NCBI GenBank assembly: GCA_017654855.1
Contig: CM030338.1
Span: 1,550,001 to 1,614,000, forward strand
Source: Podospora anserina
Taxonomy: Eukaryota
Length of the DNA: 64,000 bases
Reading direction: 5' to 3'
Position 1 is the stretch's first letter. Each line of letters opens with the position of its first letter. The translations under genes were made by a program, and so were the position numbers. This document shows positions 1 through 64,000 of the stretch, one piece after another. The notes under the pieces are model-generated. The model was not told where the DNA came from, did no database searches, and worked only from the letters and a program-made list of their open reading frames with translations.

Positions 1-730
1 CAAAGGCGGTCCACTTGATGATCACCTTTTCTCGCTGGCGGGGAAAGAGGCGGATGAGAGTTTGGGCTTGTGCAAGCCACAGAAACGTGTTGGAGACAAT
101 TCGGATTGCTTTTAGCTCGTTGCCACCCAAAACCTCCTCCTGTAACGCCTTCGCATTCTGAATCTGATAAATATATTGCTCCTCAGCAGCCTGAAAGGTC
201 GCAGCAGACGCAATGGTGAGTGAGATAACGACAGACAGAGCCGCCACTTTTTGGAACCACGGTCTGCCTCCAATCGTCGGCCCCGAGCCGCTGTGAGTGA
301 ATCCTCGTCGACCAAGAACAACAACTCCACCATCCAGGAAAGATCGTGGCGTGACGAATAACATGATAACAAGCATATACGCAACTACTGTCGTCGCCGC
401 AAGCGCATAGCACTGAGGAAAGGTTGACGCATAAAAGGGATCGCGGAAGTCGGAATATGTCCATCCATCGTCGTCCGGCATTGCCCCTACATTCGGATCG
501 AGCTCGACTGAACCACCGCCAGCGTTGGCAATGATGGCTGGTGGAGTGACTGGTGTGCATAGTGGCCGGAAAGCGGCCGAGGCTGTGAGGGTAACAACAT
601 CGCCATTTGGCATGGACAGAATACCGCCGACCGGGAGATTGAGAGCACCGCAATTGCGACCTTTGGATACTAACGGCGCGTCGGTGGGCACGGGGCCCGC
701 GTTACCGGGAAATAGCTGCCGGGCTTCCAT
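1..730 (-). CDS. palH: pH-response 7-TM sensor PalH/Rim21, 5' part; runs off the left edge
   Basis: Not in the ORF track (no stop in window). Manual minus-strand translation from ATG 730: MEARQLFPGN...WTYSDFRDPFYASTFPQCYALAATTVVAYMLVIMLFVTPRSFLDGG...GGRPWFQKVAALSVVISLTIA...RIVSNTFLWLAQAQTLIRLFPRQREKVIIKWTAF, matching PalH-family motifs. Confidence 0.88.
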   Translation of the reverse strand, partial: MEARQLFPGNAGPVPTDAPLVSKGRNCGALNLPVGGILSMPNGDVVTLTASAAFRPLCTPVTPPAIIANAGGGSVELDPNVGAMPDDDGWTYSDFRDPFYASTFPQCYALAATTVVAYMLVIMLFVTPRSFLDGGVVVLGRRGFTHSGSGPTIGGRPWFQKVAALSVVISLTIASAATFQAAEEQYIYQIQNAKALQEEVLGGNELKAIRIVSNTFLWLAQAQTLIRLFPRQREKVIIKWTAF

Positions 731-3700
731 GACGCTGATTGAGGGCGGCCTTCCGCCTAGTTTCTGTTATTGCCCAATCTCCATGGAATTAATTCCTCGA
801 ATGAAGCAGTCGTCCTCTCGTCGCAGGAAGGCTGTGGGCGCGCAGCGACGAGTTGTCAGCAGCTCCGGGGGCGGAGAAGCCACACAACCGCGCGGGTGGC
901 AGGTCAGGTCGTCGTCGGGTTTGGTTGCGTCGCGATGGTACTACAGGTGTCTAGGGATTGATGAGCTGACAATCAGGATGCCGTCGCGATGTTTGGCGTG
1001 GGGGAGACGATCGCAGAGAGGGCTGGGCGCCGAGAGATGCTCGCAGTCGGGAATCGACGGGTGGGCTTGGAGAGCGGGTGAAGGCAAAAAAACGCAACGG
1101 CAGCGTTGTTGTTTGTGGAGGTTGAAACGGCGGCTGGTCGTGTCTGGCGTCAAGTCTGTCGATTTTGTCGTCGCTCTGTCGTCCTGTCTCAACGGCCGGT
1201 CTCGAAGACGTTTGAACTTTTGAAAGTTTGATGGTGAAATGATTAATAGCCGGGAGTGTAGAAGGGATGGCCCTTCTCAACCCTGCAAAATTGGCCTGGA
1301 GTAAAGAAGCGGAGATACCGTGCCTGGACTGATGAGAGCGCACTGTCCTGAGGGAGGTGACAAAGGGTCAGGTTGCGCTGGCAAATGAAAACTGGGGTGG
1401 TCGTGGTGGTGGTACTGTTGCCGCTAGCATTTCAGTGTTCAGCTGCCTGTCCAAGCGAAGTGCAAGCGCCTGCACACCTCGGCCAGTCTCACCGCTCGAG
1501 GCCTATGAAAAGAGAGGATTCGAGCTGTTGAGAAACGAAGGGACAAATCTCAGTGTGACAAGTTGCTTGCTTGCTTGCTTCCTTTGTGTTCTCCTCACGA
1601 TGCTACCATCAACAGCAATACCGGACGTTGTAAAGTGGTCTTGATTACTTCTCGACGCTTCTCCGTCTTCCGTAGACAAAATAGGGGTGCTGTTTAATTA
1701 GCGCTTATCACTGGATGGCTATAACCAAGCGGGAAAAAAACAAGCGGCCGGGCAGCACTCGCAGCACAACAACGCTCCTCCAGCGATCTGCCAGCTTTTT
1801 TCTGATCCCAGGCTCGCACTGTACGTCTTGGTTGCATCTCAACGCGCAGCGGGGATTGATTGAAAATGTGGTCTGCCCAAGCACACCAAGCACGACAAGA
1901 TTGGGGCGCAGCGTGATTCTTCGTCACCCCAAATGAGCCATCCTGTTTTCCACCACAGAAATGTTACTTAGGTGGTCTTATTCTGACGACGTGTTCCCTG
2001 GAGATACTGGGAGATACTGTGCTGCACAAGTTACACAAGTTGGTGTGGTCGGAAACTGTGGGAGCCCTACACATCGGTTAGCTGGCTAGGACTTGGGACA
2101 GTAGTGAGTTTTCCCCGCTTCTCGCTCACGATGGCACCATCTTGAGGTCACCCTTCGCGTTCACACAACCCTTCTATTGCCTTCTTGTCCAGAACCATCT
2201 TGTGTGAATGTGAAATGCACGAGAACAGCTGCGGGGAAGCAACCCCTCTTGATTCTATTGATCAATCTGACTGTCCGCCAAGGGTTCCCGTCATTCTTGC
2301 CATGCTGTCATTGGTGACCTTGGCGAAGGCTTGTCTGTCGTGGAGAAGAAGCTTGGCGACCCGAAGCCGATGACCCCCAGCTTCGGCATTCTTCGCCCGT
2401 CTAGAACTCCTGGGAGGCGTGAACTCAAACCGCAACGCCGGGAATAAGGTCATCATGGTCTTGGACCCTTTCCATCTGATATGGGCATTGCTTTGACCAG
2501 TGACACACCACTGTGCGCTTTCACTTCCTTCTTTTCTCCGGACCCCCTCTTCCGGATCGGCATCGTCCCACACCGCCACCAGAATCCAGTCAGAATCCAA
2601 AGAGGAATGCCACATGTGAGCATCGGAATGCCAAACCAGGTGTTCCCAAGAAGTTCAGGAATCCTCTTTTGGATACCTTCGGCCGGCTGCTTACAGTCCA
2701 TCTTCAACCAGCAGAGATCCAGCAGTGGTCACATCGGCTGTGGTCCCGCATGTGCCGAAGCTGCAATGGTCCCATATTCCAAAGCGCTCACTGTGACGGT
2801 TCCCTACTAGCTGAGGTGAGATGTCTGATTACACTCATGTGCCACCACCAAATATAGCGCAACTCGTCTTTGTACTGACCAACTGCATACTCTCAAAGCC
2901 AATTATCTGCCTTTGAGGCCGGGACGGGGAAACGGACTTTTCAGCCAGAATGTCCCTCACCTCGACGGCGGTCGTCTAGTTCACCAGTTTGTCCGGCTGG
3001 TCGTCATCATGCCATCACCGCAGGGCGATTCATTCCACGTGTCTGCCCTTCGGATTGCTGGCGTGCTGGCTTCCGAACATTGTGTCCCAACGTTGACCGA
3101 GATCGGGGTCCGTGGCCTTTCTGAGGCCATTGGGATGCCGTGCTGCCCTTCGTGATGGCATTGGTATCGAAGGCTACTGTGACAAGGAAAGCCTTGCCGG
3201 ACATTAGTCGAAGACATCATCACCTACTTTCTGTTAGCTGGAAGCTCAAGGGGTAGTCCATAGCTCCACCTCGATATTCTTGAAGAAAAGTCCTGTTCCA
3301 GACGGATTGTTCGACGGCGGGTAAGGAGTCGCAAAATATGACTGTCAAGTATCGTTAATCTACAAGTCAACGCATTGATATAGGAATTGCTAGGAATTTT
3401 AACAGTTCATGGCGGGGCAGTTGAGGTGATGATGAAAGTGGGCATAGTCCACCCCGCAATTTCGCAGTGGGGAAATCACCAGCAGCCGTCAGTGGTTCTG
3501 GGAACCAGCTGGCCAGGGGCCTCCCTGCACGCCCAGCGTTTCATGTGCCCCAGGGCCAAAAGACTTCCACTTTTACTTTTACTTACTGCTTTTCTGGAAT
3601 ATCACGACAGAAGAAGGCATTGATATCGACGGTAACCACTAGCTAGTAGCTGCTATATGTGGCAGCAAAAGAGAGTATAGTGCCGAAATAGAAGAATATC

Positions 3701-4557
3701 ACAGGGTATAATTGAACCAACAATCTCTTTATGTGGTATAGAAACACTGTTTCTAAGGCAAGATCCTCGCGTGCCAGCTGGCGGAGCTCACGTCAAGCAA
3801 TCGAGAATCAATGCCCATCCCCGTTCCTCTCCCATCTTCCCTCACGACATCATATCGTCCACCTCGTCCTGCATTTGTCAATCAATCATCGACTTCTTGA
3901 CTTTGGACGACACAAACCACCAGACAATTTCACCATCGTCAAAGTTTGGTAGCATCGGGCCTGTCGCGACACGGGCCATGATCGCCGTTTCACCCATGTC
4001 ATTGCCTCCGTCCAGTGCTACGCAGCAGCTAACAGCCTCGGGCATTTGATCCATCTGATCTCGCGATCAAGCCACAGCCGCAGGTCGAGGGTACTCAGGA
4101 CACTGGCAGACGTCGGCTGAAGGCGCTCGATATCCCGCCATCCGGATACCATCTGGATACTGATATCCATCTGATAGCGACTGATTAGCCATATCGAGAA
4201 TTTGAGATTTGGGAATCCCAAACTCCCCATCTTGGCCCAGCGCCAAGCATTAAAATCACCTACACTACCCATAGCCAAGGACAAGGGGGCGCCTCGTCAG
4301 CCAGCCTTCCACCTTGGGGGGCCAGCCGCAGCCTGGGATTCTTCAGGGGTTTTCCGCCATCTCTTGAACTTGATCGGCCGACGGAAGGGGAGCCTGCGAC
4401 GGACGGCTGCATTTTTGCGGTTCTGCGATTTTGTCACTTTTCGCGGCTACACTTTGCGATCTTCCTGTATTCTCCAGGCGCCATCCCTGCTCTCCCGACA
4501 GGCTCAGGAACAGCAAAAGTTGGCATCGTCGCGCGGGCCACGGGCCAATTCGCCAAC

Positions 4558-7500
4558 ATGACAAGGCCAGAGATTATTCGCGCTGGTATGTGCTGAGAGT
4601 TCCCTCATTTCGTCTGCCCCCATGATGCGCGCCGCTGTGGCCCGGTTCCCTGTGGCGCCCTGTCCAGGAGGCTAGGTAGGGGACCGGCTTGCTTTCTGCG
4701 CTGCCCTTCGTGCTCCCCCTCGTGCCTGTCTGTGCCTGTGCTTGTGCAGAGCAGGAGTGGCAGCAACAGCAGCAGCAACAGCAGCAGCAGTAGTCGCACA
4801 GGAACAACTGTACGTCTAGGACCGTTTCTCTGACACACCTTGTCAACTTTCTAGACACCATCGACCTCCAAGCGCACGACAACCCTTCCGCTCCGCGACA
4901 CGCCAGGCCGACCCCTGACGGCTCCCTCGCACCACACCAGGCCGAGACCTTGAGAGAAGTTGCGGCAGAAGCAGCAGAGGAGAACCACCGTAGCCCGCCC
5001 GGTCTGTGGAACAACGACGCCGACACCGACACCCTCTATTCCGTCTCCGACTCCCAGCAGAGCGGCGGTTACGGCACGAGGCACGACGACGCAGGCAGCA
5101 TGCAGACGGGCACCCGGCAGGATGCGCTGGCGATTGCCCAGAACGGAGGCCATTCTGGCCACGAGGTCGATGAGGCGGTCATGGACGGCGAAACCGAGGT
5201 GGACGTGGACGACGACATGATGGACAGGATCTCGAGCTCCCCTTCAATTGAAGATGGTGGGTTGCCCTCTACCCTTCCAGCTTTTCCTTCTTCTTCTTGT
5301 TCGAGTGGTTCTGGACGTTTCTTGGTGCGCTGCTCATCGGATTTGTCTGTAATTGGTGATGCGAGGTCTTCTTCTCCGTACCTCGAAAGTCCTAATTACC
5401 TACCTCCGATGAGCACGGATGGGGAAACGGAACGCCACCAGGCGGTTCAACGCTCTTATTTTCTTTCGCCTGCACGTCGCCATCATCATCTGGACGGTGA
5501 GTTTGAACTACACGGCAGACCGGACACGCCGCAGCCAGCCACAACCTTTAGCCCCACAAATCCCCTCAACTTTGATCCCCCCGAACATGAACTCCAGTCC
5601 GGTGCCGAAGAGGAAGTAGAATTACCGCAAGATATGAGGAGGTACAGGGCAACCCTCACCAGCGGGGAAAGCACCTGGCCGCCCACTCGCCATATCTCAC
5701 ACCGTTATGATGCCACTCCCGGATATCTTCCCTCTAGGGAGCCCGCCGACCAGGACGCCTCTGACGACAGCTACTCGGATTTTCCTAACCTGACAGTTCC
5801 CTACCACAGCTCGGACGAAGATGATGATGATGGCGACTTTTCTGACTCGGAAGATCCTAGATTTGTCGACTCTGGTTGGGGCGGAGAGTGCTTACAAGAA
5901 GCAGAGGACATCGATTTCGAATTCGTATACGCCCTCCACACCTTTGTTGCCACGGTCGAAGGGCAAGCGAACGCAACCAAGGGTGATACCATGGTTCTTC
6001 TCGACGACAGCAACAGCTACTGGTGGCTGGTGCGTGTCGTGAAAGACAGCAGCATCGGTAAGTTGTCAGCGCTCGGCTTTCTGGTTGGCGAAGTGCTCAT
6101 GGGAAATCACAGGCTATCTCCCCGCCGAACATATCGAAACTCCCACCGAACGGTTGGCTCGTTTGAACAAGCACCGGAACATAGATGTAAGTTGGAGAGG
6201 GAGCCGGTGGAAGGAGAGGGGTACTGACAAGAATTAGCTCTCCGCCACAATGCTTGGTGATCAAACCGATAAAGTCCGGAATCCCATTAGATCTGCCATC
6301 AAGAGAAAGAAAGCCAAGACCGTCCAATTCGCACCGCCTACATTTGTGGACTATTCTGATATCGACTACTCGAGCGAGGAAGAGGATGTGGCGGCCGAAT
6401 ACTTTGCCCAGGCCGCTCAACAAGGTCAAAAAAACCAGCAGGCTTCCGCTGCCGCGGACACGGAGGACGATTCGGCCAAGGTTGAACCATTGAAGCCCAG
6501 GACAACACAGAAGGATTCGAAGCCAGACGAGACCGACAACTCGGCGAAACCACGGAGCTCTGAAGAAGGAGGAGAACTCAAGGTCGACGGGCCCAAGAAG
6601 ACGAGCGACGGGACTGTCCGAGACTCGTTTTTCAAAGATGACACAGTCGAGACGAAGAAGATTACGCTTACGCCTAACCTGTTGCGGGATGATGATGGAA
6701 CAAGGCTGTCGAGCGAATCCAAGGAGATGAGACAACGACCAAGCTTGGATAGGTTGCTGGATAAGGACGGCTTGCTCGGCAAAGACGGCAAGAAAGGAAA
6801 GGATAAGAAGGAGAAGGATAAGAAGCCCAGTGCCATTCGAAGCTTTTTCTCTAGAAAGGACAAGGATAAGAAAGCCTCCCATGAGGACGAGGATCTGAGC
6901 AGAGACAGTCACGAAAGAGAGCCGGAGGAGGAGGAGGTATCGCAAGGGTCGCCAGAGAAAACAGGCCCCCAGAGGCAGCCGAGCAAGTTGCAAAAGCAGC
7001 AACCCCGGACGGAGCCATCGCCAACTAGGAAGCCTGGCTCTACTAGAGAAACGGGCAATGGTGTTGACATCAAGGCCTTCTTGTCGGAAAGCAAGGTCAA
7101 CAATGTCGCCAACGTACCACCCGCCACGATGCGTTTGGTAGAAGCCAGCCCGAAGGGTTCTCCACAAGGCAGCCCGCAGACGAGTGGGAGACCTCAGAAG
7201 GCGACCAAGGCCAGGACTCGCATGGGACTTGACGACTTTGACTCTGATGATGATGATCTGGATCCTGAGCCTGTCCAATCTCCACCTTCCCAAGACCCAC
7301 GACGTCAACAAGCACAACAGCAGAAACGTGCTGCTCCAAACAATACCAATCCCTTCATCACTCAGCAACAAGCACAGCCAGCGTCGCTGGGCGGGCAGGT
7401 AGTTAGAGGTGCTCCCACACTTAATTCGCCACCTCAACAGCACGAGGAGAGGCTATCCGAGTCGCCTGTCCAGGTCTCGCCAGTCACGTCTAGCAACCCG

Positions 7501-7933
7501 CCGCCGTTGATGGTCGATACATCGAGCCAAGAGGAAGACCGGTCATCGCCAAGATCGACACCCTCACCAGAACTGATTGAGCACGAAGATGCGGATACGT
7601 CGGTCAACAAGGAGACCATCACGCCGTCCACTTCTTCGAGGTCATCGTGGAATGATACCAACCTCAGGGCCTTTTTCGATTCCGGTTCAGATATTCGGGA
7701 CTTGCTGGTGGTGGTATATGACAAGTCGAATGTCGATCCGGTATCTTCGGACCACCCGGTGGCAAACGGTTTGTTCAGAGAACAGAATGCTAAGCTTGCT
7801 GAGATAACAACTGTAAGTATCTTCATCATTACTGAACTTTTGCAGGAACATTGTATTAATCGTGTCACAGCAACTCGACAATATGCTCGGTGACTGGCTA
7901 GCCCGTAAGCAAAGGCTACGGGGAACAGTCTAA
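4558..7933 (+). CDS. teaC: SH3-domain polarity protein of Tea4/TeaC/Bud14 type
   Basis: Exons 4558-4585, 4855-6057 (optional internal intron 5257-5904), 6113-6186, 6238-7812, 7871-7933, all GT..AG. Protein starts MTRPEIIRADTIDLQ; SH3 FEFVYALHTFVATVEGQANATKGDTMVLLDDSNSYWWLVRVVKDSSIGYLPAEHIETPTERLARLNKHRN; KTVQF resembles an RVxF PP1-binding motif. Confidence 0.85.
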
Positions 7934-9312
7934 TTATACCCACGATTCCTTTATTTTTCGATTAATTCCCCCTGTACGGCCCGACTACCTATTTTCTCCC
8001 TTTGGCTAGTTTGTTTGTCCTTCTTTTTTTCTTCTTGTCGAATTCCCCCTTAGGTACTACACCAACTTGACTTGGTTTTTCTTGGTTTGGTTTTTCTCTT
8101 CTTTATCATCAGTATTATTATCAATTGTTTTTCTTTTTATCCTTCGTGATGCATTTACGATACGACACACGCGGCACAACTGTTGTACCTGCTGCCCAAC
8201 CTATGTTCAAATTTTCCTGTTTTGTGTCTGTTTCTACCACTGTTGTTGAAAGCACGGCTATGCGCAAATGTTTTTTTCTGGATTCTGCTGAATGGAAAGT
8301 GACGAGTCTTGGTTTAGCTTTGTTGGGTTTGTGTTGTTGTGGAAGTGTTTTATTTTGTTTTACTTTGAGGGGGGTTGGAAAGGAGGGGGAAGAGCATTGG
8401 CAAATAATTATTGTTTTGTAAGGGAGTGTTGTAGAATGAGGAGGAAAGCATCGGGTGATATTGGGGTAGCGGTGGGGATAAGAGCATGTATAGAGATTGA
8501 GAGGAACGAGTGAGGAATAGAAGTTGAGGTTTTGAAAGAGACTGTCACAATGATACCCAACGTCAACGTTGAGCCTTGCCGTGTGTGCAGGTTGTCATCT
8601 GATGACGACTAACAAGGCTGGCTGAGTCGGGAGTTCCCGCCTTGGTGCATTGCATGGTGCATAAAGGCACTACAACTTGGTTGAACACGGACAGGGCGGA
8701 TGTTGACACACACACACATGGCAGATGGACCTATCATTCCTTCTCCACTTGGCACAGACTACTTATCCCATCCTAAAATGTGATTCATATACGGGCTTGA
8801 CCTGCGGAATAGAATACAATTCGTAGATAGACAAGTAGACACGGCAGAGGGAGTGTCACTTGGACAGGGACCAAGGGCTTGGCGATTCTGGATAGACATC
8901 TTCCGCGCAATGAGAGCTGAGAAGAAACAATGTGATTCACAGTCGTAGGTGGGGAAAAAAAGAAGCTAAACAAATTCCTCCGCTGCCCGACTCTAACCAA
9001 TCGACACCGAACTCAAACAACAGCCCAAACGGGGTAGCGAAACATCGCGCTTGGGTGGGGGGTGGAGTCGATCCGACCTCCGGCTTGGTAAACACTCGGA
9101 CATGTGTGATGTAGTGGAACCGAGGCCGTATCCGACGTACTACGGGGACATCGACGTTCTCTGTTCTGTTTAACTACAACTGTTTACCCCTCCCTTCCCT
9201 TCATTTTCGTTCTCATTATCAGTTCTTCTCATACTCACCCTCATGCAAACTCGACTTTCATAACTCAAAACCAACACACTTAGCAAACAAAGTAAACAAA
9301 ACAGCCGCCAAA

Positions 9313-10014
9313 ATGTCCTTCCTCGGCCTCGACCTCGCCTCAACAAACTACTCTTACTACTCCATCCCCGCCGCCTTTCTCATTACCATGGCTCCCAATG
9401 TGTACGCAATGGTGTTGGCGGGGAAGAATTATGATTTGAACCAGTATGTCACACACACACACACCACCATCTCACCCTTCATAACCCTCGCACTTCAGCA
9501 CCGGATTCCTCGGCTTCTTTCTCGCCCCCATCTCAACAAATATCTTCAATCAAGACATGAAGGAAAAAAGCTAACAGAAATTGTAGACCCCGCCGCACAG
9601 AAGAGATTTGTGCCAAAGATACCTCCATGCCCAAGCCCGTATGCACCCTACTACCCTCACATATCTCCCCCCTCTCTCACTCAACAAGAAAACCCCAGTG
9701 TAAAAAAAGCACAACACTAACAAACCCCCCAGACCCTTCAAAAAATCTCCCGCGCCAAAGCCGCAACAGCAAACGGCTTCGAAACCCTCTCTCTCTACGC
9801 CGCCTCCGTCGTGGCAGCCAACGCCTCGGGCGTCGTCCCCGTCTCCAAGCTCAACACCCTCACCCTCGGCTATGTCGTCTCCCGCGCCGCCTACAACTTT
9901 GTCTACGTCGTTGCCCAGGACAACAAGAAGCTAGCCAGCATCCGGCCCCTTGTCTGGGCTGCTGGCGTGATCATCATTATGAATCTGTTTGTGAGTGCTG
10001 GTGGAAAGGTCTAA
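9313..10014 (+). CDS. MAPEG-family membrane protein
   Basis: Exons 9313-9443, 9587-9638, 9733-10014. Spliced protein has NYSYYSIPAAF, NQPR, RAKAATANGFETLSLYAASVVAAN, YVVSRAAYNFVY and several hydrophobic helices, typical of fungal MAPEG proteins. Confidence 0.8.
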
Positions 10015-10191
10015 GTATTTTCACTCTGTAAAAGTGAGAGAGTCATTCCGAAGGGAGAAAATGCAAAGGGGGGATTTGATAAGGCGAAAGGGGGTTTGTG
10101 AATATGTATTTCTTTGTGCGGCACACCTTGTATATATACAAGCTCATCTCATTTTCCCCCAACCATCCCCATCTCCTCCTTCGAAATTCGT

Positions 10192-11104
10192 TTAAGCTAT
10201 ATATCATTGTCAGCAATCACTTCTCAACATCTACACCCAGAAAAACTCACCCGGCCCCCCAATCTTGGTCGTAATCGCCCCATCCTCAATAAACACCCCC
10301 GAAAAGTAATAATCCTCATTAGTATTCGGATACCCACTCCTTGGCAGCTCCAACACCCCCAAATGCCAATCCTGCCCATTACTACTCGTCGACACACCCC
10401 CCACCGGCGCAACCACCTGCTTCAGATCCGCACCCCCCTCACTATACCACAACCCAACCCTGTTCCCGGAGAAATCAATCTCGTACGCAAAATTATGCCA
10501 CACATTCGCCTTCCACTCGCTCAACTTCCACTGCGTCCTCTGGTTCGTCATCCACTGCAACGCTGGGTTCGCCGCCCCCTGCTCTCCCGAAATCCACCCA
10601 TACTTTAATTCTGTAAAGTGCGACTCAAAAAAGCAAATCTGATGCTCCTTGTTCACCGACGGCGCGTTGGTGTCCCGCCGCGAAATCGAAAAGTGGTAAA
10701 ACACCTTCCCGCGGTTGATCGCCGCTTTCGTCTGGGGTATCAGCTCGATCCGGCGCATCGTCTGGCCGTTCCAGTAGGCTGTGCTGTCGAGCGTGAACCG
10801 GGCGCCTTGTTTGGAGACGGTGTCGTTGGGGTTCTTGTAGTCAGGCGAGAGGTTGATGTAGCGGTTTACCGTCCCGGAACCGTGGATGTAGTATTCTTTG
10901 TTTGTAAAAGCTCATATCAGCCACCATGTGGTTGGTAAGAAGGGGAAGGGGGAACATACGATAAGGACCAACTTGATTAGCCCAAGACCACTTGTTCAGA
11001 TCCGCCGAGGAAGTAAAGTCGTTGAACCTTCCATCCCAGAGAACAGCACCCTCAACGGCAGCAACACCACAAAGGGCGGCGGCCAACAATGTCGACGTCT
11101 TCAT
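10192..11104 (-). CDS. Secreted glycoside hydrolase family 131 beta-glucanase, catalytic domain only
   Basis: Exons 11104-10960, 10895-10251, 10196-10192. Signal peptide MKTSTLLAAALCGVAAVEG, then VLWDGRFND, WSWANQVGPYQYYIHG, MRRIELIPQT, EHQICFFESHFTELK, DWHLGVLELP: GH131 motifs. No CBM1 seen. Confidence 0.92.
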
Positions 11105-14100
11105 TTTGTCGTTGAAAAACAAACACAAACAGCCAAGGGGCTTGGGAAAAAACAAATCGATCGACAACTCGGCATTCACTCGAAGCTTATATATACCCCC
11201 AACCCTTTCTCCCCCGCATATTCGCAATCCATTTTCATATGTGTATGCGGGTATGTATGTATTCACGGCACCATAAAACTCCGGCTGGTACCTATATAAA
11301 AAGGCACGACGGTCCGCGTCCGACGAGGAATATACAACCTAGTCGCTATATTCCCGAGCCTGCGGATGTCAGCCTCCGGAAACTTTCCAGGGTCAGAACA
11401 AAAGTGGGCGGTTGGGTGATCTGTTGATCGATAACTAAGTGAGGAGAGAGAGCGGAGTGGTGGTGAAAGAGGCGGGTGTTAGAGTACAAATAAAAAGGGA
11501 CAGGCTCAGGCTAAAGTCGGATAGGCCGCGTTTGTGATGTACTTCGGCATCTCTGCAATCAATGAGATCTGCCCCGTGTAGTGATGTGGGGAGAAGCTTT
11601 TATGGGATAATAGATAAATGTGTTAAAGGGCGGGAATGAGTTATTGGTTGTATTGTCTGGGGATGACTGGCTGCCCCATAGGGGTATAGATGAGGTAGAC
11701 ATTGCACACTTGTTGCGGTAATAAATGAGATGGGTAGTTTGCGATGGATTACATAGGTGTTTGGCTCATGTTTGGGGATAACTGTCAGCGGCGATGGTGT
11801 AATCTCTCAGGGTAAGTGCTGCTCATGTTTGCTTATCAGCAGGAGGTTTAAATATTATGGAAAATCAAGATATCAGTTGGAACAAGGGTCAATGAAAGAG
11901 TGATAGCGTTAGGCAATGCTGAACGGGAAATCTATGGAGAGATGATGGATGTGGAAGCAAAGGTCTGTCATTACCTTGCTCTTGCCTTACTTCCATGGCA
12001 ACGTAACAGCAATATGTGCCAGACAGGAGCGACTTGGGAGGAGATTGACGACCACTCATCAGCAACCCTAACCCTACCCACCTTGTTGGGCAGGTTGAGA
12101 GCAAACTTGAGTGAGTCAACAAGATTGGTGTTATGAGGTGAACTACCAGTGTTTGGGAACCTGAAAAACTAATTGTCTGATGCTCATCAGTGAGACAGAG
12201 CATGGTGGTTGTGTCTGTAATCAACGACTTGACATCAAATTCAAACCGATTCAGTTCGATTGACGCAGTTGACAGCATCAGAAACATTGCAAACTCGCAA
12301 CAAAATAGGTCAATCGCAGAAATGCTATGCCATATTCCAAACTCGGAGCAACACAATAGGCCACAACGGTAGCTTCAGACGTAGAATTTTTACAAGCTTG
12401 TCAAACAGCAGCAAACAACTCTTGACTTGTTTTGACAGCAGGGACAGGCAAATCATTCGCAAACACAAAAATACACATGTTGTGGGTGATGAAATGTCGA
12501 GACCACCCCACAGCTCGGACCTAGAATGGTCGTAGTCCAAAGCCATAATGAAAGGGATAAGGTGATCACTTCGATTTAGGAGGCCGGGAACGGAGGAAGA
12601 TCCATAGAGAATAAGAATAACCCTCAGCAAGCCACATTGTGGAGCCGCCATTCGCACCAATACAACCCGTCGTCAATTCCACTTGGCGGTGTAATATTGG
12701 ACAGACTGCATTGATGTGTAGATAAAGAAGAAAAAAAGAAGAGGAGGAAGTTGGCCAGCCTGACCAAGAATATATACTCAAATTTTTGGCTGCGCAGAAA
12801 GTGGGGCTGCTGAATTAGGGCTAGTGCGGGTCTGTGGGTGGGCGACGATACGAGATAAGGATAAGGATAAGGATAAGCTTTTTTGGTGAGGTGGAGGGGC
12901 ATCATCCGCCTCAAGCTTCCTTCAACACCACAACTCAACAGTTCTTATCATGCCCCATCTACGAGAGATTCATGGTTCACTCGATTTGGAAGCCGCCGCC
13001 CGGCATCTGCTCGGCCTTTCTTGACTCGATACGGACAGCCACGACAGCATCTGGCGGCGGGGGGCTGCTGCAGACGGAACACATGCTGTGGATGCTTCTC
13101 AGATGGGCAATTCTCCCCCAAGTCAAACGTTGAGCAAGATCCGCGATCTGGTCTGTTTCTTTGCCTGGACACTGACATGAACATGCGACGAGACATCTAC
13201 TGCCGGTGCCACAACATCCCAGCCCGCTTGTTCGGAAGGGAAGCCGATGGGAAGCACAGAACAAAAACCCGATTGTCCGCTGTCGGAGCAAGGCCCGACA
13301 TGATCCGCTTGATCTGCTCGGTCCGCTGGGACATGAAAGCGCTCGCCGGCCGGCTTCTCGGGTGGACACATGAATTGTCCGTTGCCGTTTCATGTCTTCC
13401 GAATTGCATGTGATGAAGCCATATGGAGCGAGCTACATTACAGCACCTGTCACCCCTTTCCCAGAGTCATCGACTTGCTGCGGTCGATCATCACGGCCTT
13501 CCCGCCACGAGCGCTTTCGTACTCCCCCAGAAGTTGAGCTATCACCGGGTGACTGCTGCTGCCTTCCATGGACTGCCGGTGGTGTCGACGGAATATTCCG
13601 GTGTCGTATGAATGGGGATCACAAACTCCATCACCAACTCCCAAAACGAACCAGCTTTCTGCGTCTCCTGCTTCTTTGGGAATGTGTGTCATGGAAGCCA
13701 GCCGCAGAGCACTGCCTAACGATGAAAACTGGCGTCGTCCAACCATTTTCGTGGCAGAGATGCTGATCCCAGCAGCCGTGGTTCCTAGCTTCAGGAGAGC
13801 CCAAGGTTGATCACCTCTCACGCTTCACATAGCTCGGACTCTTGGAGGGTTTTATAAATCGCTTTTCTTGGCCAACTCGTAGCTGCTTAAAAGTTCCCAG
13901 TTCTCCTTTCCATCAACCAGGCGCAGCGGTTACGTGGCAAACCTCCGGCTTGGAATTGCTGGTGATACAAGCACAAACGTTGCCCGCACACACCGGATAC
14001 GATACTCCTTTCGGCGGGTAGTAGCACAGAAGAAACGAGCCTGCCCGTGGCCGTTGATCCGCTCAGTTGACGGAAGCGGTGTGTTCTGCTCTTGTGATGA

Positions 14101-14479
14101 ATGATTAGCATGGTCCTGTCTGTGACAGTTCTTGTACCATCCTCCGCTCCCACATGCGCGCGAGACGGCGACTGCACGGGATGGGTTTCTGGCAAAGGGG
14201 TAATATATATATAGGGGGATTGCTTCCTGAAGGGATGCTCGAGTGTCTGATAGCCATCTTATCATATTCTGTGCGCGGTTGACATTCATTCCATTCTTCC
14301 GAAGCTTGGACAAATTCTCTCGACCGGGCTCAAATCCATTAGAGAGCCAGACTTTTCAACCACGTCCTCAGTAATAGCAACATTATCAACATATACTCTC
14401 ATCCACCGCAGCAGAATTGGAACCTCTCTCTCTCTTTTACAAATTCTGCTCTCCAAGCTCCAGACGGTCAATAAACACA

Positions 14480-14686
14480 ATGTCTTCGTACGCATCCCAC
14501 CAACCACAAGCTCTCACTCCTCAAGGAGGCGAGGACTCGTCGACCAGCTCGGGGGGAGGGGTCGCTCCTATTGATCCCCGTATGTTACCTATCTCAAGCA
14601 ACCATCGTGGGGGGGAAGGGCGGGCCGGGGGGTAAATGGTGACTAATCCGTTTTTGATGCCAGAGTTTGGGAAGAAGAAGCCCTAA
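14480..14686 (+). CDS. Putative 40-aa spliced microprotein
   Basis: ATG in acaATG context; intron 14580-14663 (GTATGT...GACTAAT...CAG) gives MSSYASHQPQALTPQGGEDSSTSSGGGVAPIDPQFGKKKP*; TATATATA tract at ~14203. Confidence 0.55.
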
Positions 14687-15673
14687 AAACCATCGTGCTC
14701 AACCTGTTAACATGGCAACCTATACCTTTTTCTTTTTTTCTTTCATTATGGGACCACACTGGGGGGCAGAAGGGGGGATTTGGGAAACAGAGAGATACCC
14801 CTATACACTATCCTACACTCGCTTTGTTTTGTTTGTTTGTTCTTTAATCTCTAATTATTAATGCACTCGCTCTCTCTCAAGGGTTGTTGTTGGAGTTGGG
14901 GGATGAGGGAAGTTGATGGTGGGCGTTTCATGGCCAAATGCTTGGTTAGATTTAATTCGAGTAGTGTTGGAGGGAGAGAGGTTGGAGATGATACAAAAAA
15001 AGTTGCAGGGTGCAAGGAATGCTGATGATAGGAATAATTGCAGAGCAGGCGCGTTCGAGGGTTTAGGAATAAGAGATACTACCTACCTAACTCAAGATTC
15101 TCATGCCAAAAACGGTTTCTTGACAGTTCGTATGCCAAAAGAATGGCGATGACGCTATTTTGTGATGTTTCTCACAGTAATGTTGGTGATGATTTCTTGG
15201 TGTTTTTCACCTGCAACGACCCGGTGGCTGAGCCAAAATCCCAACAATCCGGACATGTAAACAAATGTACTGCCTATTCCCCAAGTCCTACAGCAACGCA
15301 ACGCAACACGCACCGTGTTCCTGGGATGGTGCATAACATGACATGACAGCAAGCCACACCGACCGAAAAGAAAACCACAGTCCACAGAACCAAAACCCGC
15401 CCCCCCCACGCATGCAGAGTTCCCCCCCCCTGTTGTGTCATCACACAATACAGAAATATGTGGATTCTTTAATAACTACAAGGCTTCGTCGGGACCAAGT
15501 TACACCCAACCCAAGACAATATCCATACCCGCCCGGCGAAAAATCTCGTTAAGACGGGGGAGATGAGGACAAAGAGATGGGAAATTTCCTCCCGTGCTCC
15601 AAAATAAGCAAAAGTCGTCAGATTGAGTAGAAAAGATGGACCACTGGTTAGACTTTGGGCGCGGGTGTCGTAT

Positions 15674-17064
15674 TCATATACCGCCAGGATGGATTGGTTG
15701 AACGTCGTGTCTTGTAACGCCCTGAACCAAATCAGCTTCCGCCGTAGGAATAAGCGCCCCAACTCGCCACCATGCGTTGTGAGATAACTGGCGGATGTTC
15801 AAGCGTACCGCATTCGTAGGTGGGCTCGGTAATGGTTTGTTTAGGTTAGGGAGAAATTGGTTCTTGTCATTGGTAGGTAAGTACCCCGACTGCTGGCTCT
15901 TGTTCGCTTGATGAGAAGGTCGATTAGGTTTGCTGTCAGAATCAACAGCAGGCGGTTTCTCCAATATCCGGAGTCGTGGAAAGTAGCGTGCGAAGAATGG
16001 TTTGGTGGCTGCGGCCGAGGCGCAAATCTATCAACAAAGGATTAGATATTGGCTCACATGAGGGAAAAAGTTTTTTCGTATCACCTACGATACCAAGAAA
16101 AAGCTCGACTGCGCCTGGAAACCTGGTGTCGTACAGACGCCAAGTAATATCCCCATCCGGACTGGTGACCATAACCCAGGTGAGATAGGTCCTGACTGAG
16201 CCAGCGATGCAGACGAGCAATCCACCTGCAAAGAGTAAAAGAATCGTGAGACGTTGGGGGAGAGGCAACTGAATACCCAACACCATCTTGACGGGGACGA
16301 AGACGATGAGGAAGTCCAGGATGGTGTTGATAATACTGGCAACAATAACGTGAAGCCCTTGGTTGATGCAGCGATGTGGCCCAAGAGCGACTGTCCAGAT
16401 GTCGGATATGGGTCTCTGCTGGTCAGTATTCATTGCCAGACCACCATCCGGGAGCAGAAACTTACGAGCATTGGAATATCGTCACGAGCACAAACACAAT
16501 TGTATCGAGTGTTACCACCCCGGATAGGACAAACACAACGTGCTTGGTCCGGCCCCTCGAGCAAGCAGCTACTCTGTAGAGGAGAGCGAGAATGGAAAGC
16601 TTGGTGAACCCTGTTGCCAGGGCAAAGAGAATCTGCTCTGCAAGGCTGCGGCCGAGTCAGAAAGTTGGTACCATGGAAGACGGCAATGGGCGTAACCTAC
16701 CCAACCTGCAAACTCAGCATCACCAGTTCAGGGCGTACATCCCACGTGTGACGATCTGTGTCGAGTCTGAAGTGACCTATGGCCTGGAGCACCACAAAGG
16801 CCACCGCGGGTACCTGGTAAAGCGTTAGTGTTGAGTGCTAATGCATCCAGACATGGTTTGAATAACGTATGCAAGGCAGATCAGCACGTCGTCGTGACCG
16901 AAGCCGTTGGATATCCTCACGCGTGTATAGATTCGTATGGCGAGAACAACCCCTGCTAAACTCAACAGAAGTAACCCGACAATGATGTTGTTTGGCCCGC
17001 GAGTTTCTGGATCAACGTGATTCGATGGAGGCCAGGAAGCAGTTATCTCTGCTGTGATCCGCAT
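15674..17064 (-). CDS. PTH11-like integral membrane protein (fungal rhodopsin domain, no CFEM)
   Basis: Five exons. Motifs SWPPSNHVDPETRG, LAIRIYTR...GHDD, RHTWDV, FTKLSILALLYRV, TIFQCxPI, INTILDFLIVFVPV, VELFLGIICASAAATKPFF. Two splice signals are non-consensus. Confidence 0.82.
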
Positions 17065-18252
17065 GCTGTGTCTGAAGGTGTAGCAGGAAGGGCCAGAGTG
17101 CAGGTTCCACGCAAGCCGAGATGCTGGTCGGCCTAGGCCAGGGCTTCGACGAGGACGTCTAATGGGCAGCGGTACAAATATACCATGTTTCTTGACCAAG
17201 ACCTCGAAGAGCTAGTTTACTTCGTTAGGCAGTGTCAAGAGACCTCTTGATAATACCACGAATTCAGTTGAAACAAGACCTCCATGCACTAAAATTGATA
17301 CAGCGAACTTCACGTGCAGTACTGGAGCTCTTGTAAACATGCATGATGCTCGGCGTGATCCTCGAGTCCATCGGCAAATGGTGCCAGTAGATGGTGTATG
17401 AAAATGTTTACAGGAACTGAACTAGAGAGGTGAGCCAAGAGGTCGGAGACGCCGGTGACTGCGATACATGGCCATCACTGTGACCAACCCGAGCACTGAC
17501 AGCTCAACCCTTGTGCGGATCAAGTTTCAAACATGTGCTTCCTGCCAAAGAAGAATAGGAATGTACGATGCTAGCCTTGGGAGATCTCGACCCGTCACTT
17601 GAAGGCGCATGGAGATGTGGGGTGGTAGGGTCGTGGGGGTACAGCCACTTGCTTGACAACCCATGACTTGTGCTTGAAAGCACAGCAGCTCTCAGACGGG
17701 ATGTGAGTAGCGAGGAGGAGCTCTGGGGAAACGCTGGTCACCAACACCAACCAACCGGCAGTCTTCCTGTTGACTCTCGAGAACATGCAAGTCTGATCGG
17801 GTTCACTTGACCCGGACAGGTGATGTTTCAGGGTGGCTGAGGCGCACCGAGCACCGGTGGTATTTTTTTCAGAATGCGACTGTGATGAGCTCTCGAAGAA
17901 GAAACAACATATGCTTGCAAGTGTTGGATATATCTTGTGATCCAATACTGAAAGACGTGAGTCGATAGGTAGCCGAAGGTAACGGTGAAGTAACAAGTGA
18001 ATGGATGATGCAAGTGCAACAGCGGACTCCCAGGACTTGTCGTTGAATCCAGCTGGTGACCAGGTGCCAGCCGAGATCCGGTCCGCCACTACGCCTTACC
18101 TAATGGGAGCTAGTGCCACCCCGCCAAATCCACCCACAAAAATTCCTGGGATTCGCAAAATCACTTTTGATCTTGAATTCTCGGCTTTCTCCTCGTAAAC
18201 GACCGACGCAAAACCACACCTATAGAAGAAATATCTACAGGAAGACGGCAAA

Positions 18253-19106
18253 ATGTCCAAGATCTCCGTCGGTACGCACCATCAACGCCCACCCAGTCGA
18301 CATCTACGATGAAATGGCAATTGAACTGACTCTGTCGCAGCCGGTGTGCGTCAGCACGTCGCTGAACTCCTCGAGTACAGCAATGAGACCAAGAAGCGTA
18401 ACTTCTTGGAGACTGTCGAGTAAGCCAGCAACCTCCTCCTCGAAGTGAGGCCGCCATCATCGAAAACATGTTGCTAACAGCCACCAAAGGCTCCAGATCG
18501 GTCTCAAGAACTACGACCCCCAGCGTGACAAGCGTTTCTCCGGCACTGTCAAGCTCCCCACCGTCCCCCGCCCCAACATGAGCATCTGCATCTTGGGTGA
18601 CCAGTACGATATCGATCGTGCGAAGCACGGCGGTGTTGACGCCATGAGCGCCGACGATCTCAAGAAGCTCAACAAGAACAAGAAGCTCATTAAGAAGCTT
18701 GCCCGCAAGTACGATGCCTTCGTTGCTTCCGACACCCTCATCAAGCAGATTCCCCGTCTGTTGGGTCCCGGTCTCTCCAAGGGTATGTTGTGCTGTCTTC
18801 CCAGTCGAGGTAACTTGCGAATACTAACTTTTTTCGTGTGTAGCTGGCAAGTTCCCTACCCCCGTCTCCCACAGCGATGATCTCTCCGCCAGAATCACCG
18901 AGGTCAAGTCCACCGTCAAGTTCCAGCTCAAGAAGGTTCTTTGCATGGGTGTTGCCGTTGGCAACGTTGGCATGACCCAGGAGCAGCTGATTGCCAACAT
19001 CATGTTGGCCATCAACTACCTCGTCTCCCTCCTCAAGAAGGGCTGGCAGAACGTTGGTAGCCTTACCATCAAGGCTACCATGTCTCCTCCCCGCCGCCTC
19101 TACTAA
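18253..19106 (+). CDS. RPL1: 60S ribosomal protein uL1 (yeast L1 / RPL10A)
   Basis: Introns 18272-18340, 18420-18489, 18783-18843. MSKISVAGVRQHV...[28 protein letters not shown]...[18 protein letters not shown]...[23 protein letters not shown]; strongly C-ending codons. Confidence 0.97.
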
Positions 19107-19552
19107 ACTGGGAGGTCAAGTGGTGTTGACCGGGTCTGGAGGGTTACGCTGTTCAGGTCCTTTTTTTGATTCGGGCGTAGATATGATGGCATGAAGTCAC
19201 AGTAATGAAATCAGATTTAGCCTGCCTTTTTCTCACTGCCATTGTGATTGTGAAGTTCAGCTGTGTTTGGTGATTTGTAGGTACTGGCTTACTCCGCGTG
19301 GGGCGAATGATCTTCGGCCGACTGCAGTTTTGATGCCGAGACTCCATTGTAAATCCGGGACTAACCTGTTTCCCCAAGCGGTGATGTATTGATAAGCAAG
19401 ATGGACCGCTCCGGCTCCGGCCGGCTCTACCAACGGGATTGGGAGAAAGCTCAGCCAAAGAGCCCCGCCCCGCCCCCGCGCAACCTCATAGAGTCTGGTT
19501 GGAATTCCGTGATTGAGCTTCGATATCATATCTCTTTTTTTTTCTAATCTTC

Positions 19553-20956
19553 ATGCTCTTGTTTCTTTCGCCAAGAACCAGGACGAGATTTCTCAGGCTC
19601 ACACAATCTACCACTACCACGCTCACATTTCGCTACGCACACACAGCACGACGCTCCCCATCACCAGCATCACTATTAGCATCATCGATCAGCAAATACA
19701 AACCCGCCAAAATGGCCGCCACCACCGCCACGCCCGACCTGCCCATCCTGCCTCCCGAGGACAGCCACCTCACGGCCAAGTTTGGCAGGGAGACGGCCAA
19801 CTACTTTTCCGGGTCACCGCTCAACAGGCTTTCCTTTCTTCGGACCGACCACGCCTTTCTCGCGCCGGCGTTCAAGCACCCGTCTGCTAGCTTTTTGCTG
19901 CTGGACAGTCTGGCTCCGCTGGTGAAGAAGGATGACACCACTCAGCTGGCGTTTGTTTCGCTGGGGGAGATTAGGGACGGGTTAAGGGGGGAGGATATTT
20001 TTGAGAAGACGGAGGAGGAGCTGGTGAGGGAGTTCAACAGTGAGGATGAAGAGCGGATTGTTGTTTTTCTTGGGATGGATGAGAGGGGTGTTTTGGGTGG
20101 TCATGGGGGACACCAGGGTGGAAAGAGGTTTAGGTATAAGGATTTTGAGGGGGTGCCGTATTTTGCGGTTGATGTATCCAGGTGGGAGGGGAAGGAGGGA
20201 TTGAGTGAGAAACTGGAAAAGGAGAGGGGGGCGATGTTTTACGGGGGAGGGCCGAGGCATATGGGGCTTGTGGCTGGTCAGGCGGCTATGTATGGGTATG
20301 CGAGGGCGTTGGTTGATTGGAATGCGAGGACGCCGTTTTGTGCGCAGTGTGGGCAGAGGACGTTGAGTGTGAATGCGGGGACGAAGAGGGTTTGTCCGCC
20401 TACTGATAGGGGGGTGGAGAGGAAGGCTTGTGCGACGAGGGGGACGGTGAGTAATCACTCTTTTCCCAGGACGGATCCGACGGTTATTATGGCGATTGTT
20501 AGTGCGGATGGGTCGAAGGTGCTTTTGGGGAGGCAGAGGAGGTGGCCGAAGTATTGGTATTCTACACTGGCGGGGTTTCAGGAGCCGGGGGAGAGTATCG
20601 AGGAGGCGGTTAGGAGGGAGGTTTGGGAGGAGAGTGGGGTCCAGGTTGGGAGGGTGGTGCTGCATAGTAGTCAGCCGTGGCCTTTTCCGGCGAGTTTGAT
20701 GATTGGGGCTGTTGGGCAGGCACTTCCTGGGGAGGGGGAGAAGATTTATCTGGGACATGATGCTGAGTTGGAGAGCGCGAAGTGGTTTCCTATGGATGAG
20801 GTTAAGGAGGCATTGGCGAAGGGGACGCATAATATGGGGGATGAGGTGCCGAAGGAGTATGTTGAGGGGGCGTTGAGGTTGCCGCCGCAGACGGCGATTG
20901 CGAATAGGTTGATTAATTCGGTGGTGGAGGGGTGGTGGGTTGCGTCGAAGATGTAG
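19553..20956 (+). CDS. NPY1: Nudix NADH diphosphatase (NudC/NPY1/NUDT12-like)
   Basis: Nudix box GFQEPGESIEEAVRREVWEESGV, SQPWPFP NADH-subfamily motif, FCAQCG zinc ribbon; second in-frame ATG at 19712; C-terminus -SKM. Confidence 0.9.
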   Translation: MLLFLSPRTRTRFLRLTQSTTTTLTFRYAHTARRSPSPASLLASSISKYKPAKMAATTATPDLPILPPEDSHLTAKFGRETANYFSGSPLNRLSFLRTDHAFLAPAFKHPSASFLLLDSLAPLVKKDDTTQLAFVSLGEIRDGLRGEDIFEKTEEELVREFNSEDEERIVVFLGMDERGVLGGHGGHQGGKRFRYKDFEGVPYFAVDVSRWEGKEGLSEKLEKERGAMFYGGGPRHMGLVAGQAAMYGYARALVDWNARTPFCAQCGQRTLSVNAGTKRVCPPTDRGVERKACATRGTVSNHSFPRTDPTVIMAIVSADGSKVLLGRQRRWPKYWYSTLAGFQEPGESIEEAVRREVWEESGVQVGRVVLHSSQPWPFPASLMIGAVGQALPGEGEKIYLGHDAELESAKWFPMDEVKEALAKGTHNMGDEVPKEYVEGALRLPPQTAIANRLINSVVEGWWVASKM

Positions 20957-22012
20957 ATAGAGGTGGTGTTTGGTCATGTTTTGGCATAGCGAGCACTGAA
21001 TAGAGATCATTTTTGCTTGACTACGTGTATGGCCATCAAGGGTGATGTTCAGTAGTAGGACGTAGAGCCCACCTAAGACACCGGTAAAGTTGGCGCGTGG
21101 GCGCTTAGAATTCTCTCTATCGAGTCTCCCTATCCTCTCTTGAGCTTTCAAGCTTGATGGCCCGGAGATCTTGCACAAGCTGTCAGTAACCACAATGGCT
21201 TTGCAAAGAAATGTTGGAAGCCTCCATCACCAGTCAACGAAAACCATGCGAACGCGGTCTGGCTCCAAAAGGAAACAATGACAGAGGTAAATCCATTCTC
21301 CTCTAGCACTCAATATGACCAACATGGCGTAGAAAAGCCATCCATATCGGTTGATTTTATGGTGCGATTTTAAGTGTAAGGAGAAAAAAGAAAATCTCAA
21401 AAGTGAGCCGTCACATTCTGACCCAAGTACATAATTGAGGTGAGCGGTGAGCGGTGGCAGAATTGAGGGCAGTGGGGTTCTTTTCAGAGGTTCAACACTC
21501 ACCATACGCACTGACCACATCCACGATGAAGGCAGGAACGAAGTAGGTCCTACTCAGCGCTTTCCTCATCGTGAACAATTACGTGGATGGGCCAAGATGA
21601 GATGTCATGCTCTTGAAAATCCGCTTGCATTTCTCCTCTTGCAATCCTATCCCTCATTTGACAACAGTGACTCTACATCCATCAATCTAGTCGGTACCAC
21701 CTGCAGTTGGGCCTGCATTGCGGCTGTGCCACCCTGCTGCAGTGCGATTAGTAGGACGATATCCTTCTGCATGGTACTTCTTCGGCCAACGAAGGTTTAG
21801 CTGGAACCCCTGCCCACCATGCTCGAAGCAACAAGACAGGATACCTTACTGCATATGGGGATGGGCGAGCGGCCCAACAGGCAGACCAACTGCTTATCCC
21901 ACCCTTCTGAGCTCTTATACCTAGCACCGATGGAACCCCGCTCCCAGTCCTATGATTCTTCGTCCTTGGTATCTTTCCTTCAGTCTGCTGGTTCCTCATA
22001 TCCTCCGTCAAC

Positions 22013-25000
22013 ATGGAGAAACCTGTGCCAGTCGTCAAGGTGGAGGGCATCCAAACCCAGAGCAAGATTGACCAAATGTGGCAGGAGGCGCTGGTCACTT
22101 TCAAAAGTCTGACAGGGAAGAACCTCCAGGATGTAGCGCCAGCGTCGCCAGAAGAACTCAGGAAGATCATCGAAGCTCGTGCCAAAGAGCAAGACACCGA
22201 AGAGTTCAAGAACAGATCAAAGGCCCGGGAGAGAGGGTTGAGGATCTTGGCATGCATCAACAAGTTCGGCGAAGCTGCTGTGCAAGGCGTTTCCACGGTA
22301 GGTCATGGTTTCTCAAAGCATTCTTCTGGAGTGCTAACTGTTGGTTTCTAGGTGTTTGGCGGAGCCGATATATGCTTCAAGGGCCTTTCTCTGTTGCTGG
22401 AACTGCCCAAGAAGATGAAGGAGTTTCATGAGGTTGTCGACAAGATCTTCATCCGTATTGCCCCGGTTCTCCAGGGCTTCAAAGTCTATGCAAGGGGAGA
22501 GCAGATCCAAGCCATGGATGAAGACTTGATCATCTCGATCCACAAGGTCATGATTGCCCTTGTCACGATATGCGCTACGGCTCTCAACATTGAGCATGCT
22601 CGAAAATGGGAGAGGTTCAAAAACTTTACCAAGCGTGCTTTGTGTGATGACACAGAACTGGACGAGGAGCTGGAAAAATTTCAGATGCTTGTGGAAGGGC
22701 AGCAGCATGTGCAGGGGGCTGTAACGTTGGTGCAACTCCTCGACGTCAAGGCTACGGTTGTCGCGAATCTGAAAGTGACGAACGAAATCAACTCTGACAT
22801 CAAAGGCATCAAAGACAGAGTGCAGAAAAAGGAGGCGGAAAGCTCCAAGCAGACCCTGCTCACCAAAATCAAGTCTGCACTTGGTATTGACCCCAAGGAC
22901 CCTGATACCTCGAAAGCTACGTTTGAAGACTATCTTAAGAAAAGGGCCCCGGGGACAGGAAGCTGGTTCAAGCCTATGACTGATTATCAGGGCTGGGTAA
23001 ACACGAACGCTTCTGCTCAAGAGATCAGCTCCTTCTTGCTCCTGACAGGAGGTCAAGGGTTCGGCAAATCCTTCTCCGTGGCTTCCATTATCGATGACCT
23101 AAAACAGCGAACCTCAACTCCCGCCGCCATCACACAGACTCACCGTTCCCTGATCGGCTTTTACTTTTTCCCCGCCCGAAGCGGGAAAGCAGGAGACGAA
23201 CAATACCCGGTCGAGATGGCACTCAAGTCTATCGCCATTCAGCTCGCTGAGCAAGACGAGGTCTACGCAAAAAGCATTGGTGAACTCGACCAGCTCAAGG
23301 ATGCAAAACCCTCGAAGCTATGGGATGCTTTGAGACTGGGTTCGCCGATGCCGAGAACCACACATTTCATACTACTCGACGCTCTAGACAACCTTCTCCC
23401 CCCAGAACAGGACGAGTTGCTGAAGGTTTTCCAAGCTGTCCCAAGGACTGGCACGAACGGAAGCTCCATCAGGGTCCTCGCTACTGGAGCGAGCTCTATA
23501 TTTGAAGTTCTCCAGGCGACGGAAAACCTGTCAGTGCGAGAAGTCAAAGCTGACCGTACAACAATGGAATCCGAATTTCGCCACTACATTCGACACAGAC
23601 TTCAGGCTCCCATCATGTTGCCCGGCCCTGACTTGTCGGAGAAGAGAGAAGGCATTGAGAACAAGATCATGCATAGCGAATGCAGTTTCCAGACGATCCA
23701 GGCCACACTTGGTGCGGCTGAAAGTTACATTGCATCCAGTAAAAGTGACGAGGAGCTTAACAAACTCTTGGATGACTCAACCCGAGATACCAGTGTATTA
23801 TTGGTTGATACTGTAGAGAAACTTCAAGCTGGATTGGATGTTGGGCAGATTGGCTGGGTCAATGAACTGTTGATGTGGGTGCTTTTTGGGGAACAGTCGC
23901 TAACTATCCCCCAACTGGAGGCCGCCTTTGTAAGACCCAACCAAGAGACTAGAGTTTCTCACTTGCTGACCCATCTCTTGTTTTAGTTCCTTCGTGGCAA
24001 GTCCCTCCCAATCCAAGGCCTCGAAAACTTCATCAACAGCAGGCTGAAGAAGCTCATCACCAGTGGGCCCCAGGGTATATCTCCAGTAGATGACAATCTT
24101 GACAAGGTCATCACCAAACCGAGGGAGCTTTCACAGGGTGGCCCTGACAACAAAACAATCAGCCTGGAGATAAAAATCAACAACGCCAGCATCTCTAACG
24201 TCCAACGCTTTCTGTGGGACCTTACCAAGTTCTCAACTTTGGATGGCTTCAGTTTTAAAGCTGATGATGCGGCCGCCCAGATCGCTCAATCGCGAGGCAT
24301 CATCAGAGTCAACAAGACCGACGCTTCTCTTGCAATTGTTGAATCCTTCTTTAAGTTCCTTAAAGATGACCCAAGCGAGAAATCAGAGAGCATCAGGCAG
24401 TATCTGATCGACTATCTGGCAGATCACCTTCGAACTCTCCGTACAGCTGAGGGTGACGACAAGCTAACTCCTAGCGAAGCAGGCAGTATCGGAAAGCGTA
24501 TATTTGAGCTTTTCGACTACCCGGATGCCTCCTTGAAGAAACACTGGGACTTCTTCAATTCTAATTGGGAGTTCATTGAAGAGCGCAATATGAGCGAATT
24601 TTGGGAATGGATTCAAATGGATACGACACTCGCCGAACTTTCTGGCAAGGAAAGAGACCACATCGTTGAACTCAAGAAAGATGTGAGGTGGGAACGTAAG
24701 CTGCTCAAACCGACCATGAAGATGGTGGCGAAGATGTGGCTTCGCGAGCGCGGAAACGACGTGTACTACCTCCTGGCGTGGATCAAGGGGGCCCTCATTC
24801 GAATAGTACGTGGCCCCTGATCAGAGATGTTCATGAGAATTGATCACTGACGCTATAAACAGAAACAGGAGGACAACCGTGCAGCAACCAAAGCCTCAAA
24901 ATCCCCGGAGACAACCTCGTTGTCCAGTACTGCCAAGCCTCCTGCGACTGCTGGCCCTCTTACACCTTCCGAAACCGCCACGTCCAACACGGATACACCG

Positions 25001-27259
25001 GCTTCTACTGCCGATTCTGACGTGCCTGATAGGCCTGCGAGCCCTTCTCCTTCTAGCACTTCCACTGAGGAGGAGTTCGACCCCCCTGTAAAGGTTGATA
25101 TCACAGAGGCAGCGAGGTGGTGCCAAGAGATACTTGAACTCAAAGACGAAGAGCTAGACTCGCTGTGGTACGAGCGTCTTGGTCAAACGTACAAGGATTC
25201 ATATCCGGTGAGCTTCAAAGACGCGATCGAGCAATACCGAAAGGCCGAGAAGTGCTCCAGTCCATATCCGTCATGGGAGGTTCTGATTGGGTTGTCATAC
25301 TCCTTACTCGCCGTTAGTTCGGCGAACTTCGACGAGGCGCGTGCAATCCACGACCGGGCGATGAACCTTTACAAAGATTCTCCTTCTGTCAGTATCGAGC
25401 AGAAGGTCTCTCAGCTTAAAGACTTGGCGTGGTGGTACGACAATTACAAAGAACCGGAGAAAGCCCTTGAGGTCTTGGAGGAAGTACTTGTCTTGGCGCC
25501 TGGACACGGGGAGGCCCAGTACGACATCATGAGTCTATTGATTAAGCTGGAAAGAGTGGGGGAATTGCACGAATTGGTCTCGAAAACAGCGGCGTCCAAG
25601 GAAGCGGCGGGTAAAGAGGCCGACAAGGGGCTGACACCACTTGGGTCCCTCGTTAAGGCAGTTGCTATGAGTAACGCATGGAGCCGCGCGGATCCTCTCT
25701 TCTGGAGAATAATCTCCATACTTGAAGCCACTGGCAGCGTGGAAGACCTGATGGGGGCGCTCGATGCGGGTATTTCTTTGTCCAAAGGCGACAAGGAGAA
25801 TGAGTATCTTCAATCTGTCCTCATTACTTACAAGGGCATGGTCCATATGCATCGCTCGGGATCTGAGGATATCCACCATGTGATGGAATGTTGTGAACTT
25901 GCCCGGAAACTTGCGCACGAAAGATTGAGCCGGACTATGCCATGGTGGACCGATCGGATATACAACAAAACCACGGTGTTGGCTGACAGGTTTCACTTTA
26001 ACCAAGCCAGTGGGAGAGGAAGACTTCCTGGAAGCACGGCATTGACGACCGAGGATCACGTCGAAGCCCTTAGGAAATCGATGACTGAGTTTGAGAAGAG
26101 TCTCCGTGACCGCTTCGACGTCCAGCTCTCCATAGCTAAGAGCTACTTGGCTGCGTATTATGCGCTCAAGTCACCGCAAAACCTCGAGGAGTCGAGGAGG
26201 GTTTTCGCTTCAGATATGGTACGGGTGACGAACATGCTATCTGACGGGAACAAGCACAACGACGCGGACAGCTTGAGGCAGCTGAGCGCCATCCTGCTGC
26301 ATACCGGGAATGTTCAGAATTCGTTGGCTTGCATGCGGCTGGTGCCGCCTGATATCACCAACGGGAGTGCTGCATCTACCGCCAAAGTGCTGACTCGACT
26401 GCTCTGCCCGGAGGGCGGCCCTCCAAAGGAAGGAAGTGTCGCTCACAGGGTTCTGTCCTCGTTTGACAACAACTCGAAAAACATGTTCTATATACGAAGT
26501 GACATGATTACGACGGTGAACGACCTGATGGACAAGCTTATTGACGGGCGGTCTGCTTCTCTTGCCGAAGCAGAAAAAGAGAAAGAGGAAGAGGACGTCG
26601 ACGCGACACTGGCGCGGCTCCGCACGGTGAGGGATGCGTTGCATATATACGGGTATCGGGACTGCGAAGGATGCATAGGGTCGAACGGGCGGACGTGGGA
26701 CTTTGAGAATGATTTTTATGCGTGCCGGTATTGTTATGACTTGTTTCTTTGCGGGCCCTGTCTTGATGCGCTCAAGAAGGCGGATCCGAACAAGCCGCAG
26801 CCGTTTTGTAGTCCGGGGCATGACTGGGTTTGGTTGCCGAAGTGGACGGTGGAGAGCTGGATAGAGGGTTTTGAGGGGAAGGTGAGGGTGCCGAAGTGGG
26901 AAGAAGGGGAGAAGACGGGGGGTTGTTGGGTGGAGGGGGACGAGGTGGTTGCTTTTGGGAAGTGGTTGGAGGGGGTGTTGAAGCCGTGGGGGATTGGGAA
27001 GGAGTGGGAGGCTGAGGTGAAGTGGGATGTGGAGAGGGGGGAGGAGAGTTTTGTTGATGAGATGTTGTATGATGGGTTGCTTAAGGCTGGGCTTGAGGCG
27101 CAGGCCGAGGAGAAGGAAAAGGGGGAGAAGGAGGGCGGGGTGAGTGGGGAGAAGGTTGATGGGATAGCGAACGAGGGGAAGATGACGGTGGGGACGGTGA
27201 TGATGGAGAAAGTGGCGGTTGAGAAGGTTGCTGTCCAGGAGGTTACTGAGAAGAGTTGA
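22013..27259 (+). CDS. Fungal NLR-like STAND protein: Goodbye-like N-terminus, NACHT, TPR-like helices, C-terminal ZZ-like zinc finger (~1690 aa)
   Basis: Exons 22013-22297, 22352-23929, 23987-24805, 24863-27259 join in frame. MWQEALVTFKSLTGKNL N-terminus; RAPGTGSWF; Walker A GGQGFGKS; Walker B FILLDALD; TPR-like WYERLGQTY, KALEVLEEVLVLAPGH; CEGC...CRYC...LCGPC...C..GH. Confidence 0.85.
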
Positions 27260-29724
27260 CGATGGCAGGGGATTGCTGCGTAGTTGGGGTTGTAGCTTTT
27301 TTCCAGCTTTTGGATTATACCCTTCATATTTCGATTACCAGCTATAATGCGACATCTTCACATTGATGAATATGAACAGCAATTCTTTTGCTATATTACC
27401 ATCAAACCAACTACGTTCTTGAACCTGGCTGATCCCTTCATCTTTTCCGCACCTTGAAACCATGCAAAAAACTCATTACGCATCCATAGCTTCAAGGAAC
27501 CGAGTTTGAAGTCCAGCCTTGTCATCCCTCACTCTGGACAGTTATTGGATGACAGGGTGTCAGAGGGCATGAAGAAGTGCGAAAACTCCGGAAATCGCCG
27601 GCCCGCTGTCAATGAGCGAGTCTGTCAGCAAGGAAGAAAGCTTGGGTACCTTCCTGTTTAGGGGACAATATTCGAGATTAGGAGGGGATTGGGCTTTGGG
27701 GTTCATGATGGCCAATAGCTAGAATCTTTGCTGACCATGGGCTTTCTGACTGACACTTATTTTGAACATGGAGGAGTTCATGGTTGAACCACGTCATCAT
27801 ACCTGGGAGCAGCTTTTCGAGCGATGCGGGCGATTCACATATAGCAAGTTGGGTGATTACGGGGTGATGTTGGGTCAAGAGTGATGAGTTGGCGCGTAGG
27901 TTGCATATAACCGTGTTTTCTTTGGCGCCTGCTGGTCAATAGATACCACGACGGTGCACTGTGTCGACTGCTAGGTAGATAGACGGCCGGTTGGGAAAGA
28001 TTCGCGGGCCGTTGGATGATGGATGGTGGCGGGCGCCGTTGGGTAGGTACCTCTCTGTTGAACGATGAGGCGGACGGATGCTACCCCTTTTTTTCTCTCA
28101 CGCCTATGGGATGGAGAAACGACAGATTGTTCCGCGTCTGCATATGCAGGTATAGCTTGAGTGCTTGCAGATTTTCTATGACGTCTAACTTGGAACTATG
28201 GCATGTGCCTCGGAGGCTGTGATTCCCTTTTTTTGAGCATGCGTGATGTGGTGTGGAATCGAGGCGCTTGGACGCCGCTACCTTACGTACATGTGGCCGG
28301 GAGACTAACCCTGAAACAAACACCAGGTGTATGTAGAGCCTGGTGCTAGGTCGGGAGGTTGGTTATTCGGAACTGGACCGGAGGGGAGGGTGGTTGGGAA
28401 GATTTGAAGATGGTAGGGGAAACCGGAAGTTGGGTTGGTTACCAAGGGAAGATTGGGTAGTTGAGGGAGAAGAGCCGCACTGTATAACCTGCTGGGTCAG
28501 AAGAGGTGATGTTGGCGATAGAGGATGGGAGGTCGGAAGCTAGGTGGTCTTTTGCGCGCCGTGCCGCACCGTGAGATCGAGATTTCTTTGGGGATGTCGG
28601 TTTGACGAAGAGGCACCACGAAGATATGAGTTATCAGAAGAAGAAAGACGTAGAAGAAGCCTTACCTGTGCTTCCAGGTTGAGGTGGTGTAGGAGTTCAA
28701 TGCTGTCTTGTACGGCAGGGGAATGTCCACGTTGTAGGGCTGTTTCCCGGGGATCCCCGGTTCCTGAATGACAGCGGGGGTGGCCCCTGAAAGCTTGGGT
28801 ACCTAGCGGCGGGTAGCGGGTGGGTCAGTGCTTGGCAGTATCGTAGGTTTCCAACTTTTGAGATGTTGGTTTCTCTTCTGTCGATCTCCAAACTCAGAGG
28901 CCGTTTCTCGACGCTAGTTCTGGCTAGCATGGTGCTTCCCGACGGCCTTTTTGGCCTCACTATGGCAGCGAAAAGCCAAGATGAAGTGGCGACTGGTAGG
29001 ATTGCATCGTTCGTACAGGCTGACGGCGCTAACTGATTACATGTGCACTTCTGTGGGGCTCTGCTCGTCAGCTCCTCTTCCTGTGTGTTGATTCCTTCCT
29101 CCATCACATTGTCAACACACACAGAGAACCGCGGTGGCCTGGGGGCTGAAAATCTGGGGAGAGGCAAAGCCCTTTTGGCCTTTTTTTTCTTGAAGAAGAG
29201 GAGACGAGGCGATTGGGGGCTTTCTCTGGTGTACTGAACTTGGTATCGCAAGCATGGTCGTACTTGACATACTACGCACGGACGTTAACTGGAACCAAAT
29301 CCAACGTTGCGTGAGATGCCCTGGTCTTGATTGATGGGCATCCTGAAGAACCTGGAAGACAAGGGGGTTTGATAAAATGGACGAGGAGCGGCGCGGTTTG
29401 TGGTTTGTGGTTGTGGTGGTTGCTGACACACTTTCCCTTTTCGATCTTAATCTCAAGAGGACCCCCTTCCAAGGCTCTGCTTACGATTTACGCCTGTTTT
29501 TCACTCCTGGTTTGTTTCTTTTCCTTTTTTGAATTGCTATCGCCAATTACACTCGTTGAATTCTCTCGTTATTTTCTTGTCTTTATGTTTTAACGTGACT
29601 GGAATCGCCGGGCAGGAAATACCGCAGTGATCATGAAAGCCTCATCTTCGCCAAGACATCGAGTATAGGCGACCAAATACGGGCGATATCATTCAAAAGA
29701 GGGAAGAGGAGAAAAGGACACATC

Positions 29725-30879
29725 ATGGATTCACGACGGCCACCGCTGGATCCTCGAGACGAACTGCTTCAAGGCCACGGCATCGAGCTCGCCGAACGTC
29801 CACAGTTCACTGAACATGACACCCAGCCCGGCCTTGAGGTTGCCACCCACTCCACGCTTGAAGTGGCTCCAGGCACTGGGCCAGTTCCAATCGGTTCGCC
29901 TGTCACAGGCTTTGAGGATCTCAAGACATGGGAGAAGGTAGGAAACCTATCATTGGGATACGGCAAGGTGTTCGACAGTACCAACAGCCCGCCGCCACCG
30001 CCAATACCAAACTATGGTTTTGGGGGACCACCGCCGATACCCGGGACGGAGATGGTGACACCGGGGATGCATAGGCCGAGTAGGCCCGGAACAGCATACA
30101 GCAGTACGACTTCAAGAGGAGGGCCGAATGGGAGGGGCCAAGGCAGTGTTGATTCGGGCAACCCGTTTGTCGCCGGGCCATCGCTGCCACCTTTGCCAGG
30201 CGAGGGACTCGACGGAAGAAGGAAAAGAGAGATGATATGCGGAGTCAAACGACAGTCATTTTGGATTATCCTTGCGACTGGGATATTTCTCGCCGTGATA
30301 GCGATAGCAGCCGGTGTTGGTGTAGGAGTCTCGTTGGGAAACAAGAACTCCAAGGAAGCGTAAGTTTTCTCCTCCATCCTCGTTTTGTGCTGCATCAAAT
30401 TAATCTTTCCTAGACAACCACCAACACCATCACAATCTACCTCACCATCAACACCCGTTCGAACCCTCCCAGTACCCCTTTTCAACGCCTCCACCGTCAC
30501 GAACCCCGAGTCTACCAACAAGAGCGAGCTAATCCCCGCCGACATATCGTGCCCTGTTCAGAACCTCACTCTCTATTCTTCGCCTATGACCCCGTCAAAT
30601 GATCGGAAATTTCTACTGTTTTGTGGGAGGGATTACAATGTTGTTAATGGGGCGACGGATATGTATGATGTGAGAGTTGATACCATGGCGGAGTGTATAG
30701 ATTCGTGTGCCAAACAGGAAGGGTGCGTCGGTTCCGGATGGGGGGAGCAGGGGGGGAAACATGTCTGCTATCTGAAGAGTCGGTTGGGGGAGCCGAATTT
30801 GGCGGGACATTGGATGTTTGCGGTGGAGGATACGGAGTTTAATGGGGGAGGGGACTTGCCTTTGCCTGGTGGGACATGA
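29725..30879 (+). CDS. Single-pass membrane protein with extracellular PAN/apple-like domain
   Basis: Intron 30360-30413. PGLEV, ICGVKRQSFW before the TM helix (IILATGIFLAVIAIAAGVGVGVSLG), S/T/P linker, then CPVQN...FCGRDY...CIDSCAKQEGCVG...CYLK. Confidence 0.72.
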
Positions 30880-31605
30880 GAAGATGCGATCTTTTCTATT
30901 TTGTTATTTTTCTGGATACCTCGGGAGATGGGGCGTTTGAGTAGTTTCAGGGATGAAGGAAAACAAGGCTCGAGGGAGGTCGTGGTGTCTAGTGTTTACT
31001 CTCTTGCGGGTTGCCTGTGGTCAAATGGATTGGATCGATGGGTGATGGGGTATGTTCAGGATACTATGACATATGAATTGATACCTTTCAAACTTCTTTT
31101 TGTATACTGTTAGGGGTGGTGACAGATAGTAAACCGAGGTGGTCAGGATTGTGGAGTTCTAGGCCCGTCACCAACACCGACGTCATAGGGCATTTTGATA
31201 GGACATCAAAAGTCTAGACTCAGCAACGCCATCCCAACTGTCACACCGCCCAGAATCCATTGGCAAGCTCATGCAACGATACGACCCCGTATTTGGTTCC
31301 TTGGAAGCATCCATTGGACAAGCTCCATCCAAGATCAAACACGCTGTCTCGTCGCGCAAGTGGAGGGGCAGCTCCTGAAGCAAAGCAGCAAGAGTGGAGT
31401 GCGGGGTTCCCATGGTTGGCTTGCTTAACTTGCTCCAGGCAGGCGACACACTCCACTGCGATCCAGCACTGCCGTCCTCGACTTGACACTCATCCAGAGC
31501 TTCCGGTTGACTTTGAATCTTTTCCATTTCCCTCTCCTCTTCGACTTGATTGTCCTACACACTCTCTCTCCATTAACCGCACATATCACCCCGCGAACAA
31601 CCAAC

Positions 31606-33596
31606 ATGGCAACCACCGAACTCGACCGCGACCCCTCCAAAGCCATCACCGCCATCCGCGACGCCCGCCCTCCCGCCACCGACCGCTTCACCTATCTCAC
31701 CATCGTCGAGTCGAACCTCTCCCCAGAGGTCCTCCCAACCCTCAACGAAGTCCTTCAAGATGCTGGTCTCACGCAAGAAATCGGCTGGGACCTGGTATAC
31801 AACCTCGTCTCCCTCCCCGGCTCGTCATCATGCCTCGAGACGATCGCGCGCCTTGGCAACCCCCGAGAGGTCATCCTCAAGGTTCTCGAAACACTCGAAC
31901 TCCTAGGCGAAGAGGAGGGCTACGAAGCAGATGATGAAGCTGAAACCACAAAGGAGAAGAAGGAGGGCGGTGTGACAAAAACAGAGAAATTCATCACCCT
32001 AATGGGGATGCTGGCGATCCTACACGGAAGAATCAAGACGAAGTATCCCTCTCGCTTCCTGGCGCAGACGCTGCAGACGGTGCTGGGGGCTTATGAGGCG
32101 GGGAGTGAAGAGATGACGGCTGCGGTGATCAATTTGGTGCATAGTCTGAGTGGGAAGAGGGCGAGGCCGCCGTTGCCGAGCAGGAAGTCGAGTGTGAATG
32201 TGGCCAACTTGGACGCTCGGGGGGATAGGGGGAAGAATGCGCCTGATCCGGAGGCGGATGATGGGAAGGAGGGCGAGGCAAAGACGGAGGATCCGGATGA
32301 GATGGAGCTGCAGCAGAAGCTGTTGTTGAGTTTTGCCACGTGCGTGTTGGAGAGGTACGCGAATGGGAATGACTTGGCGTGGGCGGGGAGGCTGGTTGAG
32401 TTTTATGAGCCGGAGAGGACTGTGCCGGGGAGGAGGACGTTGATGGGGGCTTTTAGGGAGGAGGAGGGGTTGTTGGCTAAGGATGGGATTGTGGGGAATT
32501 TGGTGGTATGTTTCTGTTCCTTGAAGATGTTGACTGACCCGAGAGCTGACATGATATCTAGGCGCTGATTGGGGATCTTGGACTGAGGTCATGCTCCAGG
32601 ACGTTCTTGAAGCATGTGTGTGAAGGACCTTTACATGAGAATCCGCTGGCTGGCTCAGAGGACTTTGAGTCAGCAAGCCAGGTCAAGCTTTCTACAGGAG
32701 GAGCTGTTTGTCTCGTGGCCTACTGGGTCTTCTCGTCGACAATCTTTGACGCCGACCACCCACAGCCAGAGATGAACATCTTCCCAGACCACTATGCCGT
32801 CCTGGACAAATTCCTTCAAGATGATGCGCATGCCCAGATTCAACAGTCGCCAGGCACAGTAGAGGCCCTTGTCACAATCGGCCTCTGGCTGCATGCGAAC
32901 AAGTTTGTCTCGGCGAACCCCAACACCCCGCTCACAAATCCTACAACATCTCCAGAAGATCCTACCTCGGATTTTATGCGGTATATTCACCTCGTCACGC
33001 TCATCGCGCTATTTCATCCCAAGCTTCACGTTCGCAACGCAGCCAGCACACTGGCTGGGCAGGTACTCCATTCTGATCCATCAGATGATGACCGCTTGAA
33101 GGTCTTGTACGATTTGTTGGAGAATTGCACATTTGCCTCGCTCAAAGCGAGAGCGATCACCTGGCTGAGAGAGGAATTGATCGCAGCGTCCACGGCAAAG
33201 CTTCACCAAGCAACCGCTTTTTCAACACCGCAGGCTCTGGAAACGGTGCAATATGTGGTCTTTCCAAACCTGGACTTTTTGGTGGAGGATACCAATCTGG
33301 AGGAAGTGGTCGAGTATCTGGTGACCAACGCACCATTCCTCATGCAGGCGGTGAACTTGGGATTATTCCTCTGGTCCAGTCCAGAGAAATGGAAGGCCGT
33401 GCTGCCGGCGAACATGGATGCGACGGTCAGGCAGCGCTGGTTTGAGCCGCTGCTAGAGAGCATCGAGAGGGTTCAAAAGGAGAGCAAGAGTTCTGATGTA
33501 GAGTTGGGGCCGTTGGAGGGTGAACTGGCCGTGTTGAAGGGGAGGTTGGAGGATCTTGCTGCGAAGGAGGGATTCACTGGTGGGAAGGGTGTATGA
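31606..33596 (+). CDS. Ybp1/Alf4/glomulin-like (former DUF1760) protein
   Basis: Intron 32506-32561 joins two long ORFs in frame. PPATDRFTYLTIVE, LTQEIGWDLV, CLETIARLGNPREVILKV, RIKTKYPSRFL, DLLENC..ASLKA match this family as recalled. Confidence 0.72.
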
Positions 33597-34536
33597 GCAT
33601 ACTGTCGTTGACTGAGTATCTATCATCGGGTTGGGCACATATTGACGATTGTGAGATGAACTAGGTGGCGCAAACGGGAGCGACGGTAATAATGTGGGGG
33701 ACGAGGGATAAGAGACATATGATGAACTGGTTCTGTAGGAGATATTGCTACTTGTGAATACTAAACGGATTGTTCCGGGTGATGGTGTCGATGAAGAAGA
33801 CTTGTTAGGACAGGGAGATCGAAACACTTGGGTCGACATCTTGACCCTGAGCTTGGCCAAAATCAAGATCAAGAAGGAGCATTCATCTCGGCAACGTTCA
33901 TTGCGGCCCCTGAGCAAGTTCAGGAGCATTTCCTCCAGGGGGCTGGGTTGAGAGTGGGGCAAGGGTGGCACAGACACCCGGGCCGTGGCTCCAATCGCTA
34001 GCGCCGAGCCACAGCGAACCAAAAAGCCTTTCCCTGCAGGTAAACCGTTATGATGTCATTGTTGTAAGTGCTCCCGTTCTCGTACAGACTGCGATTATAC
34101 ATACACAATGGAGCAATTCCTGTTGGTTGCTCGATTGCGAGGGAGAATATCTTGCAGCGAAGAACCTAATACCTAGAATAAAAGGCCGAGTTCGTCCGAG
34201 CGGCTGTTTTAAAAAAAAGCGTTGACACCAGTGACACCACACCCAGCACCATCGAGGGGCAACGACACGCGCCAAACACTTACAGCTACACAACGGCGAC
34301 TCTGTCTGTGTCAGGAACACGCGTTGCCGGGCGAGCATTTGTGACCTTGCCGTTTCCCTCCTTGGCTGATGCTTTTATTTTCTTTCAGTTTGCAATAACA
34401 AAACACCAAAACCACCTCTGCGGATTTGATCGGCTTTTTGATCTGAGCGGTCGGCGCTCTCTCTCTTGCACATCAACTAGCAAATCCAACTGCACGTACC
34501 TCGACAACACGGACGTCGACGACACGACTCTCCACC

Positions 34537-37500
34537 ATGACGGGAGACTTTGAGTCCCCGAGCCCAGGAGGTCATCTGCCCAACGAGGCCGAGACCAAAG
34601 ATGGAAACCTCAGGCTAGTTACCGAAACCCAAAACGGCCAGCAGGTTACTGTTGTCCGTGATGCCGATAACCACATTGTGTATCCCACCTACGTCCCACC
34701 TGCAACTCGCTCTCCCGTGTCAGGAGATTCGCCTTCTACATCGCCCTCACCAAAGACTACCACCATGTCCGAACCGAATCAAGATAGGGAAAAGGGGGGG
34801 CAGCGGGAGGCAAAAGGGAAGCAGCAAGAGGAGGAACCAAAAGTCGAACAACCTCGCAAGGTCCAGACAGAACCAACAGACAGAACAGCCTCCCCTCGCC
34901 CCCAAGCTCGAAACTGGGCCACCGAATTCCCCCAACCCGACAAAACCTTCACCATGCCTGCTCCCCCTCGTCGAGCCGGCACAAATCTTTCGGCGATTCC
35001 CCCTGGAGTAGACTATTCTAGCAGCAGCGACTCCTCTTCTTCTTCTTCCGACGACGAAGAAGACTACCATACCCAGCCTTCCAGCAAAAAGAAGCACAAG
35101 AAGAAATCCAAGAAACCAACCCCCGAGGAAGAAGAAGACCGATACCGCCGCTTCAAGATCGGAAACCCTCACTACAAAACCCGCGGCAAGGTCTCCAAGC
35201 GCGACGGCCGGCTGAGCATTTCTGTCAAGGACACCTCCCAGACGGGGTATCTAGCCAAAGCTCTCGGGACAGCAGCAAAGCACATGGTGCCACTGAAGCC
35301 GCCCCCGGGCGGTTCAGACTCTGAATCCTCCAAGTCGGTCGCCGCCCACTTCAAGGGGGTTCCCACCCAGAAACGGACCGCTTCCACGATCGATATCAAG
35401 TCGCTCAAACCACCCAAACTCAACATCGTGATCATGGTCATTGGCTCCCGGGGTGACGCACAACCGTTTCTCAAGATTGGGAAGATCCTCAAGGAGAAGT
35501 ACGGACACCGCGTCCGTATTGCCACCCACCCCGCCTTTAGGGACTTTGTCGAGCAGGACTCTGGACTGGAGTTTTTTTCTGTCGGGGGGGACCCGTCTGA
35601 GCTGATGAGCTTCATGGTGAAGAACCCGGGCATGATTCCGACCTTGTCGTCGGTCAAGGCGGGGGACATACAGAAGCGGCGGGCGGCCATGGCGGAGATG
35701 TTTCAGGGGTTTTGGAGGGCGTGCATCAACGCCACCGACGACGAGCACGACGTGAGGAACATCAAGATGATGGGCAGGCGGGACCCGTTCGTGGCGGATG
35801 CGATCATTGCGAACCCGCCGAGCTTTGCGCACATTCACTGCGCCGAGGCGCTGGGGATTCCGTTGCACTTGATGTTTACTTTTCCTTATACCCCGACGCA
35901 GGCGTTCCCGCATCCGCTGGCGAGCATTAAGAGGAGCAATGTGGAGGAGGGGTATACGAACTTTATCAGTTACCCGTTGGTGGAGATGATGGTGTGGCAG
36001 GGTTTGGGGGACTTGGTGAATGAGTTTAGGGTTGGGACGCTGGGGCTGGATCCGGTGAGCACGCTCTGGGCTCCCGGGGCGACGTATCGGTTGCATGTGC
36101 CGTTTACGTATCTTTGGAGTCCGGGGTTGGTGCCGAAGCCGGGGGATTGGGGGGAGGAGGTGGAGGTGGCGGGGTTTGTGTTTTTGGAGCTGGCGGATAG
36201 TTTTAAGCCGCCGGGGGAGCTCGAGAGGTTTTTGGGGAGGAGCGATCAGGGTGGTGGGGAGGGGAGGAGAGGGAGGATGAGAAGCCGGTGGTGTATATTG
36301 GGTTTGGGAGCATTGTTGTGGATGACCCGGAGAGGTTCACCGAGATGATCTTTGAGGCGGTGGAGTTGGCGGGTGTGAGGGCGTTGGTTAGTAAGGGGTG
36401 GGGAGGGCTGGGGGGGGACAAGTTGGATGTTCCCGAGGATGTGTATATGCTTGATAATACGCCTCATGACTGGCTGTTCCCTAGGGTGAAGGCGTGTGTC
36501 ATCCATGGAGGGGCGGGGACGACGGCGATCGCGTTGAAGTGTGGGAAGCCGACGATGATTGTGCCGTTTTTTGGGGATCAGCATTTTTGGGGGAGCATGG
36601 TTGGCAATGCGGGGGCTGGGCCGGAGGCGGTGCCGTATAAGGAGCTGACAGCGGAGAAGTTGGCGGAGGGGATCAAGTTTTGTTTGAGGGATGAGGCTAG
36701 GGAGGCGGCGGAGAAGATTGCGAGGGATATTGAACGGGAGGGGGACGGGGCGGAGAATACTTGTGAGGCCTTTCATAAGGGGTTGTTGATTCAGAGAGAG
36801 GTGAAGGGAGGGGGGAGGAGCTCGATGAGGTGTTCGATTCTGCCGGATCAGGTGGCGGTTTGGCGGATGAAGGAGACGGGGTTGAGGTTGAGCCCTATTG
36901 CGGCGGAGATGTTGGTGGAGAGGGGGCTGGTGAGCTGGAAGAAGCTGAGGTTGTTGAGACATAACGAGTGGAATGATTTTGAGGGGCCGGGGGAGCCGAT
37001 GACGGGTGTGGCGGGGTCGATTATGGGGACGGTTGGGAATGTTTTTGGGGGGATTGGGGGGGTGCCGTATCGGGTTGCGAAGAGTGCTAAGAAGCGGAAG
37101 GATAAGGAGAAGGGGAAGAGGAAGAAGAGGAAGGATGACAAGAGGCAGCAGCAGCAGCAGCAGCAGAACGGGAATGACGAGGGGGATGGGGAAGAGCCAC
37201 CTCAAGTTGAGACTGCTACTACTCATGCCATTGACGACCGGAGATCGGACTCTTCTTCTGTACGCTCCAACCCGGCAGAGGAAGTAGCTCATCATGTCGG
37301 TCGTGGCGCCCTCAAATCGGCCTCCGCCATCGCCAAAGCCCCTGTCGACCTCAGCTTGGCCCTCGCTCAAGGCTTCCATAACGCCCCTAGACTTTATGGA
37401 GACGACACCGTCCGGCGACCCATCCGTGTTACTGGGATGAAATCAGGTCTCAAAGCAGCCAGAAATGAATTCGCGTACGGCATCTACGACGGCGTCACGG

Positions 37501-38318
37501 GCGTCGTTCGCCTCCCCTACCGCGGAGCAAAAGAAGGTGGCCTTGGTGGGTTTGCAAGGGGCGTGGGTATGGGACTTACGGGGTTTGTGCTCAAGGACCT
37601 GGCTGCTGTCATTGGGCCGGTTGGGTACACGCTCAAGGGAGTGGTCAAGCAAGCTGAACGGGGGAAGCAGCCGATCAAGTACATCAGGCGGGCGAGGATT
37701 GTTCAGGGTGAACGAGACACGGAGGCGTTGAGCGAGGAAGAAAAGGCGAGGTTGAGCAAGGAGGCGCTGAAGGGGTGGTCGGTGATGTGGAAGTTGTGGG
37801 ACGAGATGGTCAAGCAGGAGAAGAAGAAGCGGGGGAGGAGCATCAAGGCTAAGCTTGGAGGGAAGGCGAGGAGGCGCCGAAAGAGAAAGGAATGGGACGT
37901 GGTGTTTGAGAGTGTGGAGGTTGCGGAGAAGGCGTTGGAGGCGCTGAGGAAGGGGGAGGATATGGATGTTGTTTTGGAGCGGGTGGAGAAGGAGAGGAGG
38001 GCGGGTCATAGTCCTGTTGCGGTTGAAAATGGGCAGTCGAACATGTTGGAGAGTACGGAGAATAAGGACTTTGCGGGGGTTGGGAAAAGGGAGGCGGATG
38101 CTGAGACTGCTAGCACGAAGGTTCCTAGTCCGTTGGAGATGAATGGGGTGGGTAGCGGGAGCAAGGTTGATGGGGAGGTGGTGATGGGTGAGGAAAAGAA
38201 GGAGGAGGAGAAGGAGGAGGATATGAAGGAGAATCCGTTTTCGGTGGCCACGCCGGCGATTGCGAAGAATAAGGAGGAGAATAGGATGACGATGGAGGCT
38301 ATTGAGGTTAGGGCTTAG
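34537..38318 (+). CDS. Sterol 3-beta-glucosyltransferase-like GT1 (GT28-N plus UDPGT C-domain) with a 1-nt frameshift near 36250-36275
   Basis: IVIMVIGSRGDAQPF...GHRVRIATH, IANPPSFAHIHCAEALG in ORF 34537; PVVYIGFGSIVVDDP and PHDWLFP...IHGGAGTT...PFFGDQHFWG in ORF 36288, a different frame. Confidence 0.88.
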
Positions 38319-38697
38319 GGGCCGCTTTGAGGCCACTGGAGTTGTTTGCGGTGCGCTGCTTTTGTTTTGGCTGCGGTGCGTTGGGAGTTTTGGAAAGGCA
38401 GAGGTTGAAATAAGCAATATGAGGATACCCCGTTTTCTTTTTTGTAGTGATAAGTGGAGAGATATAGCTGGTGGACAAAGTAATACCTAATTCTACATTC
38501 GAGTCCTATGAGAATGATTGCAATATTGTGATGAAGTAGTTAGTTCCTGGTGTTGGGTTTGATGGCCAAAGATCATGGAATCTCTCTTGGTGCTCGATAA
38601 ATCAACATAGGAAACATCATTACAACCAGCACATTGAACCAGCCCGAAGTAACCTCAATGCTAAACAAATCTCAGTGCTATGGATGCCCTCCCACCA

Positions 38698-40590
38698 CTA
38701 CTCCTTCTCGCTCTCCAACACAGCCTTAATCATGGCCTGCCCTACCTCCACGGCCCCCTTGAATCTCGGCTCAAAGAACTTTTGCGTCACGGCGAACCTC
38801 TCCCTCCAAGTGTCAAACTGCCTCAGACTGACACACTCTGCCCAACCGGCCGCGGCAATCGCAAACTGCAAATCGTCCCTCCTGAAGCTCTTGTCTTCAA
38901 TCCCCACCCGCAAACACTCATCCAGCAACCCTGGGGTCCTGAACAGATGCTCCGCCACGCCCAGCCAAAGCCGAAAGAGAGGCGTCGAGCAAATCATGTG
39001 GTCGTAGGGCACGATCCCCAGCGCAGACCAGCAGTCGACCATGGCCAGCAGACTAAGGTGATTATTCGGCAGCCCCCTCCCCCCTCCCTTTTCCCCAGAA
39101 GGTTTATTAAGTGAAAACCGATCAAGAAGCTCCTCCTTTAGCAGCGGCCTCTCCGCCCACTTGGGGCTCCCCTCGGCGCCAAAGACTTTTTCTTTGGCTT
39201 TGTACACCCTCTCACGCAACTCATCGGATCTGCCCTCAAGCATGAGGTAAAACAACTCAGTACTCGACCGGGCAAACTGCCCAATCTGCTTGTGCGCCTC
39301 TGGGTTGAGGATCGCCAAGCCGGCGTAGACGTGCCACTTTTGGGCGTAGATCCTCAGCATGAGGTTGATTTTCACGTTTTCGATCCCGCCGATGTAGCGA
39401 GATCCTTCCTCCCAGGGGAACTGGCGGTTGGCGTGCCAGGCTTTGCCCATGGAGAGGAAGGCGGCGTGGGTGACGGCTTGGGTGTCGGCCGTGATGCGGT
39501 CGTGCTCTTTGGCTGTGAGGTAGACGTGTGTGGAGTTGAGGCATGACAAGACAGATTCGACTTTCTGGAAAGATTCGTCAGAGGCGCGGTGTTTGATCAG
39601 GACTAAAGGTTGCCCGCGGGGGTCGACGTTGGGGCCGTGGAGGGAATGACAAGAAACGATGTCGACGTCGGATGGGAGGTAGGACTCAAAGGCTTTGATC
39701 TCAGGGTCTTTGCAGGAGGTTTGGCCTCCGACTATGGCGCCTAGACGGGTTGCTATAGAGCACAAAATATGTAAGGAACTGGATGGGACAGTACGATCAT
39801 GATGATGAAGATGATGGATGGGACACACATGGGCCGAACTGTTCGACTACACGACCAATGGCGGCCGCCTCGACGCTGTAGATGATATAATTGCTCGCTC
39901 GCGAAACAAGGTGGCCGTTGCGGAGAATTTGAATATTGGTCTATAGACACAAACATCTCAGCAACTGGCTAACAGCAGCCAAGGTTAGAAAGATTGGAAA
40001 ATCACATCGTACATTGTCTGCAAATTCCTTGGCAAGCTCTTCAAATTTTTCTTCTCTATCGCAGGCCATGACTCTAAAAAGAAACAAAAGAAAAAGAACC
40101 CAACGATTAGCCAACCATATCCGACCAAAGTTCTGAATTGGAACGTGGAAACTGGAAGAAATCTGAGTCAATGTTAGCGGGGAATCCCACAAAAATCGAC
40201 AGTGATAAAAAGGTTGAGTGAAGGTAATACGGTCAGACGAAAAAAATTAGGTAGCTGAGATTTTTCATCATGGAAAGTCCGCAGTAACCACCGGGCCCAG
40301 AATGGGTGACCGACAACACCACGAACGATACTCTAGCCAAATGCACTCAAGTCATCATTGTATTGGGGGGAGGGGAGATTGTGCTGGTGTCAAAAAGAAG
40401 GAAGGACACGTACCATTTGGGGAAGAGCTAAAGTCGCTCAATGATGGTTAGTCGAAGAAAGTCGAGAGAACAAGCATTACCTCCATCCAGCGTTGGCCAG
40501 TCGGCGGGCATACATCCTGCCCATGTCGCCCATGCCAATGAGGCCGATGGTGAAGTCTTTCGACCACGCGAACTCGGATGCCGTCGCCAT
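38698..40590 (-). CDS. TYR1: Prephenate dehydrogenase
   Basis: Exons 40590-40481, 40073-40013, 39940-39829, 39752-38698. Rossmann IGLIGMGDMG, GGQTSCKDPE, CHSLHGP, EHDRITADTQAVTHAAFLSMG. Confidence 0.94.
40226..40364 (-). ncRNA. snR13: Box C/D snoRNA, snR13-like, inside TYR1 intron 1
   Basis: Minus strand: AATAC-A-ATGATGA (C box 40358-40352), GAGTGCATTTGGC-TAGA, internal ATGATGA, CTCAGCTACC, CTGA (D box 40236-40233), CC-GTATT. AATAC/GTATT form a terminal stem. GCATTTGGCTA pairs with conserved LSU rRNA UAGCCAAAUGC; layout resembles yeast snR13 as recalled. Confidence 0.85.
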
Positions 40591-40980
40591 TGTTGTTTCT
40601 CTTCCGAGCGAAAACGGTATTGCAAAGCAAGGGATACTCCTCGATGGCAAAGATCACATCCTCAGCAGGGCAACTGCGCAGAACTCCCAGCTTGTCTCTC
40701 AAAGCGGGGAAGAAAGTGTGCAAAGAATGCGAAGCTGGCTCGGCTGCTGTTGCTATTGTTGCGAGTTGAAGAGAAGTGAAAGAAAATTTCTGACTGGAAC
40801 TGAAATTTAAGCTTGCTCAAGGTGGGGCTCCCACCGTGCCCGCGACGCCCCACGGCCCCACTTGGATCTGGCAGACAGTGCACACTGTGGAGCGCACATG
40901 ACAAGACCTTGGTCATCAGGGTTAAGCTTCCCGAGACATCACCACTTACACTCACCTTATCAACCAACAACCTCACTCAG

Positions 40981-42028
40981 ATGACCACCCTCCTATCATT
41001 CGGCTCCAACGGCTCAGGCCAACTGGGCCTCTCCCACCAAGAAGACGTCTCCTCCCCCCTCCCTCGTCTTCACCCCCCACCCCTCAACCCTCCCCAGCTC
41101 AGTCGCCCAAATAGCCGCAGGAGGGAACCACACCCTCCTCCTCCTCACCAACAACCAAGTCCTCTACTCAGGCGACTCTCACAACAACAACAAAATCACC
41201 CCAACCTTCACCCCTCCACCCCTTCCAACACCTCCCCCAACCCCAATAAGATCCATCTCAGCAACCTGGTCCGCCTCCCACATAGCCACCCCCTCCCAGA
41301 TATGGGTCCACGGCCACGGAACAAAAGGTGAACTTGCCCTCGGCTCCGGCATCACCTCGGCCACCTCCTTCCAACCCATCCCCAACTTTCCACCCTCAAA
41401 CACAATAATCGTCTCTATATCGGCCAGCATGTCCCACGCCGTTGCTGTCCTGAACAACGGCCAAGTCTACGGTTGGGGCGCAGGTCGTAAAGGCCAGCTA
41501 GGTCCTGAACCATCACCCGCGGTGTCTTCACCAAGGTTAGTATCATGTCCTTTCCCTGTGGTGAAAGCCCTTTGCGGGAAGGAATTCACCCTCCTGCTTG
41601 GCCCTCCCCGAACAGGAGAGTTTCTGGTATTAGGGTCAGATAAATTCGGGATTAAATCCAACGCCCCCTCAGATCTAAAAGGTTGGAAGGACGCTGGTGC
41701 TAGCTGGGGGAGCGTCATCCTGCTAAAAGAGGACGGATCCCTCATCAGCTGGGGAAGGGATGACCACCAGCAACTTGCCCCATCGGACATTGGGCCAGTG
41801 GAAAAGATTGCTGTTGGGAGTGAGCATGCCCTGGCATTGACAAGAGACGGCAAAGTCCTGGCTTGGGGCTGGGGAGAACATGGCAACTGTGGATCACTTG
41901 AGGAGAACAACAAGGAGAGGGCGAATGTCATTCAAATCCCGGATGAATACAACTTGGAGGATCAGGAGGTTACAGCTCTAGGGGCAGGGTGCGCCACGAG
42001 TTGGATTGCCTTTGAGAAAAGGAGGTAA
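40981..42028 (+). CDS. ATS1: RCC1-repeat protein, ATS1/Kti13-like, with a 1-nt frameshift in a C6 run at 41054-41059
   Basis: MTTLLSFGSNGSGQLGLSHQEDVS; after removing one C the frame continues QIAAGGNHTLLL...GHGTKGELALG...VYGWGAGRKGQLG...IAVGSEHALAL...WGWGEHGNCG...GAGCATSW. Confidence 0.78.
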
Positions 42029-42108
42029 ATAGCAAAGATGCGAGATATGGTATCAGTGATGAGAACAACCGCCAAACACTGCCGAACGCCGAGATGCAAA
42101 TGCTGTCA

Positions 42109-43693
42109 TTAATCGGTGAACAAGCCGAACCCACGGACCTAAGGTTATCGTCAGTTGAGTCCGCATGAGGAGGAGGGGAATTGAGCATACCTGTGAAAGG
42201 CGCTGGGTTGGATCGAGTCCTGACACCAAACGATCAGACGGAGTGTCCTCTGTGCTGGTGGAGGATTTCTGCAGGTAACTACTAATACGCAGAGTGGATA
42301 TATTCTGTGACAAGAGAGTCAGTAGGTCCCCTCGAATGGTAAGATGTCATCGTGTGTAGCAACGAACCGGATCACTGGTAGAGTTCCACTCCAACCTGGC
42401 ATTCTCCTCCTCTTCCTCGTCCTCGTCAGGATTGATAGGCTCCCACTGCCGGTCATCGTCCAGCTCATGGGGCGCCGGTCCCATAAACAGGGAGTCCTCC
42501 GACTGTGCCGTCCCCGGGGGTGGCTGCTGTGGCGGGCGGAGGTGAAATGCCGGTGGAGGGCGAGGCCTCGACGATGTTGGATTTTGTGGCTGTTGTGGCG
42601 GTTGGGCCACGGTTTGCGGGGTTGGATCTGGCAGAGCTTGCTGGCGGACACTATTGGACATTGAACTAGCTCTGTGTGATGCCGCGTCAAGCTCTGGCCT
42701 GGGAGTCTTTGCAGAGGCATTTGGCCGGGCGGTCTTTTGCCTTGGTTCTCTGGCATCTTTCTCGCCAACAGTCATTAAGATAAACTCGCACAGGATGCCA
42801 TCAGCTGCGTAGTATAACTTCATGGGACGGCCTGGGTTGCTGTAGCTTGTGGCTAGCTCCCCGCTGGTAATCTGAGCATGCTGGAGGATGGCGCGAAAGT
42901 CCTTGACGCTGATAATGATGTGGAGTTTGTCCTCGACCTGGACATTGTCGAACTCGTCCATCTCGACCGCGATGTTGGTGTGAAGGGGCTTTTTGAGGAC
43001 GGTCTCGCTGTTAGCGCCGCCCCGTTTCTGGACCTTTTCGGTGAAGCATGTAAAGTTGACGAGGTTGCTGTCCTCATCTGTGTTGATGTCGAGGAGCTCA
43101 ATGCCTGGTCCGAAATGGTCCATGAGCTGGCGAAGTGTTTTGGAAGAGATGGCCCATTGGTTTCTTGCCTCTTGCTTGTTGAACTTTGCGTGGGTGGGTG
43201 CTTTGACTTCGTATGGGAGAATATGCGAGGCAGTGATCCCGTTCCTAAAAGAAACCCTAGCAACAAGACGGCTTTTCTTGCCAACGCCATCGTCAATGGC
43301 TACGTCGCAGCGTTCAATGGAGGCGTCTCTCCCGTAGGCAGTCTCGCCGCCACCCTGCCGCGTTCTAAAGATAGCGAGTAGGGACTTGATGTAGAGCTGG
43401 CATGAGAACTTCTCGCGGTACTGGGGGCTTCCCTCGAATGTGTACCCGGAGAAGAAGCGGGTTGCGGCGAAGGAATAGCAAACATAAGCCGATTTGGAGA
43501 TGTTCAGCGTTGTTAACATAAGCTGCAGGCAAACCTGTTAATGCAACCCCTCGTCTTCCAAGCAGGCAGAACACCAAACCTTTTCCTTCCTGGCCTCGAG
43601 ACAGACCTCGTCACTGAACTTGAACATGCATGACAATGCATCGTGGAGCACGGCCACGCCATCTTCACTCAGAGTGAAGTTGAGCACCACCAT
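42109..43693 (-). CDS. rad9: 9-1-1 checkpoint clamp subunit Rad9/Ddc1
   Basis: Introns 43579-43523, 42367-42305, 42190-42139. MVVLNFTLS...LHDALSCMFKFSDEVCLEA, LTTLNISKSAY, KKPLHTNIAV..DEF, VKDFRAILQHA, YSNPGRPM, tail PTQRLSQVRGFGLFTD*. Confidence 0.88.
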
Positions 43694-43939
43694 CTTGCCT
43701 TTGAGGTGTTGAGGATGATGAAGACTGAATAAAGTTGGTGGACAAGCTCCAAGACAGGCAGTGATGTGCGATTGGTGGGGTTACCTAAACAATTCTCACT
43801 AAAGGAAGGCGCCAGTTAGCGCAAAAGTCCCTGAAAGTTAGTGCTCGAGGCACGTGTCCCGCGACGCGTTCTCGACATGGTGCCTTCAGCCTCATCAGTT
43901 CCAACTACTTTCAAAACTCATTGTTCAACCCCAGACTCA

Positions 43940-45649
43940 ATGGTGACCACGATGCCACCTAGGCTAGTCTTCCCTTGGGATATCTGGTTGATGGTGGTCG
44001 AGGAACTGGCGGCAGACTGTGATTTTGGGACGCTTTATACTTGTGCTCGTATCGATCGAGGTCTGGCACGGTTGGCTCTGCCTCTATTGTACAGTATACA
44101 CGACCAATCACCCGTCTTCCACCAAGTTGCGGGCAGCGAAGCCTCCGTTTGTCGATGGAGGTCCCGCATCGCATCAAGTCCCGACGAACCTCGCTAACCC
44201 TATTGTTGCTGGATCATGTCTTTCGAGCTCGGCCATCTTCACTACGTCCTTGATGATTTTTCACGAAACAACGCGGCCCTCAAAGCTCGATTCTTTCAAG
44301 GTCCAATCGTAAGGGGAAGAAACGGAATCTTGACAAAGTCGTGATTGTGGCTGCCAACTCGATCATACGCTACATCCGGGCCGCTGCCAAGCAGGCTGAT
44401 AAGCTGGTGCAACTCACAACTCTTGATGGTTACTATTCCCCCGCAGCCAGCCTAATGAAATGGGTATCATCGCTGTCAAGCCTCACCTCCCTCTTCGTCG
44501 AGGATGGCTCTATACTCACAGCCGATGTGGCAAAGGCTCTTCGCCAGAAGTGCCCGTCTTTCAACTACCTGTAAGCTAATCGCTGTCTTGAAGCTTTCAT
44601 CAGCGGTGCTGAGTTAACTTCTGTTACAAAAAGACAATATCACTGCTGCGAAGGTCCCGAGGCCGATCAACAGCTCGCCGAATTTTTGCGAGATCTCAAG
44701 CCACAGTCACTGCAAACCTTCGTCATTCGTAGCCGGAACGAAGTAGGAAACGAGACTTTCATGGCTTTGCAACAACACTCAAGTTCACTCCAAAAACTTT
44801 GCCTCATGCGCCTCAACCCCACCGCGTTGAGGTCTCTTCACCAGCTTCGGCATTCCCTCGCAATCACGACGTTGGCCATCGAAGGGAACGACATGGTGGA
44901 AGGGTTTGGCTGGCTAGACTATGATAACCCGGCCGACTTTGAGGAAGTGGCGGAGTGGCTTTCAAAGTGTGCTTCACTCCGCGAGCTTTTGCTGGCTCGC
45001 GGGTCAAACGCAACGGGCCTTCTCCTCAAGATCGAGAATAATCTCGGCATGATCGAGGACGACTCTCCTGTCATGGAATTGACAAGCTTGAACCTCGACC
45101 TCACTGAGCTCAATAATCGGACTTTTGGTATTTCATCGGAAACCAACCATCCCTTGAAAATCTAACCATGAGGATCGAGGATAACCTATTTGCGTCGCCT
45201 GATGAATTTTACACGGAACTTGCCCCTCTGCTCGGAAAGCTCGAGAAGCTCAAAACGCTAAACACCAACGCGACATTCACGATGCGGGATGTTGCCATAA
45301 GCATCGCGTCCCTGGAGCATCTCAAGGGCTGTATTTGAATGGCGACCTGATTACCGACGAGTATCTTGCTCACCTCATCCGGCTTAAGAAGCTCCGGTCG
45401 TTGACGATCCTCGGCCCTTCCCGCTTGACAATGGATGGCTTCTTTCAGTTTCTGGACGTCTTGATCAGTCATCTGAGCGATTATGGCAACCCCCGCAAGG
45501 GCCTCCGAATAGCAATACAATCTCAAAAGTTAGATGCGCATCTTGACAAAGGCGAGGTGGAGTGGATATCAAAGTCTATGAAACGGGACTTCGGAGGGAC
45601 TTTTGATATCACGTACGACACTGGCGGGGATGAGATGGACGGAGGATGA
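43940..45649 (+). pseudogene. Disrupted F-box-like/LRR (RNI-like) gene
   Basis: F-box-like start (FPWDIWLMVVEELA...LYTCARIDRGLARLALPLLYSIH) and LRR-like segments continue across at least four frame changes (~44190, ~44325, ~45115, ~45330). Confidence 0.7.
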
Positions 45650-46834
45650 CTATTCGTACTACTGAGTTTTGGGGTTTCTGGGACAGAGGTCAGGGGCAGG
45701 TTTGGATAAGGCGGTTGAAAGAGATTCGCATAGAATAAAGGGCATAATTGATTTTTGAGGTGGTTATGGGGTCTAATACGGCGGGTAATGTCCAGGAATA
45801 GACAGCAATTTAGTTATTACTGCAGCATACAAAATGATGTATTTTGACGCGCCTCAAAAGACGAACCTAGAAAAGACCATCACAGAGACAGGAACAGGGA
45901 ATGTGCCACATCGAGATCTTATCTTATCAGCAATACCTTTTCGAAGGCCCACTCCTAAAGCTCAGACCACCCGCAGCCCACGCCCCACTCTCCCACTCCT
46001 ACAAAAACTCTGCCAGCCAATTCTTCCCTCTCCGAAACTTTTCCTGAACAACAAACACAAACCAACAATCACCAATTTCAGCAAGCAATCCCGCCAGCCC
46101 ACTCGCCATTCGCGACTCGATTTTTCCTCTCGGGCTTTCGTTCATATCACGAAGGACGGGCTCGGCTCCAATTGCTCTCTTCTTGTTTTCCCCCTCAAGC
46201 AAGAGAGGGAACGCAGTTGCCTTGCGTTCTTGCACACCACCTTGAGGCTTTCTTTTTGGTTGCTTGATTTCCCCAGCAAGCTTTTTCACATCCCCATAAC
46301 CCCCCTACACATATACACATGAGAAAAGACGGAAAGACGAACACCACGATTTGCCTACCTGTGTGCCCTTTAATCAATGCACACCAGGTTAACTAGTTTT
46401 TTATCGTTCGCAGTGGAAGAGAAAACCAACGGCCTAGACAGCCAGTCCTATCCACCCTGCTGCCGAGGTTACTTGAAGTGCGTCAGCGGGACTAAAACGG
46501 ACAAACATTTTGATGTGATATGAAGATTGTTTTTGATGATTTGTTTTGTGTGTGTCATTTTGCCAATCAAACATGGAGAAAAGAGAAATATCTATGATTT
46601 GCCTGCCCAAAATGCCATCCATGCTCCCATGCTGTCATGAGGAGGATGGGTACTTGTGCCATATGTTCATGTATCCTTCATAATGGCGTAAAGCCATAAA
46701 CTCAAACCTCCTTGCGCCTGAAAATACCATCACTTGCTGGAAGATTGCAACAGCAGTCCTGCTGGCTGTTGGTGTTCTTCTGGCAGCAGTATCATCACAT
46801 GCTTGCCGTCTCCATCATCACTTCATGGACCATC

Positions 46835-49626
46835 TCACGGGCTCTCCCCGATGATATACTTTTCCTGCTGGAAGCTCAACAAGAACTTGGCCACCAGCCT
46901 CCCCGTGTAGTTGAACCCGACGTCCCTTGGATAGGGGTGTTCCTCCACGTTTGGCAGGATCGGATCAGCCGTCAAAAAGTCAAGTTCGCTCCCTATTTCC
47001 CCACCTTTAGCATCATCCCATCATCATTTTTTAAGGAAAACGAAAAAAAAAAGAAAAAGAAAAAGAAGAAGAAAAAAACTCACAAGCATCATAATCCTCC
47101 AAGCTCATCAACCTCCTCAACCCCCTCACCATCTCCTCCTCCTCCCTCCCCAGCAATTTATCCTCCACCTTGTTCGCCTCGTCCACCCACCCCTCCTCGA
47201 GCGGGTTAAAGCTCCTCTGGCTGACCTCCCTCGAGTAAGTCTGATACACCATGTGAAACATGATGCCAAACTGCCTGAAAGGTAACTGCTCAATCTCCCT
47301 GTTCACCCCCAGTGCGAAACCCCTCTTCAGCGTTGGCCTCTCCCCGTTTCGTAGAGAGATCTCATTGTCAGAAATGACAAAATTATCTGCTGCCGTCTCG
47401 ACACTTTCCATGAAGAGGCAGAGGACTAAGAAGGCGGCTAGGCAAGGGGCCCATTCCTTGCGGAGTTTAGGCTTGAGGGATTTGGAGAATGATTCGAACA
47501 GGAGCTGCATTTCTCTGGTCAGGATATCATCGATGAGGGCTTTGAGCTGGCGGTTCAGCAACCGGGGTGTGACCCACGGATTGGACGGGTCGAGGGGGGG
47601 AAGGAGGGGGGATAAAGAAGTGATGGAGTTGGGTGTGAGGCAGAGGTGCCGGGTCAGGACAAAATGCATGGCGTAGATCGCCAGCGCTCGCTTGACGATG
47701 GCGGAGTCGGTTTTGTGGGCGTAGGTGTGGATGATGGAGAGGATTTTCCGGGGTATGTCGGTGTGTCGAAGGTTGGAGGTGACCAGGGAGGCGTATTCTG
47801 GCTCGGAGACGATGGAGGCGATGTACTCTTTGATCTTGCGTTTGAGTTCTTCTCTCTGGGCGCCGGTGGTGGCTTTGATGTCGAGGCCGATGGGGGCCGA
47901 GCCGCGGGCTTGGAGGTCGACGGTGTTGTGGCCTGTTTGGAGGTGGTAGTGCCGGAGGACGTCCGCTGATAGAGATCGCGGAGTAAAAAACTTGGCTTTG
48001 ATCTGGAGGCGGGCGGAGAGGCCGAGACCGGAGAAGAGCTCGACTGTGCAGGGGCGTTCGACGCCGTCGAGGGTGAAGGAGGAGACGTTTGTTTCGATGA
48101 ATTGGGTAATTTCTTCTTTGCGGAAGTGGCGGCGGATGAAATCTGGAAACAGAACAGGCATGAAGTCGGGGAACTGCCAGCAGACAGCTTGGGGGACCTG
48201 ATGGGTGAGCTTGACGCAGTTGCGGCATGGTCGTTCCATATCGCATTTGACCTTTCGGGCATGACAACAGAAACAAGCGCCCTTTCGTCGGACTTGAAGG
48301 GCAGATTGTTTGGTGTCCGTCGCCAACGGTCCCTTCCTCCCACGCTGTGAAGGTCTCAACGCCTCGAAACACTCGAAGGGATTGCTCTGCTGGTTTGGAT
48401 TTGTCGACTGACTTTGAGCATGCGCATTAATTGTCGACGGCGTCACAATCAAAAACTTCGCCTGTCCTGAAGTGCTCCCCGAACTCGAAGGCGTCGGGCT
48501 TGGTGATTTACTCTTCCCCTTTGCAGTCTGCAGCTGCCCCTGAGAAGCAGCCAGCCGCGCACTCAACGTCGAGGAACTCATCGAATCCGTCGGGCTGGCC
48601 TTCCGCTTCGTTACTCGATAACTATTCCCTGCACTCCCCGATGGCCCTTTGTTACTCTTCCTCACTGGTATCGGCGCCGTCTTTGGCTGCTGCTGCTCTG
48701 GCACCACAACCCCCTGCTCCCACCGGATCACCATCCCGGGGCTCTTCGGCGGTGTGCTCGCCGGCGGGCTCAAACTAGGCGTATACTCGATATAACTCGG
48801 CGGGCTAGGTGAAACCGTCTCAAAGTCAAAACTCGGATCTTCAATCACGAAAATCCCTGGGCTGGAGTTTGCGCTGGTGACCAGGTTGTTGTTGTTGTTA
48901 GGTGGCCCGGTAGTAATCGTCGGCCTGTTGATCAACTCTGGTGTTGTCGTTATCACCGTCTGCGTAGTATGTCCGGCTCTCAAGTTAAACGGCTCCCAAG
49001 GTCCCGACTGTGCCGAGGTGTCAAAGTTGATCTCTCCCAGCCCTTCCATCCCAAGAAAGCTCTGTTGTTGGTGTTGGTGTTGCTGCTGCTGCGGTTGCTG
49101 CGGCATCTGCTCCAACCCAGGAATAACTCCCGAAAAGGCGCTGTTATACAACCCAAAATCTGCCATCACATCAACATCCCTCCTCTCCCATCTCATCCCA
49201 TCAGCGTTACTCACCTGTATCAAACATAAAACCCCCTCCCATATTCCCCACCGTCCCCATCCCCCCCATTTGTCCCAACCCATCCCCGACCTGCGCGCCC
49301 AAAAACTCGCCCCCCAAGTCAACATAACTCCCCGAGTAACTACTCCCCTGCCCCTGACTGAGCTGTTCATGGCTGTTGATCGGGCTCACCGGACCACCAA
49401 TACTCGTCTGCCCCAGCATAGCCCACGAACTGCCCAAACTGTTGCTCAGACTTGCCGGGCTGGTCATGAAGCTCCCCCCTCCAGCGCCGGCGCCCACTGG
49501 CGATGGTGATGTGCCATCGCCGATGGTGGTGTGGACGGCGGCCCAGAAGGCTTGTTCGTCTTCGGGATCGAGGTTGTAGTCGGACGAGAGGGGGGAGGTT
49601 CCCGGGGCGGAGGCAACCGAGGCCAT
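46835..49626 (-). CDS. Zn(II)2Cys6 transcription factor with an internal binuclear cluster
   Basis: Exons 49626-49215, 49159-47084, 46992-46835. ACFCCHARKVKCDMERPCRNCVKLTHQVPQAVC after a long Q/S/P-rich N-terminus; preceded by RGRKGPL. Confidence 0.88.
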
Positions 49627-50551
49627 GGCTGCTGTATAGAATGTACCGTTATCTTTTTAAAGCCTTCTTCTTGTTGGTGCCAGATATACGTGATGGGTTT
49701 TTGCGCGCGCGCTTGGATAGACGTTCAAGATATGTACCGGGGCGGTATCTCGTCGTCGCACTTCGTACAGGCACCTCAGTCGCAGTCGCAAAAAGTGTTC
49801 GTCCGCTCAATATCTCACACAATAAAATCACATACACCCAACAAAACAGTTCAACAAGACCGCGAATACGGAGTCCAAGTTCGAAAAATGATAAACTGTA
49901 TATTCTCTCCAAAACGTGGGGGAAGAAGGAAAGGTAGGTCATATCCCATCCCACGAAATCGCATGAACCACCCCTCAGCCTCCCCGCTATCCCCAAATCA
50001 GCGACCGAACCGTTGCACCTCTCCCGCCCACCGCCAAGCCCCAGGACTTGACCCCCCCCCCCAAAGCGCGCTAAACCCAATTCGATTACCGATGGGCCTC
50101 GGTGTGGCACAACAGGCGACCGACCGTCATACCGAGCGTCTTTATTTCAGACAAAACATTTCTCTTTTCGCATCATATGCCCACCTGTCGTGTACACACT
50201 TTATCAATCATGACGAAAAACACTCAAGGTTCATATTGATTGATACCTTGACTCTTTTGCCTTGCCTTGCCTTGCCCCGAGCCAAACCGTCGGTAACCAC
50301 TTCAAGTAACGGTAGGTAACCTTTCACAAAGTCACCATCATCACCCACTGCATAACATCAACAAGAGACAGAGAGTATCAAGACAAAAACGTATCAGATT
50401 TTGAAACAAAGCGTAAGTTGGCAACGCGGCTCCATAAAACGCTTTCTTTCATCAAAGCCTCCATACAACAAGTAGATATATAATATATATATGGCATGCA
50501 AACGCAGAAACGACTGTAACCTCCCATCCCACAATGGTGATGATGTACGCG

Positions 50552-51120
50552 CAAAAAAAGCAGATAGCCTCCCTCCTTTCTCCAAAGCAAAAAAAAAACA
50601 GATAGCCACTCCCTTGTCTTCAACATGAATAGCAAAACAAAACAAAAAAAGCAGATAACCTCCCTTTCTGTCTTCGAGTGTCAAAGCAAGAGCAAAAAGT
50701 CAGATAGCCTCTCTCAGCAGTTAGAAAGTAAAAAAGAAGCAGCAAATCAGAATAACCTCCCTCCAGTCTTCAAGATGCGCAGCGCAGAAGAAAAAAAAGC
50801 AGATAGCCATCCCAACCTCTGTCCAACCCACCCCACCAGCACACCCCCTTACAAAAGACTCCTCGCCAACACACACACAATACAACAAAAACAGACAAAA
50901 CAATGCTCTCAAAAGCCAGATAGACTCCCGCCCAGAAAAACATCATACATCATGCCAGCCCCTTAACATCCCTCGTCCTCACATACATACAACAACAAAA
51001 ACAACAACCCCAAGTATCAATAGCCCTAGTAGACAAAAAACAACGACAACAACAATACAATAACAACCTTAGAAAAAAAGAAGGAGAAGAAAAAGACATT
51101 TCAATCAGATAGCCACCCCA
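50552..51120. repeat. Degenerate array of A-run + CAGATARCC + C-rich units
   Basis: Core at 50561, 50599, 50652, 50701, 50748 (CAGAATAACC), 50800, 50917 (CAGATAGAC), 51106; spacing 38-53 nt for the first six. Confidence 0.8.
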
Positions 51121-51859
51121 ACCCAAACCATAAAAAATTAAAAAGCAACCATACAACCATCATCCACTCAACCCACGATATAAAAAACGCAAAAAAGTCC
51201 AACCACACCACTTCTCTGTTTTTCGTCAAATACCAAACAACATACCCCCGCCATAATCTCTTTACATCTTCATCATGTTCTTCATCAACAACAGCATCGC
51301 CAATTCACCACACACACAAAAGGAAAAGGAAGAAAAAAAAAAGAGTCCATGGAATACCAGAAATAAGTTGAGCAACGTCCCATAAAGATTGCGATGAAAA
51401 TGAAAAACAAGTTCCCTCGAATAACATGGAATAAAGATCCTAGGTAAATATATTCCCTCCGCCGCCGTCGCCGCCCGCCCGAGCCTCTCCCCTTTCTGTG
51501 CGTCTTGTTTGTGTCCAGTCCAGTCCCGATACAGTCCAGTCGAATTCAGTTTTCAGTTTCCAGCAGGCAGACCCCTTCTGGGTGAGCAGCCCGCAATTTC
51601 TTTTCGCCTGTCTGTCTGTCATCCAAAAAGCCCTCCTGGGCAGGGAGCAAGTATCCAAAAATATTTTTGTCGTTGTTTTTCGGCTTTTTTTTTGTGTCGT
51701 TTTCTTTTTGGTGGTCAAAGATCCAGGTCCATGGTTTCCTTTGGCAATTCTTTTGGTAAAAAAATCCTTTCTCCAAATCCCAGGAAAAAATGGAAGAAAA
51801 AAAAAAGGAATGAAGTAGTTCCTGGCGGAACCAAATCCAAAAATAAAGGGCCATATGCC

Positions 51860-53200
51860 TCAACGGAACCTCCCCGCGGCCGCGGCAGCAGCTCGCTCCT
51901 GAATCTGCTGTTCCGTTGATACATATAGCCTGTCCAAATAGTCCATGGCCTGGGCATCCTTGAGGATCTTGGCCACCTGGATGCCCGCCGAGATGAGCTG
52001 CAAAATATTCCGGTCGTCTTTCAGCGGTCGAGACTGGTGCTTTGCCGCATGTCGCATCTCCAACGAGTTCTCCAAAATCGTCACAAACTGCTTGATCTGG
52101 CCGTTGTATAGCACCCGGGCGGGGATCCGCCTTTTCGTTGCCAGCCTTTTCAGCAGGTACACCCACTCGGTCCATTCACGGTCCTGCGGGCGCTCGACGG
52201 GTCGCATGTCCTGTGTAAGTGGGATCGGAAACTGGTACTTGGCAACAAAGTCATAAGCGCACTGCGAGAGCCGGTCGTTGACCTGAGTCAGGACACTATC
52301 CTGCTCTTGGACAAGGAGATGGGTCGGGAGAGTTGGGAGGTCTCGTTCGGACATCGCAATGTACTCTGGCGGAGGTCTCTTCAGAAACTGGTGCGGCCCA
52401 TCAAACTCATCCCGGTTCGACGGACGTCGCTGCGATCGTGGCTTTCCGTTCATCTTGTTCTTGTTCCCTGGCTGGGACATTCCGATGGCCGAGTTCTCCA
52501 GGGAGTAGTCGGACATGTTGGGAGACGTCATGAGATCATCCATGGAGCCCGATGGCGAGTACCTCCCTTGATATGGCCCCTGTGGTGGGGGCTGATGCTG
52601 AGGAGGGGCGCCCTGATACTGCCTCTGGTGATCCCAAGGCTGGGAGTTCATACCGTTCATGCCGTTCATGCCGTTCATGCCGTTCATGCCGTTCATGCCG
52701 TTCATACCATTCATGCCCTTGTATGAGACCTGAGATGGTGGCGCCGGGCTCGAGTACTGGCTTGGCGGTTGGGTCATACGCGGATTGAAGGCTGTCGCTG
52801 GCGCAAAGGGCGACTCAGCCGCGGCTCGCCCTACCTGGCTGACATTCCCGAGCGAAAGGTTGGCTGGGAGGTGGTATGAAGAAGAGTTTCCATGTGTGTA
52901 AGTCACGCTGGAAAGAGGTTGCCGGTTACTCTCGCTGTCCTGAAGCTGAAGGAGGTGGGTGCTGAGTGGCTGAACATCTTACCTCTGTGGGAGGTACGGG
53001 TTGCTCCCCGTCTCAAACCTGCCATTGTGATATTGATCACTGTATATCGGGCTTTGGGGTCGCCTGTCAGCTGTTCGTGTCCTTTCATTCCCTCCCGCAA
53101 AACGGGGTTCTTCGAGATCTTGTTCCCACCTGCGCGATTGTAGCCATCGGTCATTGGATACCGCGGCCGAGGAACGGTACGCAAAGTCCGGCTGGGCCAT
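51860..53200 (-). CDS. Conserved hypothetical protein: low-complexity N-terminus and globular helical C-terminal domain
   Basis: accATGg start at 53200 (MAQPDFAY), intron 52982-52908 (GTAAGA...CAG) joins in frame to the 348-aa ORF; C-domain QVNDRLSQCAYDFVAKYQFPIP...EWTEWVYLLKRLATKRRIPAR. Confidence 0.78.
52646..52717 (-). repeat. Coding 9-nt tandem repeat, (GMN)x8
   Basis: GTTCATRCC-type units on the plus strand; translated KGMNGMNGMNGMNGMNGMNGMNGMNS. Confidence 0.92.
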
Positions 53201-56200
53201 GGTGGTTCCTCTTTTTTTTTTCAAGTTGTCCTGCTCCCGGCTGGGATCTCCAAAAAGCGGCTTCCCGGGTCGTCTGTTTTTTCGCTCACCCGCAAGTGGC
53301 AGTGTTGCTTTCTTTGCTGAAAACAATTCAAGAAAAACGCACAAAATACAAAACAGAAAATCGAAACGGTTCCACGGAGCGATAGGGCGCGGCCAGAGGG
53401 TAAACAGCAATCAGTCCAGAAGGGCAACGGAGAAAAAAAACCTGCGGCCGGGATTTCCTTGGATGGCCGAGTACCAAAAGTCTTCATAAAAAAATCAGGG
53501 TCTCCACGCGGGCGGCGAGAACCTCACTGGGATGTGTCTTTGACCGAATGGCAATCGGGCTGTGGTCCGGCAGAGCGGTTGACCATGGACTAGCAGCGGA
53601 GTCTAGCTTGGGCGCTGCTGGGGAATATCGCTCCGGCTCCTCTTTTTCAACGTCGCCGGTGCGGTTTTGCTGAGACTTGTGTCCTCGCGGGACTGGCGGA
53701 TGAGAGGCCCAAACGACAAGACGAAGCCGATTCAGATCCACGATGGAGACATATATCCCCCCTCGCTGGCCGCGCTGGTGTCAAGGAGGAGGGGGCCGGG
53801 TGGCGAGAGCAGCACTTCCACGACCGAGACTGACAACAAAGTGGCCGACACAGCAGGACAGGTGGAATGGAAAATGACAATCTTGACACGCAGCTCAGTT
53901 CAACTCAGTTCCGCGTCGCTCGGTGCGCCCAACATGGACCGGGAAGCCGGATGGGAAGGGTGGGAGCAAGCCGGTGCTCACTGCCCGCAACACCACTCAC
54001 TCGCATACAAGGCCGACTTCGTGACTTTGGTTGCTTGGCGCTCCCCGGATGATGGAATTTCGAGAATATGGAGGTGAGCGAGTCGGGCAACGACCAAGCG
54101 GGTGCAAGTGACGATTTCTCTGGCCAGACATGAGTTGATGGGAAGATCCATGCGGTCGCCATCCAATGGTGTCTACGCCCACACAACGCCCATGGCCGTG
54201 ATCCAAGCCATTCGCACTCTGCCATGCTGCACTTTGCTGGCGCCGGTGCTCGACAAGCACAATGCGATGAACGGGGAAGCGGTAGGGCATCGTTGGGCAC
54301 CAGATGGAAATCTTCGAAGCGGGTTACAACTCTGCGGTGTCGCCCAATGCCCAGACCCTCGGCAGTCGTGATTGGTGCCAGGAAGCTCCCTGTTCTCCGA
54401 GGCGGCACATCTGATTAGGGAACCGATCGAAGCGACTGACGTTGGGCACGAACACGTCTCGCTGCACCAGCCCAACCATGCTGCCGCCCTATCATGCTAT
54501 CTCGTCGTCTGGTCTGCCGTGATGCCACGCAGCAGTGCTTCTTGACCGCTCCCGACTGCGTCCGGTCCGTCGACGACGCCGTCCGGTCTGACCCTTGGAG
54601 TGTTGACACGGCATCAGTTAGCCCCCATTTCCCCCCACAACCCCTTCCCACGCTTCCCATCCTCCCCCACGGCCTACTTTTTTCTTAAGAGGAGGTCCAT
54701 GGCCGAGGCCACCCGCGTCATTGTTCCTGTCCTGGATGCAAATTTGGCATGAGGCATCGCGCCTTGCCCAAGACGGACAACTGACACAGTACTTTTTCTG
54801 CCGAGATGGGGACATCACCTTCAATCAAGGTATCATTTTTCTTCCACCCCACGTGCTTTGCACCCACACTGTAGCCCGACAACACCCACCGATGGGCGAT
54901 GATAAGACTTCAGCCCCGAACGGCCCGGAGTTCGGGGGCTGAAGCTCGCCGGCACCACTTACAAGATCAGGCCGGACCCTCTCACTCACTTCTAACCTTA
55001 CCCAGAGATTCCCTGTTTTGGACTTCCTGAGCCTCTGGACCCCAACCCCGGATGGAGACCTCTTGGAGCCCATGGATATGGATTGGTGTGGTTTCCACCA
55101 CCTGCGCATTGCTGTCATCATGATGCGCGCTCCTCGTGAGAGGAGTTGCTGTTTCTCCTGGCGAGAGATGAGAAAAAGTCTGTTTGACGAGGTAAGGTAA
55201 ATTATCGCCGATGCTCTCCAGAGACTTGCCTGTGATGGACTTTGTTTCCGCGGAAGGAGGCACCCCTTTTCCCCCTTAAACTTTCTCTAGGTCCCAATTA
55301 GCAACACTCTGGCTGCCCTCCATCCGCATGTGGAAGGAGACCTGCACATTGCAATCCGATTTCTTGTGCGCAGGATGCCGTTCACCTGGTTGAAGACATC
55401 AACTGTCACATTTTAGCCTTCATCCGCCGTATCTGCCGTCCCCCTCTCTTTCAGAAAGCCTCGGAATCGACAAACCCAACCCCAACCCCAACCCGAACAG
55501 TTCGCCATCACACGACAACAACAGCCTCGGGAGGATGTAGCGGAATCCCATGTTTCACGGGGCTTGCTTGGTGCGTGATGTGTCGCCCAAGCTTTGCAGC
55601 CTCGCCTTACTTTTGGTCCTTGAATACCACCAGTCAGATGTGAGGAATGAGGCTCTCGCCGAGTCCGGGCAGCTCTTCGTCATGTGGCACAAATCTCCGA
55701 GTTGAGATCACACCTGGGTCATGCAAGAGCATTTCCAAGAGCCATGAGCAGGCGTGTGTGCTGATGAAGCACGCTGAAGATACAAGATAGGGCTAGGGCC
55801 AGCAGATGCCTGGCGCTTTAGTGAGTAGTAACCCCCATCAATGGTCACCCGAAAGCGGTATCTAACAACGGGCCAGGCTTTGTAGAAAGATTGAAGCCAA
55901 TACACTGCCTGGACAAGCCTTGTCGGCCAGCCTGATTGCAAGAGTCCTATCCGGGGTTGGTTGTGGAGGTTGATGATGTCCCAGGATTTACACATGCTGA
56001 GGGATGGGGTCCGAGCCACGCCTACTTACCTGGTTTCCGGGGCTGCCACACCTGTTGTTGACCTTGGGTGAAGGATCCTACACTGCAGCTCAGAAGAAGA
56101 AGAAGCCGACCAACAACGTGCCAACTTGCAGCCCTCGACAACGTCTGTTCTTATGAAGAATGGCAGAAAGGGGAGCCGGGCGACATCTCCAGGAGTGGAC

Positions 56201-58420
56201 ACTTGAAGAGGGCCCCGTCGTTGACAGGACGAGACACCAGCCATCGACAAACTTGGTCAACAATACTCGAGCCATCGACGCCGATTCGTTCGCCCATCGA
56301 CAACCGTATGATGAACGCCGCTTGGTCAACGTCTTTGGCCGGCAGACATCCACATCAGACCCTAGCTGCATACTGAGCAATGAGTTGGAGGGGCTGTTGC
56401 TGATGTGGCGAGCAAGTGGGCGAGTTTGGTGCTTTTGGCCATTGTGTATCTGACTGATGCCAACCCAGCTGAGTCTCGAGATGTCTTGCACGACATCAAG
56501 CCAGGCAATGAGGAGGTCTGGTCTTCAGGACACCTGTCGCAGACACCCAATCAAGGTACGCTCTCCCATCGACAATATCGCGGCTACTGCGGATCGATCA
56601 AAAAATCAGTCGATGCATATCTTTGAGGGTCTCATGCACAGTCGACCAGATGTAGCAGTTGCGCATTCTCGCGGCATCTCTTGTCCCGTGTAAGTGAGAT
56701 CCAGACCCTTCCATCTACCGTTGCAGTGGTAGCAACTGATCTGAGATTGACAACAAGCAGTGCATATCAGGAACGAGCTCTCCAATGATGTCGACAAAAA
56801 ATGCACTTTTGCTCTTCGATGTGACTGAGTCATGGAGCCTCGGACGAAACATCAATCTCGCAGTCTCGGCATGCGTCGAAAGTGAGGCGGCTGCATGTCC
56901 AAAGCACGACCAAGTACGGGGACATCGCGTGTTTGGGCATTGCTGAGTTGGCAGAGAGAGGGGAGTGAAGGGCCGAACCGATTACCCATCACAGAGCCTT
57001 CAGAACCGATTGGGAGCACCACCATCATCGCCGCCGACGTCCAAGCAAAACTCGTCCAGCTGCCGTGGTGGCTTTCCCATCATGACCGGTCAACGACAGG
57101 ATTTCCATTTTTGGATATCCAGGTTCTGAACCAAAACCGGGCGAAACTGAACTGACAGGAGGCGCCTTTGCTCTTGTCCATTCACACGAGAGAGCGAGGC
57201 ACCAAGCAGGTGAGCTTGGTTGGTATTGGCTATCGTGGCCCACTTGTAGACGACTGGCTGGTGGACAGCAATGGTAAGACAACCCCTCTTCTTCTGTTGA
57301 ACAGCAGCATGCCGCCGAGAGTGTTTCCTGAGACATGACGACGCCGAGCACTGCGGGGTCGTAGCATGGTTTCCATGAGGTCGGCAATCTGGGGACGGTT
57401 TGCTGCGTGAGTGGTCTTTTCGATCTTGGTGACCCTTCAACAAGAGCGCGCGAGCAGCAGCACTGGCGGCAACGGCGTCTGTCCTATCGGTGCTTCTCTC
57501 GCTATCTGTGTCATCAGGCTGTCAGTGATTTGATCTGGATTATCCGAATATCCCGCAACAAACAGGTGAGGAGTATGTCAAGGGAGTGTAAGTGAATGTG
57601 ACAGGTCGAAGCTGAGCTGGCACAGGACCTGTCTGCATCTTCCATAGGTCATAGTTGCATGACGGCGTCGCACACCGCTGACGACTGGTTGGATATCCTG
57701 TTTCTGGTCTGCTCGGCGGGGCTCTTGAAGCGATTCCGGCCTATCAGCAGAGGTGGTGATAGCTAGCCTGCAACATGAGCAGGGGACAGGCTGCATCAGA
57801 CGGAATGCCAACGCATCACTGCAGAGGCACTAGGCCGTCGAGCCGGCCGACTCTGATGAGGTTCTCGTGTGAGATTGGCGAAGAGATTGCAGCGCGGTGC
57901 AGCGACGCGCAGGTATACGCAGGGAGTCGCAGCAAAAGTGCAGAAAGGAAGCAGCAGGAAACATTGCGATGGACGGTGCCGAGACGAGAAGCGAACAGCC
58001 AGAGCGGGGTCTCATCAGACAAGACGAGCCTGTCTTCGAATGACAGCGTAGATTTAAAAACCCGCGCGCCCCTTCCTTGCCCAACAGTTGTCCTTTCCCC
58101 CCAGAGAACTCTTTCCACACCAGAGCCCAACGAGACCCGCCATCGTTCATCGTTACTGCCCAACCTGACGCCATCCTTCCTCACTGGTTCTCTTTTTTAT
58201 ATACCTGAACGCCTCACCGCTCCTCTCTGCCTCCACACAGAAACCACGCCAGTCTCCCCAAGACTCCATCACCACTTCCATCCCCACAGGACACTCTTCC
58301 TTCTGCCACTGGATCCTTTCCCAAGACGGACAAGACACGTTGGAAGCCTCCATTGCTGTCGTTGTCTAGAGAGCAGTCACAAGCTCACATCTTGCATTGC
58401 CGCATTGCCTGCCGTCTGGA

Positions 58421-61400
58421 ATGTCTGCCACGGTTATGCCCCGGACCACTGATACCATGCCTGGCTACAACACCCACAATCTTGAACTGGACGAGGTTCA
58501 CACCCCCTCGAGGTATATTACGCTTGTTTTCATTTGTTTCCTGGGAGGCCCATAGTGCTTTTTTTGCTTTTCACATCATGTTGCGATACAAGTCATGTTT
58601 TTCCTTTTTCTATTTCTGCCTGTTCTTGAACATCTTGCCTTGGACCAGGTCTTGAGTGAGACGCCCCATGAGCATGGTTCGATCAATCAATCTGGACATA
58701 CGAGAGACTTTTGCAACCCAGGGACAGCGTTTCACAGACCGATTTCTTCCCAAGGACACAAACGTCCCATGGATCGCCAACTGGATGCCCCGGATTTCAT
58801 CTGCCATGGACTACTGCCACGGAGCTCTCGTCACAAACCTCTGGATGGATGGTGTCTCAGCCGAGTCACTCAGATCAGTCAGACCTAGCACTCGTGCTGG
58901 GTTGACTGCATCGCACTGTTACTTTTTACACAAGCTTTTCGAAGCTCAATCAGTAAGTCTCAGACACAGTTCGCCAACATTTCGACAAGCTGCTTGAGGA
59001 TCTTGCCATGCGGACTTCGACCCTCTTTTCGGACAGCAACAGGACGACAACATCATGGAGATGGCTTTCTCTTTCTTCTTTCTCTCAGGACCACAGGACT
59101 TGAAAAAGAACAGGTTTCGCAGACAGGACTTGCGCACTGGAATTTCCCGGACACTGGATTCATCTTATGGACAACTTTCTTTTGCCAGCGAGGACCTTCA
59201 ACTTCATGCAATCACAAGTCGCTGACTTGTGCATGGCTTCTCTTCGAACACACCTTGGACACCTTTCTGGACTTGCTTTTTCTTCCCTCTCTGGATCATC
59301 GACGAGGATTTTTCCCTGGACTTCCCTGGACCTTCTCTCACCGCACTGCTATCGACACCCGGACATATCTTGCTCAGCTCAGAGTGGAGGAAAACAAGAT
59401 TGATGAGAAATACTGTCTCTTGATCCTCTTCTTCTGTAGCTTGACTAGATCTCTTCGCCAACAACAGCCAAGGATTTTCTCTGGTTTTCTTTTCGCACCG
59501 GTTTCGCTTTGCTTTTTCTTCAACCTGGATTCACTTTGCTCCTCGTGACGCGACCGGATTCTCAACCTGGCTCCAGGCCAGCAGCCTTGATGTGAAACTT
59601 CTTTCGACATGGATTCCCGGATAGTGTTGCTCTTTGAGAACGCTCAATTGGTCTGTAGCTACCTCTCTGTGACAAATGTAGATAGCTCTCACTAACATGG
59701 CTCGTTTGCAGGATACAAAGTTGTGCCATTTGATTCCTCAGTTTCTTTTTGGTCACATTTCCTTTCTACATTCTCTTTTCTCTCTACAAGACGACAACGA
59801 GATGGTGGAATGAACAGCACACTAACCATTTGCTCCAGCGACTATAGCTACAGTGCTCAGCCCAACATGCTTTCCTCATCTGCCTCTGGAATCTTTTCTT
59901 TTTGTCAAACAGGACCAGCCGACCTTTCTGGCTCGGCTTGGGACACGACAGTTGAAGGACCACAGAACTTTCCTGAGTTTACGGATGCCACGGATTACTA
60001 TGCTGGAGAAGCCGAGGACTCTTTCTTGCCATTTGGCCAAATCACCCCAAAACCGGACCAAGATGACTTCCACGCCCGCTGGGCTCCTTCCGACAACAAG
60101 GCCCTGAAGGCTGAGCCCATGCGCAGAGGCACCTCGCGCAGCTCCACTGGGAGCCTCAAGAACAGAAACACAAAGCCTTCTGCCACTTCGGTCAAGAAGA
60201 CCAGGTCAAGAGTACAGTCCATCCTCACACAGACATCATCACAGATGTCCAAGCTTGACATGGCTGGTGCCCCCTACTCGGATGGCCCTGCTGTTGCCGC
60301 TGGCCGGATCATGGATGTGCAGCAATACCTTGCTCAGGATCTCGACACTCTTTCCGTCAGCGGTGCTGGCTATTACCCCATGATGGGTTTCCCGGATGGC
60401 TTGACCTACAGCAACGACTTGGCCCCCATGGCCCAGCACGTGAACCCCCAGATCTTTGATGCCGGTCTCATCAGCCACTCTCCTCACTCTTGGGGCTCGC
60501 TGAGCCCTGTTGACTCCCGCCTGTCTTCCCCTGGTCTCGGCGATGGTGCCGAAGACTTGTGGTCTGCTGTCCCTTCTGCCTCGTCTCCTGGCGAAAGCCA
60601 GAGCTCCAACTCGCCTGTTCTGCCTGGCCAGTCACCAAGGTATGTTGCGACTACAAACGCGGTTGAGCTCGGTGCATTGTCTCACACCAGTGATTTCAGG
60701 ATGAGCCGGAAAATGGATGGCCAGTATGTGACATCTGACGATCTTCACCTTGTTCCCGCCATGGGTGAGGATGCTTTTGCCCTCCCTCCTGCCTTTGGCG
60801 CCCGCCGCATGAGCGGCGAAGGTGAGTCTGCTCGGGACCATTATCTCTACAAGAATGCGTACCCCCACGCGGACGGACTTTTCCACTGCCCCTGGGAGGG
60901 CCAGCCGAGCTGCAACCACAAGCCCGAGAAGCTCAAGTGCAACTACGAGTAAGCACCATTTGTTTGACTCTTGTGACCCATTCCATCAGCTAACCACTCT
61001 CCCACCAACAGCAAGTTTGTTGACTCCCACCTCAAGCCCTACCGCTGCAAGGTTGAGGGTTGCCAGAACGCCCGCTTTTCTTCCACTGCTTGCCTCCTCC
61101 GACATGAGCGTGAGGCCCACGCGATGCATGGCCATGGTGAGAAGCCCTACCTGTGCACCTATGAGGGCTGCGAGCGCTCCGTTGCCGGCCACGGATTCCC
61201 CAGACAATGGAACCTCAGGGACCACATGAGGCGCGTCCACAATGACAACGGCACCACCGCTCAGGCTGCTTCCCCTCCCGCCTCTGGCGCCACCACCTCT
61301 ACCCGTGGCCGCAAGAGAAAGAGCGATGTTCAGGAGAAGCCCGCCCAGGAGAAGACCAGCTCCCGCAAGTCCAAGTCTGAGGCTTCCAAGCCCGTCGAGC

Positions 61401-61597
61401 CCCCCGTCAACCTCGAGATCACCCAATGGTGGGAGCACCAGAGAGCTCTCCAGGACCTCGTTTCCGCTGGCTACCAGCCCGACGACATCCAGACCTTCCA
61501 TTACATCAAGGAGGCTCAGGATCACTTGACCGCCATGGACAGGATCACCCACAACCTCACCGCTAAGCCCGAAGTCCGCCGCGGTTGGAGGAATTGA
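58421..61597 (+). CDS. C2H2 zinc-finger transcription factor (possibly of the COS1/BcYOH1 group; not certain)
   Basis: Exons 58421-58512, 59839-60639, 60700-60948, 61012-61597. Fingers FHCPWEGQPSC...DSH, YRCKVEGC...LLRHEREAH, YLCTYEGC...LRDHMRRVH. Exon 1 is inferred from phase-compatible GT/AG sites. Confidence 0.85.
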
Positions 61598-62509
61598 GCG
61601 ATTGTGAGTTCTCACTGCGAGATCTTCGAGCCAGCCATGTGACTCTCCCCACGCCGTGCTGAGTGCGCCGGTTTGATGTGGAAACAAGGTCAGACACATC
61701 GCCCTGGACTTCAACCCCCACGAATCAGGATCTCCGAGCATGCCTGCCAATCGGTGTACCTCTTTCACCCCCTATGCTTTCTTTCCTTTTTCCTTGTTTG
61801 GGTACGGGCGGACTTGGTTGAATTTGACAAAAAATGGAAAAGACCAAAAATATGGGACAGTCTCTTTTGAGGCAATTGGGAGGACAGACCTTTTATGGAT
61901 TATGACTTATGATTTACGAAGATATGACGGGGGCTTTGGATACCGGATTGGGAAACCTCAGATAGAACATTTTTCGTGTTGGCTACATGGGCCACACAGA
62001 CTCAGACACCACGACGGACAGCATTTCTTTTGTCATATTTTTCTTTTGTTTATGAGATACGGGAGATACGGGATATGAACACGCGGGTTTTTTTTCTTTT
62101 TGGTTATGGAGTTTAAAAGAAAGGATTTGGGATTGTTTTTCTGGAATACATAGCGCAAAGCGAGAACTTGTTTATCAAGGATTTTTTGGATTACCGGTTA
62201 TGGGTGTTGTTTGACATGAAAAAAAAACTGGGAGATTTGATGAAAAGGATATGATGATGACCTGGCGTTTTGTTTTTTGAAGGGATTTGTAGAAAAGTTA
62301 TTGTAGACTTGGGATAGATTTGTGTGCTTGTTTATTTGTAGTTTAGTTTTGCCTTTGTTGTATATATTTTGGCAATGTTGGATACCCCTGTTGTATATTG
62401 TATATTGTTTAGCAGCACATAGCGTTGGATGGCATGGGATGGCATGGGATGGAATAGGAAAAGGCAAAAGCTCATGGCTGTTTGTGTCTGTCTGTTTGTC
62501 TTGACTACA

Positions 62510-62537
62510 TTGTGTGTGTGTGTGTGTGTGTGTGTGT
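62510..62537. repeat. (TG)n microsatellite
   Basis: About 13 TG units between two convergent 3' ends. Confidence 0.9.
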
Positions 62538-62692
62538 TTGTGTTGCCTATCAATGAATTGTTGCTTTCCTGTTTCTTTTCCGGTCGTGTGTTTGTCTATC
62601 TACCTCCCTCCTGCTCATTTTCCTCCTCGGTCCGTCAATCTCAACTTTTGCATCTCTCATCCTCGCTGGGATGGGTTTGAGTTTACGCGATC

Positions 62693-63473
62693 TCAAAGAG
62701 GCAAGTCAGCCTCCCCGGGGATCAAAGTCCCGTTCTCGACGGCGGCACGGTGGCCGCGGGCGAGCATCCCGTAGACGGGCATGTACGTGTCCAGCCAGGG
62801 GAGGATCTCCTTTGCGCCGGGGGAGGAGCGCCAGTCCCTCATCAGGTCGCAGACGATGCTAAAAAGGGAGACGACGTTGACGCCGGCGCGCATCATCTGA
62901 TCATTGGCGAGGTCGCGGATCTCTTTTGTGACGGTGCCCGAGGCTTCCTGGTTGGCCCAGACGGAGTACCCCTCTGCGCGGAGAGAGCGAGCCAAGAAGG
63001 CGGTACAGACGTCTGTGACGATGCCGGCGAGGATAATCTGCTTCTTGCCTGTGGCCTTGACCGCGGCGCGGAACTCGGGGGAGTCCCAGGCGTTTACTTC
63101 TCCTTGGCGGGCGATGACGGGGGCGGTGGGGTACATGTCGAGGATTTCTTGGGGGAGGGGGCCGTTGGGGCCGGTGGAGGCCGAGGTGGTGAGGATTACG
63201 GGGAGGGTGGGGAAGGCAAGGCCTAGGGCGGAGTGGGCGAGCATGTTTTGTTTGAAGAGGGTTGGGTCTGGGGGGGTTAGTAAGGGGTGTGAGAAGGGGA
63301 AGGGGGAAAGGGGGGGACATACCGTAGTCACGGGCGAGATTGTAAAGGCCTTCTTGGAGGTCGACGATGATGAGGAGGGAGTCGTTTTTGTTGAGGCGTT
63401 CCCAGGGGAAGGACGAGTCGGCCAGGATAGGGAGGGCCGTGAGGGCGGTTGTGAGAAGGGTGGTGAATTTCAT
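62693..63473 (-). CDS. Secreted isochorismatase-family (YcaC-like) cysteine hydrolase
   Basis: Intron 63322-63268. Signal peptide MKFTTLLTTALTALPILA; WERLNKNDSLLIIVDLQEGL, GPNGPL, RQGEVNAWD, AGIVTDVC, LMRDWR. Confidence 0.88.
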
Positions 63474-64000
63474 TGTGAGATGGTCAAGGTGAAATCACTG
63501 GTGAGAAGGTTGATGAGGAGATGGTGATGGTGATGGTGATGGTGATGGAAGTGAGTGATTGATATTCTGGCTGTACCAACTCCTTTTATACATGAACTTC
63601 AATCCCCAAGATCCCCGCAGGACTCTCGATATCCTGAATTTCTTTCCTCATTATCGTCCCGCGCCTTGCCTCCCGGATTATCGTTGTTGACCGCCACAAG
63701 CATCTTGACAAGCACCGTCTAATCACTTGATCAGCATCCCGTCAGTGCCCAGGTCATCATGGGTCACATCGACTAGACAGCATCGAGTCCGTGATGACGA
63801 GAACCGCGGCCTTGAACACCGGAATCAGCACTCCACCGAGAGTCCAGCCCGCGGAAGGATGATGTCGATGGCTTCAATATCCACCACGTTGTTCGTGTTG
63901 TTGCTATGTCCTGACTAAGGCACTGCCTGCCCGATGCAACGTACAGCTAGTTGACTGCATTGTCAGCCGGGACTAAGGATTGGATAATTGTGTGTAACGC

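Follow-up and report, generated by a model that had tools for sequence, protein, structure and literature searches.

Fungi are known to have snoRNAs hosted in introns and, separately, spliceosomal introns nested in one another. The closest described nested introns are the stwintrons sensu lato, listed as the fourth stwintron class (PMC8469720) and exemplified by a U2 intron nested in another U2 intron in a reticulon-like gene of Lipomyces (PMC7138796). Such pairs are described as being excised from the inside out, with intron definition pairing the nearest sites (PMC7138796; PMC8469720). For Euascomycetes, Luo et al. (2013, PMC3596301) report a nested 'intron B' associated with snR51, its stepwise splicing, and snoRNA-associated introns that move, and they propose that whole introns of this kind are excised and inserted elsewhere. 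In humans, many snoRNA host genes produce variants sensitive to nonsense-mediated decay (NMD), and uncoupling of the two products through alternative splicing and NMD has been proposed (Lykke-Andersen et al. 2014, PMC4233243). Box C/D snoRNP assembly is reported to be optimal about 50 nt upstream of the branch point (review PMC8162545, citing Hirose and Steitz). The relevant snoRNA, Nc CD1 of Neurospora crassa, is described as a 125-nt homologue of yeast snR13 whose D' guide is assigned to 26S-Am2242 and whose location is given as 'Intron' (PMC2780460). Here we describe a locus of Podospora anserina in which a hosted snoRNA and a nested intron are combined.

A snoRNA-bearing intron inside the first intron of TYR1

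The window, a stretch of 64,000 nucleotides from contig CM030338.1, carries on its minus strand a gene for prephenate dehydrogenase of the TYR1 type. The translation of exon 1 contains the GxGxxG dinucleotide-binding motif, and its peptide is recovered in orthologous loci by tblastn; the last exon matches Pfam PDH_C (E 2.1e-05, 25.2 bits; cut-off 22). A plus-strand gene inside the TYR1 intron was considered and dropped, as that strand offers short open reading frames only.

An earlier sequence-only reading of this stretch had listed motifs for several splicing units in the first intron, and we confirmed every one of them at its minus-strand position. The outer intron has the donor GTAATG (40480-40475), the branch element GCTAAT (40111-40106) and an acceptor TAG ending at 40074. 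Within it lies a second complete unit with the donor GTACGT (40413-40408), the branch element GCTAAC (40178-40173) and an acceptor CAG ending at 40163. This inner intron starts 67 nt past the outer donor and ends 52 nt before the outer branch element, or 89 nt from the end of the outer acceptor (Table 1). The 5' flank opens as AG|G TAA, an immediate stop at the end of exon 1, and holds an unused GACTAAC (40453-40447), a TAG ending at 40428 and a 14-nt 'micro-exon' (40427-40414); the 3' flank holds the outer branch element and a pyrimidine-rich tract.

Table 1. Features of the TYR1 locus, in coordinates of the window.
Feature	Coordinates	Strand	Length	Evidence or remark
TYR1-type exon 1	40481..40590	-		ATG at 40590; ends in phase 2 with AG
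Outer (external) intron	40074..40480	-	407 nt	joint 40073/40481 in RNA contigs
Outer-intron 5' flank, kept after inner splicing	40414..40480	-	67 nt	contigs continuous from exon 1 to 40414
Inner (internal) intron, around the snoRNA	40163..40413	-	251 nt	joint 40162/40414 in RNA contigs
Box C/D snoRNA, Nc CD1 / snR13 type, terminal stem included	40364-40226	-		motifs; blastn in orthologous introns
Outer-intron 3' flank, kept after inner splicing	40074..40162	-	89 nt	contigs continuous from exon 2 to 40163
TYR1-type exon 2	40013..40073	-		joints 40073/40481 and 39940/40013 in RNA contigs; translation
TYR1-type last exon	38698..39752	-		Pfam PDH_C; protein part used for orthologue search

The cargo of the inner intron is a box C/D snoRNA with a 5-bp terminal stem (AATAC 40364-40360 with GTATT 40230-40226), box C ATGATGA (40358-40352), box C' ATGATGA (40271-40265) and box D CTGA (40236-40233). 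The D' guide plus box, GCATTTGGCTAGA, occupies 40344-40332 and includes the D' region. The 126-nt snoRNA is separated by 55 nt from the inner donor on its 5' side and by 58 nt from the inner intron's branch adenosine on its 3' side. Compared by eye with supplementary files 1 and 4 of PMC2780460, its 5' and 3' parts are near letter-for-letter those of Nc CD1, and on this likeness we identify it as an snoRNA of the Neurospora Nc CD1 / snR13 type; its predicted target is carried over from the same paper. Rfam searches returned no match at E 1 for 1.5 kb around the snoRNA, weak matches to unrelated C/D families alone (E 0.71-9.2) for a 161-nt query and nothing at gathering score for the whole window, with no model, including snR13, at E 10 on the window copy. 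This snoRNA is currently missed by Rfam.

The inner intron is removed from RNA that keeps the outer flanks

We examined contigs from four RNA-type runs of four studies (X11, X12, X6 and X1), out of 24 runs listed. Sixteen of the listed runs had been marked 'RNA?' by guess, and the four were selected to cover separate studies and for their larger sets of contigs. That the four are RNA is shown by introns 2 and 3, which are spliced out with GT..AG ends in three and four of them, respectively; a bin of zero depth falls in intron 3 in all four and in intron 2 in three.

The inner joint 40162/40414, which skips 251 nt, is present in all four runs. In a 59-nt contig across this joint, both arms consist of outer-intron sequence (40443-40414 and 40162-40134), indicating that the inner intron is removed from RNA that still holds the outer one. 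The mature joint 40073/40481, with 407 nt out, was found in two runs (X11 and X12) and is not listed among the contigs of X6 and X1. The crossed joints 40481/40162 and 40414/40073 each occur in the contigs of none of the four runs, although contigs drop rare variants, so that a missing joint does not prove absence. The inner intron is therefore spliced by its own sites with the outer flanks attached, and the fully spliced TYR1 junction also exists. This bears out the earlier proposal that the snoRNA-enclosing intron is a real splicing unit. The junctions seen, inner to inner and outer to outer with none crossed, are also compatible with its suggestion that the inner intron is removed first in two steps.

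The consequences of the two joints for the protein differ. Inner-spliced RNA keeps 156 nt of the outer intron and meets a stop at codon 38, so it cannot encode the enzyme, whereas the fully spliced joint brings the conserved frame back. That the inner-only isoform might itself be coding was considered and dropped, since all 47 orthologous forms meet a stop in frame after exon 1, and in TYR1 gene models the inner junction must not be taken for an exon boundary. Contigs reading through the outer donor have depths of 174.9 and 344.2 in X11 and X12, against 57.3 and 131.8 for those carrying the mature joint; we do not take these values as an isoform ratio, because the depth of a contig is no guide to the ranking of parts within a gene. 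Recursive (ratchet) splicing was also considered and set aside: CTCTTC follows 40428 and ATTTCT follows 40163, and no GT is regenerated.

Both layers of sites are conserved around the snoRNA

Our orthologue search gave 248 pattern matches and 183 stretches encoding a relative, of which the best 80 were kept (protein identity 53-86%). Among these, 62 loci had usable matches to exons 1 and 2, yielding 53 distinct introns including that of the window. All 53 have GT..AG ends and the same phase-2 position. Orthologous introns also carry the snoRNA, as detected by blastn, and a regular expression placed it in 49 of the 53. A consensus inner donor lies 25-85 nt before box C (median 41) in 47 of these 49 introns, and in 48 box D is followed at 45-80 nt by the branch of a CTRAY plus AG pair. 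Both surround the snoRNA in 47 of the 49 distinct snoRNA-bearing introns, where mononucleotide shuffles predict about 3.9 donors and about 3.9 acceptors, each taken singly; the position windows for this count were set after viewing the orthologous introns, and the orthologues are related, so that 47 of 49 does not amount to 47 independent events. Flanking sequence has diverged while the inner sites stay at a fixed distance from the snoRNA. Judged by these predicted sites, the double layer is kept in nearly all snoRNA-bearing orthologues.

The two branch elements differ in their distance from the snoRNA. Across 47 orthologues, box D is followed by the inner branch adenosine at 50-73 nt (median 56) and by the outer branch at a median of 107 nt, so that only the inner intron obeys the position rule. 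One lineage with a simple snoRNA intron (L048) has its single branch likewise 56 nt after box D, by manual count.

Several sequences show the outer intron without its cargo. The near-identical contigs L023 and L024 differ at three of about 660 aligned bases, and L023 is without exactly 232 nt, GTAAGC...CAAG, that correspond to the inner intron, leaving a 129-nt outer intron alone there. Introns 2 and 3 are present in both; L023 could also be read as a partly spliced RNA contig rather than a genomic deletion. Three further loci (L031, L050 and L069) have introns of 62-63 nt at the outer position. In a quick, midpoint-rooted tree the nested form occurs to either side of the root, and four rows with short snoRNA-less introns each adjoin nested rows. 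Four independent losses of the snoRNA intron are one reading of this tree rather than a result, given the long branches of L031, L057, L069 and L071.

Together, these observations bear on the view that the inner sites are chance or cryptic and their use splicing noise. Fungal introns are short, and cryptic sites in a long intron are likely to be used occasionally. Against this, both inner sites stand at fixed distances from the snoRNA in 47 of 49 introns, where about 3.9 would be expected per site type. The inner junction is found in four of four runs, at contig depths that match those of the mature junction, and a second species (L023) is without the inner intron with base precision. The range of protein identities argues that the orthologue set does not consist of near-identical genomes. 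We regard noise as close to refuted, and its probability as slight in the extreme.

A predicted 53-nt intron and 14-nt micro-exon without sign of use

The sequence-only reading had proposed a third unit, a 53-nt intron (40480-40428), followed by a 14-nt frame-breaking micro-exon and the snoRNA intron, with micro-exon inclusion acting as a switch. The motifs for this small intron do occur at suitable spacing, its branch A preceding the TAG by 20 nt, and inclusion of the micro-exon would indeed break the frame: all four acceptors give a frameshift and an early stop, at codons 60, 119, 50 and 93 of 446. Among the 47 orthologues, an AG ending exactly 14 nt before the inner donor occurs in ten, the fullest bin, and in five of those ten, all from close relatives, it is preceded by a CTRAY at 14-20 nt. 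However, all four runs have contigs that continue without a gap from exon 1 past 40480 as far as 40414, position 40481 is joined in them to 40480 or 40073 only, and the donor of the 53-nt intron is the weak GTAATG. The candidate small intron with its micro-exon is found in only 8 of 47 orthologues, all closest relatives, where 2.6 are expected, barely above chance. It is not kept outside the closest clade, and the 5' flank of most orthologues is 37-60 nt long with no branch motif at all. The three-unit model is accordingly very improbable, and the 53-nt intron and the micro-exon are motif matches without sign of use.

Of the three junctions that the earlier reading had proposed to count, the contigs contain 40414/40162 (four of four runs) and 40481/40073 (two of four), and 40481/40427 in none of the four; the conservation of inner sites, which it had proposed to check, holds for the snoRNA intron (47/49) and fails for the small-intron candidate (8/47). 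A switch between enzyme mRNA and snoRNA, as it envisaged, does not follow from the anatomy, because the snoRNA lies inside whichever intron is removed and either route can release it. Overall, that interpretation is partly supported. The 53-nt intron is also what the nearest-sites rule predicts from the outer donor; since none is seen, the rule alone does not predict the outcome.

Probable inside-out splicing of the nested intron

Excision of the inner intron from RNA retaining both outer flanks is compatible with a two-step order of events. We consider it probable that the first intron of TYR1 is a stwintron sensu lato with an snoRNA as cargo, in which the inner intron would be excised first and the outer second. 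The inner pair of sites is of consensus grade (GTACGT, GCTAAC, CAG); being transcribed first and the better match, it would react first. The snoRNA would be released in the inner lariat, with a spacing to its branch that roughly matches the reported optimum for assembling box C/D snoRNPs in step with splicing. Removal of the remaining 156-nt outer intron, with its weak donor GTAATG lacking G at +5, would follow and restore the frame. This second step may be slow or incomplete, and part of the RNA may never be finished, in which case RNA with the stop at codon 38 would accumulate. Weakness of the outer donor as a special feature was borne out in part only: G at +5 is present in 17 of 49 outer introns and 45 of 45 third introns, and intron 2, too, is often without it (29 of 50 with G, its boundaries being predicted from alignment ends).

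From contigs one cannot tell where the mature junction comes from: they fit both an inner-spliced precursor and removal of all 407 nt in one step. The second origin belongs to a model of competing alternative splicing, in which either the whole 407 nt is removed to give TYR1 mRNA or the inner intron only, to give a dead end with the stop at codon 38 that is cleared by NMD. The occurrence of the inner-spliced form in four of four runs and of the mature junction in two is explained by a dead-end product no less well than by an intermediate. The conserved stop after exon 1 in all 47 orthologous inner-only forms and the 32 of 49 outer donors without G at +5 also favour competition, as do the NMD-sensitive variants of human snoRNA hosts, for which, in the part of PMC4233243 drawn on here, uncoupling is proposed. 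Yet direct removal of the outer intron would have to pass over an earlier-transcribed consensus donor, branch and acceptor, and independent choice of sites should yield crossed junctions. None was seen, a weak argument because rare forms are lost from contigs. In L023, with its 129-nt remainder, and in L031, L050 and L069, with introns of 62-63 nt, the outer sites function as an ordinary intron, and an NMD target should be scarce at steady state, yet the inner-spliced form was readily assembled. We judge competing splicing possible but on balance doubtful. Under it, transcription could be set by the need for snoRNA while enzyme output stayed low or regulated, and the locus would parallel, in a fungus, the NMD-coupled snoRNA hosts. 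Competition and the two-step route are compatible with each other.

A further reading, which we put forward tentatively and consider rather unlikely, is that the nested layout is a conserved control point, the inner intron always delivering the snoRNA and the outer one being a detained intron that meters the enzyme. If so, the promoter would be free to run at the rate that ribosome production needs, and slow, possibly condition-dependent removal of the outer intron would set the share of transcription that becomes tyrosine-pathway enzyme. Unfinished RNA, with its stop at codon 38, would be held in the nucleus or destroyed. The locus would then be a single-gene, hard-wired case of snoRNA and host uncoupling in fungi, across a wide range of filamentous ascomycetes.

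In the open-access literature we found neither an account of an snoRNA in a prephenate dehydrogenase intron nor a description of an snoRNA-bearing nest of internal and external introns of the TYR1 kind. The locus presents a deeply conserved combination in an ordinary metabolic gene, with the snoRNA at about the branch distance that favours assembly. It raises the questions of why inner sites are kept when the outer ones could remove everything, and whether a fungus can separate snoRNA supply from that of the host enzyme by a slow second splicing step.

Comparison with known systems

The nested intron of TYR1 has the anatomy of a stwintron sensu lato with snoRNA cargo, and its step order would be that of the inside-out model: it comprises two nested complete U2 units, an intermediate without the inner unit alone is found, and the mature mRNA is without the whole sequence. 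Like the Lipomyces stwintron, as described in the parts of PMC7138796 available, it consists of two complete canonical units with no outer donor, branch or acceptor interrupted, RNA lacking the inner unit alone is found and the mature mRNA has lost the whole sequence. For this reason it does not belong to the stwintrons sensu stricto ([D], [L], [A]), in which the inner intron interrupts one of these elements. The TYR1 inner intron differs in carrying a box C/D snoRNA, its donor lies 67 nt from the outer one whereas the Lipomyces donors abut, and orthologues of 53-86% protein identity share its layout whereas the Lipomyces stwintron is described within one genus. The inside-out order was demonstrated by RT-PCR in Lipomyces (PMC7138796) and is inferred for TYR1.

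The cargo itself closely resembles Nc CD1. The two are of one length class (126 and 125 nt) and both intronic; box C and the next 25 nt, including GCAUUUGGCUAGA, are identical, and the part from C' to D is nearly so. The available parts of the Neurospora paper (PMC2780460) give neither a host gene nor a nested intron. With snR51 intron B, as far as the account in PMC3596301 goes, the locus shares a nested intron tied to an snoRNA in filamentous ascomycetes. The arrangement is reversed, however: at snR51 a small intron lies inside the snoRNA of a non-coding host, whereas at TYR1 the host codes for protein and its small intron encloses the snoRNA. Movement of snoRNA introns, as proposed in that account, would account for the presence, within the TYR1 intron, of an snoRNA intron that has sites of its own.

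In common with the human NMD-coupled hosts, in the portions of PMC4233243 consulted, TYR1 has a variant with a premature stop (codon 38) from which the snoRNA intron has been removed, so that a stop-bearing RNA can still release the snoRNA, and the idea of separable outputs of snoRNA and host mRNA applies to both. The fungal host is a metabolic enzyme, and its variant arises by a dedicated nested intron instead of by exon skipping or intron retention in general. Finally, the branch-point position rule, as presented in the review cited above, was derived in mammalian cells; the median of 56 nt between box D and the inner branch fits it. The TYR1 locus offers a natural system in which to ask whether the mammalian box C/D position rule holds in fungi.

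A snoRNA-bearing intron nested in the first intron of a TYR1-type gene

The last exon of the minus-strand gene matches the Pfam prephenate dehydrogenase dimerisation domain PDH_C (E 2.1e-05) and its exon 1 translation contains a GxGxxG motif, on which sequence grounds we named it a TYR1-type prephenate dehydrogenase gene. A divergent neighbour at 40981-42028 (+) begins some 390 nt 5' of the TYR1 start codon, and the two genes probably have a promoter region in common. The neighbour's ORF pieces contain glycine-rich repeats that may be of the kind found in RCC1-like proteins.

Every motif named in the sequence-only reading of this locus was found where that reading had placed it, and the first intron of the gene comprises two complete intron units, one inside the other. 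The inner unit encloses a box C/D RNA at 40364-40226 (-) in which boxes C and C' both read ATGATGA and box D reads CTGA; its ends form a 5-bp terminal stem, and its D' region lies within GCATTTGGCTAGA. This RNA matches Neurospora crassa Nc CD1 nearly letter for letter, in the 5' part as well as the 3' part (PMC2780460, supplementary files 1 and 4). The available portions of that source describe Nc CD1 as a cloned 125-nt RNA visible on Northern blots, a D' guide for 26S-Am2242 entered as a homologue of yeast snR13 with the location 'Intron'. This near identity to a cloned RNA indicates that the snoRNA is already known. Rfam 15 covariance models did not detect it (40226-40364), even with a 161-nt query and a threshold of E 10; missing so close a copy of a cloned Neurospora snoRNA assigned to the snR13 family marks a coverage gap for filamentous-fungal members.

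Features of the TYR1-type locus and spacing of the inner sites among orthologues
Feature	Position or distance	Strand	Basis
TYR1-type gene exons	40590-40481, 40073-40013, 39940-39829, 39752-38698	-	translation, 446-residue protein
Intron 2	40012-39941	-	joined out in RNA contigs, GT..AG
Intron 3	39828-39753	-	joined out in RNA contigs, GT..AG
Outer donor GTAATG	at 40480	-	read in sequence
Branch GACTAAC of proposed 53-nt intron	40453-40447	-	read in sequence; TAG end at 40428
14-nt stretch (proposed micro-exon)	40427-40414	-	read in sequence
Inner donor GTACGT	at 40413	-	read in sequence
Inner branch GCTAAC	40178-40173	-	read in sequence; CAG end at 40163
Outer branch GCTAAT	40111-40106	-	read in sequence; TAG end at 40074
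AG 14 nt before inner donor	window 40428-40414; L001, L007, L010, L015, L020, L035, L040, L043, L044		orthologue comparison
Short, snoRNA-less introns	L031:1237-1298, L050:45-107, L069:2139-2201		
Intronless locus	L057:848-852		
L023/L024 comparison	L023:2245-2373 vs L024:290-650		alignment
Inner donor to box C	median 41 nt, range 32-79 nt		orthologues
Box D to inner branch A	median 56 nt, range 50-73 nt		orthologues
Inner branch A to AG	median 13 nt, range 10-18 nt		orthologues
Inner intron length	median 242 nt, range 225-298 nt		orthologues
Remaining outer intron	median 111 nt, range 77-274 nt		orthologues
Box D to outer branch A	median 107 nt, range 79-153 nt		orthologues

The inner splice sites are conserved among orthologues

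Metagenome contigs were scanned with the last exon in a protein-guided search that gave 248 matching stretches, 183 of which encode a relative; the best 80 of the 183 (53-86% identity) were used as loci, and 18 of the 80 were left out because one of the first two exons was absent, truncated or a poor match. The remaining 62 loci and the window provide 53 distinct first introns, all of them GT..AG introns at the same phase-2 position. The snoRNA is carried by 50 of the 53, recognized by regular expression in 49 and by blastn only in L013; those without it are L023 (129 nt), L031 (62 nt) and L069/L070 (63 nt). L050, among the loci left out, has a 63-nt intron from which the snoRNA is absent, and L057 has no intron at this position.

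In 47 of 49 introns a consensus inner donor precedes box C by 25-85 nt, and in 48 of 49 a CTRAY branch motif follows box D by 45-80 nt, with an AG 8-20 nt further on and at least 20 nt before the intron end. Donor and branch/acceptor occur together in 47 of 49, against a mononucleotide-shuffle expectation of 3.9 for each of the two taken singly; the contrast is strong, with position windows chosen after a first look at the data and with related sequences, so that the 47 are not independent events. The two exceptions are L048, a simple snoRNA intron of 247 nt that lacks inner sites and that L049 resembles, and L059, which has the inner branch and acceptor with GTTCGT at the donor position. The inner sites are thus kept at fixed distances from the snoRNA, and the flanks that separate them from the outer sites vary freely in sequence. 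By manual count, the sole branch of L048 likewise lies 56 nt after box D. The outer donor lacks a G at +5 in 32 of 49 snoRNA-bearing orthologues (GTAAT 18, GTAAA 14), and in the same genes G occupies this position in 45 of 45 third introns and 29 of 50 second introns; a donor kept weak across orthologues is possible, if not clear-cut.

The inner intron is spliced on its own

A search listed 24 sequencing runs, 16 of them RNA by guess, with 84-91% of the sampled words, and 6 with the complete set. Contigs of four guessed RNA runs from four studies were compared with positions 39700-40750 of the window, as evidence of presence only, neither of absence nor of amounts. Intron 3 is joined out in all four runs and intron 2 in three, with GT..AG ends on the minus strand, and zero-depth bins fall in the same introns in the same numbers of runs (4/4 and 3/4); the four runs therefore behave as RNA. 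Run X1 has an unbroken contig over 39829-40163 (record 1) in which intron 2 is retained and intron 3 joined out, so partly spliced RNAs of the gene are common in one or more of the data sets.

All four runs contain the joint 40162/40414, an exact skip of the 251-nt inner intron. A 59-nt contig over this joint holds 30 nt of the outer intron's 5' flank and 29 nt of its 3' flank, demonstrating that the inner intron is excised from RNA still containing the outer one. Other contigs extend without a break from exon 1 across the outer donor as far as 40414 (records 4, 8, 14 and 20) and from exon 2 to 40163 (records 1, 6, 12 and 17). The productive joint 40073/40481 appears in two of the four runs; both joints had been anticipated by the sequence-only reading. 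No crossed joint between an inner and an outer site was present among the contigs of the four runs, which show presence only, and each of the four also yielded a single 310-nt contig of the unspliced inner intron. The contigs thus show that the inner intron is spliced alone and that the mature junction exists.

The inner site pair would react first, because transcription completes it ahead of the outer branch and because it is closer to consensus. Its splicing would release the snoRNA in a lariat whose branch would lie near the distance favouring splicing-coupled box C/D snoRNP assembly, for which the available text of PMC8162545 reports an optimum of about 50 nt. The 156-nt outer remainder, with its weak donor GTAATG, would be spliced second, in a step that is probably slow or incomplete, since the inner-only RNA is so readily assembled. 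Translated, this inner-only form reads AGG TAA right after exon 1 and stops at codon 38. Inner-only splicing could instead be a dead end coupled to decay. Such a dead end may coexist with the two-step route and would make the supply of snoRNA independent of that of the enzyme, an uncoupling put forward for human snoRNA host genes in PMC4233243. The contig data are compatible with both and favour neither.

The proposed micro-exon is probably unused or rare

An intron of 53 nt (40480-40428) followed by a frame-breaking 14-nt micro-exon had also been proposed. Inclusion of the micro-exon does yield a frameshift or early stop with all four acceptors tried, and no contig of the four runs, which show presence only, joins 40481 to 40427. 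The expected conservation of inner sites holds for the pair enclosing the snoRNA (47 of 49) and fails for the 53-nt intron: only 8 of 47 orthologues have a branch-plus-AG candidate between outer and inner donors (2.6 expected), each of them in the window's closest clade. Most orthologues have a 5' flank of 37-60 nt without any branch motif. From the RNA contigs and the scarcity of candidates together we take the 53-nt intron and micro-exon to be unused or, at the most, rarely used. The suggested choice between mRNA and snoRNA is not needed, because by either route the snoRNA leaves within an intron.

Of the distances between the end of a preceding AG and the inner donor, exactly 14 nt is the fullest bin, with 10 of 47 orthologous introns. 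Five of the ten, from close relatives, read YAG at this place and have a branch motif 14-20 nt upstream of it; the other five have GAG inside a GTTGRGCCA-like word recurrent in one clade's 5' flank. The 5' flank may hold a conserved element.

Probable loss of the nested form

L023 and L024 differ at 3 positions in about 660 aligned bases, and L023 lacks exactly 232 nt, GTAAGC...CAAG, corresponding to the inner intron with the first AG after the branch as acceptor. Introns 2 and 3 are retained in both. Genomic loss, a presence/absence polymorphism of the nested intron, is the likelier explanation, and a partly spliced RNA contig the less likely; under either, excision of the inner intron at its own sites extends to a second species. 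If the loss is genomic, the 129-nt remainder must be spliced as an ordinary intron.

On a quick, midpoint-rooted tree, the careful search being unfinished, both sides of the root include nested rows, and the short, intronless and simple (L048) states each fall among nested forms. The four snoRNA-less rows each adjoin nested rows, suggesting repeated secondary loss, with several such rows on long branches.

Comparison with known nested introns

The nested snoRNA-bearing intron is a real, conserved feature. As defined in the available parts of PMC8469720 and PMC7138796, a stwintron sensu lato is a canonical intron inside a canonical intron, with no outer donor, branch or acceptor element interrupted. 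The TYR1 first intron belongs to this class, sharing four of its five defining features; the fifth is the inside-out order, which we infer. A stwintron sensu stricto was rejected, as the inner intron interrupts no outer donor, branch or acceptor element, and recursive splicing was also rejected.

The snoRNA-linked nested intron of Luo et al. 2013 (PMC3596301) differs in that, in the portion available, the intron lies inside the snoRNA, snR51. The same portion proposes that snoRNA-associated introns move as units, which by analogy offers a possible origin for the TYR1 layout. We found no description of a nested TYR1 snoRNA intron in the open-access literature, as far as its available texts extend; within that literature the nested, snoRNA-carrying TYR1 intron is new, and the snoRNA itself and the stwintron class are known.
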